Positions 1 through 64,000 of a stretch of 64,000 bases of DNA are shown piece by piece. The DNA is from Marinicella sp. (lineage in GTDB: Bacteria; Pseudomonadota; Gammaproteobacteria; Xanthomonadales; Marinicellaceae). The notes below the pieces were generated by a model. The model saw only the letters and a list, made by a program, of their open reading frames with translations. It made no database searches and was not told the origin of the DNA. The position numbers and the translations under genes were made by a program. Positions within the stretch are counted from its first letter, which is position 1. Every line of letters starts with the position of its first letter. The stretch covers positions 1,248,001-1,312,000 of the forward strand of contig OZ246001.1 in the NCBI GenBank assembly GCA_965230295.1, written 5' to 3'.

Positions 1-1190
1 GGGTCCCAATCCAGATCAGGATAGATCATCACATAGGCATGATCACAACCAGACAAAGCTTTTGGCAAAGCTGCCGCGTGAGCGCCGGCACGCATCGAGT
101 TGCTGCGAGGTTCCAACACAGCAATGGTGCGGCCATGGGTGACGGCCTTAAGACCCGCCAAGGTGGTTTCGATGGCCGTGGGGTGGTGGGCGAAATCATC
201 GTAAATGTGGATGTCATTGACTTCACCAATCAACTCCATGCGCCTTTTTACATTTTGAAAACGGCTCATCGATGCAGCAGCATCTGCGATTGAAACACCG
301 GCCTTTCCGGCTGCCAGCATGGCCGCCAAAGCATTGAGTTGGTTGTGAGTACCAGTGATGGCCCAATCGATCACTGCCAACTCGCCAGTGGCATCATGGA
401 TGCTGAATTTTCGCGGATCATTTGGATCAGTGACCACCCAATAATCAGCAGAATCATCACGCCCAAAACTGACCACCGGTGTCCAACAACCCATGGCCAG
501 GACTTCTTGCAGGTTCTCATCGTCTCCATTGACCACCATCTGGCCATTGGCGGGAATGGTTCTGATCAAATGATGGAACTGGGTTTTGATGGCATCGAGG
601 TCTTTGAATATATCGGCATGATCAAATTCCAGGTTGTTCAAAATCACCACATCACTGTGGTAATGTACGAATTTAGAACGTTTATCAAAAAAGGCTGAAT
701 CGTATTCATCCGCTTCAATGACAAAGGCTCGGCTCTCAGTCACCCGCGCTGATTGTGGGAAGTGATGACACACACCACCAATCAAAAAACCTGGGTTCAC
801 CTCATTGTCTTCCAGAATCCAGGCCAACATGGAAGCGGTGGTGGTCTTGCCATGGGTGCCGGCAACGGCAAAAACTTGCTTGTCTCGCAACACCTGTTCA
901 CCCAACCATTGCGGCCCTGAGCTGTATGGAGTGCTGTGTTCCAAGGTGTACTCTACGGCTGGCATACCACGTGTCATGACGTTGCCCACGATCACTTGGT
1001 CCAGATCCTCTGATGTTAAAGGCTCGGCATCATAACCTGGGTGGATGTCGATGCCCAATTGGGCCAATTGGTCACTCATCGGCGGATACACATTTTGATC
1101 AGAACCTGAAACCTGATGGCCCAACTGCCTGGCAATGGCCGCGATCCCACCCATAAAGGTTCCGCAGATGCCTAATATATGAATTTTCAT
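1..1190 (-). CDS. mpl: Murein peptide ligase Mpl (3' end runs off the window)
   Basis: Not in the ORF track because there is no stop in the window. The reverse complement from ATG at 1190 reads MKIHILGICGTFMGGIAAIARQLGHQVSGSD, the typical Mpl N-terminus, and later VAGTHGKTT and DDFAHHPTAI. Confidence 0.93.
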   Translation of the reverse strand, partial: MKIHILGICGTFMGGIAAIARQLGHQVSGSDQNVYPPMSDQLAQLGIDIHPGYDAEPLTSEDLDQVIVGNVMTRGMPAVEYTLEHSTPYSSGPQWLGEQVLRDKQVFAVAGTHGKTTTASMLAWILEDNEVNPGFLIGGVCHHFPQSARVTESRAFVIEADEYDSAFFDKRSKFVHYHSDVVILNNLEFDHADIFKDLDAIKTQFHHLIRTIPANGQMVVNGDDENLQEVLAMGCWTPVVSFGRDDSADYWVVTDPNDPRKFSIHDATGELAVIDWAITGTHNQLNALAAMLAAGKAGVSIADAAASMSRFQNVKRRMELIGEVNDIHIYDDFAHHPTAIETTLAGLKAVTHGRTIAVLEPRSNSMRAGAHAAALPKALSGCDHAYVMIYPDLDWD

Positions 1191-1213
1191 GAGCCTAGTA
1201 TACCGGTTTTGCT

Positions 1214-2434
1214 TCAGCCATGGCTGACTTCATAGCCAAATGGATCATCGATGGAATGCGATGGTTCAGTGAACCACTTAGGACCCGTGCTGGTCATGTA
1301 GAAGTGGTCTTCCAAACGCACACCAAACTCACCAGGCACACACAACATCGGCTCATTGGAAAAACACATGCCCACATCCAAAGGTGTTTGGTCGCCCTTG
1401 ACCAAATAAGGCCCTTCATGGATGTCCATGCCGATGCCGTGACCGGTGCGGTGGGGCAATCCTGGGGTTTGGTATTCAGGACCAAATCCTTGAGAAGCCA
1501 GGAATTGTCGAGCTGCCAAGTCTGCCTTTTCACAGGGTTGGCCCAACCGAGCTGCCGCAAAAGCCTTGGCTTGGGCGTTTTTTTCGGCCAACCATATCTC
1601 ACGGTGTCGTTCCGTCGGCTCGCCATATACATAGCTGCGGGTGATGTCTGAAATGTAATGTTCAACCATGCAGCCGGTATCAATCAATACCATGTCACCG
1701 TGCTCCAAGGATTTTGGGTTTTTAACACCATGCGGATAAGCGGTGTCTTCGCCAAACAAAACAATGCAAAAATAGGATCCTTTTGGGGCTCCAACTGCTT
1801 GGTGGGCTTGGTTGATAAAATCAGTGACTTCTTGAGTACTGATCCCGTCTCTGAGTATACGAGCCGCCGCTTTGTGCACCTGCAAAGTCATGGTTTTGGC
1901 AGTTTGTAATAAACTCAATTCCTGAACAGATTTTCGACTGCGGCAGTATTGACTGACCGCTTGTCCATTTTGAAATTGAGTGTCTGGGCTGGCCCCCTTC
2001 AATTGAGCGTACATATTGAATGGTAAGGATTCATCCAACGCCAGGGTGTTGATCCCATAAGCTTTGATTTGTTCAGCCAGCAGCTCAAAAGGGCTTTCAT
2101 GTTCCTGCCAGCCCAACACGGGTCCAGTCAGTTGCATGAAACCTTGCAAGGTACCCATTTCAAAATGAGGTGAGATATAAACCAATTCACCGGTGGCAGT
2201 TAACAATGCCCCGACCAGTCTTTCGCTGGGATGCCAATGGGTGCCGGTGAAGTAGCTGAGGTTGGTGCCAGCATGGATATACAAAGCATCCCAACCTTTG
2301 TCATTCAAACGAGCGGTTGCCCGGTTAATCCTGTCTTGATACTCAACCAAGCTTATGGGCTTAACAGAGCCCGTCATGTTGGTTAATTTGGCCAATTCTG
2401 TTTGGGCATCGCTGCCACCAATTCCAATGGTCAT
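1214..2434 (-). CDS. Xaa-Pro peptidase, M24 family
   Basis: Motifs LIDTGC, SDITR, HRTGHGIGMDIHE, SNEP and GVRLED of the pita-bread metallopeptidase fold, with an N-terminal creatinase-like domain. Confidence 0.9.
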   Translation of the reverse strand: MTIGIGGSDAQTELAKLTNMTGSVKPISLVEYQDRINRATARLNDKGWDALYIHAGTNLSYFTGTHWHPSERLVGALLTATGELVYISPHFEMGTLQGFMQLTGPVLGWQEHESPFELLAEQIKAYGINTLALDESLPFNMYAQLKGASPDTQFQNGQAVSQYCRSRKSVQELSLLQTAKTMTLQVHKAAARILRDGISTQEVTDFINQAHQAVGAPKGSYFCIVLFGEDTAYPHGVKNPKSLEHGDMVLIDTGCMVEHYISDITRSYVYGEPTERHREIWLAEKNAQAKAFAAARLGQPCEKADLAARQFLASQGFGPEYQTPGLPHRTGHGIGMDIHEGPYLVKGDQTPLDVGMCFSNEPMLCVPGEFGVRLEDHFYMTSTGPKWFTEPSHSIDDPFGYEVSHG

Positions 2435-2613
2435 TACATTATATTGATGTCTAAATTGACAGTCATTTTACCTGCACCTGGCTTTTAATATATGCATATT
2501 TTTAAGTTTTAAAAGCCACCTGCGCTGGTGTATCTATATGCCTAAATTCTGCAGGTTACATGCAAAAAACGTCGAATTCTCTTATAATGTGCGGCTTAGT
2601 CATTTCCCGAACT

Positions 2614-3405
2614 ATGCTTTTGGATACAATCTTACACATCATCAGATTCCTGTTGCGGATCATGGCCTTTGTATTGTCTTTGGTCTTTGTGTTGCCGTTT
2701 GTGATTTTTGGCATCTTACTGGCAAAACTGTTTCGCAATCATGACACCAATGAATTCATCCTGGTTTATTGGTCCAGGTTGTTGTGTTTTATTTGTGGTC
2801 TAAAAGTTTATGTCCATGGCCAAAAACCCGCTTCACCGGTCTTGCTGGTGGCCAATCATGTCTCCTGGTTAGACATTCCCATCATTCATTCATTGATGTT
2901 GGCAGGTTTTGTGGCCAAAAGCGAAATTAAGTACTGGCCCATCATAGGCTGGGTGACCATGGTCGGCGACACCTTGTTCCTTAAACGTGGCAGTGCTGAG
3001 TCCCGCAAAGGGGTTTTGACTCAGATAAAAAAACGATTGAACAGTGGTCGTTCTGTGGCTGTATTTCCAGAAGGCACTGTGACTGATGGCAGTCATCTAA
3101 GGACATTTCATCGCCAACTGATCCATGCAGCGGTTGAAACTGAAACACCCATTTTACCGGTTGCCATAAAATTCTTAAATAAAGACGGCAGTCGCAATGA
3201 CCAGGTAGGGTTTTTAAATGATGAATTTTTCTTAACCCATGTTTGGCGCATCTTGAGTTTACCCAATTCTGTGGTTGAGATTCACTGTGGTGAGTTGGTT
3301 ACTGATTTTGACTCAGGTGCACGAGCTGTGACATTACAATCCAGATCTTACATTGAACAGGAGTTGTTGAAGAATGATTATATGTCAGCCCCCAATCAGG
3401 CCTAA
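2614..3405 (+). CDS. Lysophospholipid / 1-acyl-sn-glycerol-3-phosphate acyltransferase family protein
   Basis: NHVSWLD (HX4D) and FPEGT motifs with an N-terminal TM segment. Start placed at in-frame ATG 2614; the ORF track starts at 2560. Confidence 0.88.
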   Translation: MLLDTILHIIRFLLRIMAFVLSLVFVLPFVIFGILLAKLFRNHDTNEFILVYWSRLLCFICGLKVYVHGQKPASPVLLVANHVSWLDIPIIHSLMLAGFVAKSEIKYWPIIGWVTMVGDTLFLKRGSAESRKGVLTQIKKRLNSGRSVAVFPEGTVTDGSHLRTFHRQLIHAAVETETPILPVAIKFLNKDGSRNDQVGFLNDEFFLTHVWRILSLPNSVVEIHCGELVTDFDSGARAVTLQSRSYIEQELLKNDYMSAPNQA

Positions 3406-4333
3406 AAACAAGCACCTCCAATCCATCCTGGCCAGTTCAAAAGTTCGTTTGTTGCGATTACGTAAGGGCAATCCTGTGAATGAAAACCAGGTAGAACAAA
3501 CCCTACAGAACCCACACGCCACTTTGTTGGGCTATTACACACAAAACCCCAATCCATCAGATACTGTCGCTATTTTGTTACATGGCTGGGAAGGCAGCTC
3601 TGACTCAACCTACATTCAATTGCTGGCTGATTCATTGTACCGCGAAGGTTTAGACATTTATCGACTGAACCTGCGTGACCATGGTGATTCGCATCACATG
3701 AATGAAGATTTGTTCCATTCGTGTCGCATCGAAGAAGTGGTTCATGCAGTTCAAGACATCCAAAAACAATTCCCAGATAAAAAATTCATCCTATGTGGCT
3801 TTTCATTGGGTGGCAATTTTGCTCTCAGGGTCGCTGCCAGGGCACAACAGGCCAAACTCGATTTTAAACATGTTTTTGCTGTTTCGCCGCCTATCATTCC
3901 CAAGAACAGCATGCAAGCCATTCATGGCTCCAAGTTATATAACAAATACTTTCTTCGTAAGTGGAAACGATCCTTACACATCAAGAACAACTTATTTCCC
4001 CACATTTTTGCTGACCACCAATGGCAAGCTGAAGAGAATCTGGAGCGATTGACCCAGATGCTGATTGTGGCACATACTGAGTACACCAGTACTGATGATT
4101 ATTTCAATGGCTATTCGATCACTCCAGATGTGATCAGAGCCATCACCCACCCAACTCATGTCATCACCGCATGGGATGACCCCGTGATTCCATTCGAAGA
4201 TTTTAGTACAATTGACCGCTTACCTCAGATCAAACTGTTGACCACTGCCCATGGCGGGCATTGCGGTTTTATTCAAGGATTGAGCATGAGGTCATGGATT
4301 GAAGACCACATCATTCAAGAGATAAAGCAATGA
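3374..4333 (+). CDS. YheT-like alpha/beta hydrolase
   Basis: HLQSIL, HGWEGS, GFSLGG nucleophile elbow, DDPVIP and GGHCGF. Confidence 0.88.
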   Translation: MIICQPPIRPKNKHLQSILASSKVRLLRLRKGNPVNENQVEQTLQNPHATLLGYYTQNPNPSDTVAILLHGWEGSSDSTYIQLLADSLYREGLDIYRLNLRDHGDSHHMNEDLFHSCRIEEVVHAVQDIQKQFPDKKFILCGFSLGGNFALRVAARAQQAKLDFKHVFAVSPPIIPKNSMQAIHGSKLYNKYFLRKWKRSLHIKNNLFPHIFADHQWQAEENLERLTQMLIVAHTEYTSTDDYFNGYSITPDVIRAITHPTHVITAWDDPVIPFEDFSTIDRLPQIKLLTTAHGGHCGFIQGLSMRSWIEDHIIQEIKQ

Positions 4334-6333
4334 GCCAAATAGAAGAGATAAAAAAACTACATCAAGCTGGGCAGTTTGAAGCTGCCATCAAAGGTTATCA
4401 TGACATATTAACCGCAGAACCTAACAACGATGAGGCCCATTTCGGTATGGCCCATGCCTGCAGCCGCATCAATGACCTTGAATTGGCTTTGAAACATGCC
4501 AAAGAAGCAGTGAACCTGTCACCCAACTCAGATCGCTACCAACAATTCAAAGGCCAGATGTTGATGGCCAATGGCCAGTTGGATGACGCCATGAAAGCAT
4601 TCAAGCGATCAATCAAAGAGAACCCAAACCTGTTTTTTTCATATTTGGCCGTGGGTGACATATACGCCATTAAAAATGAATCCAACAAAGCCAAGAACAA
4701 CTACAAAATGGCATTGAAAGTCCACAGCAATGGCGTCCCGGCCATCACCAAACTGGCCAAATTGCTGTTGATAGAAGGTGACTACAACGGTGCTGAGGAT
4801 TTACTTCAACAATCAGAATTACAATACCCCAATGACCCCAATATCAAACTGCACATGGGCATTTTAAAGTTAGAGCAGGGCGAAGAAGGTTTTGCTGAAT
4901 TGTATTTCAAAAAATTGTTGGAAGACGACCCGAACAACCATGTGGCCAAAGCCTATTTGAGTTCAAGTTTACTGCGCAGCGACCCAGAAAAAGCCACACA
5001 ACTGATCACTGAAATGCTGAACCAACGGATACAAATTCCTGAATTAATGGCTGCATTGGGTAAATGGTATGCCAGTACCAACAACCACCAGGAAGCCATC
5101 AGGTACCTGACTCCAATCTGCCAATCTGGTTTGGCTTACCCCAGTTGGCTGTTAACCCTGGCGCAAACCAGTGTGGGCAATTTACAACCCAACACTGCCA
5201 TGGGGATTTTGAATGAAGTGTTGAAACGGGGCGAAAACAGCCGGGCCTTGTTGATGTTAGGCCAAATTCACCAAATCAATGCCAACTACCCTGCTGCGAT
5301 CAAAACCTACCAAAAAATCAACCCCAACGATCAATTCTTCCAAGAGGCTCAATTGATGCAGGCCGAATGCCACTATTCTGCGACCGACTATCCGGCCGTG
5401 ATCAAACAATTGGATGAAGTGCTGGCCGCCAAACCTGATCACAACACAGCGGTTAAGCTGAAACTTAACACCCTCTCACAATTAGGCAAAGTTGATGATG
5501 CGCTGGCCCTGATTGACTCAATTGACAACGATAAACAAACCCCCTCTTTCAATCAGTTGATGCATTTGTACGCCGGCTTACTGCTTGATGAGAAACATGA
5601 CTATGACCAGGCCTGGGAACATTTTGTCAAATTGGAACACCCCAAGCCGCAAACCATTGAAATGTTGAGCAGCGAGGATGAAAAAGCCATACAGGCTTTA
5701 CCTTCTCCACCAGCAAGTTCGGTATTCAGGTTTGTTTTTACCGACCCTGCCACCGGACACCATGATTTTCTTAATTGGCTGCTGCAAAATAAAGTCACAC
5801 CATTAATTGACCGCTTCACCAACAAAGCCAGGGGGGATGTATTTTCTCAGCAGTGGACAGTGAAGATGCTGAATGATTTGAATGAAGGTCAAATGCATTT
5901 GTGGCGCAAAAAATACATCAAACAATTGAATTTTGCACTGCAAAATGATGCTGAAATGGTGGTCGACTTCCTGCCGTTTTCGCCCATCAACGCAGCCATC
6001 ATCAAGCGCATTTTCCCACAAGCACATGTTTTGGTGTTGAGCAGAAACATTGCTGATTTGAGACTACACAACCAAGTCTTTGGCAGCCATCAGGTCCATT
6101 ATTCACATTTTTCAAAAGTGGCCAACCAAATGATTGCCATGAACCCCAATGTGGCATTGGTTGATATGGATGCCTGGCAGGCCGGAGATGACCTGGCTTT
6201 GAAAAACATCCACAAGACCTTTGGAGAATATGTGAAGCCATTCGCCATGGCCCAAGTTACGCCGTTGGATCGTTTGATGTTTCCATTCATGCATTGGAAA
6301 AATTATCAAAAACAACTCAACGCCAGTTCCTAG
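4330..6333 (+). CDS. TPR-repeat protein with a C-terminal degenerate sulfotransferase-like domain
   Basis: About 430 aa of TPR-like helical repeats. The C-terminus has VDFLP...IKRIFPQAHVLVLSRNIAD, resembling the sulfotransferase pattern DKxP...FPxA...RxPxD. ATGA overlap with the upstream gene. Confidence 0.75.
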   Translation: MSQIEEIKKLHQAGQFEAAIKGYHDILTAEPNNDEAHFGMAHACSRINDLELALKHAKEAVNLSPNSDRYQQFKGQMLMANGQLDDAMKAFKRSIKENPNLFFSYLAVGDIYAIKNESNKAKNNYKMALKVHSNGVPAITKLAKLLLIEGDYNGAEDLLQQSELQYPNDPNIKLHMGILKLEQGEEGFAELYFKKLLEDDPNNHVAKAYLSSSLLRSDPEKATQLITEMLNQRIQIPELMAALGKWYASTNNHQEAIRYLTPICQSGLAYPSWLLTLAQTSVGNLQPNTAMGILNEVLKRGENSRALLMLGQIHQINANYPAAIKTYQKINPNDQFFQEAQLMQAECHYSATDYPAVIKQLDEVLAAKPDHNTAVKLKLNTLSQLGKVDDALALIDSIDNDKQTPSFNQLMHLYAGLLLDEKHDYDQAWEHFVKLEHPKPQTIEMLSSEDEKAIQALPSPPASSVFRFVFTDPATGHHDFLNWLLQNKVTPLIDRFTNKARGDVFSQQWTVKMLNDLNEGQMHLWRKKYIKQLNFALQNDAEMVVDFLPFSPINAAIIKRIFPQAHVLVLSRNIADLRLHNQVFGSHQVHYSHFSKVANQMIAMNPNVALVDMDAWQAGDDLALKNIHKTFGEYVKPFAMAQVTPLDRLMFPFMHWKNYQKQLNASS

Positions 6334-6336
6334 TCT

Positions 6337-7095
6337 ATGCTGTTAGATGTGCTGCAATGGGTGGTGTTGTCCTTGGTTCAAGGGCTGACTGAATTCCTGC
6401 CCATTTCATCTTCAGCACATTTGATTCTGGCATCCAAATTTGCCAGCTGGCAAGACCAAGGTCTGGTGATGGACATCGCGGCTCATTTTGGTTCTTTGTT
6501 GGCCGTGATGATTTATTACCGCAAAGAGATCACCAAACTGTTATCGGGTCAAGACTGGCCTTTGTTCCAACAACTGTTGGTAGCCAGCATACCCATCGCC
6601 TTGACCGGCATCTTGCTGGCCGGGGTGATTGAAGAGCACCTTCGTGAAACCTGGATCATTGCTGCTGCTTCAGCACTGTTTGGTGTGCTGTTGTGGTTCA
6701 GTCAAAGATACAGTAAAAACCGATCTATGGACATGAAAGCGGCCGTCCTGATTGGCTTGGCACAATGCCTGGCTTTGATTCCGGGTGCTTCACGATCAGG
6801 CGTAACCATGACAGCTGGTATGGCCTTGGGATTGAATAAATCACAGGCCGCCAAATTTTCATTTCTACTGGCCATTCCTGCCATCTTGATGACCAGTGCT
6901 TACGGCGCGATGAAACTGATTGAAGCACCACAAACTTATGATCTGATGGGCGTGATCACCATAGTTTCTTTGAGTTTTTTCTCGGCTTGGATGTGCATTC
7001 ATTGGTTCATGAAATACATAGAACGCATTGATTTTATTTGGTTCATGCACTACCGCTTGTTGTTGGCTATACTGATACTATTAACACTCATCTGA
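6337..7095 (+). CDS. uppP: Undecaprenyl-diphosphate phosphatase
   Basis: QGLTEFLPISSSAHL and PGASRSG signature motifs; polytopic membrane protein. Confidence 0.95.
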   Translation: MLLDVLQWVVLSLVQGLTEFLPISSSAHLILASKFASWQDQGLVMDIAAHFGSLLAVMIYYRKEITKLLSGQDWPLFQQLLVASIPIALTGILLAGVIEEHLRETWIIAAASALFGVLLWFSQRYSKNRSMDMKAAVLIGLAQCLALIPGASRSGVTMTAGMALGLNKSQAAKFSFLLAIPAILMTSAYGAMKLIEAPQTYDLMGVITIVSLSFFSAWMCIHWFMKYIERIDFIWFMHYRLLLAILILLTLI

Positions 7096-7109
7096 AAGAC
7101 TGTAATTAT

Positions 7110-8003
7110 ATGACTGGCATTGATTTACCCAAAGACATCATTTTTGAAACCCGTTATGGCAACATAGCCGGCTTACAATGGGGTAAAGGCAACACCGAAT
7201 CAGTTCTGGCCCTGCATGGATGGTTAGACAACGCCGCCAGTTTTTGGCACCTGGCACCTTTGTTGGCAGCCCATGACATGGAAATCACAGCGATCGACTT
7301 TCCTGGCCACGGTCACTCAGACCACCGTGCTCCAGGACACAATTACGGCTTCATAGATTACGTGATGGACTTGCAGGCCGTGTTGCAACAAATGGAGCAG
7401 CCGACCACCTTACTGTGTCATTCCATGGGTGCAGCCATAGCCGTCATGTATGCGGCGGCTTTTCCCGAACATGTCAAACAGTTGGTATTGATTGAAAACT
7501 TAGGACCTGTGCCGCCCTTTCAACCAGGCAAAGCAGCAGAATCATTGCGAGAGGCATTGAAACTTTGGGGTAAGCACAGTCTAGAGCATAAACGCTTTTA
7601 TTCAGACATCGATAAAGCCATCAAAGCCAGACAAGAAGCGACACCGATTGATACAGAAATCATCAGACCCATGGTTGAACGCGGTTTGTGTCAAACCACC
7701 CAAGGCTATCACTGGCGAACCGATAAGCGTTTGCGGTTACGCAGCTTTTTCAGGATGGCTGAAGAACAAATTCAGGAGTTTTTGGCCGCCACCCAAGTAC
7801 CCGCTCAACTGATCATTGCAGAGCCCAAAACATACGCCTTGCAATACCCCATGGTTGATGCCCGCTTAGCTGCACTGGACCCAACCCGGTTTGATCAAAT
7901 TCCAGGCGATCATCATTTACATATGGGCCAAGCCAAGCTTGTATCCGAAGCCATATTGGCCTTCCTCAACCGCACTCAAGATAACAGCAGTGATGCAAGC
8001 TGA
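7110..8003 (+). CDS. Alpha/beta fold hydrolase
   Basis: LHGWLDNAASF, DFPGHGHS, CHSMG and GDHHLH. Start moved to ATG 7110, just after the uppP stop. Confidence 0.88.
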   Translation: MTGIDLPKDIIFETRYGNIAGLQWGKGNTESVLALHGWLDNAASFWHLAPLLAAHDMEITAIDFPGHGHSDHRAPGHNYGFIDYVMDLQAVLQQMEQPTTLLCHSMGAAIAVMYAAAFPEHVKQLVLIENLGPVPPFQPGKAAESLREALKLWGKHSLEHKRFYSDIDKAIKARQEATPIDTEIIRPMVERGLCQTTQGYHWRTDKRLRLRSFFRMAEEQIQEFLAATQVPAQLIIAEPKTYALQYPMVDARLAALDPTRFDQIPGDHHLHMGQAKLVSEAILAFLNRTQDNSSDAS

Positions 8004-9141
8004 TTTTCCAGATTTATTGGATCAACACATGCGCAGGATCCGAGCCAGCGCTTCGGCAGTTGCTTTGGAAATCGGGATGAGTCGAGAAGCCGTAAACAAT
8101 TGGCGCAGGGGGTATTCCAAACCAAGCAAGAAACACCGCGACAAGGTGGTTGCTTGCTCAAATTACCTGCGATTAAGTGAAGCGGAATGCAATGAGTTGT
8201 TGGCATCCGTCGGTTTTGATCACGAATATGCCCTGTATCAATCCACCAACCAGTCCCAAGACCACTTGTTCATCCAGCTGGAACAGGCTCAACCATACCC
8301 CATATTGATGGTATTGACTCAGGACCACCTGGACCAACCTCCACAAAAACAACTGATCGTTGAGGCGGCTCAAACCAAATACCCTGATCGCCAGACCCTG
8401 CACGTCCAATTACCTTATTCAAACAACATCACAGTCGCTGATTTTTTTCACTTCATTGGCCAGCAAATGGGATTGATGCAGGTGCATGATGAATTGAGCT
8501 TTGAATTTGCTCTTAATGATCTATTACAGGCCACTGAAATCAATTTGATCATCACCCGTTTTGAACAAGGTAACCAAACATGTCGCAACCTGTTATCCGG
8601 CGTTTTAAGGAATTTATGCGAAATGCACGTCGGACGAATTCATTTGGTTCTGTGTGGCGGCGAACAACTCTCGGCTTTGAAATACGCACAAGGCGATTTA
8701 TCTTTATTGAACATTGCCAGTGCTTACATGATGACTTTTGATTTGGCTCAATGGCTGGCCGTTCAAACAATCATCAATCATTCATTTGATCACCATCAAG
8801 TGATGTATGAACTGATAGGAAATCACCCATCAATGGCCTCTTCCTTATTTGCCGCCATTCAAGAAGGGCACGATCATGAAGCACTCATACAAATGGTGAT
8901 GAACAGTGATGTGCTGTTCAGTGATTTCAATCAAGTCATCCGACAGTCCGGTAAAGCCCCATTGCAAGAAAAATTAACTGCTGACGGTCTGGGACCTTAT
9001 CGACCTTACATCCAAGACCCGGTGCTGCGCCAATTGTTTTGGTTGAATTTAATTGGTAAGAATCAAGACAATCAGCTGGTATGGCATTCAGATACCATCC
9101 GACAGGTGGGCATTAATTTGTTGGCAGAACAATCACTTTGA
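7993..9141 (+). CDS. XRE-type HTH fused to a probably inactive STAND/AAA-like domain (putative regulator)
   Basis: N-terminal ASAVALEIGMSREAVNNWRRG is a Cro/C1-type HTH. The rest has P-loop-like strand/helix order but no GxxxxGK, a Walker-B-like LIITRFE and a GNHP (GxP) motif. Start at ATG 7993. Confidence 0.65.
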   Translation: MQADFPDLLDQHMRRIRASASAVALEIGMSREAVNNWRRGYSKPSKKHRDKVVACSNYLRLSEAECNELLASVGFDHEYALYQSTNQSQDHLFIQLEQAQPYPILMVLTQDHLDQPPQKQLIVEAAQTKYPDRQTLHVQLPYSNNITVADFFHFIGQQMGLMQVHDELSFEFALNDLLQATEINLIITRFEQGNQTCRNLLSGVLRNLCEMHVGRIHLVLCGGEQLSALKYAQGDLSLLNIASAYMMTFDLAQWLAVQTIINHSFDHHQVMYELIGNHPSMASSLFAAIQEGHDHEALIQMVMNSDVLFSDFNQVIRQSGKAPLQEKLTADGLGPYRPYIQDPVLRQLFWLNLIGKNQDNQLVWHSDTIRQVGINLLAEQSL

Positions 9142-11258
9142 AAGGCGATACATCGATCCAAAGAATCTTACTGATCATTGTGCTCAGCGTTTTGACTTTG
9201 CCTTATGTGATGCAAGTACTGTTGTCCCGAGGCAGCTTGTTACCTGATGAAGCCGAATTAGAAACCTTACAATGGTTCACTGAATTGAAAAGCATCAGAA
9301 ACCTCGTCACCCATCACCAAAATCAAACCAACCAATGGCCACAATCGCTCAACGAACTGATCTACAACTTTGGTAAACCCCGTTACCAAGAACTGGATCT
9401 TTCGATTGAATTTCAAATCACCAGCACACCCGGTAAGCGCATCAAAAGTAACGAATTACAAGGCTCACAAATTGTTTTGAAATATGGCACTGGTTGGCAC
9501 TGCGTGCCTGATAAAACGACCATTCCTGATGCCTACAAACCCATCGAATGTGGCGGTTCATTGCGAAGCACAACCCAACGTTCTTTACCATCGGAAAAGA
9601 CCATGCACATCATTGCCATCATTGCCCTGCTGGGCATTGTGATTGGGGTGGTGTTTTATCACCCAACCATCAGATTATTGCGAGGTCGTGAATTCTCCTT
9701 AGCCACCCAAAGATTGGTGGATCTCAGAAAGCTGTCTCTGTTAACCCGGTTATCAGGTTTACAACCCAACATCCTGCAGGCCAATGATTTGAACAGCCGG
9801 TCCTGGCAGAAGGTTGCTACTTTTCGGTCATTGCCTGCGAAACAAAAGATCAATTGGTTCAAAAGGGTGTGGCCTACCCAACAGATTAAAAATGTCAAAC
9901 CCCAACTGTTTCATGTTCAACTCGACCCTGAGTTTGTATTGAACATGGATAATTTGTATCTCTACATGGCTGACAAGGGCATCAGCATCAATCGCATCAA
10001 AAGCCACCTCAAGCAAGCCAACATAGACCATCAAGCAGTGCTGATTTGGGCAGAAGACCCGGCATTGAGCCAACAATTACAAGTTCATCGGTCTCGGTTC
10101 CAACAGCCCGTTCTACTGCCCAACCAACAGCAAATGACTCAGTTACTGGTGGCCAAATATGCCAGCCAAACATGGATTGATTTGATGGTCTCATTCCTGC
10201 CGATCAACCAATTGTCTCCTTATCAGGGCAAGGGCGGGATTTTAAAATCCAGCCACTTCTATGGACGCGAGCACATTTTAGATCAACTGAAAAACAACAC
10301 CCAATCGTGCTTCTTGTTGGTCGGTGGTCGACAATTGGGTAAGACATCGATTCTCAAAGCTTATGAACGACTGCTGAAACATTCAGCCAGACACCACTGT
10401 TTTTACATTTCCATGTCTGATGATCGATTAATGGCCAGGTTGGCGTACCACTTAAAGATCACTGAATATGCTGATTTGACAGACTTGCTCAACCAATACC
10501 ATCAACTCAATCCTGGTATTGAGTTGGTCTTGCTGCTGGATGAAACAGATCGATTCATCGCGACTGAAGTGACCCATGATTTTCCTTTGTTGGCAGAGGT
10601 TCGCGCGTGTGCTGAACAAGGGTTGGGTCAAATGGTGTTTGCCGGTTTCTGGGATTTGTATGCCAGTGCTGTTTTGGATTACCAGTCACCGATCAGAAAT
10701 TTTGCTGAAGTCATCACTGTAGGCGCTCTTCAAGCCATGCCAGCCAAGCGCTTATTAACAGAACCCATGACTGTTCTGAAACAGCATTACAGCAACCAGG
10801 AAGTGATTGAATATGCGTTGAACCAAACCGGCCATCGGGCCAATTTACTCAACCTGATTGGTGAGTCTTTGGTCGAACAACTGGCCCAAAAAGCGCAGCC
10901 AATCGATCAGACAATGATTGATGAAGCCTTACAAAGTCAGACCATGTTTGATGCCTTACAAGGCTGGTCCCAATTGACCAGAGATCCTGATGCCTCTGCA
11001 TTGGACCGCATGGTTGTGTATCTGACATTTATCCATCAACAAATTGACTTGACACTGATCTTGCAGCATTTACAACAAGCTCAAGTCCCAATCGATGCTG
11101 AACAACTGAAACAAGCATTGCAGCGACTGCGTTTGGCCCACATCTTGGAAAAAAACAACGATCATTACTGTTTTTCAGTGCCATTATTTACTCAACAACA
11201 CAGCGTACAGGAAGCCAAGGCCCTGTTAGCACAAGAGTGCCAAAACCACCACAGTTGA
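9138..11258 (+). CDS. Membrane-anchored STAND-class ATPase with an extracytoplasmic pilin-like domain
   Basis: TM near aa 9-28; helix plus WHC...PIEC pilin-like disulfide loop (aa 120-138); second TM near aa 156-174; SPY...FYGRE, Walker A GGRQLGKTS (aa 396), Walker B LLLDETD and a wHTH-like tail. The TTG start overlaps the upstream TGA. Confidence 0.75.
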   Translation: MKGDTSIQRILLIIVLSVLTLPYVMQVLLSRGSLLPDEAELETLQWFTELKSIRNLVTHHQNQTNQWPQSLNELIYNFGKPRYQELDLSIEFQITSTPGKRIKSNELQGSQIVLKYGTGWHCVPDKTTIPDAYKPIECGGSLRSTTQRSLPSEKTMHIIAIIALLGIVIGVVFYHPTIRLLRGREFSLATQRLVDLRKLSLLTRLSGLQPNILQANDLNSRSWQKVATFRSLPAKQKINWFKRVWPTQQIKNVKPQLFHVQLDPEFVLNMDNLYLYMADKGISINRIKSHLKQANIDHQAVLIWAEDPALSQQLQVHRSRFQQPVLLPNQQQMTQLLVAKYASQTWIDLMVSFLPINQLSPYQGKGGILKSSHFYGREHILDQLKNNTQSCFLLVGGRQLGKTSILKAYERLLKHSARHHCFYISMSDDRLMARLAYHLKITEYADLTDLLNQYHQLNPGIELVLLLDETDRFIATEVTHDFPLLAEVRACAEQGLGQMVFAGFWDLYASAVLDYQSPIRNFAEVITVGALQAMPAKRLLTEPMTVLKQHYSNQEVIEYALNQTGHRANLLNLIGESLVEQLAQKAQPIDQTMIDEALQSQTMFDALQGWSQLTRDPDASALDRMVVYLTFIHQQIDLTLILQHLQQAQVPIDAEQLKQALQRLRLAHILEKNNDHYCFSVPLFTQQHSVQEAKALLAQECQNHHS

Positions 11259-11269
11259 CAAAACGTCAA
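11255..11269. promoter_or_regulatory. Palindrome TTGAC-N5-GTCAA, possible operator
   Basis: Perfect 5-bp arms overlapping the ATPase stop codon and lying upstream of the next two genes. Short enough to arise by chance. Confidence 0.25.
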
Positions 11270-11409
11270 GTCTACACATCAAGCACTGGACAACATCACC
11301 ACGACACGGTTAATACCTCTTCGTAAAATGCCCATAATCTGATCACGACAGCATACTTTCATGGCTGTTGGTCAGTGTAAACACAACCCATAACCAAAAG
11401 GAAAGAACC

Positions 11410-11910
11410 ATGAAAAATCATTTACCAGTGATCGGCTTGATGGGCTTAATGATCACCCAATGGAGCCAGAGTCATGCTGCAGAAATCAACACAAAAGATG
11501 TCATCGCCATCCATGAATCATTCATCGATGCCATCAAAGATCGGGATTTCACAGTGTATGAAAAGTACTTACACAAAGACACCAAAATTTTTGTTGATTT
11601 AGACCCAGCACCAGGCAATGAATTACAACGAATAGAACTGGATGAATTCAAAGAATTGGCGTTGATGTCATTGCAATTGGCAGATGAGATTGATGTTGTT
11701 GAAGACCTCATCAAAGTGGACCATAACAAACAGAATAACGAAGTGGCCATTTACTCAAGAAGTACAGTTAACATGACCATGATGGGCACCCACATCACTG
11801 AAATTGCTGAAGGAATTACTGTCTACGGGGTGAGAGAAGGGTCAATCAAAATATTGTCCATCAGCGATCAGGTGATTGAATCATCAATCAAAAAAGCCAC
11901 AAATGATTAA
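11410..11910 (+). CDS. Secreted NTF2/SnoaL-like (DUF4440-like) protein
   Basis: Signal peptide ending SHA-A; helix FIDAIKDRDF followed by long beta strands. AAGGA RBS before ATG 11410. Confidence 0.6.
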   Translation: MKNHLPVIGLMGLMITQWSQSHAAEINTKDVIAIHESFIDAIKDRDFTVYEKYLHKDTKIFVDLDPAPGNELQRIELDEFKELALMSLQLADEIDVVEDLIKVDHNKQNNEVAIYSRSTVNMTMMGTHITEIAEGITVYGVREGSIKILSISDQVIESSIKKATND

Positions 11911-11956
11911 TTATTAAATGTAGAAAATCGGCCTCAGTGGCCACAGGAGCAATACC

Positions 11957-12478
11957 ATGTTAAAAATTAAAGTCAAAGACAGCACCCACCAAGTCATCTC
12001 TGTAATCAGCAAATACTTATGTATCATCGGATTCATTGGAACCGTTGGATTTTTTGGCTACTCGATGATTAAAAATTATCAGGAAGCGACCACCATCTTG
12101 AATGATGCCCAAGTGATTGATGCGGATTTGATGTTGACTGATGTGACTGTTGAAAGTGGTCGCAAAGGCCGGTCCAAAAATGTTTATGAGTTCACTTATT
12201 CTTATGAAGCTGGCGGACAACTGTATGAGAAGTCTTTCACCACCAGTGAAAACAACGCCGATAAATACGTTGATGAAACCACCATCCCGGTGGCCTATGC
12301 CAAATCCAATCCAGAACTGTCCGGCAAACTCAAGCAACTGGAGAAAAACAGCAGCATAGGCAGTTTAACCTGGCGTGGATTGGTGGCCTTGTTGGGTTTG
12401 ATGTTTCTAGCCGCAGTGATACATGGCATCATCACCGGTGTCTTGTTCATCAACAAAGACAATCCAGAAACCGAATAA
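11957..12478 (+). CDS. DUF3592-like membrane protein
   Basis: TM, then a beta domain (YEFTYSYEAGGQLY...IPVAYAKSNP), then TM. AGGAG RBS. Confidence 0.65.
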   Translation: MLKIKVKDSTHQVISVISKYLCIIGFIGTVGFFGYSMIKNYQEATTILNDAQVIDADLMLTDVTVESGRKGRSKNVYEFTYSYEAGGQLYEKSFTTSENNADKYVDETTIPVAYAKSNPELSGKLKQLEKNSSIGSLTWRGLVALLGLMFLAAVIHGIITGVLFINKDNPETE

Positions 12479-12500
12479 AGTAACTGACTGACACCTCTAA

Positions 12501-12536
12501 GCAGAGGTTTCTGTCTGATCTGGCAGTGACCTCTGC
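12501..12536. terminator. Hairpin between convergent genes
   Basis: GCAGAGGT...ACCTCTGC arms with an inner CTGTC/GGCAG stem; no clear U-tract. Confidence 0.45.
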
Positions 12537-12538
12537 AC

Positions 12539-14029
12539 TCAAGATTTCACATCTTCTTTAGTTACCCAGATTTCTGTGCGGTTGTTCCGATAACGCCCCA
12601 CTTCACTGTCATTGCTGTCGATGGGCAACTGATTGCCCAAAGCGATTATTTCCACATTTCTGATCCCCCTTTGTTTCAACTCATAAGCCAACAACTTACT
12701 GCGGATGAAAGCCCGTGTTTGGTCGGCTTTTTCATTCTGAGATTCACCCGCCGAAAAACCGATTAAAGTGATTTTCTTGTGCGGTGTTTGATTCAGGTAA
12801 GTCACCAGGTGATTGATGTCTTGAGCAGACTTGTTGTCAATTTCTGCTCGGTCAGATCGCATCCTAAAGGTGGTGGAGAGCCGAACTCCGTTCAATGCAA
12901 TTTGCTGATATTTTATTGGAAATTCATGATCAATATAGGGCAGCGTGCTGGTGATTTTTTGTGGTATAAAACTGACTTGCTCAACCAATTGTTGTCCTGT
13001 GCCCGAAACAGCAAAATCTATCAACCCCGACACATGACTGTTTTCAGAACGTTCTTTATTGGCATACAAAAACAAACGCCGACTGAGGGCATAATCTTCT
13101 GAACTGATTGAAAACTGTTTGGGCTCGATGGCGGCAATCCCCACATCAGCAGATACTTTTAGAATCATGTCTTTTGAGGCATAGGCCAAACCGGTAAAAC
13201 CAATTGCTGATTCGTCAAGAGCCACTGATTTCGCCAACAACTCATTGGATTCATATCGGCTGGCTGGTGCCAGCTGTTTGTTGTATTTTTTTAATACCAG
13301 AGATTTAAAAGTATCATAGGTTCCAGATTGGTCATCCCTGGCATACAATGACATGGGTAAATCTTTTCCTCCTAATTCGGACCAGTTGGTTATTTCACCC
13401 GCAAAGACCTTTGACAATTGATCCACTGTGATAGTTTTTATTGGGTTGCCGGGATGGGTGATGATGGCCAGGCCATCCAATGCAATCACATGTTCGCTTT
13501 CCGAATTGGTCATGTCACCATATTTGATCAACAAATCTAAATTCTCACTGTGTTTAATCCGCCTTGAAGACATCGCCACATCGGTTTTGTTGGCAATCAA
13601 GGATTTGAATCCCGTACTTGATCCATGAGCCTTGATTTCTATGGCCACCACTTTGTTCTGATCTGGCAAAAATCCAATGACCTGCATTTCATTTTCGGTG
13701 GTTAAAGGCTTGCTGATGGTGACCTCTGAACCCAGCTGTCTGATATAGGCTGCAGCCAATGCAGGTGCCAATTTGTCACCAATGGTGTTTGATCCATCCA
13801 TACGTAAAATGACTTCTGCTTGGGCAGTTAACAAATCTGGAGGGGCGAGGCGCGTGGCGGTTTTCTCGACAACTGGTGTTTGGGTTTCAGTTTGAAAGAC
13901 CTCTTGCTGATCAACGGCTTCATCATCGGGATGATTCTCTGTAAAAAATTTAAAATAAAAGACAATGGCACCGAAGATCAAAAAGGCAACGATGAGGATT
14001 TCAAACAAATAACTTTTGATTTGATTCAT
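12539..14029 (-). CDS. PstS-like phosphate-binding protein fused to an OmpA-like peptidoglycan-binding domain
   Basis: GSNTIG, HGSSTG, MSSR and RDDQSGT (PstS-type motifs); C-terminal GRYRNNRTEIW (OmpA_C-like); N-terminal TM anchor. Confidence 0.85.
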   Translation of the reverse strand: MNQIKSYLFEILIVAFLIFGAIVFYFKFFTENHPDDEAVDQQEVFQTETQTPVVEKTATRLAPPDLLTAQAEVILRMDGSNTIGDKLAPALAAAYIRQLGSEVTISKPLTTENEMQVIGFLPDQNKVVAIEIKAHGSSTGFKSLIANKTDVAMSSRRIKHSENLDLLIKYGDMTNSESEHVIALDGLAIITHPGNPIKTITVDQLSKVFAGEITNWSELGGKDLPMSLYARDDQSGTYDTFKSLVLKKYNKQLAPASRYESNELLAKSVALDESAIGFTGLAYASKDMILKVSADVGIAAIEPKQFSISSEDYALSRRLFLYANKERSENSHVSGLIDFAVSGTGQQLVEQVSFIPQKITSTLPYIDHEFPIKYQQIALNGVRLSTTFRMRSDRAEIDNKSAQDINHLVTYLNQTPHKKITLIGFSAGESQNEKADQTRAFIRSKLLAYELKQRGIRNVEIIALGNQLPIDSNDSEVGRYRNNRTEIWVTKEDVKS

Positions 14030-14073
14030 GACAAAGAACAATGATTTAATTAATTGAATTGTTCTCTGGTGTC

Positions 14074-14091
14074 ATTTCAATTTAATGACAA
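14074..14091 (-). promoter_or_regulatory. Pho-box-like direct repeat
   Basis: Minus strand reads TTGTCAT-TAAA-TTGAAAT with an 11-bp period, similar to the PhoB consensus CTGTCAT-N4-CTGTCAY, about 45 bp upstream of a PstS-like gene. Confidence 0.45.
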
Positions 14092-14133
14092 ATTAAATGA
14101 TTTATTCTTTTTATTACATTTGTTTCTAAGACA

Positions 14134-14910
14134 TTAGCCACCAAAAAAACAGCCCGGCATGGTTGATTGGATGTCTTCAAAGTCTCGTGAAGTACATTGC
14201 CACACCAATTGGTGGTTTCTCTCTCTGGGAATCAATACGATCTTGCCACCATCAACACCTGATTTAGCTGTGTATTCAATGGTGATGCGACCGCCTTTAG
14301 AAACAGCTATTGATTTCACTGTGTCATTGGCATAAGACTCAGGTCTGGGTAACCTTAACTTGGTGTTTGAATCTGGAAAACGTCCTTCCATCATATAATA
14401 TTCAGCCACATAGGTTTTGATCATCACTCCAGTTTGTAGTCCGGACGCCCGATAACTGGCATGCAATGCTTGTTTTTGTAGCACTTCATATTGAGCTTTC
14501 ATCTGTTGTTCTTGCTGTTGTTTCGCTGCCAAATCTTCAACCACAGCATCCAGTGTTTCTATTTGTCCTTCAATCACTGTGGATTGTTGCTTTGATTCTT
14601 CCATGCGCTGTTCAATCGCTTCAGACTGACGTTTGGATTCTGCCAGGCGTTGATCTAATAAATCACTTTGCTGCTCAGTCGCTTGCAATTGTTGTTCAAG
14701 GATTTGGGCTTGATTTTCCGCGGCTTCAATCAAAGCTTGTTGTTGATTTACTTGTTCAGCATCCTGAGTGCTGACTGACTTTTGTAACTGTTGTAAAGAC
14801 TCGTGCAGTTGATTCCGTTCTTCTAGCCACTGGCGTTTTTGTTGGTGATTGTCATACAACAAATAAGTCACTAACAGAAGTAATAGGCCTGCTGTTATCT
14901 TGATGTACAT
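14134..14910 (-). CDS. Membrane-anchored coiled-coil protein with a C-terminal pilin-like globular domain
   Basis: N-terminal TM, about 130 aa of Q/E-rich coiled coil, then KTYVAEYYMMEGRFP...GRITIEY...LVWQC...MPGC, typical of a type IV pilin head. No prepilin G/FTLIE motif. Confidence 0.75.
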   Translation of the reverse strand: MYIKITAGLLLLLVTYLLYDNHQQKRQWLEERNQLHESLQQLQKSVSTQDAEQVNQQQALIEAAENQAQILEQQLQATEQQSDLLDQRLAESKRQSEAIEQRMEESKQQSTVIEGQIETLDAVVEDLAAKQQQEQQMKAQYEVLQKQALHASYRASGLQTGVMIKTYVAEYYMMEGRFPDSNTKLRLPRPESYANDTVKSIAVSKGGRITIEYTAKSGVDGGKIVLIPRERNHQLVWQCTSRDFEDIQSTMPGCFFGG

Positions 14911-14995
14911 GGCATCATACCCTCATTGATTCAAAGCTCAATTGTGTCAGGGAATCGTGGCATACAAATGTCGGTATGATGATGTTTTGAGGCAT

Positions 14996-15520
14996 TCAGA
15001 AATCAAAACCATTGGAAAATATCGGGTCATAGAAAGAATATACGCCTGAATTGGTGCTGGCCCCATGTGACTCTCCACAAGTTCCGCCAGGTCCACTGGT
15101 ATTTTGACATACACCATCTTTGAAACCCTGAATGGTGTGTGACTGTACATTAAAATAGATGTCCATGCCTTCAACCACCCCACCTATCATGGTGGTTACT
15201 GGCGCTTTCCAGATGGTGATTCCTGACTCAGTGACTTGATTGCTGCCATTTACGGCCAGAGTGAAAAACAAAATGGTTGAATTGGTTTGATCCAAGGTTT
15301 GCACACCATCTGAAAAACTGTAAGAGACCAAAATAGGGGTGACATCAACCAGACCGGCATTAGGGGTTATGTTCGATGTTGTGACCACCACACCACTGAT
15401 GTTGTCATTGGTAGAATATTGACCATAAACCTCTTCAAAGTTTTCTGTGTCGATTCCATACACTGCTGCCGAAGCATTGAAAAAACAACCTGTTAATAAT
15501 AACCAAGCCCACTTGCGCAT
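14996..15520 (-). CDS. Secreted hypothetical protein with C-terminal DPIFSNGFD tail
   Basis: Signal peptide MRKWAWLLL...ASA-A; beta-rich, S/T/G-rich body with two Cys near the end. Start moved to ATG 15520. Confidence 0.7.
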   Translation of the reverse strand: MRKWAWLLLTGCFFNASAAVYGIDTENFEEVYGQYSTNDNISGVVVTTSNITPNAGLVDVTPILVSYSFSDGVQTLDQTNSTILFFTLAVNGSNQVTESGITIWKAPVTTMIGGVVEGMDIYFNVQSHTIQGFKDGVCQNTSGPGGTCGESHGASTNSGVYSFYDPIFSNGFDF

Positions 15521-15627
15521 AACATCCACCATTTGTGTATCCAACATCAATGATTCTATGCCTGTGCAGTTGATGTGTCAATCAGTGGGGGCAGTATCTA
15601 TTCTTCACTTTGTGGCTAGGACCTGAT

Positions 15628-16419
15628 TTAATTTGATTGATTGATGTGCATTTGCTTGATCAATGAAACCAGAACAAAGCTAAGTAACATCAATAAGAAC
15701 CAAGAAACCAGTTTTGACAAAGAAACCATTTGCCAACCGGCAGCCTGATTAGGATAGATCCAGGTGTTGGTAAAGGTTCCAATATTTTCCGCCAGCCAGA
15801 TAAACAAAGCCACCAAAGTCCAACCCAGCAGCAGCGGCATGTGTCTATATGTATCAATGATTTTAAAATAAATGGTGGTCCGATAAAACATCACAAAAGT
15901 CGCTGTCAACAACAGCCAGCGAATGTCCCATATGAAGTGGTGGGTAAAAAAATTGAGGTAAATCAAAGTGACCAAAATCACTGTATATTTTCTGGCTGGG
16001 TAATGGTCATATCTGAACTCAAATATCCGCCACACTCGGGCCATGTAACTACCCACAGCACTGTACATGAAGCCGGTAAACAAGGGTACATTGCCTATAC
16101 CGAACACATAGGCTTCAGGGTAAGACCAGGAACCTATGGCATCAGAAGTTTTGAACAATTCCATCACTGTGGCCACCGCATGAAACACCACAATGACCAC
16201 CGACTCACGGATGGTTTCCAGTTTGGTTACCAATAAAAAAAACTGGAAGACTATGGCTGATAAAAAAATAAAATCATAACGATGTAGCCCTTCAATCGGG
16301 TACCAGTATTTAGTGATGATGATGACCAACAGCAGAAAGCCACCGAATAAGCAGGCATAGGCTTGTTTCAGACCAAAGATCCAAAATTCATACAGGAATG
16401 TTTTCAGGTGCTTGTTCAT
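15628..16419 (-). CDS. DUF817 family membrane protein
   Basis: [37 protein letters not shown] and [10 protein letters not shown] are characteristic of DUF817. Confidence 0.85.
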
Positions 16420-16526
16420 CAGCAGTCGTCATGTATTGATAAGTTGACTGCATCTTAAAACGTATTTAAGTCCTTGAGGTGGCGAATTAGTGATTAAATA
16501 TGTCCTTACATTTTCTCGGAGAATCA

Positions 16527-16553
16527 GACAGCCTGATGAATCATCAGGCTGTC
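16527..16553 (-). terminator. Hairpin downstream of the AbgT-family gene
   Basis: Perfect 13-bp inverted repeat GACAGCCTGATGA-A-TCATCAGGCTGTC; weak U-tract. Confidence 0.55.
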
Positions 16554-16566
16554 CAATGAACGCGCC

Positions 16567-18105
16567 TTATCCAGCTGGATAAACATAGCTGGCTTGTAAC
16601 CCTAAGGGCATACCCAAGCCCCAATAAGCCAACAGGAACAAGGTCCAACCAATCAAAAATGCAATGGAGAATGGAATCATCAGGGCGATCAACGTGCCGA
16701 CCCCGGTGTCTTTAACATATTTCTGACAATACACCACCACCAATGGAAAATATGGCATCAACGGGGTGATGATGTTGGAGCTGGAATCGCCCACACGATA
16801 GGCCGCTTGAGTTAAATCAGGCGAAATGCCTAATTGCATCAGCATCGGTACAAAGATGGGCGCTAATAAGGCCCATTTGCCTGAAGCGGAACCCACAAAT
16901 AGGTTCACAAAAGCTGTTAAGAATATGATCCCAACGATGGTCACGCCACTTGGCAATGCCAGGGATTTCAAAAATTGTGCGCCTTCAATGGCCATCAAGG
17001 CACCCAGATTTGATTGAGCAAAGGCCGCCACAAACAAGGCACAGAAGAACACCATCACCAGATAATAGGACATACCAGACATGGCTTTGGTCATGGCATC
17101 GATCATGTCTTTGGTGTTTTTAAAGGTCCCGGAAACAAAACCATAAACGGCACCAGGAATCCAGAATAGCAAGAAAATCAATGGCACAATCGATTGCATC
17201 ATGGGTGCTTGAAAAACAGCCAACTCACCTTCATACCTCAAAGGAGAATCAGGCGACCAGGCGGCCCAAACCAACAATGCAATACCCACCAACATCACGG
17301 TAGAAGCGATGTAAAAAGATTTTCTTTCAGTACTTGAAATTTCATCCAATTTGGGCAAATCTTCCGTGTCACCATCCATCTTGGTGTCCTTTAAGCGTGG
17401 CTCAATGATCTTGTCCGTGATGTACCAACCCACCAAAATAATAAACAAACTGGAAACAGATGTGAAGAACCAGTTGTTCAATGGATTAACCGCCATATCA
17501 GGCTGGATGATTTGTGCTGCACTTTGGGTGAAACTTTGTAGCAAAGGATCAATTCCTGAGGGCACAAAATTAGCACTGAAACCGCCACTGACCCCTGCGA
17601 ATGCAGCGGCAATACCGGCCAATGGGTGCCTACCCATGGCATAATAAATCACACCTGCCAGAGGAATCACCAATACATAGCCGGCATCTGTCGCCGTGTG
17701 ACTGACAATGGCTACCAATATGATGGTCGGTGTCAACAATGCTTTTGGCGTTCTGCGCAGCATCAGTTTAATCGCGGTATTGATGTAGCCGGAGTGTTCA
17801 GCCACCCCGACACCCATCATGGCTACCAGGACCACGCCCAAAGGTGCAAAGCCGGTGAATGTCGTCACCATGGTTGACAGGAAATTGGCCAAGGCATCAC
17901 CTGTCAACAAATTGTTGATGATAATGGGCCCATCGGTTCGTGGGTCGATGGCACTGAAATCTACGCCTGATAACATCCAGGACAGCACCCAAATCAGCAA
18001 CAAGGCAAATAAGAAAATGATGGCCGGATCGGGTAGTTTGTTACCCACACGTTCTACGGCGTTGAGAAAGCGGGCTACAGCCCCCGGCTTGGTGGTTTCT
18101 GTCAT
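16567..18105 (-). CDS. AbgT family transporter
   Basis: ERVGNKLPDP, GRHPLAG, GVSGGFSAN, NPLNNWFF and AAYRVGDSSSNIITP. Confidence 0.93.
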   Translation of the reverse strand: MTETTKPGAVARFLNAVERVGNKLPDPAIIFLFALLLIWVLSWMLSGVDFSAIDPRTDGPIIINNLLTGDALANFLSTMVTTFTGFAPLGVVLVAMMGVGVAEHSGYINTAIKLMLRRTPKALLTPTIILVAIVSHTATDAGYVLVIPLAGVIYYAMGRHPLAGIAAAFAGVSGGFSANFVPSGIDPLLQSFTQSAAQIIQPDMAVNPLNNWFFTSVSSLFIILVGWYITDKIIEPRLKDTKMDGDTEDLPKLDEISSTERKSFYIASTVMLVGIALLVWAAWSPDSPLRYEGELAVFQAPMMQSIVPLIFLLFWIPGAVYGFVSGTFKNTKDMIDAMTKAMSGMSYYLVMVFFCALFVAAFAQSNLGALMAIEGAQFLKSLALPSGVTIVGIIFLTAFVNLFVGSASGKWALLAPIFVPMLMQLGISPDLTQAAYRVGDSSSNIITPLMPYFPLVVVYCQKYVKDTGVGTLIALMIPFSIAFLIGWTLFLLAYWGLGMPLGLQASYVYPAG

Positions 18106-18176
18106 GGTGTCCTCCGAAAAAATTCAACCATGGTTATACCCAATTCAAGACTTAGATTCAAGGTAGATTTTCGATT

Positions 18177-18578
18177 CTAAGCACCCAACATAGGCAAGTG
18201 CTTAATTTTATGATAACGCAATGACAAGGCAACACAATGCCTGAATGCTGGCCATGAAACTTTATCTGAGGTTTGAAAAACCATGGCCCGGTTGCCTTCA
18301 AAGGTAAATAAATCAGGATAAATTTCCTTGAATGTCTCGACTAAAGTGGTCTGACAGTTGAAGTAAACTGCATACTGATCAGGATGTTTCACTTTCCAAT
18401 CAAACCTGACGGCACTACCACCTTTGACTCCGTAGCTGGGCTCACCCCATTTCAAAGATTCAAGAAGTTTGAGACCTTGCTCCTCTGCAGCGAGAAAAAT
18501 TTGTTCCCTGATTTGCAACAACAATGGGGCCACTTCAACCGGGTAGCTTGCCATTTTATTTTTAACGGCTTGCTCCAT
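18177..18578 (-). CDS. DUF1801 (YdhG-like) protein
   Basis: ESLKWGEPSY and YFNCQTTLVETF...FEGNRA. Confidence 0.8.
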   Translation of the reverse strand: MEQAVKNKMASYPVEVAPLLLQIREQIFLAAEEQGLKLLESLKWGEPSYGVKGGSAVRFDWKVKHPDQYAVYFNCQTTLVETFKEIYPDLFTFEGNRAMVFQTSDKVSWPAFRHCVALSLRYHKIKHLPMLGA

Positions 18579-18585
18579 CTTTACT

Positions 18586-18609
18586 CTAGGGCCTGTTAAC
18601 AGGTCCTAG
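18586..18609. mobile_element. Palindromic micro-insertion (MITE/IS scar) flanked by CTAG
   Basis: CTAG-GGCCTGTTAACAGGTC-CTAG, a 24-bp palindrome with one mismatched pair. A degenerate second copy is at 41424-41446. Confidence 0.55.
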
Positions 18610-19080
18610 ATACTGGGCTGCCGTAATGAACTGGTTAAACGATTCACACCAGACGATCACAGTGTTGTATTGAGTAATGTCTATGTTTGCATCCACATCA
18701 ACCACGAAGTTTTCAAAGGTTTTGATATCGCCCACTTGTACCATGGTGTTTTTCAATCGCTTAAAATCTGCCTCTGTCTCAACAAACTCTGGGGAAAGGT
18801 ACAATTTATAATCCGGCCCAGGGGAAATACGACCCATGAACGTAATGTACTGATCACCCACAGTCACTTGACCTTCGCCTTGATGCAGGAAATCGCTGTC
18901 CTGTAAATCTTTTTTAAATTCAGCCGTGTATCTCGCAGCCGCTGACATGTTGCGGATCTCCGTGGCCTCTGGTGCTTGAGGCGCTGTCAGAATCGGCAAG
19001 GCATATATACCAGCAGCAAAACCAAACGCACCCACCACAGTATGGGTAATCAATAGAACGATCAATGTTTTTAATTTCAT
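18586..19080 (-). CDS. DM13 domain protein
   Basis: N-terminal TM, PGPDYKLYLSP and YNTVIVWCESF. Start at ATG 19080 with GGAGG RBS. Confidence 0.85.
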   Translation of the reverse strand: MKLKTLIVLLITHTVVGAFGFAAGIYALPILTAPQAPEATEIRNMSAAARYTAEFKKDLQDSDFLHQGEGQVTVGDQYITFMGRISPGPDYKLYLSPEFVETEADFKRLKNTMVQVGDIKTFENFVVDVDANIDITQYNTVIVWCESFNQFITAAQYLGPVNRP

Positions 19081-19166
19081 AAAGGCCTCCGCTTGTTCAT
19101 TGAGTACAAGACCAAAAACCACATCTTGGCTTTCATTAAATCTTAAATATCTGTATTCTGATTAAC

Positions 19167-19421
19167 TCAGGACTTATTCGCTTGTGCCTGAATTTTGGCC
19201 ATAATCTCATTGAGTTTGGCTTGCATGGCAGCATCCACTTCATCAGGTTTGATTCTGGATATGATGTTATTCAAAACGCGAATTTCATTGTGATCAATCA
19301 CCCCATCTTTTTCTGCAATGTCTAAAATTTTTCCTAGTTCATCTGCATCCAACTTACCATCATTGCTGAAACATTCAATGGAGCGGAATGACATTTCTAA
19401 ATAATCTCTGGGTTCTTTCAT
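19167..19421 (-). CDS. Small hypothetical protein with two EF-hand-like loops
   Basis: SNDGKLDADEL and EKDGVIDHNEI loops between helices; GAGGA RBS. Confidence 0.65.
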   Translation of the reverse strand: MKEPRDYLEMSFRSIECFSNDGKLDADELGKILDIAEKDGVIDHNEIRVLNNIISRIKPDEVDAAMQAKLNEIMAKIQAQANKS

Positions 19422-19433
19422 AATTTCCTCTAT

Positions 19434-19955
19434 TTAATCTTCGGGTAGCCTGTGGGTCATGCCGCGAGCAAAACGCCACTGCCCTTGACCATCCTTTTGT
19501 AACACCGAAAAGGCGCGTTGCTTACTGATGCGGATTTCACCGGTGGTTTTTTGTGTCAATTTGTTCACTTCAAGCCCACGAATAAATGCCCATTCACCAG
19601 TAATGATCAACTCCTTACATTGATAATCCTGTTGCATGCTGTATTCTGCCAAAAATGGTTCAAAGGCTGCCACTAAGGCATCACGACCTATCAATGGTGC
19701 GGCTTCATGGGTCCAGAATTCTGCCTGTTCAGTAACCATCGCAGCTAATGTCGTAAGGTCTTCTTGTAGTACAGCAGTTTTCCAGTTTCGCAGCAATCGT
19801 TCGATGGCCTTGCGGTCATCCTCTTTTTGGGCAGAATCAGCAGCCTTATCAACTGGGCATATTGAATCATCAAGAACATCAGACCCCAATTGATCCGCAT
19901 GAATCTGAGTAGATCCAAGAATAAGCAAACAAAACCATGTTGAATCACACTTCAT
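19434..19955 (-). CDS. SnoaL/DUF4440 NTF2-like protein
   Basis: AIERLL..W..A...D, LIGRDAL, GEWAF and VLQK..GQWRF; possible signal peptide. Confidence 0.75.
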   Translation of the reverse strand: MKCDSTWFCLLILGSTQIHADQLGSDVLDDSICPVDKAADSAQKEDDRKAIERLLRNWKTAVLQEDLTTLAAMVTEQAEFWTHEAAPLIGRDALVAAFEPFLAEYSMQQDYQCKELIITGEWAFIRGLEVNKLTQKTTGEIRISKQRAFSVLQKDGQGQWRFARGMTHRLPED

Positions 19956-20046
19956 CTCATGTGTTAATCTTGTATTTGATATCTATTTTATCGTTTTATA
20001 TCGACAGGTGTGAATAATATTTCAAACCCAAAGACAACAGGTTTGG

Positions 20047-20478
20047 CTACCTACTCTGCTCTGCCACAATCGCCTCAACTTCAACTTCTAAAATCAGCTC
20101 AGGCAAGAACAAACCTTTGACCTCAAACCAACTGGCAGCCGGGTACTGACCTTCTGGGTAGTATTTTTTACGTGTGGCTATTTGCGCTTTCATCGCTGCC
20201 ATATCGGTTGTAAACAACAACTCTTTGACCACCAAACCCATGGAAGAGCCGTGTTGTTGTAGGATGTATTGCAAGTTGGTGTAGACTTTGTCCACCGCTT
20301 GTTCCATGTCTGGCCCAGCCGCAGAAATGCCAGAAATATACAAATGATCGCCATGCTGTACCACCTGGGTGTAACCGATTTGTTTTTCAAAAGAGGCCAC
20401 ATGGGTTCTCTTGATGGTGGCTGGAGACGAACAGGCCATGAGGCCCAATGTGATGGTAATTAAACTGATGATTTTCAT
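20047..20478 (-). CDS. Rid (RidA/YjgF) family protein with a lipoprotein signal peptide
   Basis: GYTQVV..GDHLYISG and YPAASWFEVKGL..PELILEVEVEA; lipobox LMA-C. Start moved to ATG 20478. Confidence 0.8.
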   Translation of the reverse strand: MKIISLITITLGLMACSSPATIKRTHVASFEKQIGYTQVVQHGDHLYISGISAAGPDMEQAVDKVYTNLQYILQQHGSSMGLVVKELLFTTDMAAMKAQIATRKKYYPEGQYPAASWFEVKGLFLPELILEVEVEAIVAEQSR

Positions 20479-20624
20479 GGTTGGGTACTCATATGATAAC
20501 GACTCAAACATCTTACGCTTATCCACTTCGTTCATCATGTCCCAAAAGTCTAGGGCTTGAAAAAAACCACACCACTGCAAACAAACAATCATATGGGTGA
20601 TGTTGTTGAAAAACCAAGGCACTG

Positions 20625-20674
20625 CTGTAGCAAGGGTCGACGGAAGTCGACCACCCATTCAAATCTTGCTACAG
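20625..20674. repeat. REP-like nested hairpin (GTAG...CTAC type)
   Basis: Outer arms CTGTAGCAAG / CTTGCTACAG enclose GGTCGAC-GGAA-GTCGACC. Confidence 0.5.
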
Positions 20675-20719
20675 TCTTACAAGCCCATTAGAATGGATGC
20701 TTTTTCAGTGGACACCATC

Positions 20720-21934
20720 ATGGACATCAATTGGGTCAGACAACAATTTCCTGCTTTGCAGCACAGTGACATGATATTTATGGACAATGCCGGCGGTTCA
20801 CAGACCGTGTGTCATGCGATGGATGCCATCACCGAATACCTGACCCACTATGATGTGCAACTGGGCGCCAGTTATGCCACTTCGGCCACCGCAGCCAAAA
20901 AACTGGAACAAGCCACCCAAGCGATCCAAACCTATGTCAATGCCGAGCACCTTGAGGAAGTGATTGTGGGTCCCAGCAGCACCGCTTTGGTGCGGATTCT
21001 GAGTTTATGTTTGGCACAAGGCTGGCAAGCCGGCGATGAAATCATCATCACCGACGTGGACCATGAAACCAACCGCTCTGCTTGGTTGGCATTACAGCAA
21101 CAAGGCATTGTCATCAAAACCTGGCACATCCGACCCCATAGTTTAGAGTTACATGTCGATGATTTATTGGTCTTGATGACCAATAAAACACGTTTGGTGT
21201 GCTTCACCCATGTTTCCAACATTTTAGGCACCATCAACCCAATTAAACAATGGACTCAGTTGGTCCATGAGCATGGCGCCCAAGTTTGCGTTGATGGTGT
21301 GGCTTATGCCCCACATCGGTTGATTGATGTACAAGAATGGGATGTGGATTACTACTATTTCAGCACTTACAAAACTTTTGGACCTCACCAAGCTGTGATG
21401 TTTGGCAAACTCGAATTACTCAAATCATTGCCCGGCATCAACCATTCTTTTATCCAGAGCATCCCCTATAAATTTCAACCTGGCAATGTCAACTATGAGC
21501 TGTGTTACGCCATGGGTGCGGTGGTGCAGTATCTAAGTGAATTGGGGTCCGGAATCACCAACGCCGAGATCAACCGTGATAACCTTGCCTGCGCCTATGC
21601 AAAAGTTGCCAACCATGAGGCGCTGTTATTGCAAAAACTTTTGGATTATCTGTCATCTGTTCCCGAGATTAAGATCACAGGTATTGCCGACAGTGATCCC
21701 ACACAACGCGTGGCCACCTTGTCAATTGTGCATGAATCATTAAACTCCCATGCCATTGTCGAACACGTAGATCAATTCAACATTGGCATACGGTTTGGTG
21801 ATTTTTACGCCGTTGAATTGATTGATAATCTGGGTCTAAGAAACAAACACGGCGTGGTCAGAATCAGTTTGGCGCATTACAACACCCAAGATGAGGTGGA
21901 TGCGTTGATTGAGGCACTGAAATCTATCCTATGA
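20720..21934 (+). CDS. Cysteine desulfurase-like PLP enzyme (aminotransferase class V)
   Basis: VRQQFPAL, DNAGGSQ, DHETN, VDGVAYAPH, FSTYKTFGPH and VRISLAHYNT. The persulfide Cys is absent (RFGDFYA). Start at ATG 20720. Confidence 0.88.
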   Translation: MDINWVRQQFPALQHSDMIFMDNAGGSQTVCHAMDAITEYLTHYDVQLGASYATSATAAKKLEQATQAIQTYVNAEHLEEVIVGPSSTALVRILSLCLAQGWQAGDEIIITDVDHETNRSAWLALQQQGIVIKTWHIRPHSLELHVDDLLVLMTNKTRLVCFTHVSNILGTINPIKQWTQLVHEHGAQVCVDGVAYAPHRLIDVQEWDVDYYYFSTYKTFGPHQAVMFGKLELLKSLPGINHSFIQSIPYKFQPGNVNYELCYAMGAVVQYLSELGSGITNAEINRDNLACAYAKVANHEALLLQKLLDYLSSVPEIKITGIADSDPTQRVATLSIVHESLNSHAIVEHVDQFNIGIRFGDFYAVELIDNLGLRNKHGVVRISLAHYNTQDEVDALIEALKSIL

Positions 21935-21962
21935 TGAAACACAGCATGAATCATGTTCACTG

Positions 21963-22010
21963 CGACTCCGCTCAGTGAACGTATTACTTACCGTTGGCTG
22001 AGCGGAGTCG
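21963..22010. repeat. REP-like inverted repeat CGACTCCGCTCAG...CTGAGCGGAGTCG
   Basis: Perfect 13-bp arms (21963-21975 and 21998-22010) in a convergent intergenic region. Confidence 0.65.
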
Positions 22011-22116
22011 AAGCCCAATCCGTGGGTAACAAAATATAGACAGCACAAAGTGAGAACTCAGATAGTCATCAAATAAAAGTCATATCCTTGTGCCTGCGGC
22101 TATTGGCTGCATCAAC

Positions 22117-22147
22117 TGGATCTCCGGGTCAAGTCCGAAGATGACGG
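22117..22147. repeat. REP-like half element TGGATCTCCGGGTCAAGTCCGAAGATGACGG
   Basis: Imperfect hairpin resembling the proteobacterial GTCATCCCGG-CTTGA-CCGGGATCCA extragenic palindrome type, recognised from memory. Confidence 0.45.
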
Positions 22148-22166
22148 TGGCAAGAATGAGAAATTT

Positions 22167-25100
22167 CTACAATGATTTAAACGCCTGCTTTAGCCGCTTC
22201 ACCGATACTTTCTGTTTGGTGCCTAAACTTTGCGCAAACAAAGAAACCCGCAATTCTTCCAGCAACATCAAGAAATCTTGATGGTCAGAGGTGAATTCAT
22301 CCATTTGGTCACAATAGTCATAAAATGGCTTACTGATCTGGCTCAATTCTTTGAGTTTCTCAGCTTCTTTAGGCGGTGAATGTAAGGCTGTTTCCAATCG
22401 CATGGCCAGACCATTGAAATAACGGCTGTAATTTTCCAAATCAGCCATCCTCACATGGTGGACAAAATCAGCATAGACCAGATAATCCAATTGGTATTGC
22501 ATGTCGTTGTAACTGGCTGCTGTCAACAGTTCGCTTTTTTTTTCAACCTGTTGCCAAATGGCATACCACTGTTGAATCACTGGTGCCAACTTTTGGGACC
22601 ATTCATAGGTGATTTTGTACAAATTTTTATTCAAATCATCGGCCAATTGATCGAACTGCTGCTGGTTACCAATCCATTCAAAAGCAGTGATGTGCTTTTC
22701 CAACAATGAATCAATCAACTCATCAATCAACTTGTGATCACTGCCCAATGCGTTCCAAGCCATTTCTGCTTTCAAATTAATTTGTACTTTTTGAGCCTGT
22801 TTGATGATTTTTGGGTATTTGATGCTGAGCAAGCGCTTAATTCCCTGAATGTGTCTCAATTCAGCCTGATGGACATTCTCGAATAGCCTTAATCCAACCT
22901 GATCGCCTTGATCGACGATGGCCTGATAAGCAAGCAAACCATTGTCCAACTGCGTTTCCTGAGACAATTCACCAAACACCCAATCTCTGGCGCCATCCAC
23001 TTTTTTTGCTTTCGATGCCGTTTTCTGAAAGCTCCGGTTGGCCTTGCGACTGAAATCATCCAACAAGGCGTTGAAGTCCCGACCACTTTTCAACACTTTT
23101 TTGTTGTTGTCATAAACCACATAACGAAACTTCAGGTGATCATCCAAGACTGTGGATTGCCAATCTTCAAGCTGAGTTTGTAAACCGTTTTTGCGAAACA
23201 CCCATTGCACAACTTGTTGATAAAACTCGACACTGTGGTCCAAAGAATCACTGAGCACTTCGGCATATTCTTTGATGGGAAACAACCCGCGACGAATGCT
23301 TTTCGGCAAACCTTTGATCAACATTTCTAATTTTTCAGGTAACAAGCCCGGCACTAAATATTCAAAATCATTGGCATTCAAAGCATTCAACCAGGGCAAC
23401 TGAATATGTGCTGTAACACCATCTGTTTCACTGCCAGGTTGAAATTCATAACTTAATTTCAAAGTCAGGTTACGAATGGTCATTTCTTCTGGAAACAGTT
23501 CAGCACGATCCTTGGGTGCTTGTCGCATATACAAATCATCATCACTGAATTTCAGTGCATGGTCACCCTGTTTGGCTACCCATTTTCTGAGTTGTACTTC
23601 AGAATAAATATCGGCAGGAATAATTGCATCGTATAAGTCGTATAAAGTACCTGGATCGATCAATAAATCCTTTTTGCGATGCCGGTCTTCTTCAGCTTGA
23701 ATGGCGGCGATTGATTTGGCGTTGTGATGGAAAAATGCCATGCGGGTGTTCATGTGCTGTTCCACCAGTGCTTGGCTGATGAACAAATGACGTGATGTTT
23801 TGGGGTCTTTAGGGCCATAGTGAATTTGGTGCTTCTCACTCAACACCAAACCCAACATCACACTGCGCTGATAACCCATCACAGTACCGTGTTTTTTCGA
23901 CCAAAATGGATCGTAATGCGATTTTTTGATCAAATGCCGCCCCACATCGTTGATCCACATGACATCCAAATCGGCCACCATCCGAGCAAACACCTGGCTG
24001 GTATGAACAATTTGTCCCGCCAAGATCCATTTGGGGTGGGTCCCGTACAAGCCTGAGCCCGGAAAAATCAGGAATTTTTTATTCCTGGTCCCCAAATATT
24101 CCCGATCCGATTGCTGCATACCAACGTGTGAAATGAAACCTGACAACAAGGCCTTATGGATTTGTTCATAATTGGCTTGTTGATCGGTGATGATCATTTT
24201 TTGGCGTTTGACCAATGCAGCTAACTGGCGGTTCACATCACGCCACTCCATATAGCGTTTGATCGATATAAAATTATCACGGCACCATTGTTTAAAGCCT
24301 TTATTTTTTAGCTTGCTGCGCTGTTTATTCAGGTGATTCCACAGCTTCAGCAAGGCCATAAAGTCTGATTTCTCATGGTTGTATTTCTGGTGCGCCTTAT
24401 CTGCCGCCTGTGACCACTCCAAAGGCCGTTCTCTGGGGTCCTGAATCGACAAACCCGCAACAATGACCAGCAGGTCTTTTAAACAACCCAAACCATTGGC
24501 TTTGATCAAAATCCTGCCAAGCTGAACATCAATGGGCAAATGAGCCATCATCCGCCCAGTTTTGGTCAGTTGTTGACCTTCATCCAATGCTTCGAGTTCT
24601 ATCAACAACTGATAGCCATCATTGATCATTTTAAAATCAGGTTGATCAATGAATGGAAACTCGGTCAGGTGACCCAAGTTCAACACATGGGTTTGTAAAA
24701 TCACTGAGGCCAATGAAGTGCGCAAAATCTCAGCGTCGGTGTGTTCAGGTCGACTTTCAAAATCCTGTTCGGCATATAACCTGAAACAATGGCCATCTGC
24801 AATCCGACCACAGCGACCCATGCGCTGATTGGCACTGTCTTGTGCAATCGCTTCAATCTGCAAGCCTTGAATTTTACTGCGGGCTGAATACCGACTGATG
24901 CGTGCCAGGCCCGAATCTATGACATAGTGAATACGTGGCACCGTCAATGAAGTTTCTGCCACATTGGTGGACAAAATCACTCGCCGCTTGTTGCCTGGTT
25001 TAAATATTCGCATCTGATCTGTAGCGGTTAAGCGGGCGTACAATTTAAGTATTTCTGTGTTGGGCAAATGCTTGCGTTGTAATTGATCTGCCGCATCATT

Positions 25101-25973
25101 GATTTCTCTCTCACCTGGCAAAAACACCAACACGTCACCTTCACCACTCATGGCATAAATTTCATCAATGGCACGGATGATGCCTTGGTTCAACTCCAGA
25201 TTGTTTTCTTCTAAAGGTCGATAGTGAGCCGTGACTGGATAAGAACGACCACTGACATTGATGATCGGTGCATTATTGAAGTGTTTTGAAAATTTGTCGG
25301 TATCAATGGTTGCTGAAGTGATGATCACTTTCAAATCAGATCTTTGGCTGATCAATTGCTTGATAAAACCCAGTAAAAAATCAATGTTTAAACTGCGCTC
25401 ATGGGCTTCATCAATGATAATGGTGTCGTAGTCATTGAGGAACTTGTCTCGCAAGGTTTGTTGCAACAAAATTCCATCAGTCATGAATCGAACATAACCA
25501 TCCGGACTGAACTTTTCATCGAAACGCACCTGATAACCAACCGCTTGTCCCAACGGTACATTGATTTCATCAGCCACTCGCTGGGCCACTGACTTGGCGG
25601 CAATCCGTCGCGGTTGTGTGCAGGCAATTTGACCAGCCACACCCAATCCTGCCTGTAAACATATCTTCGGGATTTGGGTTGTTTTTCCAGAGCCTGTTTC
25701 TCCGGCGATGATGGTCACTTGATGAGCCTGGATGGTTTTTTTTATTGTTTCAGCCTGCTGACTGATGGGCAGTTCGGGGGCCAATTCGACTTTGGGTGCT
25801 TGTTCTCTTCGCAGCTCACAAGTTTGTTGCGATTGTGTTAACGCCTCCAGTGCTTGGCTCAAGAATTTGGGTTGCTTTTTGGCTTTGTTGAGTTGGTTCT
25901 TTAAGCGATGTTGGTCTTTGGCCAGCACATGACCAGGCAATTGCGTTATCAGTTTATCTAGATCGACCTGCAC
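22167..25973 (-). CDS. hrpA: ATP-dependent RNA helicase HrpA
   Basis: GETGSGKTTQ, TQPRRIAA, DEAH, SAT and QRMGRCGR; C-terminal EELRVSLFAQ; 1268 aa. Confidence 0.95.
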   Translation of the reverse strand: MQVDLDKLITQLPGHVLAKDQHRLKNQLNKAKKQPKFLSQALEALTQSQQTCELRREQAPKVELAPELPISQQAETIKKTIQAHQVTIIAGETGSGKTTQIPKICLQAGLGVAGQIACTQPRRIAAKSVAQRVADEINVPLGQAVGYQVRFDEKFSPDGYVRFMTDGILLQQTLRDKFLNDYDTIIIDEAHERSLNIDFLLGFIKQLISQRSDLKVIITSATIDTDKFSKHFNNAPIINVSGRSYPVTAHYRPLEENNLELNQGIIRAIDEIYAMSGEGDVLVFLPGEREINDAADQLQRKHLPNTEILKLYARLTATDQMRIFKPGNKRRVILSTNVAETSLTVPRIHYVIDSGLARISRYSARSKIQGLQIEAIAQDSANQRMGRCGRIADGHCFRLYAEQDFESRPEHTDAEILRTSLASVILQTHVLNLGHLTEFPFIDQPDFKMINDGYQLLIELEALDEGQQLTKTGRMMAHLPIDVQLGRILIKANGLGCLKDLLVIVAGLSIQDPRERPLEWSQAADKAHQKYNHEKSDFMALLKLWNHLNKQRSKLKNKGFKQWCRDNFISIKRYMEWRDVNRQLAALVKRQKMIITDQQANYEQIHKALLSGFISHVGMQQSDREYLGTRNKKFLIFPGSGLYGTHPKWILAGQIVHTSQVFARMVADLDVMWINDVGRHLIKKSHYDPFWSKKHGTVMGYQRSVMLGLVLSEKHQIHYGPKDPKTSRHLFISQALVEQHMNTRMAFFHHNAKSIAAIQAEEDRHRKKDLLIDPGTLYDLYDAIIPADIYSEVQLRKWVAKQGDHALKFSDDDLYMRQAPKDRAELFPEEMTIRNLTLKLSYEFQPGSETDGVTAHIQLPWLNALNANDFEYLVPGLLPEKLEMLIKGLPKSIRRGLFPIKEYAEVLSDSLDHSVEFYQQVVQWVFRKNGLQTQLEDWQSTVLDDHLKFRYVVYDNNKKVLKSGRDFNALLDDFSRKANRSFQKTASKAKKVDGARDWVFGELSQETQLDNGLLAYQAIVDQGDQVGLRLFENVHQAELRHIQGIKRLLSIKYPKIIKQAQKVQINLKAEMAWNALGSDHKLIDELIDSLLEKHITAFEWIGNQQQFDQLADDLNKNLYKITYEWSQKLAPVIQQWYAIWQQVEKKSELLTAASYNDMQYQLDYLVYADFVHHVRMADLENYSRYFNGLAMRLETALHSPPKEAEKLKELSQISKPFYDYCDQMDEFTSDHQDFLMLLEELRVSLFAQSLGTKQKVSVKRLKQAFKSL

Positions 25974-25983
25974 AGTTCAGCAT

Positions 25984-27165
25984 TCAGCTTTTGGCTGGAC
26001 TTGTAGGCATCTCTTTGATGTAAACATCTTGTTTGGCATAGGGGATTTCAATGCCAGCCGCATTGAATGCATCATAAACCTGCATATGTAACTCATGTCT
26101 GATGCGTCCACGCAATACCGGTTCGGGTATCCATGCCAATAACTCAAAATCCAAAGAAGATGGGCCAAAGGCACGCATCCTGACTCTGGGTGCTGGATCT
26201 TTCACCAATTCCTGGTGATCCGCAGCGACTTGCTGAAGCACTTCACATACTTGCTCAACATCAGATCCATAAGCAGCGCCGACTTTGACTCGAATGCGAC
26301 TTTTTTCCCAACGCCCTGAGCTTTCATTGATGATTTTCGCATTACCTATGACATTATTGGGTATGGTAATTTCAATGTCATCACGGGTTAACAGTCGAGT
26401 GGAGCGCATACCCACATGAGTCACCATGCCACGTTCACCTGAGTCCAGATTGACAAAATCTCCCACTTTATAAGGTGTATCAGCAATGATAAAGAACCCT
26501 GAGAATAAATTGGCCAAGGTGTCTTTGGCCGCAAAACCAACAGCGATACCAATCACCCCGGCAGAGGCCAGCCAAGCGGTTGGGTTGATGCCCCAGATGA
26601 TCAATAAAATGTATGAGCCCAAGCCGATCAACAATATTTTGCCAATCAACTCAAACAGCGGAATGGTTTTCGGTTGCACGATTTCAAACCGTTCTTTGAA
26701 CCTGGACAGGGTGGACAACAAAATGTGCAGCACTTTAAAGCCACGCATCATCCAACTGAGTACCAGAATACTGGCCAAAATTCTGATCAGGTTGCTTTCA
26801 AAGCCTTTTGATAACCCTATGGTCTTGACCGCCACCCCCAAAAAGAAAAAGAAGATGGTTAAAAAGAATGGCTTACGCAACACTGCAATGAGTTGATCAT
26901 CGACATCGCTTTTGGTTCGCTTGGCAATTTGTGACAGGCTTTTGGTGAACACCATCAACCCAATTTTCGCCACCACGTAGCCAAGCGCCACGATCAAAGC
27001 AAACCCCAACAATGGGATGGCTTGGATTTGTTCCCAGTAAGGCTGCCAAGAGTCTGGCAAATATGAAGACAGGTTATTGATGGCCAAGGTCACATCGCTC
27101 ACTGGAGCAGGATCAACCACCGGATCAGATTGTATGTTTGCTGCTACATTAACCCCCATGATCAA
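25984..27165 (-). CDS. Small-conductance mechanosensitive channel (MscS family)
   Basis: GIAVGFAAKDTLANLFSG, PYKVGD, IPN and FNAAGIEIPY. The start may be 27159. Confidence 0.9.
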   Translation of the reverse strand: MIMGVNVAANIQSDPVVDPAPVSDVTLAINNLSSYLPDSWQPYWEQIQAIPLLGFALIVALGYVVAKIGLMVFTKSLSQIAKRTKSDVDDQLIAVLRKPFFLTIFFFFLGVAVKTIGLSKGFESNLIRILASILVLSWMMRGFKVLHILLSTLSRFKERFEIVQPKTIPLFELIGKILLIGLGSYILLIIWGINPTAWLASAGVIGIAVGFAAKDTLANLFSGFFIIADTPYKVGDFVNLDSGERGMVTHVGMRSTRLLTRDDIEITIPNNVIGNAKIINESSGRWEKSRIRVKVGAAYGSDVEQVCEVLQQVAADHQELVKDPAPRVRMRAFGPSSLDFELLAWIPEPVLRGRIRHELHMQVYDAFNAAGIEIPYAKQDVYIKEMPTSPAKS

Positions 27166-27560
27166 TCCACCAATTTCAAGTGTGATTTGCCTTTACTGGA
27201 CTTGTTACTGTCTTCACCAACAGATGAATCGTTTCCTTCGTCCAAAGCATCATTCTCAACATCAAACATCATACCTTTACCGTTTTCTCTGGCATAAATG
27301 GCTGATACCGCCTCCATCGGCACAATGATGGCATGTGACACACCAGAAAAACGGGCATTGAAGGTCAGCAGCTCTTCATCCATTTGCAAATTTTGTGTGG
27401 CATCGAATGAAATGTTAAGCACGACCTTACCGTCCTCTATCGCATCATCAGGTACGCGAATTCCGGGATAAGATGCATCAACCACAGCCAGTGGTGTTAA
27501 ACCATTGTCAGTGATCCATTCATGCAAGGCCTGAATAAAATACGGCTTAACCGAAGTCAT
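27162..27560 (-). CDS. sspB: ClpXP specificity-enhancing factor SspB
   Basis: MTSVKPY..ALHEWITDNGLTP, FNARFSG, AIYARENG and the C-terminal HLKLV ClpX-binding tail; follows sspA. Confidence 0.93.
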   Translation of the reverse strand: MTSVKPYFIQALHEWITDNGLTPLAVVDASYPGIRVPDDAIEDGKVVLNISFDATQNLQMDEELLTFNARFSGVSHAIIVPMEAVSAIYARENGKGMMFDVENDALDEGNDSSVGEDSNKSSKGKSHLKLVD

Positions 27561-27567
27561 GTCTTGA

Positions 27568-28200
27568 TCAAAAATCAAACCTGTACTCACGTTCTGATTC
27601 GGTGATGCTCTTCTTGAATGCTTTACTTTGAAACATTCTGTGCGCATAGTTTCGCAATGATTTGGGCAGTGCTTCCCAGTCCAAACCATAATGTTCTAAA
27701 CGCCACAAGAATGGCACTAAATTGGTGTCCACCAAGGTCATGTCTGCATTCATGAAGTATGGATTTTGACTGAATAATGATTCAGCAGCGACCAGTTCAG
27801 AAGTTAAGTCTGCAACGGCTTGTTGTTTTGCTTCTCCAACTGCATTCTCTATTTTTTCAACGTATTGGAACCAACCGTTTTCTAATCTGTAAACCGTGAA
27901 CCGAAGTCGAGCTCGGGTCATCGGATCTGGTGGCATCAAAGGAGGATGTGGGTACCGCTCATCCAGGTATTCAGTGATGACATTGACTCCATATAAATGC
28001 ATGTCTCGATCAACCAAAGTTGGGACTTCTAACTTTGGATTGTTCGCCAACAGGTCTTCCGGGGGGTCATTGCGGTCCACTGAAATGATTTTACAATTGA
28101 TACTCTTGGTGGCCAAAAGGAATCGAATTCGATGAGAATCAAATGCTTCTGTTTCTGAGTAGATGGTAATAACTGATCGTCCACGTTCAATAATAGACAC
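27568..28200 (-). CDS. sspA: Stringent starvation protein A (GST fold)
   Basis: VPTLVDRD, EYLDERYPHPPLMP and LWRL; located after petC. Confidence 0.92.
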   Translation of the reverse strand: MSIIERGRSVITIYSETEAFDSHRIRFLLATKSINCKIISVDRNDPPEDLLANNPKLEVPTLVDRDMHLYGVNVITEYLDERYPHPPLMPPDPMTRARLRFTVYRLENGWFQYVEKIENAVGEAKQQAVADLTSELVAAESLFSQNPYFMNADMTLVDTNLVPFLWRLEHYGLDWEALPKSLRNYAHRMFQSKAFKKSITESEREYRFDF

Positions 28201-28227
28201 CTATTTTTCTCCTTTATTTCAATGTTA

Positions 28228-28265
28228 AAAAGGGTTTTTGCAAAGCAATTCTGCAAAAACCCTTC
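28228..28265 (-). terminator. Terminator-like hairpin after petC
   Basis: AAGGGTTTTTGCA...TGCAAAAACCCTT inverted repeat with a T-run on the minus strand. Confidence 0.6.
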
Positions 28266-28313
28266 ATTTTATCAAATTTTGACCTTTTTGTTAAGGCGCT
28301 CAAACTTGTGCCT

Positions 28314-29057
28314 TCAGTGAATGTCTCTGAAATAATTCACTTTAAGCAGGTATGCCAAAAATGTGAATATCACCACAAACAGCAGTACCCAAGGTGCATA
28401 GGCCATTCTGATCAACTGAGCCGGCTCAGATGAATAATCCAAGAAGTTAACCAAGTCAGTGACCATGTCTTTGTATTCTTGTTCGCTCATAGAACCGGGT
28501 TGAACCTGTTCAAAGCCTTTGAACTCTTTGTGCTCATTGCCTTCTTCATCGGTGTGGACTTCGAAATTTGCTTTACGAATACCTTGGAACTCCCATAAAA
28601 TATGAGGCATGGATGCATTTTCAAAAGTCAGGTTGTTCCAGCCGGTAGGTCTGGTTGGGTCAACATAATAATTGATCAAAAAGTTGTACAACCAATCCAA
28701 ACCACGCGCTTTGGCTATGACCGTCAAATCAGGTGGTGCTTTGCCAAACCATTTCGTTGCATCGGCTGGGTCCATGGCAATGGTCATTTTGTCGGTGAAT
28801 TTGGCATCAGTGAGTACCAAGCCATTCATCATTTCATCTTCAGTCAAACCCAAGTCCTCAGCCACTCGATTGTAGCGCTGATAAGCCATAGAGTGACAAC
28901 CCATACAATAGTTCATGTAGGTTTTGGCGCCACTTCTTAAAGAATCGGTCGAACGGATGTTGGTTTGTACGTGCTCGCCGATATAAGCATCACCTGCCGC
29001 GTTGGCCAAGCCTGAAAACATCAACAAACCCAATATCATTACATATACTTTTTTCAT
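28314..29057 (-). CDS. petC: Cytochrome c1
   Basis: Signal peptide, CMGCH heme motif, PPDLT, SMPH and a C-terminal TM. Confidence 0.95.
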   Translation of the reverse strand: MKKVYVMILGLLMFSGLANAAGDAYIGEHVQTNIRSTDSLRSGAKTYMNYCMGCHSMAYQRYNRVAEDLGLTEDEMMNGLVLTDAKFTDKMTIAMDPADATKWFGKAPPDLTVIAKARGLDWLYNFLINYYVDPTRPTGWNNLTFENASMPHILWEFQGIRKANFEVHTDEEGNEHKEFKGFEQVQPGSMSEQEYKDMVTDLVNFLDYSSEPAQLIRMAYAPWVLLFVVIFTFLAYLLKVNYFRDIH

Positions 29058-30304
29058 CAGTGGTCCTCTATTCTATCTGGCACTTCATGGTACTTTTCAT
29101 TTCGACTGTATAAAAACAGCCAAATGAAGTAGAAGAAGTAAAAACCGGTCAATATTTGAGCAATCCTGGTCAAGGTGACACTACCTGCTTGCATACCTAA
29201 CCAACCCAATACAACAAAGGTAATGGTGAATAAGCCCAACATCAACTTGAAAGGCCAGCGTCTGTATCGAATTGATTTAACGGGTGAACGATCCAACCAA
29301 GGCAAGAAGAACAACACCACGATGGCCAACAACATGATCAAAGCACCCATTTGCATGTCCGGTACTGCACGCAACATGGCATAAAATGGCGTGAAGTACC
29401 ACACCGGTTTGATGTGCAGCGGAGTCACTGCTGGATCAGCAGGCACATAGTTGTCATGTTCCAAGAACAGTCCACCCATGTCAGGTTTGACAAAAACAAT
29501 GAACAAGAACACCAGCAAGAACATACCCACACCAAAGATGTCTTTCACCGTGTAATATGGGTGGAATGGAATGCCATCTAAAGGCTTGCCGTTTTCATCT
29601 TTGTGTTCTTTGATTTCAATGCCTTCAGGGTTGTTTGAACCCACAGTATGCAATGCGGCAATGTGTAACACCACCAAGGCCACAATGGCCAATGGCAAGG
29701 CCACCACATGTAAGGCAAAGAAACGGTTCAATGTGGCATCTGAGATCAAGTAATCGCCCCTTACCCATTCAACCAATGCATCACCAACAAGCGGGACTGC
29801 ACCAAACAACTGGGTGATCACTTTGGCACCCCAGTAAGACATGTTACCCCATGGCAACACATAACCCAGGAAGGCTTCTGCCATCAGGGCCAGATAAATC
29901 ACCATACCGAAAATCCACACCAATTCTCTTGGTTTCTTGTATGAACCATACAATAGCCCCCTGAACATGTGAAAGTAAATCACTATGAAAAAGGCAGAAG
30001 CCCCGGTGGTGTGCAGGTAACGGATCAACCAACCCCATGGTACATCTCGCATGATGTATTCAACCATGCCAAAAGCTTTCTCAGCATCTGGCTTGTAATG
30101 CATGGTCAACCAAATACCAGTCAATATTTGATTCACCAAGACCAGTAAGGCCAGAGAACCAAAGAAATACCAAAAGTTAAAATTCTTCGGCGCGTAGTAT
30201 TCAGACAAATGGTCTTTGTAGAACTGCGTGACTGGCAATCTGGCATTCAGCCAACCCATGAAACCAGAGGCAGATTTACTGCTCGAACTTGCTATTTTTC
30301 CCAT
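29057..30304 (-). CDS. petB: Cytochrome b
   Basis: WYFFGSL, RYLHTTGAS, GYVLPWG.MSYWG, RFFALH and PVWY (PEWY equivalent). Confidence 0.97.
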   Translation of the reverse strand: MGKIASSSSKSASGFMGWLNARLPVTQFYKDHLSEYYAPKNFNFWYFFGSLALLVLVNQILTGIWLTMHYKPDAEKAFGMVEYIMRDVPWGWLIRYLHTTGASAFFIVIYFHMFRGLLYGSYKKPRELVWIFGMVIYLALMAEAFLGYVLPWGNMSYWGAKVITQLFGAVPLVGDALVEWVRGDYLISDATLNRFFALHVVALPLAIVALVVLHIAALHTVGSNNPEGIEIKEHKDENGKPLDGIPFHPYYTVKDIFGVGMFLLVFLFIVFVKPDMGGLFLEHDNYVPADPAVTPLHIKPVWYFTPFYAMLRAVPDMQMGALIMLLAIVVLFFLPWLDRSPVKSIRYRRWPFKLMLGLFTITFVVLGWLGMQAGSVTLTRIAQILTGFYFFYFIWLFLYSRNEKYHEVPDRIEDH

Positions 30305-30891
30305 TATGCTTGCTCCCCATCGTTACCAATTTCAATGGTGTTTTCATCTAAGAATGTGTAGGGCGGTATATCCAGGTTACGGCTGGCAGGTGATCCGGCA
30401 AAAACACGTCCTGAAATATCGAATCGAGAATTGTGACATGGACAGAAGAAGCCCCCTTTCCATTCTGCATCAAAAGTTTGGGGCACCAAATCAGGGTAGT
30501 ACTTTGGTGAACACCCTAAATGCGTACAAATACCAACCACAACCAAGAAATTATCTTTCCTGGCTCGATAAATGTTATCAATGTACTCAGGTTGTATGCT
30601 TTCTGCTGACTCTGGATCCTTCAGTTTATCGTTTAATGACTCCAAAACAGCTGTTTGTTTCTCAGTTCGGTTGACCAAAAACACCGGTTGACCACGCCAC
30701 AAAACATTGAGCATTTGACCTGGTTCTACTTTTGAAATATCAGCTTTTACCGGTCCACCGGCCGCTTTGGCGCGCTCAGACGGCAGCCATGATTTCAGGA
30801 AAGGAACAGCCGCAAACCCAGCTCCAACGACGCCTACTGCGCCGGTACTGAGCAATAAAGTGCGACGACTTTTATTGACATTATCAGTCAT
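30304..30891 (-). CDS. petA: Rieske iron-sulfur subunit
   Basis: Tat motif SRRTLL, CTHLGC and CPCHNS. Start at ATG 30891. Confidence 0.96.
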   Translation of the reverse strand: MTDNVNKSRRTLLLSTGAVGVVGAGFAAVPFLKSWLPSERAKAAGGPVKADISKVEPGQMLNVLWRGQPVFLVNRTEKQTAVLESLNDKLKDPESAESIQPEYIDNIYRARKDNFLVVVGICTHLGCSPKYYPDLVPQTFDAEWKGGFFCPCHNSRFDISGRVFAGSPASRNLDIPPYTFLDENTIEIGNDGEQA

Positions 30892-31175
30892 TGAATTAAC
30901 CCCTAATGAATAAAATCTTGTCAACAGATCATGTCAACAAGGTGAATCTATTAATAAATCGGCGCAATTTTACAAGATTTTAATGTTTTTTCATAGCCAA
31001 GCTTAAATTTAATCAGTATTTTCAAGCAATTGTTTTGGGTGGAACAGATTTGGTTGCCTTGATACTTATCAGCCAGCACAAAGGCGCCTTATGAATCAAG
31101 ATTTATGACTATCGACCTCTACATCACTGTGTGTTTTTATATACAATGAAGGTTTGTAACCAGAAACAATGACTC

Positions 31176-32252
31176 ATGAAAGCACATATTCACTTTGTCT
31201 TTAAATATGTGATCATCGGCTTGGCTGTCGGATTTTTGTATTTGCTCATAGCGGGTAGAATCCAACTGCCCAAACAACAAGTAGAACAACCTCAACTGCT
31301 GTTCTCATATGCGCCTGCCATCAATAAAATTACCCGTTCAGTGGTCAGTATATACACCGAGAGTAATGAACGGGTCATGCCCAATTCGTCTGGTATTTCA
31401 CCCAGGGCACCTTACTTGACCAAAAGCTATTTGGGTTCCGGAGTCATTGTATCTTCCACGGGACACATAGCCACCAATAAACACGTGATTGATGGGGCGA
31501 CACGGGTCACTGTCTACCTGTGGGACAACCAGGCCTATGAAGCCAGTTATGTGGGCGCAGATCCGCTGACTGACTTGGCAGTGATTAAAATCAATGCACA
31601 AAACCTCACCCCGGCAGAATTTGCTGACAGTGAATTGGTTAATACCGGCGATGTGGTGTTAGCCATTGGAAATCCATTCGGCCTGAACCAAAGTGCATCA
31701 CTGGGCATAGTCAGTGCCACAGGTAGACAAGGATTAACTGAAAACCCAATAGACACTGAACGATTTATTCAAACAGATGCGGCCATCAACCAGGGCAATT
31801 CAGGCGGTCCACTGATCAACCCATTGGGTCAGGTGGTCGGCATCAGCACCGTCGGCTACACCCAATTTGGTGTTGAAGGTATCAATTTTGTCACCCCATC
31901 AAACACCACTGTCCAAGTCATCAATGCTTTAATCAAACATGGAAAAGTACTCAGGGGTTGGCTGGGTATCCAATTCATTAAACCTTATGGACATGCTGTA
32001 TATGGCATTCCAAAACCTGCGGAAGGCATCATGGTTTCAAATGTGATGCGCGACAGTGCTGCCTACAAATCAGGTATCAAATCCAGGGATGTGATCACCC
32101 ATCTAGAGGGTAACGCAGTGAACTCATTTGACCAATACCGCCAGCTGCTGTTCTCTCACACTCTGGGAGAAATGGTCATCATCAAAGGCTATAATGAAGG
32201 CGGTGAATTTGAACACGCCATGCGCATCGAACCCAGACCTAACCAAGAATAA
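31176..32252 (+). CDS. HtrA/DegS-like serine protease with one PDZ domain
   Basis: LGSGVI, TNKHV, DLAV, QTDAAINQGNSGG, a single PDZ and an N-terminal TM. Confidence 0.9.
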   Translation: MKAHIHFVFKYVIIGLAVGFLYLLIAGRIQLPKQQVEQPQLLFSYAPAINKITRSVVSIYTESNERVMPNSSGISPRAPYLTKSYLGSGVIVSSTGHIATNKHVIDGATRVTVYLWDNQAYEASYVGADPLTDLAVIKINAQNLTPAEFADSELVNTGDVVLAIGNPFGLNQSASLGIVSATGRQGLTENPIDTERFIQTDAAINQGNSGGPLINPLGQVVGISTVGYTQFGVEGINFVTPSNTTVQVINALIKHGKVLRGWLGIQFIKPYGHAVYGIPKPAEGIMVSNVMRDSAAYKSGIKSRDVITHLEGNAVNSFDQYRQLLFSHTLGEMVIIKGYNEGGEFEHAMRIEPRPNQE

Positions 32253-32398
32253 TCATCGAATGAATGCTGTATTTATGGAATTAGTTCACAATTCACCTGA
32301 TGTGTGATGGTTTTATTTAAAAACATTGTATAAAATTTTATTGGGTGTTAGATAATCACAAAATCATTTTCTTGTAACAACCAGAAATGCATATAAGA

Positions 32399-34555
32399 AT
32401 GAACAAAAATTGGCTGGCCTTGTGCCTGTTACTGCTCAGCTCGTCGCTGGCAGTGGCTAAAGAGCGGGCTAAAATTGGATTGGCACTTTCTGGTGGCGGG
32501 GCCAGAGGCATGGCCCATGTGGGTGTATTGAAAGCCCTGGAAGAAAAGAACATACCCATTGACTACATTGCCGGAACTTCAATGGGCAGTATTGTTGGTG
32601 GTCTGTATGCCACCGGTATGAGCCCTGAAGACTTGGAATGGGCCATCCAGTCAGTTGATTGGGACGATGCCTTGAAACCCTCTGCCAAAAGACAGCTCAA
32701 AGATTACCGCCAAAAACAAGAAGAAAAAGATTATTTTGCCGATTTGGAAATTGGCATCTCCAAAGAAGGAGCCAAATCTGGTACGGGATTGGTCGGTGAC
32801 CACAAAGTGATGCTTGAATTACAACGCTTGGTTGGTTCCTTTAATGAGCAGGATTTCAATGAATTTCCCATCCCTTTCAGGGCTGTCACTACTGACCTCA
32901 ATGAAGGCGAACCTTATATCATTGATCACGGTGATTTGGCCATGGCCATGAGGGCTTCTATGGCTGTACCCTTGGTGTTTGGCCCAGTCAAACACCAAGG
33001 CAGGATGCTGTCAGATGGTGGCATGCTGAACAACCTACCCGTGGATGTGGTTAAAGACATGGGTGCAGACATTGTCATTGCTGTGAACATTTCATCACCC
33101 CTGGCCAGTGTCAATGAACAATCCTCTGTTTTGGCCGTCACCTATCAAAGTATAGATGTGGCATTGGTTCAGAACACCAAGCGATCTTTGAAGATGGCTG
33201 ACATAGTGATCCAACCCGAATTGCAAGGCATTGATGCATCCATGTTTGATCGGGCAGCGGATATGATCAATGATGGCTACCTGACGACCTATGCCTTATC
33301 GGCCAAACTGATGCCCTACAGCATCCCTAAAAAGGACTACATCACCCATTTAGAAAGTCGAAACTTTTTACCCCGGGAAATTCCCAGCCGCATCAGTTTT
33401 GTTGAATTTACTGGTAACAAGAGAACCTCAACTGAGCGTTTAATGTCACGGGCTGACGAATTGATTGGTCAAGAGTTTAAAGCACAAGTGGTGCAAGATT
33501 TTGTCGATCAAACGGTTTCCAAAGAGGAAGACATTCAGGTCATGACTTATCACGTTGATGAAGACGACAACGAAACCAAAGGGATTGTTTTCAAAGTTCA
33601 GGAAAAACGCTGGGGACCAGACTACCTTAAATTCGGCATAAAAGTGCAAGATGACTTTGACTCGAACACCCGCATTTCGTTGCTGGTTAGGCATCACCGC
33701 TACAACATCAACCGCAAAGGCGGCCGCTGGGTTAATGACCTGAGTATTGGTGCCCTGCTGGGCTGGCAATCGGAATTGTACCAACCGCTGGATTTTGATA
33801 ATCGTTTTTTCGCCACTGCCAATATTGACACCATCAAAGACACCCGGCGCTTTTATGAGGGCATAGATGCCACCGGTGAATATGACCACAAAAAATTTGG
33901 CTTTGGTATCAACCTGGGATTCAATCCCAACATCAACAGTGAGCTCCGAGCCGGCATTTGGTACAAAGACGAAAGCGTGGTCCCAGTCATCAATGACATT
34001 GACTTTGAAACGGCCATCAACCGCACCTTGGGACTGAAAGTCAATTATGGTTTTGACTCATTGGAAAAAGCAGTGGGTGCCAGAAATGGATATGACATCA
34101 AAGCAGAACTGGGTATCTTTGATCGGGTTCAATACATCAGCTTTGAAGGCCTGAGACGTTTTCCCATGTTTGAAAAATCAGCAGCCCACCTGAGGTTGAA
34201 ATTTGATTTCACCGATTTGGTCAATGAAGAAGAAATATTCAAAGCTTATGGTGGCATCGATGACTTTGCAGGTTACCCCACCCATTCATTGCTGGGCTTA
34301 AATGCATTTTTATTTGAACTGGGTTGGTACACACCCTTGTCATCAATCGATTTACCCATCATCGGTATTCCAGATTTAACCATCAAAACCCACTGGGGCA
34401 ACGTCTGGCAACGCAACATCAACATAGAAGACATGATTTATGGCATGTCAGCAGGGATCTCATTTGATGTACAAGACACAGTGATGTTTTTGGGAACAGG
34501 TTACAGTCATGATGGTGAAGCCCGGTTCTATTTGCGCTTGGGAACCGGCTTTTAA
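32399..34555 (+). CDS. Patatin-like phospholipase with POTRA-like linker and C-terminal beta-barrel (PlpD-like)
   Basis: Signal peptide; GGGARG, GTSMG and DGG; FTGNKRT POTRA-like start; amphipathic strands ending YLRLGTGF. Confidence 0.85.
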   Translation: MNKNWLALCLLLLSSSLAVAKERAKIGLALSGGGARGMAHVGVLKALEEKNIPIDYIAGTSMGSIVGGLYATGMSPEDLEWAIQSVDWDDALKPSAKRQLKDYRQKQEEKDYFADLEIGISKEGAKSGTGLVGDHKVMLELQRLVGSFNEQDFNEFPIPFRAVTTDLNEGEPYIIDHGDLAMAMRASMAVPLVFGPVKHQGRMLSDGGMLNNLPVDVVKDMGADIVIAVNISSPLASVNEQSSVLAVTYQSIDVALVQNTKRSLKMADIVIQPELQGIDASMFDRAADMINDGYLTTYALSAKLMPYSIPKKDYITHLESRNFLPREIPSRISFVEFTGNKRTSTERLMSRADELIGQEFKAQVVQDFVDQTVSKEEDIQVMTYHVDEDDNETKGIVFKVQEKRWGPDYLKFGIKVQDDFDSNTRISLLVRHHRYNINRKGGRWVNDLSIGALLGWQSELYQPLDFDNRFFATANIDTIKDTRRFYEGIDATGEYDHKKFGFGINLGFNPNINSELRAGIWYKDESVVPVINDIDFETAINRTLGLKVNYGFDSLEKAVGARNGYDIKAELGIFDRVQYISFEGLRRFPMFEKSAAHLRLKFDFTDLVNEEEIFKAYGGIDDFAGYPTHSLLGLNAFLFELGWYTPLSSIDLPIIGIPDLTIKTHWGNVWQRNINIEDMIYGMSAGISFDVQDTVMFLGTGYSHDGEARFYLRLGTGF

Positions 34556-34727
34556 CTGACAATTTTTTGCAGTTTTCACGATCCCTGAAACACACTAAAA
34601 CAGCACAGCCCCAAAGATGTGACCGACTCAACATTATCAAAAAATCACTGGGACATTAACTTTTATTTTCTAAATTCTGAACAATCAAGTTGGTATCATT
34701 GGACCAGTCTAACCGAAATGAGAACTG

Positions 34728-37735
<3,008 letters not shown>

Positions 37736-37920
37736 GGTTTTGGTGACGATCCATAAAGTGATGTGTGAATCATACAAAAACCATCGACTAACTGCAAGAC
37801 AAAGACCCCGGTGAAATCAATCTCAACCATTTTTGGAGTTCAGCATGATTGGAAAAAAATGTCGATTCCATCAAAAAAATTACAATTATTTACAAATTCA
37901 CATGGACATATATTTGTTTT

Positions 37921-37936
37921 TGTGATGAATATCACG
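37921..37936. promoter_or_regulatory. CRP/Clp-like binding site
   Basis: TGTGA-TGAATA-TCACG, a 9/10 match to TGTGA-N6-TCACA with AT-rich flanks, about 130 bp upstream of the 38065 gene. Confidence 0.55.
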
Positions 37937-38064
37937 GTTTTATTTTTGCAATTAACTCCCTGAGGCGTAAAATGGAATGAACTAATCCTGATCAGGGGAA
38001 GCAATCTGGATCAGGTTTTAGGGAAATCTAAAATAATTTAGGACAAATTTAACGAGGTGAAAAA

Positions 38065-38667
38065 ATGAAAAGTAAAATATTATGCTCAGTGGCAGCTGCC
38101 GTCATATCATTCAACGGTTTTGCCAATGAAGCGCAATTTGAAAACAACTCTCCAGCAGGTGTAAAACATCAATCGCTGGACGGCATGAATGCAATCAACC
38201 ACAACCCAAATGCCGAAGACATGATGATTGAAAAAGGATTTGGTACGGGAAATTACCGTGTATTAATCGCTGCATCTGGCAGTTCGGCCAATTATTCTAC
38301 CGTTGACTACACTTATGGTGGTGGTGGGTGTATGTACACCAGTAACAACCTGCAAGATGGCGACTTGGACATCAATTTACAATTACCAGATGGCCACACC
38401 CTGTTGGGGTTCCGCTATTATTGGAATGACACCGATGCCGGCTCGAGCACCGCCAGACTTTGGAAATTCGACGGATTGGGGGGGACTACCAATTTACTTA
38501 ACATCACCTCAACAGGTGACACAGGGTTTGGTAGCTTTTATACAGCACTAACCGGTGGTGATCATGTGATCGACAATTCCACTGGGGCATACGTCATCAG
38601 ATTTGATGGTGGTGCAGGCAACACACAAGAGATGTGTGCTGTTAGGTTATTTATCGCTTCACCTTAA
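38065..38667 (+). CDS. Secreted hypothetical protein, array member A1
   Basis: GAGGTG RBS; signal peptide ending GFA-N; YGGGGCMY, LQLPDGHT and EMCAVR motifs shared with A2. Confidence 0.8.
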   Translation: MKSKILCSVAAAVISFNGFANEAQFENNSPAGVKHQSLDGMNAINHNPNAEDMMIEKGFGTGNYRVLIAASGSSANYSTVDYTYGGGGCMYTSNNLQDGDLDINLQLPDGHTLLGFRYYWNDTDAGSSTARLWKFDGLGGTTNLLNITSTGDTGFGSFYTALTGGDHVIDNSTGAYVIRFDGGAGNTQEMCAVRLFIASP

Positions 38668-38673
38668 TTTAGC

Positions 38674-39305
38674 AATTGATCAGGAGAAAAATTATGAAAA
38701 TTACTGAATTAAAAGGTGCAACACTGGCCATAGGCATCGCTTTATCGATCACCGCACTGGCTGATAACAACCTGTCTGATGAGGAAATGGCCACTCAGGC
38801 AGCTTTCAACAGCAAAGCTTTGATCGATGGATCTGCAGGACCTGGCGGGACGTCCATCAGATACAAAAATCTGGCTGCCAGTGGCATGAAGGCCCAAACC
38901 CAGTCAGTTAATTACAGCTATTCTGGCGGTGGGTGTATGAAAGCAACGGCACCGAGTACTTACGTGGCGTTTGATGACATGGTGGACTTACCGGTTGGTT
39001 CAAAACTGGTGTCTTTGACACTGAATACCAACCCAACCAGTTCAACAGATTCGCAAACGGCTCAAATTTACCAGTCTTTAGATGGCTCATTTTCGACCCT
39101 TGCCTTTGTGACAGTCAATGATGACAGTATTGCAGATCATACATCTGACGGGGTCTTTTTCGACCACACGCTTTTGTATGATGGCTTAACAATGGCAAGA
39201 CTTGAAGTCAGTGGCAATACGGCTGAAATTTGTTCGATGAGAATCGGATACATTTCTCCGGATGTGGCCAGCGATGTGATTTATGCATCTAACTTTTATA
39301 GATAA
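38674..39305 (+). repeat. 632-bp direct repeat, copy 1
   Basis: Matches 39939-40570 (offset 1265). Identical in all stretches compared by eye, and both sense and antisense ORF translations are identical. Confidence 0.92.
38694..39305 (+). CDS. Secreted hypothetical protein, array member B (copy 1), C-terminal DVIYASNF tail
   Basis: AGGAG RBS and ATG 38694; signal peptide ending ALA-D; YSGGGCM, DLPVGS and EICSMR. Confidence 0.8.
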   Translation: MKITELKGATLAIGIALSITALADNNLSDEEMATQAAFNSKALIDGSAGPGGTSIRYKNLAASGMKAQTQSVNYSYSGGGCMKATAPSTYVAFDDMVDLPVGSKLVSLTLNTNPTSSTDSQTAQIYQSLDGSFSTLAFVTVNDDSIADHTSDGVFFDHTLLYDGLTMARLEVSGNTAEICSMRIGYISPDVASDVIYASNFYR

Positions 39306-39341
39306 ACAAAATAAAAACGACAGAATAAACGAGGTGAAAAA

Positions 39342-39932
39342 ATGAAAAAATTATTATTTAAATCCATCGCTATAGGACTTTTAGCGACATCCGGACTGGC
39401 ATCTGCACAAGAATTTGATACAAGCAAGCCAGTTAATCATATAAACGACCTTTTCAATGGTGAGAACGTACCTTTCTCGACAGACGGGCGCAGCAACGAA
39501 AAAGGATTCGTCCCAGGTGCTCTTTATTATTTATATTTTTCTGCATCAACAGCAGCACCCATATCACAAACGGCAGGAAAAACTTATTCAAGCGCAGGTT
39601 GTGTTTACAACAGTGCAACGGGTAGCCTGGATGTGAGCCTACAATTACCGGATGGCCATACCATCAAAGGATTCAGGTATTTCTGGGATGATGCATCTGC
39701 TTCAAGCACATCAGCAGCCATGATTACTTATGATGGTGCAGGTGGATTCACAACTTTGGATACACTTCAGTCCACGGGTGACACCGGCTTTGGTAGTTTT
39801 TATCAAGACCTACCAGGTGGCGATGTTGTGGTTAATAACGCCACTACCGCCTACAGCTTCAGATTTTTCAACAGTGAGGCTGGGTTCGCTCAAAAAATGT
39901 GTGGAGTAAGGGTTGCTATGGAAGCACCTTAA
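39342..39932 (+). CDS. Secreted hypothetical protein, array member A2
   Basis: Same AACGAGGTGAAAAAATGAAA leader as A1; signal peptide ending ASA-Q; LQLPDGHT, STGDTGFGSFY and KMCGVR. Confidence 0.8.
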   Translation: MKKLLFKSIAIGLLATSGLASAQEFDTSKPVNHINDLFNGENVPFSTDGRSNEKGFVPGALYYLYFSASTAAPISQTAGKTYSSAGCVYNSATGSLDVSLQLPDGHTIKGFRYFWDDASASSTSAAMITYDGAGGFTTLDTLQSTGDTGFGSFYQDLPGGDVVVNNATTAYSFRFFNSEAGFAQKMCGVRVAMEAP

Positions 39933-39938
39933 GTAAGT

Positions 39939-40570
39939 AATTGATCAGGAGAAAAATTATGAAAATTACTGAATTAAAAGGTGCAACACTGGCCATAGGC
40001 ATCGCTTTATCGATCACCGCACTGGCTGATAACAACCTGTCTGATGAGGAAATGGCCACTCAGGCAGCTTTCAACAGCAAAGCTTTGATCGATGGATCTG
40101 CAGGACCTGGCGGGACGTCCATCAGATACAAAAATCTGGCTGCCAGTGGCATGAAGGCCCAAACCCAGTCAGTTAATTACAGCTATTCTGGCGGTGGGTG
40201 TATGAAAGCAACGGCACCGAGTACTTACGTGGCGTTTGATGACATGGTGGACTTACCGGTTGGTTCAAAACTGGTGTCTTTGACACTGAATACCAACCCA
40301 ACCAGTTCAACAGATTCGCAAACGGCTCAAATTTACCAGTCTTTAGATGGCTCATTTTCGACCCTTGCCTTTGTGACAGTCAATGATGACAGTATTGCAG
40401 ATCATACATCTGACGGGGTCTTTTTCGACCACACGCTTTTGTATGATGGCTTAACAATGGCAAGACTTGAAGTCAGTGGCAATACGGCTGAAATTTGTTC
40501 GATGAGAATCGGATACATTTCTCCGGATGTGGCCAGCGATGTGATTTATGCATCTAACTTTTATAGATAA
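39939..40570 (+). repeat. 632-bp direct repeat, copy 2
   Basis: Matches 38674-39305. Identity starts at AATTGATCAGGAG and ends exactly at the TAA stop. Confidence 0.92.
39959..40570 (+). CDS. Secreted hypothetical protein, array member B (copy 2)
   Basis: Translation identical to 38694-39305. Confidence 0.8.
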   Translation: MKITELKGATLAIGIALSITALADNNLSDEEMATQAAFNSKALIDGSAGPGGTSIRYKNLAASGMKAQTQSVNYSYSGGGCMKATAPSTYVAFDDMVDLPVGSKLVSLTLNTNPTSSTDSQTAQIYQSLDGSFSTLAFVTVNDDSIADHTSDGVFFDHTLLYDGLTMARLEVSGNTAEICSMRIGYISPDVASDVIYASNFYR

Positions 40571-40591
40571 GACACCATTTTCACAGCCAAG

Positions 40592-40618
40592 AAAACCCTG
40601 CTTCGGCAGGGTTTTTTT
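40592..40618 (+). terminator. Rho-independent terminator, probably bidirectional
   Basis: AAAACCCTGC-TTCG-GCAGGGTTTTTTT. Confidence 0.88.
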
Positions 40619-41309
40619 ATGCCTGAATGGGGCTTAAGGCTTCAAGATACAAATCAGCCACATCCAGTGGCTTGGCCAATTTGTCTGGATTTTCAGCAGG
40701 CCAGGCTTTGGCACGCAATGGTGTGTGCATGGGCGGCGGGGTAATGGTCAAGACTTTGACACCTTGGTTCTCACATTCTTGTGCCAAGATTTTGGAAAAC
40801 TGCTCAATGGCGGCTTTACCCACACCATATTGCCCCCAATAGGCTTTGGCCAATGTTTGTTGGTCATCAGAAGTGAAGATCACGGTACCTTTACTTTTGA
40901 GGATTAATGGCAACAAAGCCTGGGTCAAGAAAATCGGTGAGTTGACATTCACCTGCATTTCTTTCAACCATCTTGAAGCTTCATACAACAAAAACGGCGT
41001 TAAACTGCCAAACTCCGCAGCGGTATGAATCAAACCATCCAACTGACCGAAATTGTCTTTGATCACTTTGCTTAACTGCATGTAATCGTTGGGCGTGGCT
41101 CCGACCAGGTTCATTGGATAGACGACTGGCTCGGGTAAGTCACGCTTAACCAATTCGTCACACAATTTATCCAGGGCCTTGGGGTTCTTATCACTGATGA
41201 TGAGGTTGGCATGCTGTTGTGACAAACGCAAAGCCAATGCTGAACCCAAGCCTCCGCAGGCACCGGTGAGAAAAATGGTTTTGTTGGCTAATTGCTTTTG
41301 TTTTTCCAT
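40617..41309 (-). CDS. Short-chain dehydrogenase/reductase, YciK-like
   Basis: TGACGGLG, LDGLIH.A, YWGQYGVGK (YxxxK) and TPLRAKAWPAE. Confidence 0.85.
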   Translation of the reverse strand: MEKQKQLANKTIFLTGACGGLGSALALRLSQQHANLIISDKNPKALDKLCDELVKRDLPEPVVYPMNLVGATPNDYMQLSKVIKDNFGQLDGLIHTAAEFGSLTPFLLYEASRWLKEMQVNVNSPIFLTQALLPLILKSKGTVIFTSDDQQTLAKAYWGQYGVGKAAIEQFSKILAQECENQGVKVLTITPPPMHTPLRAKAWPAENPDKLAKPLDVADLYLEALSPIQA

Positions 41310-41423
41310 GTTATTGAGTCTGTGGTGGTCAAATTTGATTCCAGAATTCTAGCAGCTTTATCACAAAATACACAATGATTATCTAAGCTGGCCGACAATG
41401 TAATGCATCTGGTACCAAAATGC

Positions 41424-41446
41424 CTAGCGCCTGTTAACCGGTCTAA
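41424..41446. repeat. Degenerate second copy of the CTAG-GGCCTGTTAACAGGTC element
   Basis: CTAG-CGCCTGTTAACCGGTC-TAA; 14/16 core match to 18590-18605. Confidence 0.5.
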
Positions 41447-41648
41447 ATTGTTAAAATCTCATAAACCAGTCAGTTAGAATTCAGATTTTTTGTGTTATCA
41501 TCTACTGCTTTGGTCGTAGTGTGGTGTGTAAAAGGCCTGTCTTTTATCTGTACTCAGCCACCAAATGTCCAAAAAACACATGCCATTTCGGGAATACATA
41601 AAAATCTCGGCAACAGAACAATAATTAAAACTTATTAGAGGATAATTT

Positions 41649-43886
41649 ATGAATACTCAAACGAGTGAAGCTGAAACATATGATGACGATACACTCTGGG
41701 GACACCCCATAGGATTGTACGTTTGTTTTGCAACAGAGCTGTGGGAGCGCTTCTCATTCTATGGGATGAAATTTCTGCTGTTGTTGTACTTAACCAAGTA
41801 CCACTTATTCAGCGACACCAATGGTTTGAGTATTGTTGGGTCTTATGCAGGTTTGGTTTATGCCTTACCTTTGTTAGGTGGATTGTTGGCCGATCGCTAC
41901 CTGGGGATGCGTAAAGCCGTGATTTTTGGTGGCATTTTATTGGTACTGGGTCACTTATTGATGGCCGTAGAAGGCACCCAGGCGTCAATGGTTGGCGGTG
42001 AAGTGGTGCGTGATGATTTCGCCATCAATGTATTCTATCTGGCACTGGCCCTGATCGTAGTGGGCGTGGGGTTTTTAAAACCCAACATTTCAACCATCGT
42101 AGGCAAACTTTATCCTGATAATGACCCACGCCGTGATTCCGGATTCACCATCTTCTACCAAGGCATCAACATTGGCTCTTTTGTGGCCACCTTGATTTGT
42201 GCTTGGCTGGGTGAAACCTATGGTTGGAGTTATGGTTTTGGTGCCGCAGGTTTGGGTATGTTGATTGGACTGGTGACGTTTCTTTGGGGCCAAAAATACT
42301 TGTATGGTCATGCAGAACCGAACAACCCTGAGGTGTTGAAAGAGTCATTCTTAGGCCCTTTGAACAAAGAATGGGCCATCTATTTGTTTTCAGTTCTGGG
42401 CTTGGGCATTGTGTGGTTCCTGGTTCAAAAGATATCCATTGTTTTCTTCACCCAAAACTTATTCTTGTTGGCAGCCGTTGTTGGACTGATTTTCTACGCC
42501 ATGTACTACAAAAATGATGACCAAAACAAGGGTCTGGCGAAAATTTTTGCTGCTGTGATTGTGGTCTTTGGCTTGTTGACCGTATTCGGATTCACCACCG
42601 ATCATTTCCCTGACTCGGTATTCGGTACCATACCATTATTCAATACTTTGGCTCACAACATGGTGTGGATGTCTTATGTGCTGTTGGGCATGGTCATCGG
42701 CTTCAGCATTTATGGTTTCATCAAAACCAGCTCTGAAGATTACTCCAGAATGGTGGTGCTGCTGTTATTGATCATTTCAACGATTGTTTTTTGGGCCTTG
42801 TTTGAACAATCGGCCGGTTCCATGACCTTGTTTGCAGACCGCGTGATTGATCGGAAGATTGTCGACGCCAACTTAACCTCAGGAGATGCTTGGCAATTTT
42901 ATGTGACCGGAGCAGTGACTCTGGCCTTGGCTTTTTGGGGTTTCATCGCCTCAAATAACTACCGCAAATTGCATAACATACCGCTGATTGATTCATTGAA
43001 AGCATCTATCATGGTGGCAGTGATTGCGGTCATACTGTACCTGGCATTCAGCATGTATCAAGGTGGCACTGAATGGCTCGGCCATTTGTCCTATGTTGGC
43101 ATTTTCTTTTTGTTGTTGGCAGCGGTTACAGTGGCCATTGCGCTGGCTTTTGTGCTGATTGGATTTTTCTATAAACGTGATAAATCAAACGTCGTTTCAC
43201 AAATTGACGCCAGTGCTTCGGCAGCCAGTATCAACATCATTGCAATCACCCTGTTCCTGTTAGGCGGCTATGCCATTTATTTCGGGATCACAGAATTGGC
43301 AGGACTGGCAGATGGCCAAACACGGCCTTTGATCTTTGAACCCACCGCAGGTCAATACGGATCTTTGAATGCTTTATTTATTTTCACCCTGGCACCTGTA
43401 TTTGCTGCCTTGTGGGTGAAATTGGGCAAGATGAATTTAGACCCATCAACACCGGTCAAATTCTCTCTGGGTTTGATTCAAGTCGGCCTGGGTTTCGGTG
43501 CCTTGTTGATCGGAGCCATGACACCCGATGAAGCCGGGAAAGTGGCTTGGGTGTGGTTGATGTTTGCCTACTTATTACACACCACAGGGGAATTGAGTTT
43601 GTCTCCTGTGGGCTTATCTGCAGTAACCAAATTGTCGATCAAAAGTGTGGTCAGTTTGGTCATGGGTGTTTGGTTCCTGGCGACCTCCTTGTCAGAAGTG
43701 GTGGCGGTGTTACTGGCTAAGATTGCAGCCCTTGATACCGAAGAGCTGAACACATTAACGGTCACCCAACAACTGGATAAGTACAACGAACTGTGGAGCA
43801 CCTTGCTGTACTTGGGCGTCGGATTTGGCTTGGTCATGCTGATTGTTTCACCTTTATTGAAAAAAGGCATGAGAGGTATTCACTGA
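41649..43886 (+). CDS. Proton-dependent oligopeptide transporter (POT/PTR family), unusually long
   Basis: GHP.GL, ELWERFSFYG, GFLKPNIS, RRDSGFTIFY.GINIG, FWALFEQ and GELSLSPVGLS; 745 aa. Confidence 0.92.
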   Translation: MNTQTSEAETYDDDTLWGHPIGLYVCFATELWERFSFYGMKFLLLLYLTKYHLFSDTNGLSIVGSYAGLVYALPLLGGLLADRYLGMRKAVIFGGILLVLGHLLMAVEGTQASMVGGEVVRDDFAINVFYLALALIVVGVGFLKPNISTIVGKLYPDNDPRRDSGFTIFYQGINIGSFVATLICAWLGETYGWSYGFGAAGLGMLIGLVTFLWGQKYLYGHAEPNNPEVLKESFLGPLNKEWAIYLFSVLGLGIVWFLVQKISIVFFTQNLFLLAAVVGLIFYAMYYKNDDQNKGLAKIFAAVIVVFGLLTVFGFTTDHFPDSVFGTIPLFNTLAHNMVWMSYVLLGMVIGFSIYGFIKTSSEDYSRMVVLLLLIISTIVFWALFEQSAGSMTLFADRVIDRKIVDANLTSGDAWQFYVTGAVTLALAFWGFIASNNYRKLHNIPLIDSLKASIMVAVIAVILYLAFSMYQGGTEWLGHLSYVGIFFLLLAAVTVAIALAFVLIGFFYKRDKSNVVSQIDASASAASINIIAITLFLLGGYAIYFGITELAGLADGQTRPLIFEPTAGQYGSLNALFIFTLAPVFAALWVKLGKMNLDPSTPVKFSLGLIQVGLGFGALLIGAMTPDEAGKVAWVWLMFAYLLHTTGELSLSPVGLSAVTKLSIKSVVSLVMGVWFLATSLSEVVAVLLAKIAALDTEELNTLTVTQQLDKYNELWSTLLYLGVGFGLVMLIVSPLLKKGMRGIH

Positions 43887-43904
43887 TCACTTGTAAATAA
43901 GCGT

Positions 43905-43941
43905 AAAGCACCCATTGTTACTGTCATGGGTGCTTTTTTTA
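43905..43941 (+). terminator. Rho-independent terminator
   Basis: AAAGCACCCAT...ATGGGTGCTTTTTTT. Confidence 0.8.
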
Positions 43942-43959
43942 TACCTGAATCATTGAAAT

Positions 43960-44262
43960 ATGCCGCTGTATACTTACGAAAACAAACATGAAGACCAACA
44001 CTGTACCTATTGCTTGGGTGGTTTTGATGTGATGCAAAAATTATCTGATCCGGTATTCACCCACTGCACTTACTGTGGCAGCCCCATCAAAAAAGTGATC
44101 AAAGCAGTAAACCTCAAGGGCCAAACCACTGCCTCACCCAACAGCACTTTGAGCGAAAAGAACATCGCCAAGCAAGGTTTCACCCAATACCGCAAAGTCA
44201 GCAAAGGTCAGTACGAAAAAACCGCCGGCAAAGGCCCCGACACCATTCAGTCTGAAGAATAA
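43960..44262 (+). CDS. FmdB-family zinc-ribbon protein
   Basis: MPLYTY...CTYC...F...Q...CTYCG. Confidence 0.85.
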   Translation: MPLYTYENKHEDQHCTYCLGGFDVMQKLSDPVFTHCTYCGSPIKKVIKAVNLKGQTTASPNSTLSEKNIAKQGFTQYRKVSKGQYEKTAGKGPDTIQSEE

Positions 44263-44362
44263 TCTGAATAGCTGATTGCGAACACCAGAAGTCCTAACTT
44301 TTCACAAATAATCCACAATTTGATGGTAGAATCAGTGCCTTTTTAAACTGTTGGGAGACACC

Positions 44363-45124
44363 ATGAAAAAATTATTCACTGCAGCGTTGATCGCTGGCTT
44401 GGCATTCACAGCACAAGCAGATGACCACAAGAAATCGACTGAAGATTTAATTAAAATGGCGATGGAATCAGAACTGCGCACCGAAGCAGAAACCGACCGT
44501 GATCGCAACCGCAGACCCGTTCAGACCTTGGCCTTTTTGGGCCTTGAACACGACATGAAAGTGGTTGAGCTGCTACCTGGCGGTGGCTGGTATACAAAAA
44601 TTCTGGCACCCGTTTTGAAAGATGACGGTGAATTGATCGTGGCCTTAGGCACTTCACGAGCCAGTAAACTGATTGAAGAAAACGAGTCATTATCACACGT
44701 TAAAATTGGTGCGCCAGATTCAAACATCTATCGCAAAGAAGGTGCTCGATTTTATTCTTTAGAAAATGGTGATTTGGGCGTCAAAAAAGCCGACATGGTG
44801 TTGACCTTCAGAAACTACCATAACTTTGCTGAAGATGGGCGCCAAGCCATGAACGATGTGGCTTGGGATGCACTGAAAATGGGTGGTATCTATGGTGTGG
44901 TTGATCACACCAGGCGTCACATGGAAGGTGAAAACAGTGAAAACCGCAGACGTTTTGATCCAGTCAAAGCCATCTTGGAAATTCAAGCAGCTGGGTTTGA
45001 GTTGGTTGATTTTTCTGACTTGCACTACCGTGCTGATGATGAATTGGAGTACGAAGTGGGTAGAAAATCTGTGACCGGCAACACCGACCGATTCACCTTA
45101 AAATTCAAAAAAGTGAAAAAATAA
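44363..45124 (+). CDS. Exported class I SAM-methyltransferase-like protein
   Basis: Signal peptide ending AQA-D; RD..R.P..TL.F, VVELLPGGGWYT, TFRNYH, GVVDH and TDRFTLKF. Confidence 0.8.
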   Translation: MKKLFTAALIAGLAFTAQADDHKKSTEDLIKMAMESELRTEAETDRDRNRRPVQTLAFLGLEHDMKVVELLPGGGWYTKILAPVLKDDGELIVALGTSRASKLIEENESLSHVKIGAPDSNIYRKEGARFYSLENGDLGVKKADMVLTFRNYHNFAEDGRQAMNDVAWDALKMGGIYGVVDHTRRHMEGENSENRRRFDPVKAILEIQAAGFELVDFSDLHYRADDELEYEVGRKSVTGNTDRFTLKFKKVKK

Positions 45125-45139
45125 ACTTTGATCTAAACC

Positions 45140-45172
45140 AAAAAAAGGCCACCTCATCAGGTGGCTTTTTTT
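45140..45172. terminator. Bidirectional rho-independent terminator
   Basis: A-run, GCCACCT-CATC-AGGTGGC, T-run, between convergent genes. Confidence 0.85.
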
Positions 45173-45194
45173 ATTTGTATGTCAATTCAGACGT

Positions 45195-46061
45195 TCAGAC
45201 CCCATCTCTGAAAGGGTTACAGGCATCTTTATCACCGGTTTGTAATCCACGTTTCAGCCACTTAACCCGTTGTTCCGATGAACCGTGGGTAAAGGCTTCC
45301 ACATTGACCCGACGACCCGCTCTGGATTGAATGGTGTCATCACCAATGGAGGCTGCGGCCCTTAACCCTTCTTCGACATCGCCAGGTTCAAGCATGTTTT
45401 GTTTCTTGTTGGCATGGTGTGCCCACACACCAGCCAAACAATCGGCCTGTAACTCCATCATCACTGACAGTTGATTCACTTCAGCTTTTGAATTGGCCTC
45501 TCTTTGCCACTGTCTCACTTGTCTTTCAGTGCCTGTGATGTTTTGGATGTGGTGGCCCACCTCATGCCCAATCACATAAGCCCGAGCAAAGTCACCTGGC
45601 GCTCCCATCCGCTCCAATTGTCTGAAAAAACCCAAAGACAAATAGACTTTGCTGTCACCTGGGCAGTAAAAAGGTCCCACTGCTTCTGAATTGATACCAC
45701 ACCTGGACTGCACCTGGCCGTCGAACAACACCATAGATGGGGGTTGATACTGTTGGCCAGCTTGGCGGTAAATTTGGGTCCACATGTCCTCGGTTGAAGC
45801 AAAGATCACATTAGAAAAATCTGCTTGTTCTTTTTCAGCCGCAGATTGTTGTTTGGGGATCTGTACTTGTTGTTGGCTGCTGCCACCACCTTGCTGCATG
45901 ATATTACCTAACAAAGACAGTGGGTTTTGCCCAGTGATCACTGCAAATATCAGCGCAATGATGATCATGCCACCCGATAATTTCGCACCTCCTCGAACCA
46001 CACCACCTTTACCTCGGCGGTCTTCAACTCGAGTACTTCTTCTATGACCTTTCCAACGCAT
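45195..46061 (-). CDS. Neutral zinc metallopeptidase, YpfJ-like
   Basis: MRW.G.R.S..VEDRRG, GPFYCPGD, HEVGHH, ELQADC and FTHGSS.QR. Confidence 0.9.
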   Translation of the reverse strand: MRWKGHRRSTRVEDRRGKGGVVRGGAKLSGGMIIIALIFAVITGQNPLSLLGNIMQQGGGSSQQQVQIPKQQSAAEKEQADFSNVIFASTEDMWTQIYRQAGQQYQPPSMVLFDGQVQSRCGINSEAVGPFYCPGDSKVYLSLGFFRQLERMGAPGDFARAYVIGHEVGHHIQNITGTERQVRQWQREANSKAEVNQLSVMMELQADCLAGVWAHHANKKQNMLEPGDVEEGLRAAASIGDDTIQSRAGRRVNVEAFTHGSSEQRVKWLKRGLQTGDKDACNPFRDGV

Positions 46062-46113
46062 ACCAAAAACCTGAAAATGAAAAGCAATTAGTATACCGTA
46101 AATTATCTGATGG

Positions 46114-47283
46114 TTATTTCACTTCATGGTTAAATTTTGTAAACGCCAGGTAAAGTGCCAACAGCGCCAATGCATATAAAGCCACTTGGTGGTTCACCAC
46201 ATCTGCCAATGTGCCACCGAAATACATCAACTTGTGCAAGGCATCCATGACCCATCCAGTGGGTAAAAACATCGCTAATTTTTGCATCCATTCCGGCGCC
46301 ACTTCGATGGGCCACCAACAACCACCCAATGCAGCCAGCAGCATAGACACAATAACCGGTATGCCATTGATTTGGCCTTCATTTTTTGCCACTGAACCCA
46401 TGAAAATTGAGAAGCCGGCACAGGCAGCAGCCCAGGCCATCAACAAAATAAATATCATCAACCAATGCTCTCCCCAATGGATACTGAACAACAATGAACC
46501 CATGATCATGCCGTAAATCAATTGACATGTGGCCAGCATCCATTTACCCAACCACTTGCCAAAAATCAATTGTTGTTGGCTGATGGGTGCTGCTGATAAC
46601 CTTTTTAAAACACCGGTTTTACGCTCTAAAAACAAGGACAATGCACCACTGGTTAAAGCAATCATCATGATGAACATCACCAAAATACCAGGAACGGCTT
46701 GCTTGAAACCGGTAGGTATTTCTTTTTGTTGGCCGGCATCATCAATGACCAAGTCGATCATTCTTGGCTGTTCATTGGCTTGGGTAAAATCCAGTTGTTG
46801 CCAATTATTGGCATCAATTTTTCTCAGGATCAACAAATCACCCAAGGTTTGATAAATTGCTTTGCTGAGCTTGAACTCATGAAAATCACCACCCATGCCA
46901 TCGGCATCAATCAGGTATTTAAGCTCCAATTGTTCTCCAGCAGCCATCTGCGCTTTTAAATTGTCAGGAACCCACAACTGGCGACTGTAATCTTCAAACT
47001 TCCATTTTTCATTGTACAAAGTCTGTTCAGGGCTGAATACCCGCAACAGGTAATCTTCAACTTCAAGCCGGTGTTGCAGTTGGATAAACACCGGATCTTC
47101 TTGATCTCCTTCATACCAGACAGCCAGCGTGCTTTTGCTGCCTGAGCCACCACTGAACCCTTGGGTGGTGGTGCCAATGAAGGCAAAAAACACCAAGGGC
47201 ATGACAAACAACCAAACCAACACCGTCTTGTCTTTCAAGGTGTAAATGAAATCTTTGTGGGCGATCAACCATATTTTTTTCAT
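46114..47283 (-). CDS. ABC-2 type exporter permease
   Basis: TM, large periplasmic loop, then 5 TM; ER..G.L.RL...P and LGGCWWP. Confidence 0.85.
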   Translation of the reverse strand: MKKIWLIAHKDFIYTLKDKTVLVWLFVMPLVFFAFIGTTTQGFSGGSGSKSTLAVWYEGDQEDPVFIQLQHRLEVEDYLLRVFSPEQTLYNEKWKFEDYSRQLWVPDNLKAQMAAGEQLELKYLIDADGMGGDFHEFKLSKAIYQTLGDLLILRKIDANNWQQLDFTQANEQPRMIDLVIDDAGQQKEIPTGFKQAVPGILVMFIMMIALTSGALSLFLERKTGVLKRLSAAPISQQQLIFGKWLGKWMLATCQLIYGMIMGSLLFSIHWGEHWLMIFILLMAWAAACAGFSIFMGSVAKNEGQINGIPVIVSMLLAALGGCWWPIEVAPEWMQKLAMFLPTGWVMDALHKLMYFGGTLADVVNHQVALYALALLALYLAFTKFNHEVK

Positions 47284-47293
47284 CTCAGACTCC

Positions 47294-48547
47294 TTATACC
47301 TTGTAAATCAATTGTTTGATCAAGATGCGATTCAACAACCAAAATACCAACACCATGCCCAGCGCCAACAAAGCAGGTAGCAGCATTGCATCCAAAACGG
47401 GTTCTTGTCGCAACATCCAATCCTTCAAACCTTTCAATAAAAACCCATTGGGCAGGAATTGTCCCATGCCGGCCAACCAGGGTGGCATACTTTCCATAGG
47501 AAAGAAACTACCACCGAGCATCAACATTGGGAAGGTGGTGGCATTGATGGTGATGTTGGCCACTTTGGATGTGGGCATCAATAAGGCAATGACGGCAAAC
47601 AGCAAATAAATGACCACCCCGGAAAAAACCAGCCAGACCACCATCAAGGGAATTTTTGCCAGCGGTAATGCAAAATACCAACCACCCAACATCGCCAATA
47701 CCACCACAATCAGGATAAACACCCACAAAGCACCAGTCACCTGACCATTGAAATAGGCATTGAGGGCAGCAGGCGTGGAAGACAAACGGGGTATAACTCC
47801 ATTGTTGGCATCATCCCAAATGGACACTGCCAATGAATTGGCAGAAAAGATCAATGCCATAAAAATAGCCCCTGGAAACATCAACAAACCAAAAGTGATG
47901 GTTTGCTTGTCTTCTTCCTGAACCGACTCGACCACTTGTTCAACCAATTTCAACTGCGGTGGGAAGATGGTTTCTTCTAAACGTTCGATTTGTTGTTTAA
48001 TCCCTAAAGTCAAAACCACCAAATCGGCATCGTTAAATTTCTGGGTCTCCAACATAGGTTTTAGTACGGCCAACTCTTTTTCAAACACAATCTGCATGTA
48101 AGTCGCCGCATCGACCAATAGTTTCATTGAGGTCTCGACCATTTGTGGCAATATGGTCTGGGCAGGATTTTTCACCAATGTTAATTGGGTGCTTTTGTTT
48201 TCAAGAAAGGCTTCACCAAACCCTGCTTCGATTGAAATCCAGGCACTGGCTTCTCCTGCATCCATCATGGCACGACCTTCTGTTTCTTTCACTTGTTCTA
48301 AAGTAAAAATTTCTGCCAACGGTCCCTGGGTAAACCCGCCGGCCAGAAATTGTGAAACAACAGATTGGTCATGATCAGTGATTAATAAGCGACCCGTGAG
48401 TTTTCCACTGCCAGTCCCTGCAATCAAGCTCATCAAAAACACGATAATGATGGGTATGGCCAACCATGAAATCAGTCCCCATTTTTCTCTAATAACGCGC
48501 TTTACGCGGATGTTGGCTACGGTTATGGGCATGTTGTTAGCGCTCAT
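47294..48547 (-). CDS. ABC-2 type exporter permease
   Basis: Same topology; ITDHDQS and LGGSFFP.E.MP. Confidence 0.85.
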   Translation of the reverse strand: MSANNMPITVANIRVKRVIREKWGLISWLAIPIIIVFLMSLIAGTGSGKLTGRLLITDHDQSVVSQFLAGGFTQGPLAEIFTLEQVKETEGRAMMDAGEASAWISIEAGFGEAFLENKSTQLTLVKNPAQTILPQMVETSMKLLVDAATYMQIVFEKELAVLKPMLETQKFNDADLVVLTLGIKQQIERLEETIFPPQLKLVEQVVESVQEEDKQTITFGLLMFPGAIFMALIFSANSLAVSIWDDANNGVIPRLSSTPAALNAYFNGQVTGALWVFILIVVVLAMLGGWYFALPLAKIPLMVVWLVFSGVVIYLLFAVIALLMPTSKVANITINATTFPMLMLGGSFFPMESMPPWLAGMGQFLPNGFLLKGLKDWMLRQEPVLDAMLLPALLALGMVLVFWLLNRILIKQLIYKV

Positions 48548-48549
48548 GT

Positions 48550-49473
48550 TCAGTCCCTCAGCTCGCGTCCAGTCAGCTTAATAAAGAGGCTTTCCAAATT
48601 GGCTTGTTGTACCGCTGTTTGCTTAACTTGCCCGGCGTCAAACTGAGCCAAGATGTTGGATAATTGAGCAGCTGCCTGGTCTGCCATAAAACGTATGGTT
48701 TGATCGTGCCATTCAATCAATTCAAATCCCTCAACCACATTCTCCAGCATTGATTGGTTGGCCTGATTGAATTCACCTTGCAATGTGATCAAGTCCTTTT
48801 CACCCATTTGGCTTCGCAATTCATCAACGGTACCTACAGCAATGATTTTTCCATGGTCAATGATGCCAATGCTATCACAGACCCTTTCAGCCTCCTCCAT
48901 ATAATGGGTGGTATACAGCACCGCAGTCCCCTGTGCTTTCAAATTTTCAACAGCCACCAATAAATGCTCTCTGGATTGCGGATCTACCCCTACAGTTGGC
49001 TCGTCCAACAGCAGGGCTTTGGGTTCATGCAAGATGGCACAAGCGAAATTCAACCGCCGTTTCATGCCGCCAGAATAGGTGTTAACCAAATCTTTGGCAC
49101 GTGATTCCAAACCCACTTGCTGCAGCACCGTTTTGATGCGCTGCTGCAATTGGTTGCCAGATAAGCCATAAGCCTGACCCCAAAAGTTTAGATTTTCCTG
49201 ACCATTCAGGTCTTCATACAAAGCCAAATCCTGTGGCACCAAGCCCAAAGAGGCTTTGGCCTTAATGGCCTCCCCAAGGACTGAATAGTCGTTGATATAA
49301 ACTGAGCCTTCGGTGGGTTGCAACAAACCGGAAATACAATTAATGGTGGTTGATTTACCAGCCCCATTGGGGCCTAATAGGCCAAATATTTCTCCTGTAT
49401 TTACCGCAAAGTTGATGTCCTCGGCAGCCGTGATTTGGCCGTAATTCTTGGTCAATGCTTCAATCTTTATCAT
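48550..49473 (-). CDS. ABC exporter ATP-binding protein
   Basis: GPNGAGKST, YSGGMKRR, LLLDEPT and TTHYMEE. Confidence 0.93.
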   Translation of the reverse strand: MIKIEALTKNYGQITAAEDINFAVNTGEIFGLLGPNGAGKSTTINCISGLLQPTEGSVYINDYSVLGEAIKAKASLGLVPQDLALYEDLNGQENLNFWGQAYGLSGNQLQQRIKTVLQQVGLESRAKDLVNTYSGGMKRRLNFACAILHEPKALLLDEPTVGVDPQSREHLLVAVENLKAQGTAVLYTTHYMEEAERVCDSIGIIDHGKIIAVGTVDELRSQMGEKDLITLQGEFNQANQSMLENVVEGFELIEWHDQTIRFMADQAAAQLSNILAQFDAGQVKQTAVQQANLESLFIKLTGRELRD

Positions 49474-49708
49474 TGTTTGGTTCCATAAATTGAATTGATA
49501 TCTGGTGTCTTTCGATGAATGTTCTGCTTAATATAGCTCATTTTATTTTGTCATGATGTACCACAATTGCGAACCAGGCATTGATAGATATCGTCAGTCT
49601 GTGTGGTTCAACAGCCAGCAACGCAACATTCCATGAGGGCCATAACTATTAACTATCATACCATCAAAATGTTACAATGCTGTGCGTCTATTAATTGAGT
49701 TTTATGCG

Positions 49709-49999
49709 GTGAAATGGCTGAATATCATACTGGCTGTCCTGATTCTGTGGGCTTTGTTTCAACAGCAGTTTGGTGATGGTGGTCGCAAAGAACTCAAAGA
49801 GAAACAAATACTCTTGAACCAACAACAAGCAGAAATTGAGTCCCTCAAGCTTCGCAACGAACAACTGGCTGCTGAAGTCAACAGTTTAAAAACTGGTTTA
49901 GATGCCATTGAAGAACGGGCTCGTGCCGAATTGGGCATGATCAAAGAAGACGAAACTTTCATACAAGTGATCAACCAACCAGAAAGCGATGACAACTGA
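49709..49999 (+). CDS. ftsB: Cell division protein FtsB
   Basis: TM, GDGG, coiled coil and IEERARAELGMIK..ETF; upstream of ispD. GTG start at 49709 (alternative 49682). Confidence 0.9.
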   Translation: MKWLNIILAVLILWALFQQQFGDGGRKELKEKQILLNQQQAEIESLKLRNEQLAAEVNSLKTGLDAIEERARAELGMIKEDETFIQVINQPESDDN

Positions 50000-50741
50000 T
50001 ATAACGCAAACCATTCATATCATCATTGCCGCTGCCGGCATTGGTAGCCGTTTTCAACAAACCCAAAGTGATCATTTCAAACAGAGCACCCCCAAGCAGT
50101 ATGAACTCATAGGCTCATTACCGGTGCTGGCTCACAGCATTCAAGCATTTGACGACATCCAGGTAGCAGGCGCCCTGGTGGCTGGTATCACTGTGGTGCT
50201 ACACCCGGAAGACCGACACTGGCAACAATTGGCTGAAATTCAGAGTAAACATGCCATCAGCACAGTCAATGGCGGCACACAAAGACATGACTCAGTACGC
50301 AATGGCATCAGGTCATTACAGGCACAATACCCAAATTGGGCCAATGACTGGGTTATGGTCCATGATGCAGCCAGACCATGTGTGACCACCGCTGAAATCA
50401 ACGACCTCATGGCAGCCTGCATTGAACAACACAAGGGTGGCTTATTGGTTAAACCCATGAGTGACACCATCAAAACATCAATGAATGGAGAGACGGTTAA
50501 AAAAACCATTGACCGCAGTCAATTGTATGCAGCACTGACTCCACAAATGTTTAAGTGCGGCGACTTGCTCAAAGCCTTAACTGTTTTTGAAGCTGACAGC
50601 ATCACCGATGAATCTTCTGCGATTGAGGCACAAGGTCAAAACCCCATCATGGTCACTGGCAAAAACACCAACATTAAAATCACCCAATACGATGATTTGA
50701 TGTTGGCCAAAACGATTTTAGAACAACAAGGGAGGCTTTGA
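49989..50741 (+). CDS. ispD: 2-C-methyl-D-erythritol 4-phosphate cytidylyltransferase
   Basis: [22 protein letters not shown] and NIKIT. Confidence 0.94.
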
Positions 50742-51214
50742 TGCGGATTGGAACCGGTTTTGATGTTCACGCTTTTGGTCCAGGTTCATTCCTGACCCTG
50801 GGTAACGTGAAGATACCCTATGAACATGGGTTTGTGGCTCACTCAGACGGTGATGTATTGATCCATGCCATTTGTGATGCCCTTTTGGGTGCTTGTGCCC
50901 TGGGTGACATTGGACAACACTTTCCACCTTCTGATCCACAATGGCAAGACTGTGACAGCACTGTCTTCCTGAATCATTGCCAACAATTGGTTCAACAACA
51001 AGGTTACCTAATCGGCAACATCGATTGCACGATCATTGCCGAGCAGCCCAAAATGCAGCCACACATCCCAGCCATCAGATCAAGACTGGCTGAGTTGCTT
51101 AAGGTTGAACTGAATCAAGTCAGCGTCAAAGCCACCACCACTGAACGCCTGGGGTTCACAGGCCGCCGAGAGGGGGTAGCCGTTCAAACCGTTTGTTTGT
51201 TACTCGAAAGATGA
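50738..51214 (+). CDS. ispF: 2-C-methyl-D-erythritol 2,4-cyclodiphosphate synthase
   Basis: [25 protein letters not shown] and [13 protein letters not shown]. Confidence 0.96.
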
Positions 51215-52045
51215 TTTATAGATGGTATCAAACCGGTATTGGAAATAATTCTCATAGGTATTTTGTACCAACACATCATAACCCTCAGCGGTCAAATGAA
51301 AACAATCAGTGACGATGCCAAAATTCAAACGCATGGATTCTACCGGGCTCGGTAGTGTCATGTCACCAGGCGGCTGTAGATCTCCTGGCTGAATATTTTG
51401 GTCAGGAAACCCATATAGATTTTGCATCAAGCCAAAATGACTGACATGAGAAACCCTGGGGTTGTTGGTGGCTACTGAGGTAAACGCCTGTTCAAACGAG
51501 GCTCCAATGTTATTCAACTCCAGCGGCGTTGGTTGCCCCAGACTGTTGTGTAAATTGACACAGAAAAAACTACCAGGCCCGGTCAACGAATCAACAAAAT
51601 TGGCATAATCATAAAAACTTAATATGACTTCTATTTTTATGTCATGGCTCAAAATGTGGTCCACCACCAACTGTAAATCTGCGGTGATTTGATTTTGTAA
51701 ATCCGTCACTTGCATGGGTGTCATAGATGTGTCCCATTGATCCAATACATCATTACCGCCTAAAGTCAGTTGTACGGTATCTATATCTGGATTGGCATTC
51801 AGCGCATCGGTAATTTTCTGCAACTCTGAAGGGGCCACCCATTCTGCAGCCGTAGAACCACTGATGGCAACAGTGTCTCCTTCACTGATGTATTGGGGAT
51901 AACCATTGACGGCAAAAACGGCATCGTGAACACCATCTTCCCATTGTTGCTCCGCCCAACTGTCTCCAACTATCAGTACCCGGGTGGTTTGTGCCGCACA
52001 AGCCAATGACATCAGCATCAAGATGATGATAAAAATCTTTTTCAT
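51200..52045 (-). CDS. Secreted SGNH/GDSL hydrolase with C-terminal DTIYKSSFE tail
   Basis: Signal peptide, GDSW, LGGND and DCFHL (DxxH). Confidence 0.85.
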
Positions 52046-52144
52046 TCTAGAATTCTCTCTCTTTAAGGTGCAGTGGATTGATTAACTGTTACAATGTCAT
52101 TTAAAAAATAATCCAATGGTGTCAGCCTACTCAATCTCATTATT

Positions 52145-52528
52145 ATGTATCCCATTGTAAAACATTTCCATGTCATTTTGGTCATAACCAGCATCACATT
52201 GTTTCAGTATCGGTATTGGATCTATCAGGTCAAGAAGCGCAATACACCGAAAGCCATGAAAATACTGCCACATTGTATGGATACTTTGTTGCTGATTTCC
52301 GGCATCACCATGGCGGTATGGATAGGACTCTCGCCACTACAAGTGGACTGGCTGTTATACAAATTGCTGGCCTTACTGGTTTATATTATTTTTGGTATGC
52401 TGGCGATGAAAAAAACCGCAATGGCCCAATGGCTCAGTTATGTTGCGGCCACCTTGGCGGTGGTTTATATGATCCTGGTTGCCACCCAAAAATCAGCTTG
52501 GCCCAATATCCAGCCATATTTCTCATGA
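52145..52528 (+). CDS. SirB2 family membrane protein
   Basis: KHFH, KILPH..DTLLLISG and WL..KL..L..YI..G. Confidence 0.88.
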   Translation: MYPIVKHFHVILVITSITLFQYRYWIYQVKKRNTPKAMKILPHCMDTLLLISGITMAVWIGLSPLQVDWLLYKLLALLVYIIFGMLAMKKTAMAQWLSYVAATLAVVYMILVATQKSAWPNIQPYFS

Positions 52529-53070
52529 CTGCCTATAAAAAACACAACTACTTCTTGGGCATTGGTAGCAACATCAACCGAATTAAAAACATCAACTCAT
52601 GCCTGGCATTTATCACCCATTCATTTTCCAACACCCATATTTCACCCACATACCAGTCACCTTCATACGGCTTCAAAGGGCATGATTTCTATAATTTAGT
52701 GGTCAAGATTGAAACGGTATTCCAACCTCATGAACTCAAGTTATGGCTACAAAACCTGGAAGACTTCCATGGACGAGACCGGCACAAACCAAGGTATTCA
52801 AACCGAACCTTAGACATTGATCTCTTGTTGTGTGATGACCTGATCATCGATGATGCCTTAGTGCAGATTCCGAGGCGTGAAATCCTGAAACGAAAATACG
52901 TGTTGAAGCCATTACAGGACCTGGCCCCCAATTTGATTCATCCGGTGGCACAAAAAAGGCTTGCTGTATTATGGCAAGCCTTGGATGCTGTTGATAACAG
53001 TGAGTTGTTACATGTCAACGATGTCGTCACCGATGATTTCGCCCACCTGAGCACTGTCAGCAATGTATAA
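52525..53070 (+). CDS. folK: 2-amino-4-hydroxy-6-hydroxymethyldihydropteridine diphosphokinase
   Basis: LGIGSN, FYNLV, RTLDIDLL and VLKPL.DLAP. Start at ATG 52525. Confidence 0.9.
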   Translation: MTAYKKHNYFLGIGSNINRIKNINSCLAFITHSFSNTHISPTYQSPSYGFKGHDFYNLVVKIETVFQPHELKLWLQNLEDFHGRDRHKPRYSNRTLDIDLLLCDDLIIDDALVQIPRREILKRKYVLKPLQDLAPNLIHPVAQKRLAVLWQALDAVDNSELLHVNDVVTDDFAHLSTVSNV

Positions 53071-53676
53071 CTTAACTTTCTTTTTGAAAATCAAGTCACC
53101 TTTCACCACCACATCATCACCGATATAAACTTCGGGTACTTTTTTGTTGCTGTTGAACCAACCAGAAGACTTTTCAATCACCACATCGCCATCGACCACG
53201 GTACCTTCATCTAACTTGATGTTGCCATTGACGGTTTCAACATTGCCATCGACTTCAGTGCCTATGGCAGTGATTTTTCCGTTCACGGTTTCCATGCGGT
53301 CTTCAATCACACATCCCGAACCCGCACTGACTGAGCCATTGACTGTTTCTGCATGACCTTTGATCAAACAATCGGACCCTAAAGTGATTGAACCATTGAC
53401 CGTTTCAGCATGGTCTGCCGTGACACCATCTTTGAATTTGATGCTGCCATTGACCGTTTCTACTTTACCTACAATGGCGCGCTCGCCCACTTTGATAGAA
53501 CCATTGACTGTATCTAAATTATCCACATGGGATTTATCACCCACGGTGATACTGCCATTGACCGAATCGTAATCTTTTTCAGGGGAATTGGTGCCTGCCG
53601 CCACTTTTTCACTACCAAACACGCCGGCTTGAACCGTAAAAGCCACCGCCAATAAGAGAACCAAAATGTATTTCAT
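53008..53676 (-). CDS. Secreted beta-strand repeat protein (DUF4097-like)
   Basis: Signal peptide ending VQA-G; seven 18-19 aa repeats with [TS]VNG[SKN][IV]. Confidence 0.78.
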   Translation of the reverse strand: MKYILVLLLAVAFTVQAGVFGSEKVAAGTNSPEKDYDSVNGSITVGDKSHVDNLDTVNGSIKVGERAIVGKVETVNGSIKFKDGVTADHAETVNGSITLGSDCLIKGHAETVNGSVSAGSGCVIEDRMETVNGKITAIGTEVDGNVETVNGNIKLDEGTVVDGDVVIEKSSGWFNSNKKVPEVYIGDDVVVKGDLIFKKKVKLYIADSAQVGEIIGDDIVDM

Positions 53677-53709
53677 GTTAAACCTCGTTTCATTGAATTA
53701 TGTGGGTAA

Positions 53710-53734
53710 AACGGCCAATGAGCCAAAATGTTAC
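53710..53734 (-). promoter_or_regulatory. ECF-sigma-like promoter
   Basis: Minus strand reads GTAAC-N16-CGTT, about 34 bp upstream of the repeat-protein ATG; fits the AAC(-35)/CGT(-10) ECF pattern. Confidence 0.45.
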
Positions 53735-53742
53735 GCTTAATT

Positions 53743-54294
53743 TCAATGTTTTGCTCTGAATACCGATATTTTATAGGCACCGGGCGCTAAATCAGCCAGT
53801 TTTACACTGCCAATTTGGGTCCTAACCAAACGCAAAACAGGCAAACCAACCGCTGCACACATGCGCCTGACTTGTCGATTTTTGCCCTGATTAATGACCA
53901 ACATCAGCCAAGTGGTTGGGCTGTTTTTCCTGTGCCTTATCGGTGGGTTTCTAGGCCACAACCAAGCCGGCTTTTTAGCCAAAATTTCAATTGTTAACAC
54001 CCGTGCCGTGTAATCTTTGACTTTAACACCGTTCCTCAGTTGATTCAAATGCCTGGCTTGTGCCCGACCTTCAACTTGTACCAAATATGTTTTTTCAACT
54101 TGTTCGCTGGTGATTGTGTGCTGCGTAGGGCCATGGTTGGTTAACACCATCAAGCCTTCAGAATCATAGTCCAGTCGACCAGCCGCATAATACCCTGGCT
54201 GATCGATGTAATGACCCAAATGCCGCCTGCCGTCAGTGTCGGTGAATTGAGACAGCACCTGAAACGGTTTGTTGAATATAAGGATGTCAGCCAA
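53743..54294 (-). CDS. rluE: rRNA pseudouridine synthase, RluE-like
   Basis: FNKPFQVLSQF, AGRLDYDSEGL, RNPPIR.R and GKNRQVRRM. Confidence 0.85.
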   Translation of the reverse strand: MADILIFNKPFQVLSQFTDTDGRRHLGHYIDQPGYYAAGRLDYDSEGLMVLTNHGPTQHTITSEQVEKTYLVQVEGRAQARHLNQLRNGVKVKDYTARVLTIEILAKKPAWLWPRNPPIRHRKNSPTTWLMLVINQGKNRQVRRMCAAVGLPVLRLVRTQIGSVKLADLAPGAYKISVFRAKH

Positions 54295-54740
54295 AATTAT
54301 TTACTCGGAATTTGATCCAACAATTGTAACAAATGTAAGCGTATGGATGCTTACTCTGATTGGATTCAGAATCCTGAGCTAACACGTATCTATCATCGCT
54401 CAAGGATTGGCGTTTTTCACGATGGCACCAGAAGCTGATCGTGATCAAACAGGTTCAAATGCTGGTCGCTCCGAGTGTTTGAACATTCGGTTGTGGTGGC
54501 TGTCAGCGGATGGAAAGTTCAACTGGATAAAATCTCTGGACAAGAGCTTGATGATGAATATTTCCATCGATTCGAATTCAAAATCAGCCAATAATAATCA
54601 TTTTTTTCTCCGCCTTAAACCCATTAAACACAAGGGTTTTGTGCTTATTTACAAAATTTTCAGTTATTTTTATTGAACCATCCTTATAGGCCAAAAGTCA
54701 TACTTTTTACAATAACAACAAAAAACCAAGGAGAAGTGAC

Positions 54741-55373
54741 ATGAAAGTATTCTTACGATTTTCAATATCTGGATTGTTGGGTTTGGCCATCACGGCCTGC
54801 TTATTTTTTGGCATGTTGAGTTTGTTAAGCGGTCAAAAACAACAGCTTAAATCCGAAGACAACAGCATCAATTTTTCATTTGTCAAAGATTACAAGGAAG
54901 CAGAAATTAAACCAAACAAAACCATCATCAAACCAGAACAACAGGCCGTGTCTCAAGCACCGGCCATGCCCAGCATGAACTTGGACACGCCCACCGATCC
55001 AGGCATTAACCTACCCATGCCCAACACCCAGGGGAAAGATTTCAACATCCTTACAGAAATTGATTTTCCTGGCTTGGCTGGTGGCACAGGATTAAGCGGG
55101 GACCAAAACGGTGGCCTGAAATCTGGCATGGCTCCCATGTACCCGCCTAATGAGCAAATGAAAAAAACACAGGGCTGGGTTAAGGTCTTGATCAACGTCA
55201 ACGAGTTTGGTCGCGTCGGTTCTGTTTCGGTATTAAAAGCCAAACCAGCCAGGGTTTTTAATGCAGCCACCATCAAAGCCGTTAAGAAATGGCAATTCCA
55301 CCCCAAAGTGGTGGATGGTAAAGCAGTGCCCTATCAAGTGACCCAAACGGTTGAATTTAAAATTGATCATTAA
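54741..55373 (+). CDS. TonB family energy transducer
   Basis: N-terminal TM, Pro-rich linker and PMYP...GWVKV...KWQF.P TonB C-domain. Confidence 0.88.
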   Translation: MKVFLRFSISGLLGLAITACLFFGMLSLLSGQKQQLKSEDNSINFSFVKDYKEAEIKPNKTIIKPEQQAVSQAPAMPSMNLDTPTDPGINLPMPNTQGKDFNILTEIDFPGLAGGTGLSGDQNGGLKSGMAPMYPPNEQMKKTQGWVKVLINVNEFGRVGSVSVLKAKPARVFNAATIKAVKKWQFHPKVVDGKAVPYQVTQTVEFKIDH

Positions 55374-55444
55374 ACACGGAGTTCAACAATGGATGGATCC
55401 ATTGCAGGAAGGAATCATGACATGGACGTCTACTTCTTCAAGAG

Positions 55445-55681
55445 TTAAGATACCCAACAAAACGGCAACAATAACAACAGCAGGAGGGGCAATAAAAGGA
55501 TCTTAAACACCAGCAAAAAAGCGCCGCCAACAAAGAACAGCACAAACATACCGATCGACATAATGATACCTAACACCAAAATGATGGGGCTGAACAACAC
55601 CACAAAAACCCAAAACATGATTTTGAGTAATACCAACAATATCAATATGCCTACAAATGCTTCAATCATCTCCTTCACCAT
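55445..55681 (-). CDS. Small hydrophobic membrane protein
   Basis: 78 aa, almost entirely apolar; fills the gap between genes. The true start may be four codons later. Confidence 0.55.
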   Translation of the reverse strand: MVKEMIEAFVGILILLVLLKIMFWVFVVLFSPIILVLGIIMSIGMFVLFFVGGAFLLVFKILLLPLLLLLLLPFCWVS

Positions 55682-55752
55682 TCATCGTTCATGAATACCA
55701 TGAACTCAATATTAAAATAGCAAAAATGACAAAAAAAAGGCAGTGCCGAAAG

Positions 55753-58257
55753 TCAGGATTCGACGAATTCAGAAATTGATTTGGGCCTGGCCACATCAGA
55801 ATGCAGCTCCCAAAAATATTGGTGTGAATCGTATTGTAGGTAATCCATATCGATGCTCACCATCGAATTGGGGTCAGACACATGAAATTTTGCCGGTGGA
55901 TAATCACCCAATGGTTTGTCTTTGTGGGCTGCTTGACTGGCTCTGGCAGCGAAATAAGCGGTGAAATCATGAGCCAAATCAACCTGTAACGGATAGCTCA
56001 AGGTGTCATCTGGCATACACAGCTGATTAACCTTGAGAATGGTTTCTAATCCCGAATCATCGCTGATGCCATAGGTTTCATCAATGTATTGTCCCACTTG
56101 TTGAAAAAACGTGGTCCAACCACCCGGCATGCTTTTGTCCTGGTTAAAAAACTGCACAGCCCATGAAATTTGCTGGAACCGTTGGGGCTGTTGTTGTACA
56201 AAACGCAGTAAATCCTGTAAAAAATCAACCGCCCTGATGTCATGCTCCCACTGCAGATACCGGATCACATAACGCAACAAGGAGTAACCATCGGCCATGG
56301 TATAGATTTGATACATACCTTTCATCCATTGCAGGTCTTGCTCAGTAAAACTGAATGATGAAATCACAAAGTCCTGGGCATCAACCTTGATTTGGTATTT
56401 TTCGATGTATTCCGGATCAGCCATGGGGCTGTTGGGAAGTAATTGTGTGGGGTAGGCCTTGACTGACACATCCATGTCTATATACCTTTGCAGGTCATTG
56501 TTGAAAGCATCCACAGTGATCCCGGGTAAACCAATCATCAAATCGGTAGACAAAGGTAATTTCAGGTCATAAAACACTTTGGTCAGTTCGTCATATTTCT
56601 CCGTTTTGATGTTTTTGCGGTTGATGACCTCTAAGGTTTTTTCATCGGTGGTTTGGATAGAGATGATGCCTTGACTGATGATGCCACCAGCAGTGAACAC
56701 TTTGATGATTTCAACCAGACGCCAAGTGGAGTTTTTCGTGTAATTAACCACCACTTCTTGCGGATAACCATATTTTTCTTTGGTATCCACAATAAATTGG
56801 GACAATTCGATGTCACGGTCATACAAACCAAAGTTGGCATCGGCGATCCAAATCACCCGTACTTTATTCTTGCCAATCCACTCAATTTCTTCCTTCACCC
56901 GATCCAAATCAAACTTCCTGACTTTTTGATTGGTGGCCGAACCCCAGTCACAAAAGGTACAACCAAAGGGGCAGCCGCGATTGGATTCTATGATGGCTGC
57001 TTCTACCCGTCCAGCATACACATCAAACAGCCCCGACAAATACGGTGATGGCACTTCATCGGGTGCTGCCATGCGGGTCCGTTTGGGGGTGCGGATCAAT
57101 CCGCCCAGGATTTTGTCTCTGAAAGTGATGCCAGTGACTTCAGCCAAAGCATCTTGCTGATAGGTCACCTCGCCTTCACTGCTTTTAACGATTTGCGTAA
57201 AAATTTCAGTGACCGACACTTCACCTTCGCCATGAACCGATATGTCCACAGAAGGGTGTGCTGCCATAAAATCGGCGCTGGCCTGTTGGTATTCTGGCGT
57301 ACTGGGACCTCCGTGAATGGTTAAATTTCTGCCATCATGGCCTTTGATCGCTTGGCTGACCTGGATGTTCACATCCATTGACCACATGTAGTTGGAAAAC
57401 AGCCACACCCCGGTTTTGAATTTTCGGTAAGGACCATTCAACAAGTCATTGGGATTCAAAAAAGTGATGGGTATGAGTTGAAATTTACTTAATAACTCAC
57501 CACCGTTGTGATTCTGCAGGGCGCTGTAAATGATGCCCAGAGCCAGCGGAAAATGATTTTCCATGTGGGGCACAAAATACACAGGAATGCGCCCATCTGG
57601 CTCAATTTGTTGCCAGGTTTTCAAATCTGAGGTGGCTTTGACTTCAGCAAATTGGGTCTGCTCCTCCGCCCCTTGGCCTTGCTGTTTTTGGGGGATTAAA
57701 AAACCGTGTTTAAACAATGTTTGTAACACCGACTCGGCATCATCCTCCAAAATAAAGCCCTTTTCCTGAATGACGTCTTGTTTGGCTTTACCATCAGCAA
57801 ATGCCAACATCATGATGACCCAGGCTGTTGGTATCTTGCGTGGCATCAAATCTATTTTTGAACAGGCAAAAAAACCATCCGGGTGGAATGAAATGGCCGC
57901 ATTGCTGCTGAGACTCAGTGACTCAGGCAAACTGACCTCATTCGCTTCCATCAATTCCAATGGTTGTAACTGCAGCCCTTCGTTCGGTGCGTGAGCGGCG
58001 TTGAATAACCCGGCTTGCTGAAACTGCTGCAGGCGCTGCTGTACACCCTGAATTTGCAAATGCGGCAACCAGGTTTTAATCCATGAATGTTGCAGAAAAC
58101 GCTGACTTGCATCGTCGAACTCTCCGCTATCGAGGAAATACGACAACAACAACACGTCAGGCTCATGCAACGCCAACGGAGGCAGCACGCCTGAAATTTG
58201 CGACACCATTGACTGACCTTTTCGGTTCAATAGCATGAAGTCTTGGTTGAGTTGCAT
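55753..58257 (-). CDS. Cobalamin-binding radical SAM enzyme with a long N-terminal extension
   Basis: PLALG, FSNYMWS, HGGPS and HGEGE (B12-binding domain); RGCPFGCTFCDW (CxxxCxxC); DANFG; IGLPG.T. Confidence 0.88.
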   Translation of the reverse strand: MQLNQDFMLLNRKGQSMVSQISGVLPPLALHEPDVLLLSYFLDSGEFDDASQRFLQHSWIKTWLPHLQIQGVQQRLQQFQQAGLFNAAHAPNEGLQLQPLELMEANEVSLPESLSLSSNAAISFHPDGFFACSKIDLMPRKIPTAWVIMMLAFADGKAKQDVIQEKGFILEDDAESVLQTLFKHGFLIPQKQQGQGAEEQTQFAEVKATSDLKTWQQIEPDGRIPVYFVPHMENHFPLALGIIYSALQNHNGGELLSKFQLIPITFLNPNDLLNGPYRKFKTGVWLFSNYMWSMDVNIQVSQAIKGHDGRNLTIHGGPSTPEYQQASADFMAAHPSVDISVHGEGEVSVTEIFTQIVKSSEGEVTYQQDALAEVTGITFRDKILGGLIRTPKRTRMAAPDEVPSPYLSGLFDVYAGRVEAAIIESNRGCPFGCTFCDWGSATNQKVRKFDLDRVKEEIEWIGKNKVRVIWIADANFGLYDRDIELSQFIVDTKEKYGYPQEVVVNYTKNSTWRLVEIIKVFTAGGIISQGIISIQTTDEKTLEVINRKNIKTEKYDELTKVFYDLKLPLSTDLMIGLPGITVDAFNNDLQRYIDMDVSVKAYPTQLLPNSPMADPEYIEKYQIKVDAQDFVISSFSFTEQDLQWMKGMYQIYTMADGYSLLRYVIRYLQWEHDIRAVDFLQDLLRFVQQQPQRFQQISWAVQFFNQDKSMPGGWTTFFQQVGQYIDETYGISDDSGLETILKVNQLCMPDDTLSYPLQVDLAHDFTAYFAARASQAAHKDKPLGDYPPAKFHVSDPNSMVSIDMDYLQYDSHQYFWELHSDVARPKSISEFVES

Positions 58258-58345
58258 GTGTGTATGGGTTTTAAGTTAGCCACACATTATAGCTAAAAAT
58301 ACCGTCTATGCAGCAATAATCAATGATTGGGATACCTACATTGAC

Positions 58346-58894
58346 TTATTTCAGCAACCCGGAGATCAGTTTGAATTTAGGGTGTTTTGCTGTCTGCATC
58401 AATTCAAACAAGATCATTTCGGTACTGGTCAATTCGGCACCGGCCAGTTGCATGTTGTGCAATGCCAACTTTTTGTTGCTTTTGGCCCTGGATGACACCG
58501 CTTGTTGGTTGACCTTTACCGCAAAACCGGCTGCCAACAAATCCAACACTGTTTGGTAGACACAAACATGGGTTTCTATACCTGTGACGACACACTGTCG
58601 GCTGTTGGTGGACGCCAATTGCGCACTGAAACTCTCACTCCCACATGCACTGAAAGTAATTTTTTCATGGTAATTGGAATCATTCAACAGCGCCTTGATC
58701 TCTGGCTTGGTGGGGCCCAGGCCTTGTGGATACTGTTCAAACCAAAAAACCGGTATTTCGAGTATTTGTGCGGCTTTGATCATGGTAGAGATGTGTTTAA
58801 ACAGTTTTTGTTTTTGGTACATCATCTCCGCCAAGCGGCCTTGTACGTCTATCACCAATAAACAGCTGGTCTCAATTTCAAATCTTGGTTTCAT
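58346..58894 (-). CDS. Isochorismatase-family hydrolase
   Basis: VIDVQ, EQYPQGLGPT, K.TFS and GIETHVCVYQT. Confidence 0.9.
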   Translation of the reverse strand: MKPRFEIETSCLLVIDVQGRLAEMMYQKQKLFKHISTMIKAAQILEIPVFWFEQYPQGLGPTKPEIKALLNDSNYHEKITFSACGSESFSAQLASTNSRQCVVTGIETHVCVYQTVLDLLAAGFAVKVNQQAVSSRAKSNKKLALHNMQLAGAELTSTEMILFELMQTAKHPKFKLISGLLK

Positions 58895-58903
58895 GGGCCT
58901 ATT

Positions 58904-59440
58904 TTAGGCATCATCCAATATTTGCTGCAAGGCCTTCCTGATCTCGACCGCCCAATAAGGCGCCAGCCGCACACTTTTGGCGCCATGTGATGCGCCTTGT
59001 TTGACCAAATGTTTGGTTTTCACTGATCGCAAGTCAAACACCTGTTGACCTGCCTGATCAAAAATCAACACGGCAGGTGTGCCATACACTTCATACAACT
59101 TAGCCACTGATTCTGCTTGAGGAAACAATAAAAAGTTTAAGCCGTTTTTTCTTAAGTATTCAGCAGGCTCACCATCTTCATTGATGTTCAAAGCATACAC
59201 CTTTAAATTTAATTCTTGTTGGTATTGAATCAAAGCACTTTGTACATGTGGCATCAGCTGTTTGCAGTATGGACACCAGGTCGCCCAAAAAAACAACACG
59301 GTAACCTGTTTGTTATCAATGGCTTGTTGTGGAAATTCATGGTTCTGGTTGTCTATATCAGTCAATGACCAGATAGGCTCCGACTTGGCTTGAGTCAAGC
59401 AAGATAAGCAGAGCAATACCAATAAGTGAATTTTTTTCAT
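58904..59440 (-). CDS. TlpA-like exported thioredoxin
   Basis: Signal peptide, FWATWCPYC and cis-Pro GTP. Confidence 0.88.
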   Translation of the reverse strand: MKKIHLLVLLCLSCLTQAKSEPIWSLTDIDNQNHEFPQQAIDNKQVTVLFFWATWCPYCKQLMPHVQSALIQYQQELNLKVYALNINEDGEPAEYLRKNGLNFLLFPQAESVAKLYEVYGTPAVLIFDQAGQQVFDLRSVKTKHLVKQGASHGAKSVRLAPYWAVEIRKALQQILDDA

Positions 59441-59501
59441 GAGACACGTCAGATAAAGAAGTCTTCAAAAGACCCCAACCACAAAAATCCATTGCAGTTT
59501 T

Positions 59502-60368
59502 TTAGTCGGCTTGGCCGATGATGGTGTTGATTTGTCTGACCCAGGCATTACCAGCCAATTCTGATGGCAAGTTGCTCCTTTGACTCAATGCTTGTTCACG
59601 ACTGTCATACAAACCTGACAAAACCACCCACCAATCGGCACCATTGACTTGGGTTTTGACGACCGCATAGGGACCCTTATCAAGGCCCTGGTCAATGATG
59701 AATTGGTTCAAATGATGGCGGTTAGAGGTTCCCACCACCTGGAATGACCATTGATTGGGGTTATTGCGTTGCCATTCACTGAAATTATTACTTGTTGACG
59801 GTCTAAATTCAGCTGGCTGTTGAGGTTGTTCTTGTTGCTCTGCAATGGTTTCGTCAACCACAGGATCAGGTAAAGCATTGGTATCTGTCTCTGTGACAAC
59901 ACCTTTTACGCTTGATTGCTCACTTGGGGAATTAACAACGGCAGCAGGTTCTGCTGGTTGTGGTGATGCCTGTTCAGTCTGTACAACATCTTCTCGAGGT
60001 GTGAAGTCCCTGATGGAGGCCGCTAATGAGTTGAGATCTCTTACAGGTTGTGCAGGTGACTCCTGAACTTGTTGATTTAAATTGTTGCTGCTGTCTAAGG
60101 GCCTGATGTCGACATCACTTTGAGTCAAGTCAGAACTTTTTACGGATGACTGCTCAGCCAATCGCATGGCTTTCTCATGGGCTTTTTCTTTTTCATCCGC
60201 TGGTGCACAGACCCACTTGTTCTTGGCAGCATAACAAATTATTTCAGTTTCAGCTGGTGGTTTTTCATCATCAACATCCTCACCATTTTGTGCCACAGCC
60301 CATGGCGAAGACATCAGTAAAACCATCATCAATGGATTGCTTACCTTTGGCCGCTTATCTCCTGTCAT
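59502..60368 (-). CDS. SPOR-domain protein (DamX position)
   Basis: Low-complexity linker with a C-terminal WWVVLSGLYDSREQA....LP.....WVR SPOR domain; directly after aroB. Confidence 0.78.
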   Translation of the reverse strand: MTGDKRPKVSNPLMMVLLMSSPWAVAQNGEDVDDEKPPAETEIICYAAKNKWVCAPADEKEKAHEKAMRLAEQSSVKSSDLTQSDVDIRPLDSSNNLNQQVQESPAQPVRDLNSLAASIRDFTPREDVVQTEQASPQPAEPAAVVNSPSEQSSVKGVVTETDTNALPDPVVDETIAEQQEQPQQPAEFRPSTSNNFSEWQRNNPNQWSFQVVGTSNRHHLNQFIIDQGLDKGPYAVVKTQVNGADWWVVLSGLYDSREQALSQRSNLPSELAGNAWVRQINTIIGQAD

Positions 60369-61465
60369 CTGTAATTCTTACCCGTTAAAAGACAAGATTG
60401 TATGGCACTCACGATGTCAGAATCTTTGATGCCCTCTGCAATAAATGCAGCCCCCAGTCCTCTCATCAGAATCAGTCTGTGTTGGTCATTGATTACTTTT
60501 TTATCTGATTTCATCAAATTCAATAAGTGCTCTGCAGTGATTTCTGAACCCAGCATAATCGGCAAGTCATAGGCTTGCAACAAGTTTTCCAGCATTTTTC
60601 GTATATCGTGACTGCCGTGACCCAATTGAGCCGATAATTCAGCAGCCATCACCATACCCAAAGCCACTGCTTCGCCATGTAGGTAGTGGTAATTGGTTGC
60701 CGTTTCGATGGCATGACCAAATGTATGTCCCAGATTCAATAAGGCCCTGACACCCTGTTCTTTTTCATCTTTCTCTACAATGTCCGCTTTGAATTGGCAA
60801 CATTGAGCAATCAACTGCAACAAAACAGCTGGGTCCTGGGCTTTGATCGCAACAACCTGATCTGTCAGCCAGTGAAAGAAATCTACTTGATCAATGCCAC
60901 CATATTTGATCGCCTCACCAATACCTGCATTGAATTCTCGGGCCGGTAAGGTCTTGAGGGTGTTGACATTGATGATGACTGCTTGCGGCTGATGAAAAGC
61001 GCCAATCAGGTTTTTACCTTGAGGGTGGTTGATTCCTGTTTTACCACCGACAGAAGCATCAATCTGTGACAACAAAGTGGTCGGCATTTGGATAAACTCA
61101 ATGCCACGCATCCAACTGGCAGCAGCAAAACCTGTCATGTCACAAATCACCCCGCCACCCAAAGATACCAACAAATCCGAGCGGTTGAATTGGTGTTTTG
61201 CCAAAGTATTGAGGATGGTCTGCCAACTGTCTACATTCTTATGGGCTTCTCCATCGGCCAACACACAACTGAACACAGGTTGGTTGTTAAACAGCTGTTC
61301 TACTTCAGCCAGATACAATGGCGCCACTGTTTCATTGGTCACAATCAATACTTTGCGATTTTTGGTCAGCGCAGCAACTGTATCCAAAGCAAATTGATCT
61401 GGATGAATGATGATGGGATAACTGCCTCCTGGCAGCGAAATGTTAACTTGCGTCATTTCAGTCAT
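60365..61465 (-). CDS. aroB: 3-dehydroquinate synthase
   Basis: GGGVICD, PTTLLSQIDASVGGKT, LNLGHTFGHAIE and HGEAV. Confidence 0.96.
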   Translation of the reverse strand: MTEMTQVNISLPGGSYPIIIHPDQFALDTVAALTKNRKVLIVTNETVAPLYLAEVEQLFNNQPVFSCVLADGEAHKNVDSWQTILNTLAKHQFNRSDLLVSLGGGVICDMTGFAAASWMRGIEFIQMPTTLLSQIDASVGGKTGINHPQGKNLIGAFHQPQAVIINVNTLKTLPAREFNAGIGEAIKYGGIDQVDFFHWLTDQVVAIKAQDPAVLLQLIAQCCQFKADIVEKDEKEQGVRALLNLGHTFGHAIETATNYHYLHGEAVALGMVMAAELSAQLGHGSHDIRKMLENLLQAYDLPIMLGSEITAEHLLNLMKSDKKVINDQHRLILMRGLGAAFIAEGIKDSDIVSAIQSCLLTGKNYR

Positions 61466-62022
61466 GAGTTTCTTTTGTTTTTTTTCTGCTTGGGTTGGGT
61501 CAAATAGATGGCGATTTTTTTGGCCATGCCATATGAACTGGTGCGACCACTGGAAAAAGACACATCAGCGACTGACTCATACAGTGGATTGCGAACACGG
61601 GCTAAATTCAGTAAGCGTTCTCGCCGCCCAGTTCCTTGAAGCAAAGGTCTTTGTTTGTCACGCTTGAGCCTTTTCAATTGGTGTTTAACTTCGGTTTTGA
61701 GGTAAATCACTAAACTTTCAGTGTCTTGTAAAATTTTGCGATTTTCGTCAGTCACTACGATGCCACCTCCGGTGGCAATCACACAATTGTTACGCTCCAA
61801 CAACTCTGCCAACATGGCGGTTTCCCGAGCCCTGAAACCCGCTTCTTGTTCTATTTCGAAAATCAGATTGATCGACACACCAGTGCGACTTTCTAACTCA
61901 TGATCAACATCTACAAAGGTCTTACCTAACAAGTAGGCCATTTGTTTTCCCACCGTGGTTTTGCCGGCACCCATGGGGCCAACCAATACGATGTTGTCTG
62001 ATTTTTTGTTAACCGAGCTCAT
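61462..62022 (-). CDS. aroK: Shikimate kinase
   Basis: GPMGAGKTTVG, E.GFR.RE, ATGGG and RPLL. Start at ATG 62022. Confidence 0.95.
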   Translation of the reverse strand: MSSVNKKSDNIVLVGPMGAGKTTVGKQMAYLLGKTFVDVDHELESRTGVSINLIFEIEQEAGFRARETAMLAELLERNNCVIATGGGIVVTDENRKILQDTESLVIYLKTEVKHQLKRLKRDKQRPLLQGTGRRERLLNLARVRNPLYESVADVSFSSGRTSSYGMAKKIAIYLTQPKQKKNKRNS

Positions 62023-62080
62023 GCTACAGCATTCTATCATGATGCATGTTTATGCCAGATAAATATCTCTCAACACAAAC

Positions 62081-63331
62081 TTACAATTGCTTCGATTTAC
62101 TTGTCACTCGATCTGAAAAGACCCAGCCATCTAAGACATTCTCAGGCTTATCTTGCGATGCTGCGTAAGTCAATTCGACCACCCGTGCTTTGGCACCTTT
62201 CTCTATTCCGGCCAGGCGAACACCACTGGCTTGGTTACCACCTTTGATGGCTTGTAACCATAGCCAGGTACCCACATGTGGATGTTCAGGAGTACAACAC
62301 ACATTGCGCTGTTGGTGCTTTAGCCTTTGGCTGTATTCCAACATTTTCAGTTCTTGTTGAGGTTTGATTTCGGCATGACTGTCAGAACCTATGGCCCAAT
62401 TGCCATTCAGTCCCATATATGCAGGCATGGGAAAAATGCCATCACCCAAGTTGGCTTCAGTTAATGGACATATCACCACCACGGCACCGCTGTTGGCAAT
62501 CAACTCAACCTCACGATCATTCAGGTGGGTGGCATGTACCAGACTCCAGCGTTGGTCTACCTTGAAGTGTTGGTACAACCACTCAACCGGCCTGAGCCCA
62601 TGAAATGCCAATGATTGATCAATTTCAGCCTGTTGTTCAGCAATGTGTAAATGAATGGGCACATCATCAGGTAAAGCATCAATCACGGCCTGCATTTGTT
62701 GCTGATTAACCGCTCTGATGGAATGAAAGCAGATGCCCAGGTTTTGATCTTCACCCAATTGAGTCGCTAAATGATTGAACAGGCTGACATATTCATCAAC
62801 AGACAGTTCAAAGCGTTTTTGTAGTGGATTCAATGGCTGATCACCAACCGCAGAGAATGCATATAGCACCGGCAATAAGGTGATGGGCAAACCAACCTCA
62901 GCCGCGGCTTTTAACAACAATTCTGAATGGCTGATGAAGTCATTCGGGTTGTCTTTACTGCGATGAACATAATGGAACTCACAGACCGAAGCATAGCCGG
63001 CATCAAGCATCTCCTGATAACAGTTTTTCGCCACTTGATACAAACTTTCATGATCCATTTCATTGGCCAACTGGTACATCAGTTCACGCCAAGACCAAAA
63101 ACTGTCTTGACTCTGTTGGCTCTTGTATTCGCTGTGTCCAGCCATGGCCCTTTGAAACACATGTGAATGGACATTGGGCATGGCAGGCATGACCACGCCC
63201 AGCTGAGTGTCCTGTGCCTGGCTTTTGGTGTCACATTCAATGGTGACAAAACAACCCTGTTCTACAACGACCCGAACATTGGTTTGCCAGCCATCAGGTA
63301 ATAAAGCTGATTTGAAAAAATAACTGTTCAT
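62081..63331 (-). CDS. hutF: Formimidoylglutamate deiminase
   Basis: PNVHSHVFQRAMAG, DSFWSWR, EFHYVH, HSIRAV, HIAEQ, TEANLGDG and GSDS. Confidence 0.92.
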   Translation of the reverse strand: MNSYFFKSALLPDGWQTNVRVVVEQGCFVTIECDTKSQAQDTQLGVVMPAMPNVHSHVFQRAMAGHSEYKSQQSQDSFWSWRELMYQLANEMDHESLYQVAKNCYQEMLDAGYASVCEFHYVHRSKDNPNDFISHSELLLKAAAEVGLPITLLPVLYAFSAVGDQPLNPLQKRFELSVDEYVSLFNHLATQLGEDQNLGICFHSIRAVNQQQMQAVIDALPDDVPIHLHIAEQQAEIDQSLAFHGLRPVEWLYQHFKVDQRWSLVHATHLNDREVELIANSGAVVVICPLTEANLGDGIFPMPAYMGLNGNWAIGSDSHAEIKPQQELKMLEYSQRLKHQQRNVCCTPEHPHVGTWLWLQAIKGGNQASGVRLAGIEKGAKARVVELTYAASQDKPENVLDGWVFSDRVTSKSKQL

Positions 63332-63394
63332 CAAGGACTAATTTTTAGATAATGACTCAAACCAGAACTGTAGGCCAATCGGCCTGTGAACACA

Positions 63395-64000
63395 ATGAAA
63401 AAAAACTGTGATTTACTGATTCACCATGCCCGACTCATCACCTGCGCTGATAATGGCCGCCCTTTTGGCCTGATAGAAGATGCCACGGTGGCCTGTGAGG
63501 GTGGTCGGATCATCGAAATGGGCCCCACTTCACAGCTTACAGGATACAGCAGCGCGCAAGAAATTGACGCCAGTGGCCAGGTGGTCACCCCTGGTTTGAT
63601 TGATTGTCACACCCACTTGGTGTTTGGCGGTTCCAGAGCCAATGAATTTGCCATGCGCTTGACTGGCGCCAGTTATGAGGACATTGCCCGGGCCGGTGGT
63701 GGCATCCTATCCACGGTAAAAGCCACCCGGGCGGCGCATTTGGAATCCCTGATTGAAGACACGGTCGAGCGGCTAGAGCACCTGAAATCTCAAGGTGTCA
63801 TGACGGTTGAAATCAAATCGGGTTATGGCTTGGATTTTGACAATGAGCTAAAAATGCTGGCAGCAGCCAAAGCAGCTGGTGAACAAACGGGTATTACCGT
63901 CAAAACCACTTTGCTGGCTGCCCATGCATTACCTCCCGAATATGCCAATGATGCTGATGGATACATCGACATGATTTGCCAAAAGATCATCCCTCATGTG
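63395..64000 (+). CDS. hutI: Imidazolonepropionase (3' end runs off the window)
   Basis: Not in the ORF track. ATG 63395 opens a frame with TPGLIDCHTHLVFGG.RANEF..RL.GASYE.IA..GGGI and EIKSGYGL. Confidence 0.93.
   Translation, partial: MKKNCDLLIHHARLITCADNGRPFGLIEDATVACEGGRIIEMGPTSQLTGYSSAQEIDASGQVVTPGLIDCHTHLVFGGSRANEFAMRLTGASYEDIARAGGGILSTVKATRAAHLESLIEDTVERLEHLKSQGVMTVEIKSGYGLDFDNELKMLAAAKAAGEQTGITVKTTLLAAHALPPEYANDADGYIDMICQKIIPHV

What the first reader, a model, noticed from the sequence alone, without database searches (positions are those of the whole stretch)
7993..11258. Candidate new transmembrane signalling pair: HTH plus dead STAND-like ATPase coupled to a pilin-headed membrane STAND ATPase
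Seen: two genes joined by a TTGA start/stop overlap. Gene 1 has an XRE-like HTH followed by a domain with STAND-like layout (GNHP at the GxP position) but no Walker A lysine motif and a degenerate Walker B (LIITRFE). Gene 2 has TM, an exported domain, TM, a linker of about 190 aa, intact Walker A GGRQLGKTS and Walker B LLLDETD, and a wHTH-like end. Established: STAND NTPases are sensor-switch proteins that oligomerise through their NTPase domains, and active/inactive pairs occur in bacterial conflict systems. Inference: the membrane ATPase senses something in the periplasm and recruits or releases the HTH protein through a STAND-pseudoSTAND contact. That would be a kinase-free two-component logic with a transcriptional rather than toxic output. 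I do not know of a characterised system with this architecture.
Basis: partly seen in the sequence, partly recalled or inferred. Interest (0 to 1): 0.82.

Follow-up and report, generated by a model that had tools for sequence, protein, structure and literature searches.

The report
Membrane STAND sensor with HTH partner
Two overlapping genes encode a membrane-spanning ATPase switch with a pilin-like outer domain and a DNA-binding partner that carries a dead copy of the same ATPase, and they belong to a larger, apparently undescribed family in which both the sensor and the output domain are swapped.

Summary
Gene 1 (7993-9141) is an XRE-type HTH joined to a roughly 300-residue domain with no Walker A. 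Gene 2 (9138-11258) is TM, pilin-like head, TM, linker, intact Walker A/B STAND ATPase. They share a TTGA overlap.

The pair sits together in all 77 genome loci where this could be tested, and no other gene cluster was found in more than 22 of 80 loci. A profile comparison links gene 1's C-domain to gene 2's own NTPase module (E 2.6e-5; reversed controls 0.11 and 0.24).

The new result is the family context. The dead-STAND domain occurs in 367 representative proteins. Most listed ones carry a TIR domain at the N-terminus, and a few carry phosphoesterase, caspase, CHAT or trypsin domains. In metagenome loci these genes are followed by gene 2 relatives whose pilin head is replaced by membrane-flanked WD40 arrays.

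So this is the HTH/pilin subtype of a modular two-gene, conflict-type STAND system that senses outside the cytoplasm. I found no description of it in PADLOC or in the texts I searched.

Not tested: physical contact between the two proteins, the transcriptional output and the signal.

The parts
7993..9141 (+). Gene 1: HTH plus inactive STAND-like protein, 382 aa (P0001)
   Evidence: ORF and translation. More than 236 homologues. Residues 1-12 are conserved in homologues (F5 and L9 in 90% or more), which favours the ATG at 7993 over the 370-aa database form P0013.
8020..8178 (+). XRE-type helix-turn-helix (residues 10-62), the best conserved part of the pair
   Evidence: Pfam HTH_3 and HTH_31. 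Many invariant columns between M13 and L61. Mean pairwise identity 77%.
8248..9138 (+). Inactive STAND-like domain (residues 86-382): Walker A position 8302-8343 reads ILMVLTQDHLDQPP, Walker B position 8542-8571 reads NLIITRFEQG, GNHP lies within 8815-8835
   Evidence: hhalign against the gene 2 NTPase module, E 2.6e-5, with controls. Weak AAA_35 hits. Atlas neighbours are HTH+AAA_35 clusters. Coordinates.
9138..11258 (+). Gene 2: membrane-spanning STAND ATPase, 706 aa (P0002), TTG start overlapping the stop of gene 1 (TTGA)
   Evidence: Homologues lie directly downstream of gene 1 in 77 loci. The N-terminus M-x-x-DTS is conserved in Marinicella loci with TTG or GTG starts.
9159..9230 (+). TM1 (about residues 8-31)
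   Evidence: Hydropathy scan.
9231..9587 (+). Exported pilin-like head (residues 32-150) with invariant W67, P68, C122 and C138
   Evidence: Head profile A6 against PDB: 10 of 13 hits are type IV pilins, E 0.037-0.27. Pfam Pilin in 4 of 28 homologues. Invariant columns. It is among the most variable parts, 36% mean identity.
9600..9671 (+). TM2 (about residues 155-178), followed by the conserved juxtamembrane H-P motif
   Evidence: The TM2 region also aligns in the WD40-type relatives.
9690..10199 (+). Cytoplasmic linker domain (residues 185-354), conserved in pilin-type and WD40-type relatives, family unknown
   Evidence: The A2 profile matches from about position 160 onward in WD40-type proteins. 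No Pfam hit. Atlas structural neighbours of homologue P0007 have TM 0.41-0.62 and include Mrr_cat-like proteins, all 'under the bar', so this is a lead only.
10200..10817 (+). Active STAND-type NTPase (residues 355-560): SPYQ..GG..F.GR lead-in, Walker A at 10323-10349, Walker B at 10527-10550
   Evidence: Pfam AAA_22 E 2.1e-6 in the window protein. nSTAND1 in 17 of 28 homologues, best 3.2e-9. Invariant columns. Coordinates.
10818..11255 (+). C-terminal helical, presumed winged-helix part of the STAND module (residues 561-706)
   Evidence: Conserved (60% mean identity), with invariant G565, R567, N569 and L570. The fold was not tested because the tool was off.
11957..12478 (+). Possible accessory third gene: DUF3592 membrane protein, 173 aa
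   Evidence: Pfam DUF3592 E 8.5e-7. Homologues lie next to the pair in 16 of 80 loci: upstream on the same strand in 12, upstream and divergent in 1, downstream of gene 2 in 3 Marinicella loci as in the window.

Best explanation
The locus is a translationally coupled two-gene module. It belongs to a modular family of STAND systems that sense outside the cytoplasm.

Gene B (gene 2 here) is a receptor. It has a variable extracytoplasmic sensor held between two membrane segments (a pilin-like head here, WD40 arrays in relatives), a conserved cytoplasmic linker and an active nSTAND1-like NTPase. Gene A (gene 1 here) is an adaptor-output protein. It has a Walker-A-less copy of the same NTPase module and carries a variable N-terminal output domain: HTH here, and mostly TIR elsewhere.

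Proposed mechanism (inferred, not shown):
1. An event at the envelope is registered by the pilin-like head.
2. The signal crosses the membrane and lets the ATPase bind ATP and oligomerise.
3. The dead-STAND domain of gene 1 joins this oligomer, or leaves it.
4. The HTH domains are thereby clustered or released, and their DNA binding changes.

In this subtype the output is most likely a change in transcription, where the TIR-type relatives would use NAD-directed toxicity.
For: Shown here:
- Real pair with a TTGA overlap.
- Gene 2 relatives lie directly downstream of gene 1 relatives in 77 of 80 loci from Marinicella, Lysobacterales, Pseudomonas, Acidovorax and other Burkholderiales. The other three loci are cut off.
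- By my start-picking rule, 74 of 76 loci have a stop/start overlap: 34 of 4 nt, 35 of 16 nt, 5 of other lengths.
- No other gene cluster occurs in more than 22 of 80 loci.
- Gene 1's C-domain is related to gene 2's NTPase module: hhalign Prob 74.6%, E 2.6e-5, 216 columns. The Walker A, Walker B, sensor and GxP positions are in register. Controls gave E 0.11, 0.24 and 0.36.
- The C-domain profile finds 367 representative proteins. Of the 150 listed I classed 123 by N-terminus: 83 in a TIR-type cluster (TIR_2 in 71 of 83), 29 HTH, 4 Metallophos, 7 others. Within the TIR-type cluster some members also hit SEFIR (6), CHAT (5), EAD2 (2), DUF676 (2), and trypsin, caspase and ParA-like models (1 each).
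- In metagenome loci, 9 of 11 C-domain genes with at least 600 nt of downstream sequence are followed directly by a gene 2-type gene. Three distinct genes (four loci, L125 and L135 being the same sequence in opposite orientation) match the A2 profile at E 1e-139 to 1e-172 from about position 160 or 235 to 715.
- Their N-termini are WD40 arrays flanked by hydrophobic segments, for example L125 at 10-37 and 556-580.
- The head is a variable part (36% mean identity), against 69% for the NTPase and 77% for the HTH.
Against: - No test of binding was possible. Complex prediction was unreachable and structure prediction was off.
- The hhalign probability is moderate (74.6%). The first, shallower comparison was not significant (E 0.028, Prob 1.8%).
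- No operator conserved across clades was found upstream of gene 1, and no target genes are known.
- Most relatives carry toxic-type effectors, so a defence role is a live alternative for the HTH subtype too.
- C-domain-only genes in two genomes (G064, G190) have no gene 2 relative beside them, so the pairing is not universal in the wider family.
- The window protein itself does not reach the Pfam nSTAND1 or Pilin models.
- Distribution is patchy: 3 of 18 other genomes of the genus. This fits an accessory module better than a core regulator.
Confidence: 0.6

Rival explanations
1. The HTH/pilin pair is an anti-phage or anti-invader system like its TIR relatives. The head detects an envelope event such as phage adsorption or attack on pilus components. 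The HTH-dead-STAND protein then acts as a DNA-directed effector, coating or silencing invader or host DNA, and is not a gene-specific regulator.
For: The family's usual outputs are conflict-system effectors: TIR_2 in 71 of 83, plus caspase, CHAT, trypsin, Metallophos and EAD2. Distribution is patchy. The sensor evolves fast. nSTAND1 is described in conflict systems (passages of PMC8195603). HTH domains are noted in effector positions of other predicted immune systems (passage of 10.64898/2026.10.19.760177).
Against: No PADLOC model matches the core of either protein. The window neighbourhood is housekeeping (BacA, hydrolase, PBP-OmpA) and its composition is flat. The HTH is nearly invariant across orders, which is unusual for a part engaged in an arms race.
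Confidence: 0.22
2. Gene 1 is only the autoregulator of the operon. Gene 2, possibly with the DUF3592 protein, does the real work at the membrane without a STAND-to-dead-STAND contact.
For: Many accessory operons start with an XRE-type repressor (recalled general knowledge). A DUF3592 membrane gene is linked in 16 of 80 loci in three arrangements.
Against: The HTH sits exactly where TIR and other effectors sit, on the same dead-STAND domain. A 300-residue conserved domain homologous to the partner's NTPase is not needed for a simple repressor. No shared inverted repeat was found upstream across clades.
Confidence: 0.1
3. Gene 2 is a housekeeping factor of type IV pilus or type II secretion biogenesis, a pilin-like subunit with an attached ATPase, and gene 1 regulates pilus genes.
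For: The pilin-like head with conserved W-P and two Cys. The genome carries several atypical pilin-module proteins.
Against: None of the gene clusters near the pair is shared by more than 22 of 80 loci, though I did not annotate them by family. The ATPase is of STAND/AAA_22 type. From reading the N-terminus, against a motif I recall, there is no prepilin-peptidase site. Only 3 of 18 other genomes of the genus carry it. In relatives the head is replaced by WD40 arrays.
Confidence: 0.05

Closest known systems
iSTAND component of the MoxR-vWA ternary conflict systems (Kaur et al. 2020, PMC7159879; passages read)
   Same: A catalytically inactive STAND module carries variable N-terminal signalling or effector domains (TIR, caspase-like, trypsin-like, EADs). 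It is predicted to couple sensing to effector deployment.
   Different: The partner here is one active, membrane-spanning STAND ATPase and not a MoxR AAA+ plus vWA pair. No third conserved gene was found. An HTH output and a pilin-like sensor are not mentioned ('pilin' occurs 0 times in the text). Sequence membership in iSTAND could not be tested because no model was at hand.
Active/inactive STAND gene pair with GT4 or HEPN effectors (Kaur et al. 2021, PMC8195603; passages read)
   Same: Two STAND proteins are encoded together. One has eroded NTP-binding motifs and is fused to variable effectors. The authors predict a hetero-multimer.
   Different: Those are described as closer to the RNA12 type of STAND, with GT4/HEPN outputs, and no membrane topology is mentioned. 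Here the active partner is nSTAND1-like with an extracytoplasmic sensor, and the outputs are HTH, TIR and others.
Single-chain STAND defence proteins (Avs, bacterial NACHT; effector-NTPase-sensor), as summarised in passages of 10.1101/2023.09.22.558884 and 10.64898/2026.10.19.760177
   Same: The tripartite logic of sensor, NTP switch and effector, with oligomerisation as the presumed trigger. TIR and peptidase effectors are shared.
   Different: Here the logic is split over two genes. The sensor is N-terminal and outside the cytoplasm, not C-terminal and cytoplasmic. The effector sits on a dead paralogous module.
[quoted passage not shown]
   Same: An HTH is coupled to a STAND or AAA-like module, so oligomeric state could govern DNA binding.
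   Different: Those are single soluble proteins, and MalT and AfsR have an active NTPase (recalled). Here the HTH protein has lost Walker A and depends, by inference, on a separate membrane receptor.
Two-component and anti-sigma transmembrane signalling (general knowledge, recalled)
   Same: A transmembrane sensor is encoded next to its DNA-binding output protein.
   Different: No histidine kinase, receiver, sigma or anti-sigma domain is detected. The predicted switch is nucleotide-dependent oligomerisation.

Membership tests
STAND NTPase (gene 2) | Walker A GxxxxGK[ST] and Walker B hhhhD[DE] | tested here: met
   GGRQLGKTS 396-404 and VLLLDETD 464-471, invariant in 28 homologues.
STAND NTPase (gene 2) | Profile match to a curated STAND family (Pfam nSTAND1 PF20703, AAA_16, ATPase_2) | tested here: inconclusive
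   Window protein: AAA_22 2.1e-6, AAA_16 0.0015, ATPase_2 0.22, no nSTAND1 hit. Homologues: nSTAND1 in 17 of 28, best 3.2e-9, and AAA_16 in 24 of 28.
STAND NTPase (gene 2) | Helical and winged-helix domains after the NTPase | not testable with these tools
There are no PDB sequence relatives.
Inactive STAND (gene 1 C-domain) | Homology to a STAND NTPase with loss of the nucleotide-binding motifs | tested here: met
   hhalign of a 137-sequence C-domain alignment against an 81-sequence gene 2 module: Prob 74.6%, E 2.6e-5, colinear. Reversed controls gave E 0.11 and 0.24. There is no GK[ST] at the Walker A position in the HTH-type or TIR-type members aligned. The support is moderate and not structural.
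iSTAND ternary system (Kaur 2020) | Linked MoxR AAA+ and vWA genes | tested here: not met
   Clustering of all ORFs of 80 loci: only gene 1 and gene 2 are shared by more than 22 loci. The neighbours were not scanned one by one with MoxR or vWA models.
iSTAND ternary system (Kaur 2020) | Variable N-terminal TIR, peptidase or EAD domains on the inactive STAND | tested here: met
   TIR_2 in 71 of 83, CHAT 5, SEFIR 6, EAD2 2, trypsin 1, caspase 1. Metallophos in 3 of the 3 members of that 4-protein cluster that were scanned.
Type IV pilin (gene 2 head) | N-terminal hydrophobic helix followed by a globular head with a C-terminal disulfide pair | tested here: inconclusive
   10 of 13 PDB hits of head profile A6 are type IV pilins, aligned from the helix through 'eWP' to 'W.C', but each is only E 0.037-0.27. 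Pfam Pilin in 4 of 28 homologues. C122 and C138 are invariant.
Type IV pilin (gene 2 head) | Class III signal peptide cut by prepilin peptidase (Gly before the cut, Glu at +5; motif recalled) | tested here: not met
   The N-terminus MKGDTSIQRILLIIVLSV has no such motif by eye. A second TM follows the head, so the head stays tethered at both ends.
XRE-family HTH (gene 1 N-terminus) | Match to HTH_3 or HTH_31 models | tested here: inconclusive
   Window protein 17.3 bits against a cut-off of 23. 23 of 27 homologues hit HTH_3 and 10 of 27 hit HTH_31, best 7.1e-6. The region also matches the HTH of a 301-aa ORF elsewhere in the genome (E 7.3e-8).
Two-component system | Histidine kinase and receiver domains | tested here: not met
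   No such Pfam or NCBIfam hit in either protein.
Known or candidate defence systems in PADLOC-DB v2 | Match of the core proteins to a system model | tested here: not met
   Only a weak P-loop hit to PDC-S01 (8.6e-5) for gene 2. In the TIR/WD40-type relatives only the TIR, Metallophos and repeat parts match.

The most novel reading that the evidence does not exclude
This family is a so far unrecognised class of outside-in STAND receptors. In it a nucleotide-dependent oligomerisation switch, not phosphotransfer or regulated proteolysis, carries information from an extracytoplasmic sensor (pilin-like head or periplasmic WD40 arrays) across the inner membrane to a dead-STAND adaptor. The HTH/pilin subtype would then be a conflict-system chassis turned into a transmembrane transcription switch, perhaps one that monitors pilins, pilus-binding phages or the pilus machinery.
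Probability: 0.3. Interest if true: 0.85.

Novelty: new variant of a known kind. Interest (0 to 1): 0.68.

Why it matters
STAND/NLR-type switches are known as cytoplasmic sensors in immunity and as soluble transcription regulators. A family whose sensor lies outside the cytoplasm, and whose output sits on a separate inactive paralogue, would add a new way of signalling across the bacterial membrane.

It would also be a natural example of one chassis being rewired between toxic (TIR) and regulatory (HTH) outputs. It gives a directly testable model for how inactive STAND modules work.

The HTH/pilin subtype occurs in culturable Pseudomonas, Acidovorax, Stenotrophomonas and Marinicella strains, so the tests are practical.

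Tried and rejected
The P-loop fold of gene 1's C-domain, the WHD of gene 2 and the fold of the linker therefore rest on sequence profiles only.
- Complex prediction (gene 2 residues 185-706 with gene 1, alignments A2 and A1): the machine was unreachable in seven identical tries. No result of any kind.
- PDB sequence searches with the whole-protein profiles A1 and A2: nothing useful.
- First hhalign of A1 against A2: colinear but not significant (E 0.028, Prob 1.8%). It was superseded by deeper alignments.
- hhalign of A2 against the window's other pilin-domain protein: weak (E 0.021, Prob 2.2%).
- Atlas search on the linker of homologue P0007: the best feature hit was 0.82, and the structural neighbours (TM 0.41-0.62, some Mrr_cat-like) were all 'under the bar'. 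I name no family for the linker.
- Search for a shared inverted repeat in the 260 nt upstream of gene 1 in 79 sequences: only clade-specific repeats, none across clades.
- Promoter and terminator scans: at or near shuffle expectation.
- Sequencing runs: no RNA holder listed.
I replaced it with a motif scan.
- Phylum search with A5: most matches are TIR-only. Only 7 of 401 genomes, G000 included, match across the C-domain. G410, an unpublished genome, is one of the 401 searched. Its only match is TIR-only, and no other claim rests on it.
- Tree of C-domains (FastTree, 137 rows; the slower search did not finish). HTH rows cluster: 5 label changes against 27.4 in shuffles, with one clade of 24 rows at 100% support holding 23 of the 30 HTH rows. 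The window's Marinicella trio sits apart on a long branch that the tool flags, so a single origin of the HTH type is neither shown nor excluded.
- EACC1 (Kaur 2020) was considered and rejected. It is described as a single-TM domain paired with a caspase protein.
- Literature: searches for nSTAND1; STAND NTPase + pilin + inactive; EACC1; STAND + transmembrane + periplasmic + TIR domain + WD40; AAA_35/PF14516; STAND + pilin-like + transmembrane + ATPase + defense; and DUF3592 found no description of this pair. Supplementary tables of Kaur et al. 2020 and 2021 were not open to me and may list such architectures.

Full report
1. The observation.

Gene 1 read from the ATG at 7993 is 382 aa. The longest ORF starts at a TTG at 7891, and the database copy (P0013, 370 aa) starts at M13. 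Residues 1-12 are conserved in homologues, so 7993 is the likeliest start. Gene 2 starts at TTG 9138 and is 706 aa. The four letters TTGA at 9138-9141 hold its start and the stop of gene 1.

- GNHP at 276-279.
- NLIITRFEQG at 184-193.
- No GK[ST] where a Walker A would lie (ILMVLTQDHLDQPP, 104-117).
- GGRQLGKTS at 396-404 and VLLLDETD at 464-471 in gene 2.

Hydropathy gives two membrane segments in gene 2, at about 5-31 and 152-181. Pfam sees only a weak HTH_3 in gene 1 and AAA_22, AAA_14 and AAA_16 in gene 2. NCBIfam and PADLOC add nothing solid.

2. The pair is a conserved unit.

Gene 1 has more than 236 homologues in the 90% clusters. Gene 2 found only 10 by the word-based search. Context shows that this figure is a limit of the search and does not reflect how many relatives exist.

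A scan of one genome per species confirmed 148 places, and 80 were fetched. In 77 of them a full-length gene 2 relative lies directly downstream on the same strand. L004, L035 and L059 end 114-1033 nt after gene 1 or inside it, so nothing can be said about them.

With my rule for picking the start (first start codon from 40 nt before the stop of gene 1), 74 of 76 loci show an overlap: 34 of 4 nt, 35 of 16 nt, 5 of other lengths. One locus abuts and one has a 142-nt gap.

Clustering all ORFs of the 80 loci shows no further gene cluster in more than 22 loci. One exception deserves note. A DUF3592 membrane protein (window 11957-12478) lies beside the pair in 16 of 80 loci. It is upstream on the same strand in 12 loci (mostly Lysobacterales, plus L062 and L066), upstream and divergent in 1 (L021), and downstream in 3 Marinicella loci, as in the window. 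Linkage that survives rearrangement suggests an optional third component.

The module is accessory:
- It is single-copy in this 4.0-Mb genome.
- It is found in 3 of 18 other genomes of the genus and in 1 of 12 genomes from other genera of the order.
- It matches across the C-domain in only 7 of 401 sampled genomes of the phylum.

The window shows no island signature and has housekeeping neighbours.

3. What the parts are.

Gene 2 relatives hit Pfam nSTAND1 in 17 of 28 (best 3.2e-9) and AAA_16 in 24 of 28. The ATPase is therefore a STAND of the nSTAND1 kind, with all nucleotide-binding residues invariant.

The exported part keeps W67, P68, C122 and C138 in all 28 to 31 sequences. A profile of it finds type IV pilins as 10 of its 13 PDB hits. 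These align from the hydrophobic helix through the 'eWP' motif to the first Cys. Each hit is only marginal, at E 0.037-0.27. Pfam Pilin hits 4 of 28 relatives. By eye there is no prepilin-peptidase site, and a second TM tethers the head. I therefore read it as a pilin-like sensor head and not as a pilus subunit.

The 170-residue linker after TM2 has no family. Atlas structural neighbours of a homologue are weak and mixed.

For gene 1, the HTH is the most conserved stretch of the whole system (77% mean identity). Its C-domain gave no Pfam family above threshold. The hints are these:
- AAA_35 appears weakly in 6 of 27 HTH-type and 7 of 83 TIR-type members, best 2.2e-6.
- The nearest named language-model clusters of a homologue are HTH+AAA_35 proteins, at 0.97.

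The direct test was a profile-profile comparison of a 137-sequence C-domain alignment with an 81-sequence alignment of gene 2's NTPase module. It gave Prob 74.6%, E 2.6e-5 and 216 colinear columns. The missing Walker A aligns to GGRQLGKTS, FEQG to DExD, LLCGGE to FAGFWD and GGHP to GQRAN. Reversed-sequence controls gave E 0.11 and 0.24, and the linker gave 0.36.

4. The family context (the main new result).

A profile of the C-domain alone found 367 representative proteins at E 0.001 or better, 186 of them at 1e-30 or better. Of the 150 listed I set aside 27 that were fragments or had fewer than 60 residues before the domain. I clustered the N-termini of the other 123:
- 83 fall in one cluster that is TIR: TIR_2 in 71 of 83, TIR in 51.
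- 29 are the HTH type.
- 4 form a cluster whose 3 scanned members carry Metallophos.
- 7 are other types.

Within the TIR cluster some members also carry SEFIR (6), CHAT (5), EAD2 (2), DUF676 esterase (2), and trypsin, caspase or a ParA-like NTPase (1 each). P0171 (TIR cluster) and P0237 (Metallophos cluster) have a C-terminal AAA_21/AAA_15 ATPase. This is the effector repertoire of the conflict systems of Kaur et al. 2020.

To see what lies beside the TIR-type genes I scanned metagenome contigs with a motif of their C-domain. Of the 26 loci, 23 hold such a gene. Of the 11 with at least 600 nt downstream:
- 9 have a gene 2-type gene directly adjacent.
- One has a WD40 ORF 777 nt away (L140).
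- One has nothing (L130).

L133, with only 385 nt downstream, also starts a WD40 gene. Where the sequence reaches far enough, the downstream protein matches the gene 2 profile from about position 160 to 715 at E 1e-156 to 1e-172 (L125/L135 and L137). In L141 the match runs from position 235, at E 1e-139, in a 506-aa protein with no sensor or TM.

In place of the pilin head these proteins carry 5 to 14 WD40 repeats. The repeats are flanked by an N-terminal hydrophobic segment and a TM just before the conserved juxtamembrane motif. The WD40 sensors are therefore predicted to lie outside the cytoplasm too.

Both ends of the system are thus swapped around a constant core: dead STAND plus linker, NTPase and C-terminal module. 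All 77 HTH-type loci have the pilin-type partner. I saw no mixed combination, but the sample of non-HTH loci is small.

Exceptions exist. C-domain-only genes in G064 and G190 have no gene 2 relative nearby.

5. How it most likely works.

Shown:
- The architecture and the coupling of the two genes.
- Homology of the dead and live modules.
- An intact ATP site in gene 2 only.
- Predicted extracytoplasmic sensors.
- Interchangeable outputs.

Inferred:
- The head registers an envelope event.
- The live STAND oligomerises on ATP.
- The dead STAND co-assembles or is released.
- The N-terminal domain of gene 1 is thereby activated.

For TIR this would mean NAD-directed toxicity or signalling. For the HTH it would mean altered DNA binding. 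I give this reading 0.6.

The main rival (0.22) keeps the same mechanics but sees the HTH subtype as a defence system whose HTH acts on DNA globally or on invader DNA. A plain autoregulator (0.10) and a pilus-biogenesis role (0.05) fit the data poorly. No conserved operator was found, and no expression data were available.

6. Comparison with what is known.

The closest concepts are these:
- The iSTAND third component of MoxR-vWA ternary systems (PMC7159879, passages).
- The active/inactive STAND pair with GT4/HEPN effectors (PMC8195603, passages).
- nSTAND1 itself, described in conflict systems.

This module fails the defining MoxR-vWA linkage. It differs from the GT4/HEPN pair in its STAND clade, membrane topology and outputs. 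PADLOC v2 has no model for either core protein. My seven literature searches found no description.

I therefore file it as a new variant of a known kind (STAND-based, effector-swapping conflict-type systems). Its unusual features are an extracytoplasmic sensor on a STAND, and a subtype with a transcription-factor output.

7. Verdict.

It is also less clearly a pure signalling device, because most of its kin carry toxic effectors. Interest 0.68. The decisive tests are complex prediction with controls, interaction assays, a Walker A mutant with RNA-seq and ChIP-seq, topology mapping and a phage panel.

Noticed in passing
window 14134-14910 (-): A 258-aa protein with an N-terminal TM, a long Gln/Glu-rich coiled-coil stretch and a C-terminal Pilin domain (PF00114, E 8.9e-11). 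It is a second atypical 'pilin-headed' protein, about 3 kb from the pair.
   Followed up: partly
L145 (G000:C1:2852683-2855973), ORF ending at locus position 1797: A large ORF (724 aa, 598 aa visible in the locus) ends in a complete pilin-like module: a hydrophobic helix, then a head with W.C...C. The genome has 5 PF00114 matches in all, and only two look like ordinary pilins (143-aa and 154-aa open frames).
   Followed up: partly
window 11957-12478 (+): The DUF3592 two-TM protein is linked to the pair in 16 of 80 loci in three different arrangements. No function is on record in the three papers that mention the name (search listing only).
   Followed up: partly
window 11368-11910 (+): A 180-aa protein with an N-terminal hydrophobic segment lies between gene 2 and the DUF3592 gene. 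Homologues were found only in the two Marinicella loci L001 and L002.
   Followed up: partly
L082 4650-5555 (G000:C1, about 3130650-3131555): A 301-aa ORF whose N-terminal HTH plus following helices matches gene 1 profile positions 7-114 (E 7.3e-8). Its C-terminal part is unrelated, and by eye it looks like an MmyB-type regulator (recalled, not tested).
   Followed up: no
L114 5986-6930 (-) and L115 5884-6912 (+): C-domain-only proteins (314 and 342 aa, no effector domain) sit downstream of a urea-transporter/M23 fusion, a PLP decarboxylase and an ATP-grasp gene. No gene 2 relative is nearby. This is a different context for the dead-STAND domain.
   Followed up: partly
P0171 (760 aa) and P0237 (1034 aa), representative library: The dead-STAND domain is followed in the same protein by an AAA_21/AAA_15 (ABC/OLD-like) ATPase. 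This suggests that another kind of ATPase can take the partner's place.
   Followed up: no
L013 7966-10339 and L125 1495-2970: Broken copies. Gene 2 of L013 is split into two ORFs, and the TIR-type gene 1 of L125/L135 is split into two ORFs (372 + 117 aa).
   Followed up: no
window 12539-14041 (-): A 500-aa fusion of a PstS-like periplasmic binding domain (PBP_like_2, 1.5e-27) with a C-terminal OmpA domain (8.6e-6).
   Followed up: no
window 7038-8003 (+) and 7993: The alpha/beta-hydrolase gene upstream ends 11 nt inside gene 1, so in this genome the pair may be co-transcribed with it. Upstream genes differ in other lineages.
   Followed up: no

Follow-up and report, generated by a model that had tools for sequence, protein, structure and literature searches.

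Introduction

The closest described relative of the system considered here is a two-gene operon that pairs an active with an eroded STAND NTPase, in which the inactive partner carries variable effectors (GT4, HEPN) and for which a hetero-oligomer was proposed, according to the section of Kaur et al. (2021, PMC8195603) that concerns it; the occurrence of active/inactive STAND pairs in bacterial conflict systems, which a first-pass annotation of the present DNA took as established, is thus in print. Inactive STAND modules are also represented by iSTAND and iSTAND2, which appear as components of MoxR-vWA ternary conflict systems in the corresponding parts of Kaur et al. (2020, PMC7159879; 2021, PMC8195603), and HTH domains are noted in effector positions of conflict systems in an excerpt of the earlier paper (PMC7159879).

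The subject of this work is a pair of genes, “gene 1” and “gene 2”, in a 64,000-nucleotide stretch of Marinicella sp. DNA (“the window”), to whose positions all coordinates refer; both genes, their features, and the two genes and hairpin that follow them lie on the forward strand. The classical STAND order is effector, NOD and C-terminal sensor in a single cytoplasmic chain, and in MalT, AfsR, Avs, NACHT proteins and NLRs the sensor consists of ligand-binding repeats and the effector is activated by oligomerisation. It is argued below that genes 1 and 2 probably form one STAND (NLR-like) signalling unit, split over two proteins and spanning the inner membrane, which would work from the outside in through the NTP-dependent assembly of an active and an inactive module. 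No published description of this two-gene system was found in the literature searched.

A strictly linked gene pair

Gene 1 (7993-9141, 382 aa) is defined by its ORF and translation, its homologues and an AF2 model (pLDDT 89.8, pTM 0.84), and gene 2 (9138-11258, 706 aa) by its ORF, an alignment of orthologues and an AF2 model (pLDDT 83.3, pTM 0.65). Since 236 homologues of gene 1 and 73 of the NTPase part of gene 2 were found, these are real genes and not chance ORFs. The start of gene 1 at 7993 is consistent with the rest of its family, in which, at nearly all of 79 loci, a start codon (ATG or other) precedes an invariant MRRIRAS by 12-13 codons, and the TTG start of gene 2 lines up with the ATG starts of its orthologues.

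The genes have the sequence TTGA in common, the gene 1 stop being the TGA at 9139-9141 and the gene 2 start the TTG at 9138-9140, so that they overlap by 4 nt, as the first-pass annotation had reported. The pair is strictly linked: a survey of genome loci found the genes to be neighbours wherever a locus was informative, with adjacency on the same strand in 78 of 80 and a contig edge directly after gene 1 in the other two. A gene 2 start overlaps the stop of gene 1 in 74 of the 78, with an overlap of 4 nt in 44 loci and of 16 nt in the other 30. The loci belong to Gamma- and Betaproteobacteria (Marinicella, Lysobacterales, Pseudomonas, Comamonadaceae, Oxalobacteraceae, Rhodocyclaceae).

Gene 1: a helix-turn-helix domain on an inactive module

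Gene 1 joins a Cro/C1-type HTH to a module of the STAND/ORC fold, made up of an NBD, a helical part and a winged helix, that has no P-loop lysine. The Cro/C1 (XRE) type helix-turn-helix occupies residues 1-75 (7993-8217). The window protein itself matches HTH_3 with an E value of only 0.0048, but 28 of 32 family members match HTH_3 and 13 of the 32 match HTH_31 (best 7.1e-6). This is the best-conserved region of the protein, with a mean pairwise identity of 0.70. Residues 89-382 (8257-9138) comprise an NBD-like alpha/beta domain, a helical domain and a winged helix, as indicated by secondary structure, fold matches and motif alignment; AAA_35 weakly matches 10 of the 32 family members (best 0.0014), as well as several TIR-type relatives.

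The first-pass annotation had described this module as lacking the Walker A lysine, with LIITRFE as a degenerate Walker B and GNHP at the GxP position, and each of these features holds across the family. In a motif alignment of 47 members, 46 of which have residues at the P-loop position, GxxxxGK[ST] occurs at that site in none of the 46; the pattern at Walker B is hhhhh[ST][RG]FE.G, and G276, H278 and P279 of the GNHP motif are invariant. Among the best 150 of the 649 representatives retrieved with a gene-1 profile, GxxxxGK[ST] is present anywhere in the protein in five, and in two of these it lies within a fused C-terminal ATPase. Judging by these motifs, the entire gene-1 family is inactive.

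Gene 2: a membrane-spanning NTPase

Gene 2 consists of a first TM helix (TM1), a pilin-like head, a second TM helix (TM2), a folded juxtamembrane domain of about 190 aa, an intact nSTAND1-like NTPase and a winged-helix end. TM1 (residues 7-29, 9156-9224) is delimited by hydropathy, by helix 7-29 of the model and by an alignment to pilin 8p3b, and TM2 (residues 153-173, 9594-9656) by hydropathy and the model; hydropathy by itself, which places the helices at 7-25 and 155-173, bears out the proposed order of TM helix, exported domain and TM helix.

The periplasmic head (residues 30-152, 9225-9593) had been called a pilin domain, and this description stands indirectly. Pfam Pilin matches 4 of 22 orthologues (best 1.5e-6), and the modelled head has a long N-terminal helix (helix 38-64) followed by a four-stranded sheet; the window protein, however, is not matched by Pfam Pilin, its N-terminus has no prepilin leader motif, and the family profile aligns to the solved pilin 8p3b with an E value of only 0.065. 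TM1 would be the equivalent of the membrane part of the pilin alpha-1 helix. W67, P68, C122 and C138 are invariant in the head, which is the fastest-evolving region of the protein (mean identity 0.26, versus 0.59 for the NBD). These values, together with that of the gene 1 HTH, fit a division into a sensor and an output.

Residues 174-365 (9657-10232) had been taken for a linker, but this stretch is a domain, since it is conserved and is folded in the model into a helical and an alpha/beta part; no Pfam family matches it. The NTPase module (residues 366-706, 10233-11255) comprises an NBD, a helical domain and a winged helix, as supported by Foldseek and by Pfam matches in orthologues (AAA_22 in 22 of 22, nSTAND1 in 10 of 22, the window protein being below significance for nSTAND1). 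Walker A (GGRQLGKTS, residues 396-404, 10323-10349) is invariant in the 22 orthologues, as are D468, E469 and D471 of Walker B (LVLLLDETD, residues 463-471, 10524-10550), so both sites are intact, as had been noted. The wHTH-like end that had been proposed is present in the model as helices 638-647 and 654-666 and strands 670-673 and 676-679.

Common fold of the two modules

That the C-terminal domain of gene 1 is of the STAND type, as the first-pass annotation supposed, is indicated by its structural neighbours and by profile comparison. The nearest solved neighbours of the gene 2 model in Foldseek are 2qen (1.7e-9) and 2fna (7.2e-9), the same two structures as for gene 1, with further matches of gene 2 to ORC/Cdc6, NLR resistosomes and CED-4; matches of the modules also include MalT, Avs3/4 and plant NLRs. 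An earlier profile-profile comparison using shallow alignments was not significant (E 0.18). Deep profiles built from 131 gene-1 and 92 gene-2 modules align with 153 columns in register (E 1.3e-4, probability only 54%), with Walker B placed on the FE motif, GGHP on GxRANL, and LRxLSE..G common to both.

A modular family with exchanged sensors and outputs

The window's pair is one branch, with an HTH output and a pilin-like sensor, of a larger modular two-gene family whose members mostly carry TIR. Swaps were found on both sides, of sensors on gene 2 and of outputs on gene 1. Proteins related to the NTPase part of gene 2 at 30-40% identity begin with a signal peptide or TM, followed by NHL, TPR, WD40 or Ig-like domains and one TM, and some consist of the TM-juxtamembrane-NTPase core with no outer sensor domain. 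These sensor-swapped relatives form one clade (support 99) and keep the juxtamembrane domain, with a steady spacing of about 218-240 aa between TM and Walker A.

On the gene 1 side, the best 150 of the 649 profile-search representatives include 27 full HTH forms and 83 with at least 100 aa of a different N-terminus. A TIR head is present in 66 of 84 scanned relatives, and further heads on the dead module are CHAT, caspase, trypsin, Metallophos, EAD2, alpha/beta hydrolase, ParA and TM helices. Metagenome loci were counted as informative when 1.5 kb or more of sequence precedes the variant gene 2; of 52 such loci, 45 contain a gene-1-type gene ahead of it in the same orientation, with a TIR, Metallophos, trypsin or HTH head, and HTH-type gene 1 proteins are also paired with NHL sensors (L093, L119). 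The remaining seven, L084 (a weak fragment), L095, L106-108 (one sequence found in three samples), L112 and L120 (a stand-alone TIR ORF), have no clear gene-1-type partner, so the receptor can occur alone or with another partner. Because the same two-gene core runs with other outer sensors and other outputs, the window's pair can be read as its transcription-output, pilin-sensor branch. The other branches resemble devices for abortive infection or cell suicide that respond to an extracellular trigger.

Discussion

In the favoured interpretation gene 2 would be the receptor, with its periplasmic head held between two TM helices and its juxtamembrane domain and active NBD-HD-WHD module in the cytoplasm, and gene 1 would be both adaptor and output, an inactive module of the same kind bearing the HTH at its N-terminus. 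A periplasmic cue at the head would be passed through TM2 to the juxtamembrane domain; the gene 2 NTPase module would then switch and oligomerise, as is established for the STAND class; the dead module of gene 1 would co-assemble with it; and the HTH domains, gathered or freed in this way, would alter transcription. The output would thus be transcriptional in the window's pair and toxic in its relatives. The earlier phrase “transcriptional rather than toxic output” fits the window's pair in this sense, since TIR or protease heads predominate among the relatives of gene 1; overall, the observation made in the first-pass annotation is confirmed and its interpretation partly supported.

The same contact could also have the opposite effect, with the membrane NTPase holding the HTH protein at rest through contact between the modules until a signal or nucleotide hydrolysis releases it to DNA, a scheme resembling the membrane-tethered control of soluble regulators. 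The strict pairing and shared fold would fit release as well as recruitment, and chromosomal sites are hard to reach for an HTH protein that is tethered to the membrane, but the position of the HTH is taken in relatives by TIR, caspase/CHAT and trypsin heads. In STAND/NLR and TIR systems, such effectors are known to become active through induced proximity rather than through release. If one mechanism serves the whole family, assembly-driven activation is therefore favoured, and sequestration appears unlikely.

The genomic setting bears on a different proposal, that the cassette holding the pair serves in defence or conflict, with the HTH protein acting merely as a local repressor or autoregulator and the membrane part of the receptor or a DUF3592 protein as the effector. 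Genes 1 and 2 lie in a 4.6-kb accessory cassette (7967-12561), in place of which a genome of the same genus has about 51 nt in a blastn comparison with the window. The cassette also contains an ORF for a 180-aa predicted exported protein (11368-11910), which matches no Pfam family and has homologues in same-genus loci only, and a gene for a DUF3592 two-TM membrane protein (11957-12478, Pfam 8.5e-7), with a terminator-like hairpin, found by consensus scan only, just 3' of it (12493-12508). An atypical pilin-domain gene lies 2.9 kb from the pair (14134-14910), linked to it within the genus only.

Such an indel cassette, with a patchy distribution (6 of 24 genomes of the genus, 0 of 20 in the family's other genera, 4 of 400 in a class sample), would suit a defence module; the DUF3592 gene co-occurs with the pair, the 6 of 24 genomes that have it within the genus being precisely those with gene 1, and the defence-type effectors of relatives match PADLOC effector models. 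The DUF3592 protein is likely to be a third component and may be a co-receptor, but its homologues adjoin the pair in no more than 17 of the 80 genome loci, and the side on which they lie varies by lineage. The HTH, moreover, occupies the exact place of the relatives' enzymatic effector on the same dead module and is the best-conserved part of gene 1, which would be unusual for a mere local repressor, and the sequences upstream of gene 1 at 48 non-redundant loci yielded no common operator. PADLOC models match the effector heads of relatives only, with nothing beyond a weak P-loop match to the STAND-type core of gene 2 and its relatives or to the gene 1 dead module, and the window neighbours are housekeeping genes, with no defence-island context in the window; there is thus no direct support for a defence role of this branch, and the proposal is judged improbable.

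It is very improbable that gene 2 serves a type IV pilus or type II secretion system as an accessory ATPase, joining it through the pilin-like head, while gene 1 controls pilus genes as an ordinary transcription factor. The head and the nearby pilin-domain gene would suit such a role, but the leader is missing, the window neighbourhood has no pilus assembly genes, that gene is linked to the pair in one genus alone, and the same cytoplasmic core occurs with WD40, NHL, TPR or Ig-like heads or none.

If the split STAND unit is the correct interpretation, its sensor-swapped relatives with cell-killing domains suggest a little-known bacterial route of outside-to-inside signalling, which can be placed among known systems as follows. 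The archaeal ATPase_2 proteins PAB2304 (2qen) and SSO1545 (2fna) are soluble, single-gene Walker-type ATPases with a sequence identity of 10-15%, and we know of no established function for either. Cyanobacterial HTH-AAA_35 proteins, which are language-model look-alikes and offer no more than a lead, have an N-terminal XRE-type HTH followed by an AAA-like STAND-type domain, as gene 1 does, with no significant alignment to the window protein. As in histidine kinase/response regulator systems, a membrane sensor with a periplasmic domain is encoded alongside a separate cytoplasmic DNA-binding output, but the pair has no HisKA, HATPase_c or receiver domains, and the coupling would be NTP-driven assembly instead of phosphotransfer.

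The NBD-HD-WHD core and the TIR, protease or HTH outputs are those of classical STANDs (MalT, AfsR, Avs, bacterial NACHT proteins, NLRs), whereas the present pair has an N-terminal sensor that lies outside the membrane and a C-terminal NOD, with the effector placed on a second protein whose NOD is dead. With iSTAND and iSTAND2 the system has in common a dead STAND module that serves as a scaffold and bears signalling or effector-associated domains at its N-terminus; as presented in the parts of PMC7159879 and PMC8195603 that treat them, those systems depend on a MoxR AAA+ and a vWA partner, and the role proposed for the dead module is that of sensor, whereas here the partner is an active STAND receptor, the output is on the dead module, and no MoxR or vWA domain was found in the scanned neighbours (all flanking genes in the window and one representative per recurrent neighbour family elsewhere). 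The operon of PMC8195603 comes closest, with adjacent STAND-module genes and a partner without NTP-binding motifs that bears a variable effector; in the account given in that section it is mobile, cytoplasmic and close to CR-ATPases and S29/Dap3 as a family, whereas the active partner described here is nSTAND1-like and membrane-spanning, with an N-terminal extracytoplasmic sensor, and the effectors of its family are HTH, TIR, proteases and a phosphoesterase.

Architecture of the two proteins

The pair of genes analyzed here belongs to a candidate outside-in STAND receptor-adaptor family, in which the window locus would be the branch with a transcriptional output. Gene 1 (7993-9141, + strand) is an ORF of 382 aa which overlaps the last 11 nt of the upstream alpha/beta-hydrolase gene (7038-8003). 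An invariant MRRIRAS motif lies 12 codons past its start, and in nearly all of 79 related loci a start codon is found 12-13 codons (in a few, 14-16) ahead of this motif. The first-pass annotation described the product as an XRE-type HTH followed by a dead STAND-like module, and this is borne out by the fold of the model, by the HTH matches of the family and by the loss of motifs. The Pfam match of HTH_3 to the window protein is below threshold (E 0.0048); among 32 family members, HTH_3 is matched by 28 and HTH_31 by 13 (best 7.1e-6). The family alignment has a mean column identity of 52% and an almost invariant N-terminus, and the AlphaFold2 model built from it (pLDDT 89.8, pTM 0.84) begins with the five helices of a Cro/C1-type DNA-binding fold. 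These are followed by an alpha/beta domain of five strands (104-109, 134-139, 183-188, 216-222 and 243-247), a helical domain (HD, 266-329) and a winged helix (WHD, 343-381), which is the NBD-HD-WHD order of STAND and AAA+ proteins. The motifs for NTP binding are lost: none of the 46 aligned family members with residues at the P-loop position has GK[ST], the sequence there being hhLL.Q....., and the Walker B site reads hhhhh[ST][RG]FE.G (LIITRFE in the window). A search of PDB sequences with the gene 1 profile gave nothing significant (best E 0.59), and NCBIfam holds no family for gene 1 or gene 2.

Gene 2 (9138-11258, + strand) is an ORF of 706 aa with a TTG start, and the last codon of gene 1 and the first of gene 2 overlap within the four bases TTGA. 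Its N-terminus is LKGDTSIQRILLIIVLSVL, and hydropathy places TM segments at 7-25 and 155-173, on either side of an exported part in which W67, P68, C122 and C138 are invariant among 22 orthologues. Both the GxxxxGK[ST] and the hhhhD[DE] patterns of STAND NTPases are present: the Walker A motif GGRQLGKTS (396-404) is invariant in the same 22 orthologues as GGRQLGK[ST]S, as are D468, E469 and D471 of the Walker B motif LVLLLDETD (463-471) and the GxRANL motif. Pfam AAA_22 matches all 22 orthologues, nSTAND1 matches 10 (best 8e-9) and Pilin matches 4 (best 1.5e-6); the window protein itself matches only AAA_22 (2.1e-6), AAA_14 and AAA_16, and nSTAND1 (PF20703) also matches several of the relatives with exchanged sensors that are described below.

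In the AlphaFold2 model of gene 2 (pLDDT 83.3, pTM 0.65), the outer part consists of helices 7-29 and 38-64 and strands 84-87, 93-98, 112-116 and 120-122. The second TM helix (153-173) leads into a folded juxtamembrane region (176-359) of helices and an alpha/beta part, after which come the NBD, with strands 391-396, 419-425, 462-468, 498-503 and 524-528, a set of helices (533-633) and a winged helix (638-705), again in the NBD-helical-winged-helix order. The layout proposed at first pass accordingly stands with regard to the TMs, the exported part, the Walker motifs and the winged-helix end, while what had been taken for a linker is, in the model, the folded juxtamembrane region. The top Foldseek matches are the archaeal ATPases 2qen (1.7e-9, target TM 0.61) and 2fna (7.2e-9, target TM 0.65), followed by ORC/Cdc6, NLR resistosomes and CED-4.

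The description of the outer part, or head, as a pilin holds only in part. In its favour are the Pilin matches in 4 of the 22 orthologues; the long helix and four strands of the model, together with the invariant C122 and C138, may correspond to the alpha-1 helix, four-stranded sheet and C-terminal disulfide loop of a type IV pilin, and a search of PDB sequences with the gene 2 profile returned pilins only (E 0.065-0.98), the best alignment (E 0.065) including the pilin membrane helix; this match of sequence profiles to solved pilins is suggestive only. The head differs from a type IV pilin in that the class III signal peptide recognized by prepilin peptidase (G-1, F/M+1, E+5) is found in none of the 22 orthologues, and it is therefore probably pilin-like, yet not a processable, polymerising pilin.

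Relatedness of the two modules

When the gene 1 and gene 2 family profiles were aligned from shallow alignments, the hhalign result was not significant (E 0.18). With deeper alignments of 131 gene 1 modules and 92 gene 2 modules, 153 columns are aligned with an E of 1.3e-4 and a probability of 54%. The register of this alignment places Walker B on the FE motif and GGHP on GxRANL, and a LRxLSE..G pattern ahead of the next strand is common to both modules. Because the deep profile alignment is in register and the two modules also have their nearest solved folds in common, there is moderate support for the conclusion that they are the degenerate and active members of a paralogous pair.

Linkage of the pair

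When one genome of each species was scanned by pattern, 162 stretches with gene 1 relatives were obtained, of which the best 80 were kept. The survey of neighbours suggested in the first-pass annotation was made in these loci, and tblastn finds both genes adjacent on the same strand in 78 of the best 80, and in the two exceptions (L032 and L053) the sequence ends just past gene 1. In 44 of the 78 loci the two genes overlap by 4 nt and in another 30 by 16 nt, a count which leans toward overlap in that it uses the gene 2 start nearest to the gene 1 stop. The lineages represented include Marinicella, Lysobacterales, Pseudomonas, Comamonadaceae, Oxalobacteraceae and Rhodocyclaceae; the remaining neighbours vary by lineage, and gene 2 is the conserved partner of gene 1.

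Two kinds of side observation concern these variable neighbours. In eight Comamonadaceae loci (L008, L009, L012, L017, L018, L020, L044 and L047) genes for ankyrin-repeat proteins (476-577 aa) and leucine-rich-repeat proteins (about 540 aa) lie just 3' of gene 2 on the same strand, which may be mere lineage synteny. In most lineages that do not have the DUF3592 gene discussed below, the gene just upstream of gene 1 codes for a small membrane protein that could be assigned to no described family; these proteins fall into three different families (L010, 4602-5438 and 5507-5959; L050, 5144-5893; and upstream in L031).

Exchange of sensors and outputs

The exchange of sensor and effector domains, proposed as a test in the first-pass annotation, is found on both sides of the pair. 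With the NTPase part of gene 2 alone as query, 73 proteins were retrieved; alongside pilin-headed forms, relatives that are 30-40% identical in this part bear other N-terminal domains: NHL repeats (P0174), TPR (P0181) and WD40 propellers (P0193 and P0194), with others having beta-rich outer regions without a Pfam match which were judged Ig-like by sequence alone. These sensor-swapped relatives have an N-terminal signal peptide or TM and one TM past the sensor, and the spacing from this TM to Walker A is 218-240 aa, compared to 223 aa in the window protein. A quick maximum-likelihood tree unites them in a single clade (15 rows, support 99). The ligand-binding repeat or sensor domains expected on the NOD (the NBD-HD-WHD module) of a STAND protein are seen in the relatives; they precede the NOD, however, and lie outside the membrane.

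On the gene 1 side, a profile search against 1.84 billion representatives gave 649 proteins with E up to 0.001. The best 150 of the 649 comprise 27 full HTH forms, 4 HTH fragments, 83 proteins with at least 100 aa of other sequence before the dead module, and 36 that are short or truncated. A Pfam scan of 84 dead-module proteins found TIR in 66, some of them also with CHAT, caspase, trypsin, ParA or hydrolase domains; the rest have CHAT alone (3), a calcineurin-like phosphoesterase (3), EAD2 (1), HTH_3 (1), FlxA (1), a hydrolase with AAA_21 (1), or no Pfam match (8). The P-loop motif is missing throughout. A FastTree phylogeny of 131 modules, rooted at the midpoint only, unites 25 of the 27 HTH forms in a clade (support 98) next to a TIR-dominated family. 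As a separate observation, in P0250, P0285 and P0310 the dead module is C-terminally fused to an AAA_15/AAA_21 (ABC/OLD-like) ATPase, which suggests a different active partner in cis.

Among 80 fetched metagenome loci of sensor-swapped receptors, 45 have a gene-1-type gene (E <1e-20) upstream on the same strand. Of the 35 without a partner, 28 have less than 1.1 kb of upstream sequence and are uninformative. This leaves seven: L084, which has a weak fragment, L095, L106-L108, where one sequence recurs in three samples, L112, and L120, where a TIR ORF stands alone. The partners carry TIR heads (L081, L085, L087, L114-116, L121, L123 and L150), a Metallophos (L103) or trypsin (L139) domain, TM helices or heads of no known family (L096 and L130), or an HTH (L092, L093, L097, L099, L109, L119 and L126). 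The receptors beside these variant partners are mostly of the WD40 type and sometimes of the NHL type; HTH adaptors are found with NHL receptors (L093 and L119), with TM-only receptors that have no outer domain (L097, L099 and L153) and, in L109, with a soluble NTPase of 350 aa. This last locus is a cytoplasmic version, in which tandem genes for HTH and dead-module proteins (3007-4164 and 4375-5559) precede the NTPase gene (6007-7059), whose product is without TM, sensor or juxtamembrane domain.

Proposed mechanism

The architecture, the linkage and the modular exchanges are borne out by these results, and the interpretation as outside-in signalling is partly supported. The variable part of gene 2 consists of ligand-binding folds which lie outside the membrane and evolve fastest (mean identity 0.26 in the head versus 0.59 in the NBD), which argues that gene 2 is the sensor. 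Gene 1 is read as the output because its variable part consists of effector domains and because the HTH is its most conserved part (mean identity 0.70).

STAND proteins are switches which oligomerise in a nucleotide-dependent manner, and effectors of the TIR and caspase type are activated by induced proximity. On the strength of these two properties an order of co-assembly is proposed as the most likely course from cue to output. A periplasmic cue would act on the gene 2 head; gene 2 would then assemble at the membrane in an NTP-dependent manner; the dead module of gene 1 would co-assemble with it; and the N-terminal domains of gene 1 would thereby be brought together and activated. The output would be DNA binding by the window gene 1, and cleavage of NAD+, protein or nucleic acid in its relatives. 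The main rival is a release model, according to which gene 1 is sequestered at rest and then freed; the switch behaviour of STAND proteins and the activation of effectors by proximity are the grounds for preferring co-assembly.

Two other readings of the locus were rejected. The pilin-like head might point to a pilus ATPase, but the relatives in which it is replaced by NHL, TPR or WD40 sensors at the same TM-to-Walker A spacing speak against this. That the two genes are unrelated neighbours is dismissed on their adjacency in 78 of the 80 loci and on the sensor-swapped relatives.

A broader form of the co-assembly reading is that bacterial transmembrane pattern-recognition receptors, consisting of an outer sensor, a TM, a juxtamembrane region and a STAND NTPase, nucleate a separate adaptor, with a TIR, protease or HTH head, through a contact between an active and a dead NOD. 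This generalization is tentative, and we would sooner expect it to fail than to hold. If it is true, the cell could react to an event at its envelope, such as phage adsorption, attack by a competitor or contact with the surface of a neighbour, before the cytoplasm is breached; the window branch would be a domesticated, kinase-free pathway from envelope to transcription, and its pilin-like head could monitor the pilin pool or detect an agent that binds pili.

The proposed receptor-adaptor family would also yield a testable model of the exchange of TIR, protease and DNA-binding outputs on one scaffold, with natural exchanges of both sensor and output available for the study of induced proximity. 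For such work the HTH branch offers a benign start, since RNA-seq can follow its output while the cell stays alive.

Genomic setting and companion genes

The pair is single-copy in a one-contig genome of 4.008 Mb. It occurs in 6 of 24 genomes of the genus and in none of 20 genomes from the other genera of the family. An even sample across the class gave a match in 4 of 400 genomes, including the window's own and one unpublished genome; among the three besides the window's own, two match the dead module only, and G063 has one match from inside the HTH region and a second match to the module only. In a genome of the same genus without the pair, the hydrolase and PBP-OmpA genes lie side by side, with about 51 nt in place of window positions 7967-12561. 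The 4.6-kb cassette defined in this way contains gene 1, gene 2, a gene for a predicted exported protein of 180 aa and a gene for a DUF3592 protein with two TMs; no flanking repeats were found, and its GC content is not anomalous (0.442 vs 0.446, sd 0.009). The rest of the window is housekeeping in character (BacA, cytochrome bc1, SspA/B, HrpA, LigA and ZipA). Gene 1 relatives are absent from 72,556 plasmid records, in which gene 2 has one distant match to the NBD only, and gene 2 relatives are absent from 50,697 phage records. Among 2.9 million IMG/VR contigs, two that are filed as viral (L165 and L166, 9.6 and 11.1 kb) carry the complete pair.

The DUF3592 gene (11957-12478, + strand) has homologues in 6 of the 24 genus genomes, and these six are exactly the ones with gene 1, an agreement which is weak alone, as the six may be close kin. 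A homologue adjoins the pair in 17 of the best 80 of the 162 genome stretches and in one metagenome locus (L001, L002, L004, L019, L025, L027, L028, L034, L037, L049, L055, L058, L065, L066, L068, L071, L075 and L140). It lies upstream of the pair in Stenotrophomonas, other Lysobacterales, a Chromatiales MAG and a Pseudomonas, and downstream in Marinicella, and this shift of position across lineages suggests that it is functionally linked to the pair. The three papers found to mention DUF3592 give no information on its function. The 180-aa protein (11368-11910, + strand) has a signal-peptide-like start and no Pfam family, and its homologues are found only in Marinicella loci (L001 and L002).

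Two further genes are recorded as side observations. The gene at 14134-14910 (- strand) encodes a protein of 258 aa in which an N-terminal TM is followed by a long helical stretch rich in Q and E and, at the C-terminus, by a Pilin domain (PF00114, 8.9e-11, residues 156-242); the protein has no prepilin leader. Its link to the pair is confined to the genus (L001 and L004), and its comparison with the gene 2 profile is not significant (E 0.035, probability 1.5%). Elsewhere in the same genome (L162, G000:C1:3130796-3131110; ORF 1354-2259, + strand), a second protein matches the HTH region of gene 1 (E 1.1e-7) and has a different C-terminal domain; judging by its sequence, it looks like an MmyB-type XRE regulator.

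Sequences upstream of gene 1

In a search for an operator of gene 1 in 48 non-redundant upstream regions, gapped palindromes and k-mers were not above shuffled sequences, with the one exception of TTGAC-N5-GTCAA, found in 4 loci against a shuffle maximum of 3. The element, TTGAC-N5-GTCAA(G), lies 157-214 nt upstream of gene 1 in L057, L064, L069 and L072 (Tahibacter, Undibacterium and Massilia) and could be a regulator site. A promoter scan was likewise not above chance (7 sites versus a shuffle mean of 10.2). A promoter-like sequence, (G)ATTGAC(A)-N17-TAG(C/G)GT, is common to the upstream regions of six Lysobacterales loci (L031, L049, L050, L057, L066 and L080), about 50-70 nt ahead of gene 1, which suggests that gene 1 is transcribed from a promoter of its own in those loci; in the window the start of gene 1 falls inside the end of the hydrolase gene.

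Comparison with known systems

The general kind of system to which the pair belongs is already known. Kaur et al. 2021 (PMC8195603) describe a mobile operon in which one gene encodes an active STAND NTPase and the other an eroded, inactive one that bears GT4 or HEPN; they also describe iSTAND and iSTAND2 as modules of the MoxR-vWA ternary systems. HTH domains in effector positions are noted by Kaur et al. 2020 (PMC7159879). The present pair differs from the iSTAND/iSTAND2 ternary systems, which have neighbouring MoxR AAA+ and vWA genes, in that Pfam finds no MoxR or vWA among the flanking genes of the window or in one representative per recurrent neighbour family elsewhere. It differs from a histidine-kinase two-component system in that HisKA, HATPase_c and REC have no Pfam match in gene 1 or gene 2 with E up to 1. 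With regard to known anti-phage defence systems, the core proteins of the pair match no model of PADLOC-DB 2.0 beyond PDC-S01, which gene 2 matches (8.6e-5) over the P-loop region, and gene 1 is without a match; in the relatives, matches are confined to the TIR, CHAT and Metallophos heads.

The first-pass annotation knew of no characterised system with this architecture, and, allowing for the active/eroded kind described in PMC8195603, the two-gene system was likewise not met with in the main-text passages of the open-access papers and preprints searched. The passages from PMC8195603, PMC7159879, 10.64898/2026.10.19.760177, 10.1101/2023.09.22.558884, PMC13581612 and PMC12482557 contain no description of it; the gene 2 clade may nonetheless be among the 589 clades of the STAND phylogeny of PMC13581612 and be listed in its supplementary clade tables. 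What was not found in print is the version seen here, in which a predicted membrane-spanning receptor has its sensor on the outside, ahead of the NOD, and a conserved juxtamembrane domain, the output is carried by a separate dead-NOD protein whose head is an HTH or a TIR domain, and DUF3592 is a companion.

The known STAND and NLR-type switches of immunity and signalling act as sensors in the cytoplasm. A widespread type of STAND protein which reads the outside and acts through a dead-switch adaptor would be a new kinase-free route of bacterial transmembrane signalling and, if the tentative generalization to pattern-recognition receptors is true, a prokaryotic counterpart in logic of the Toll-like receptor with its TIR adaptors, or of the sensor/helper NLR pairs.
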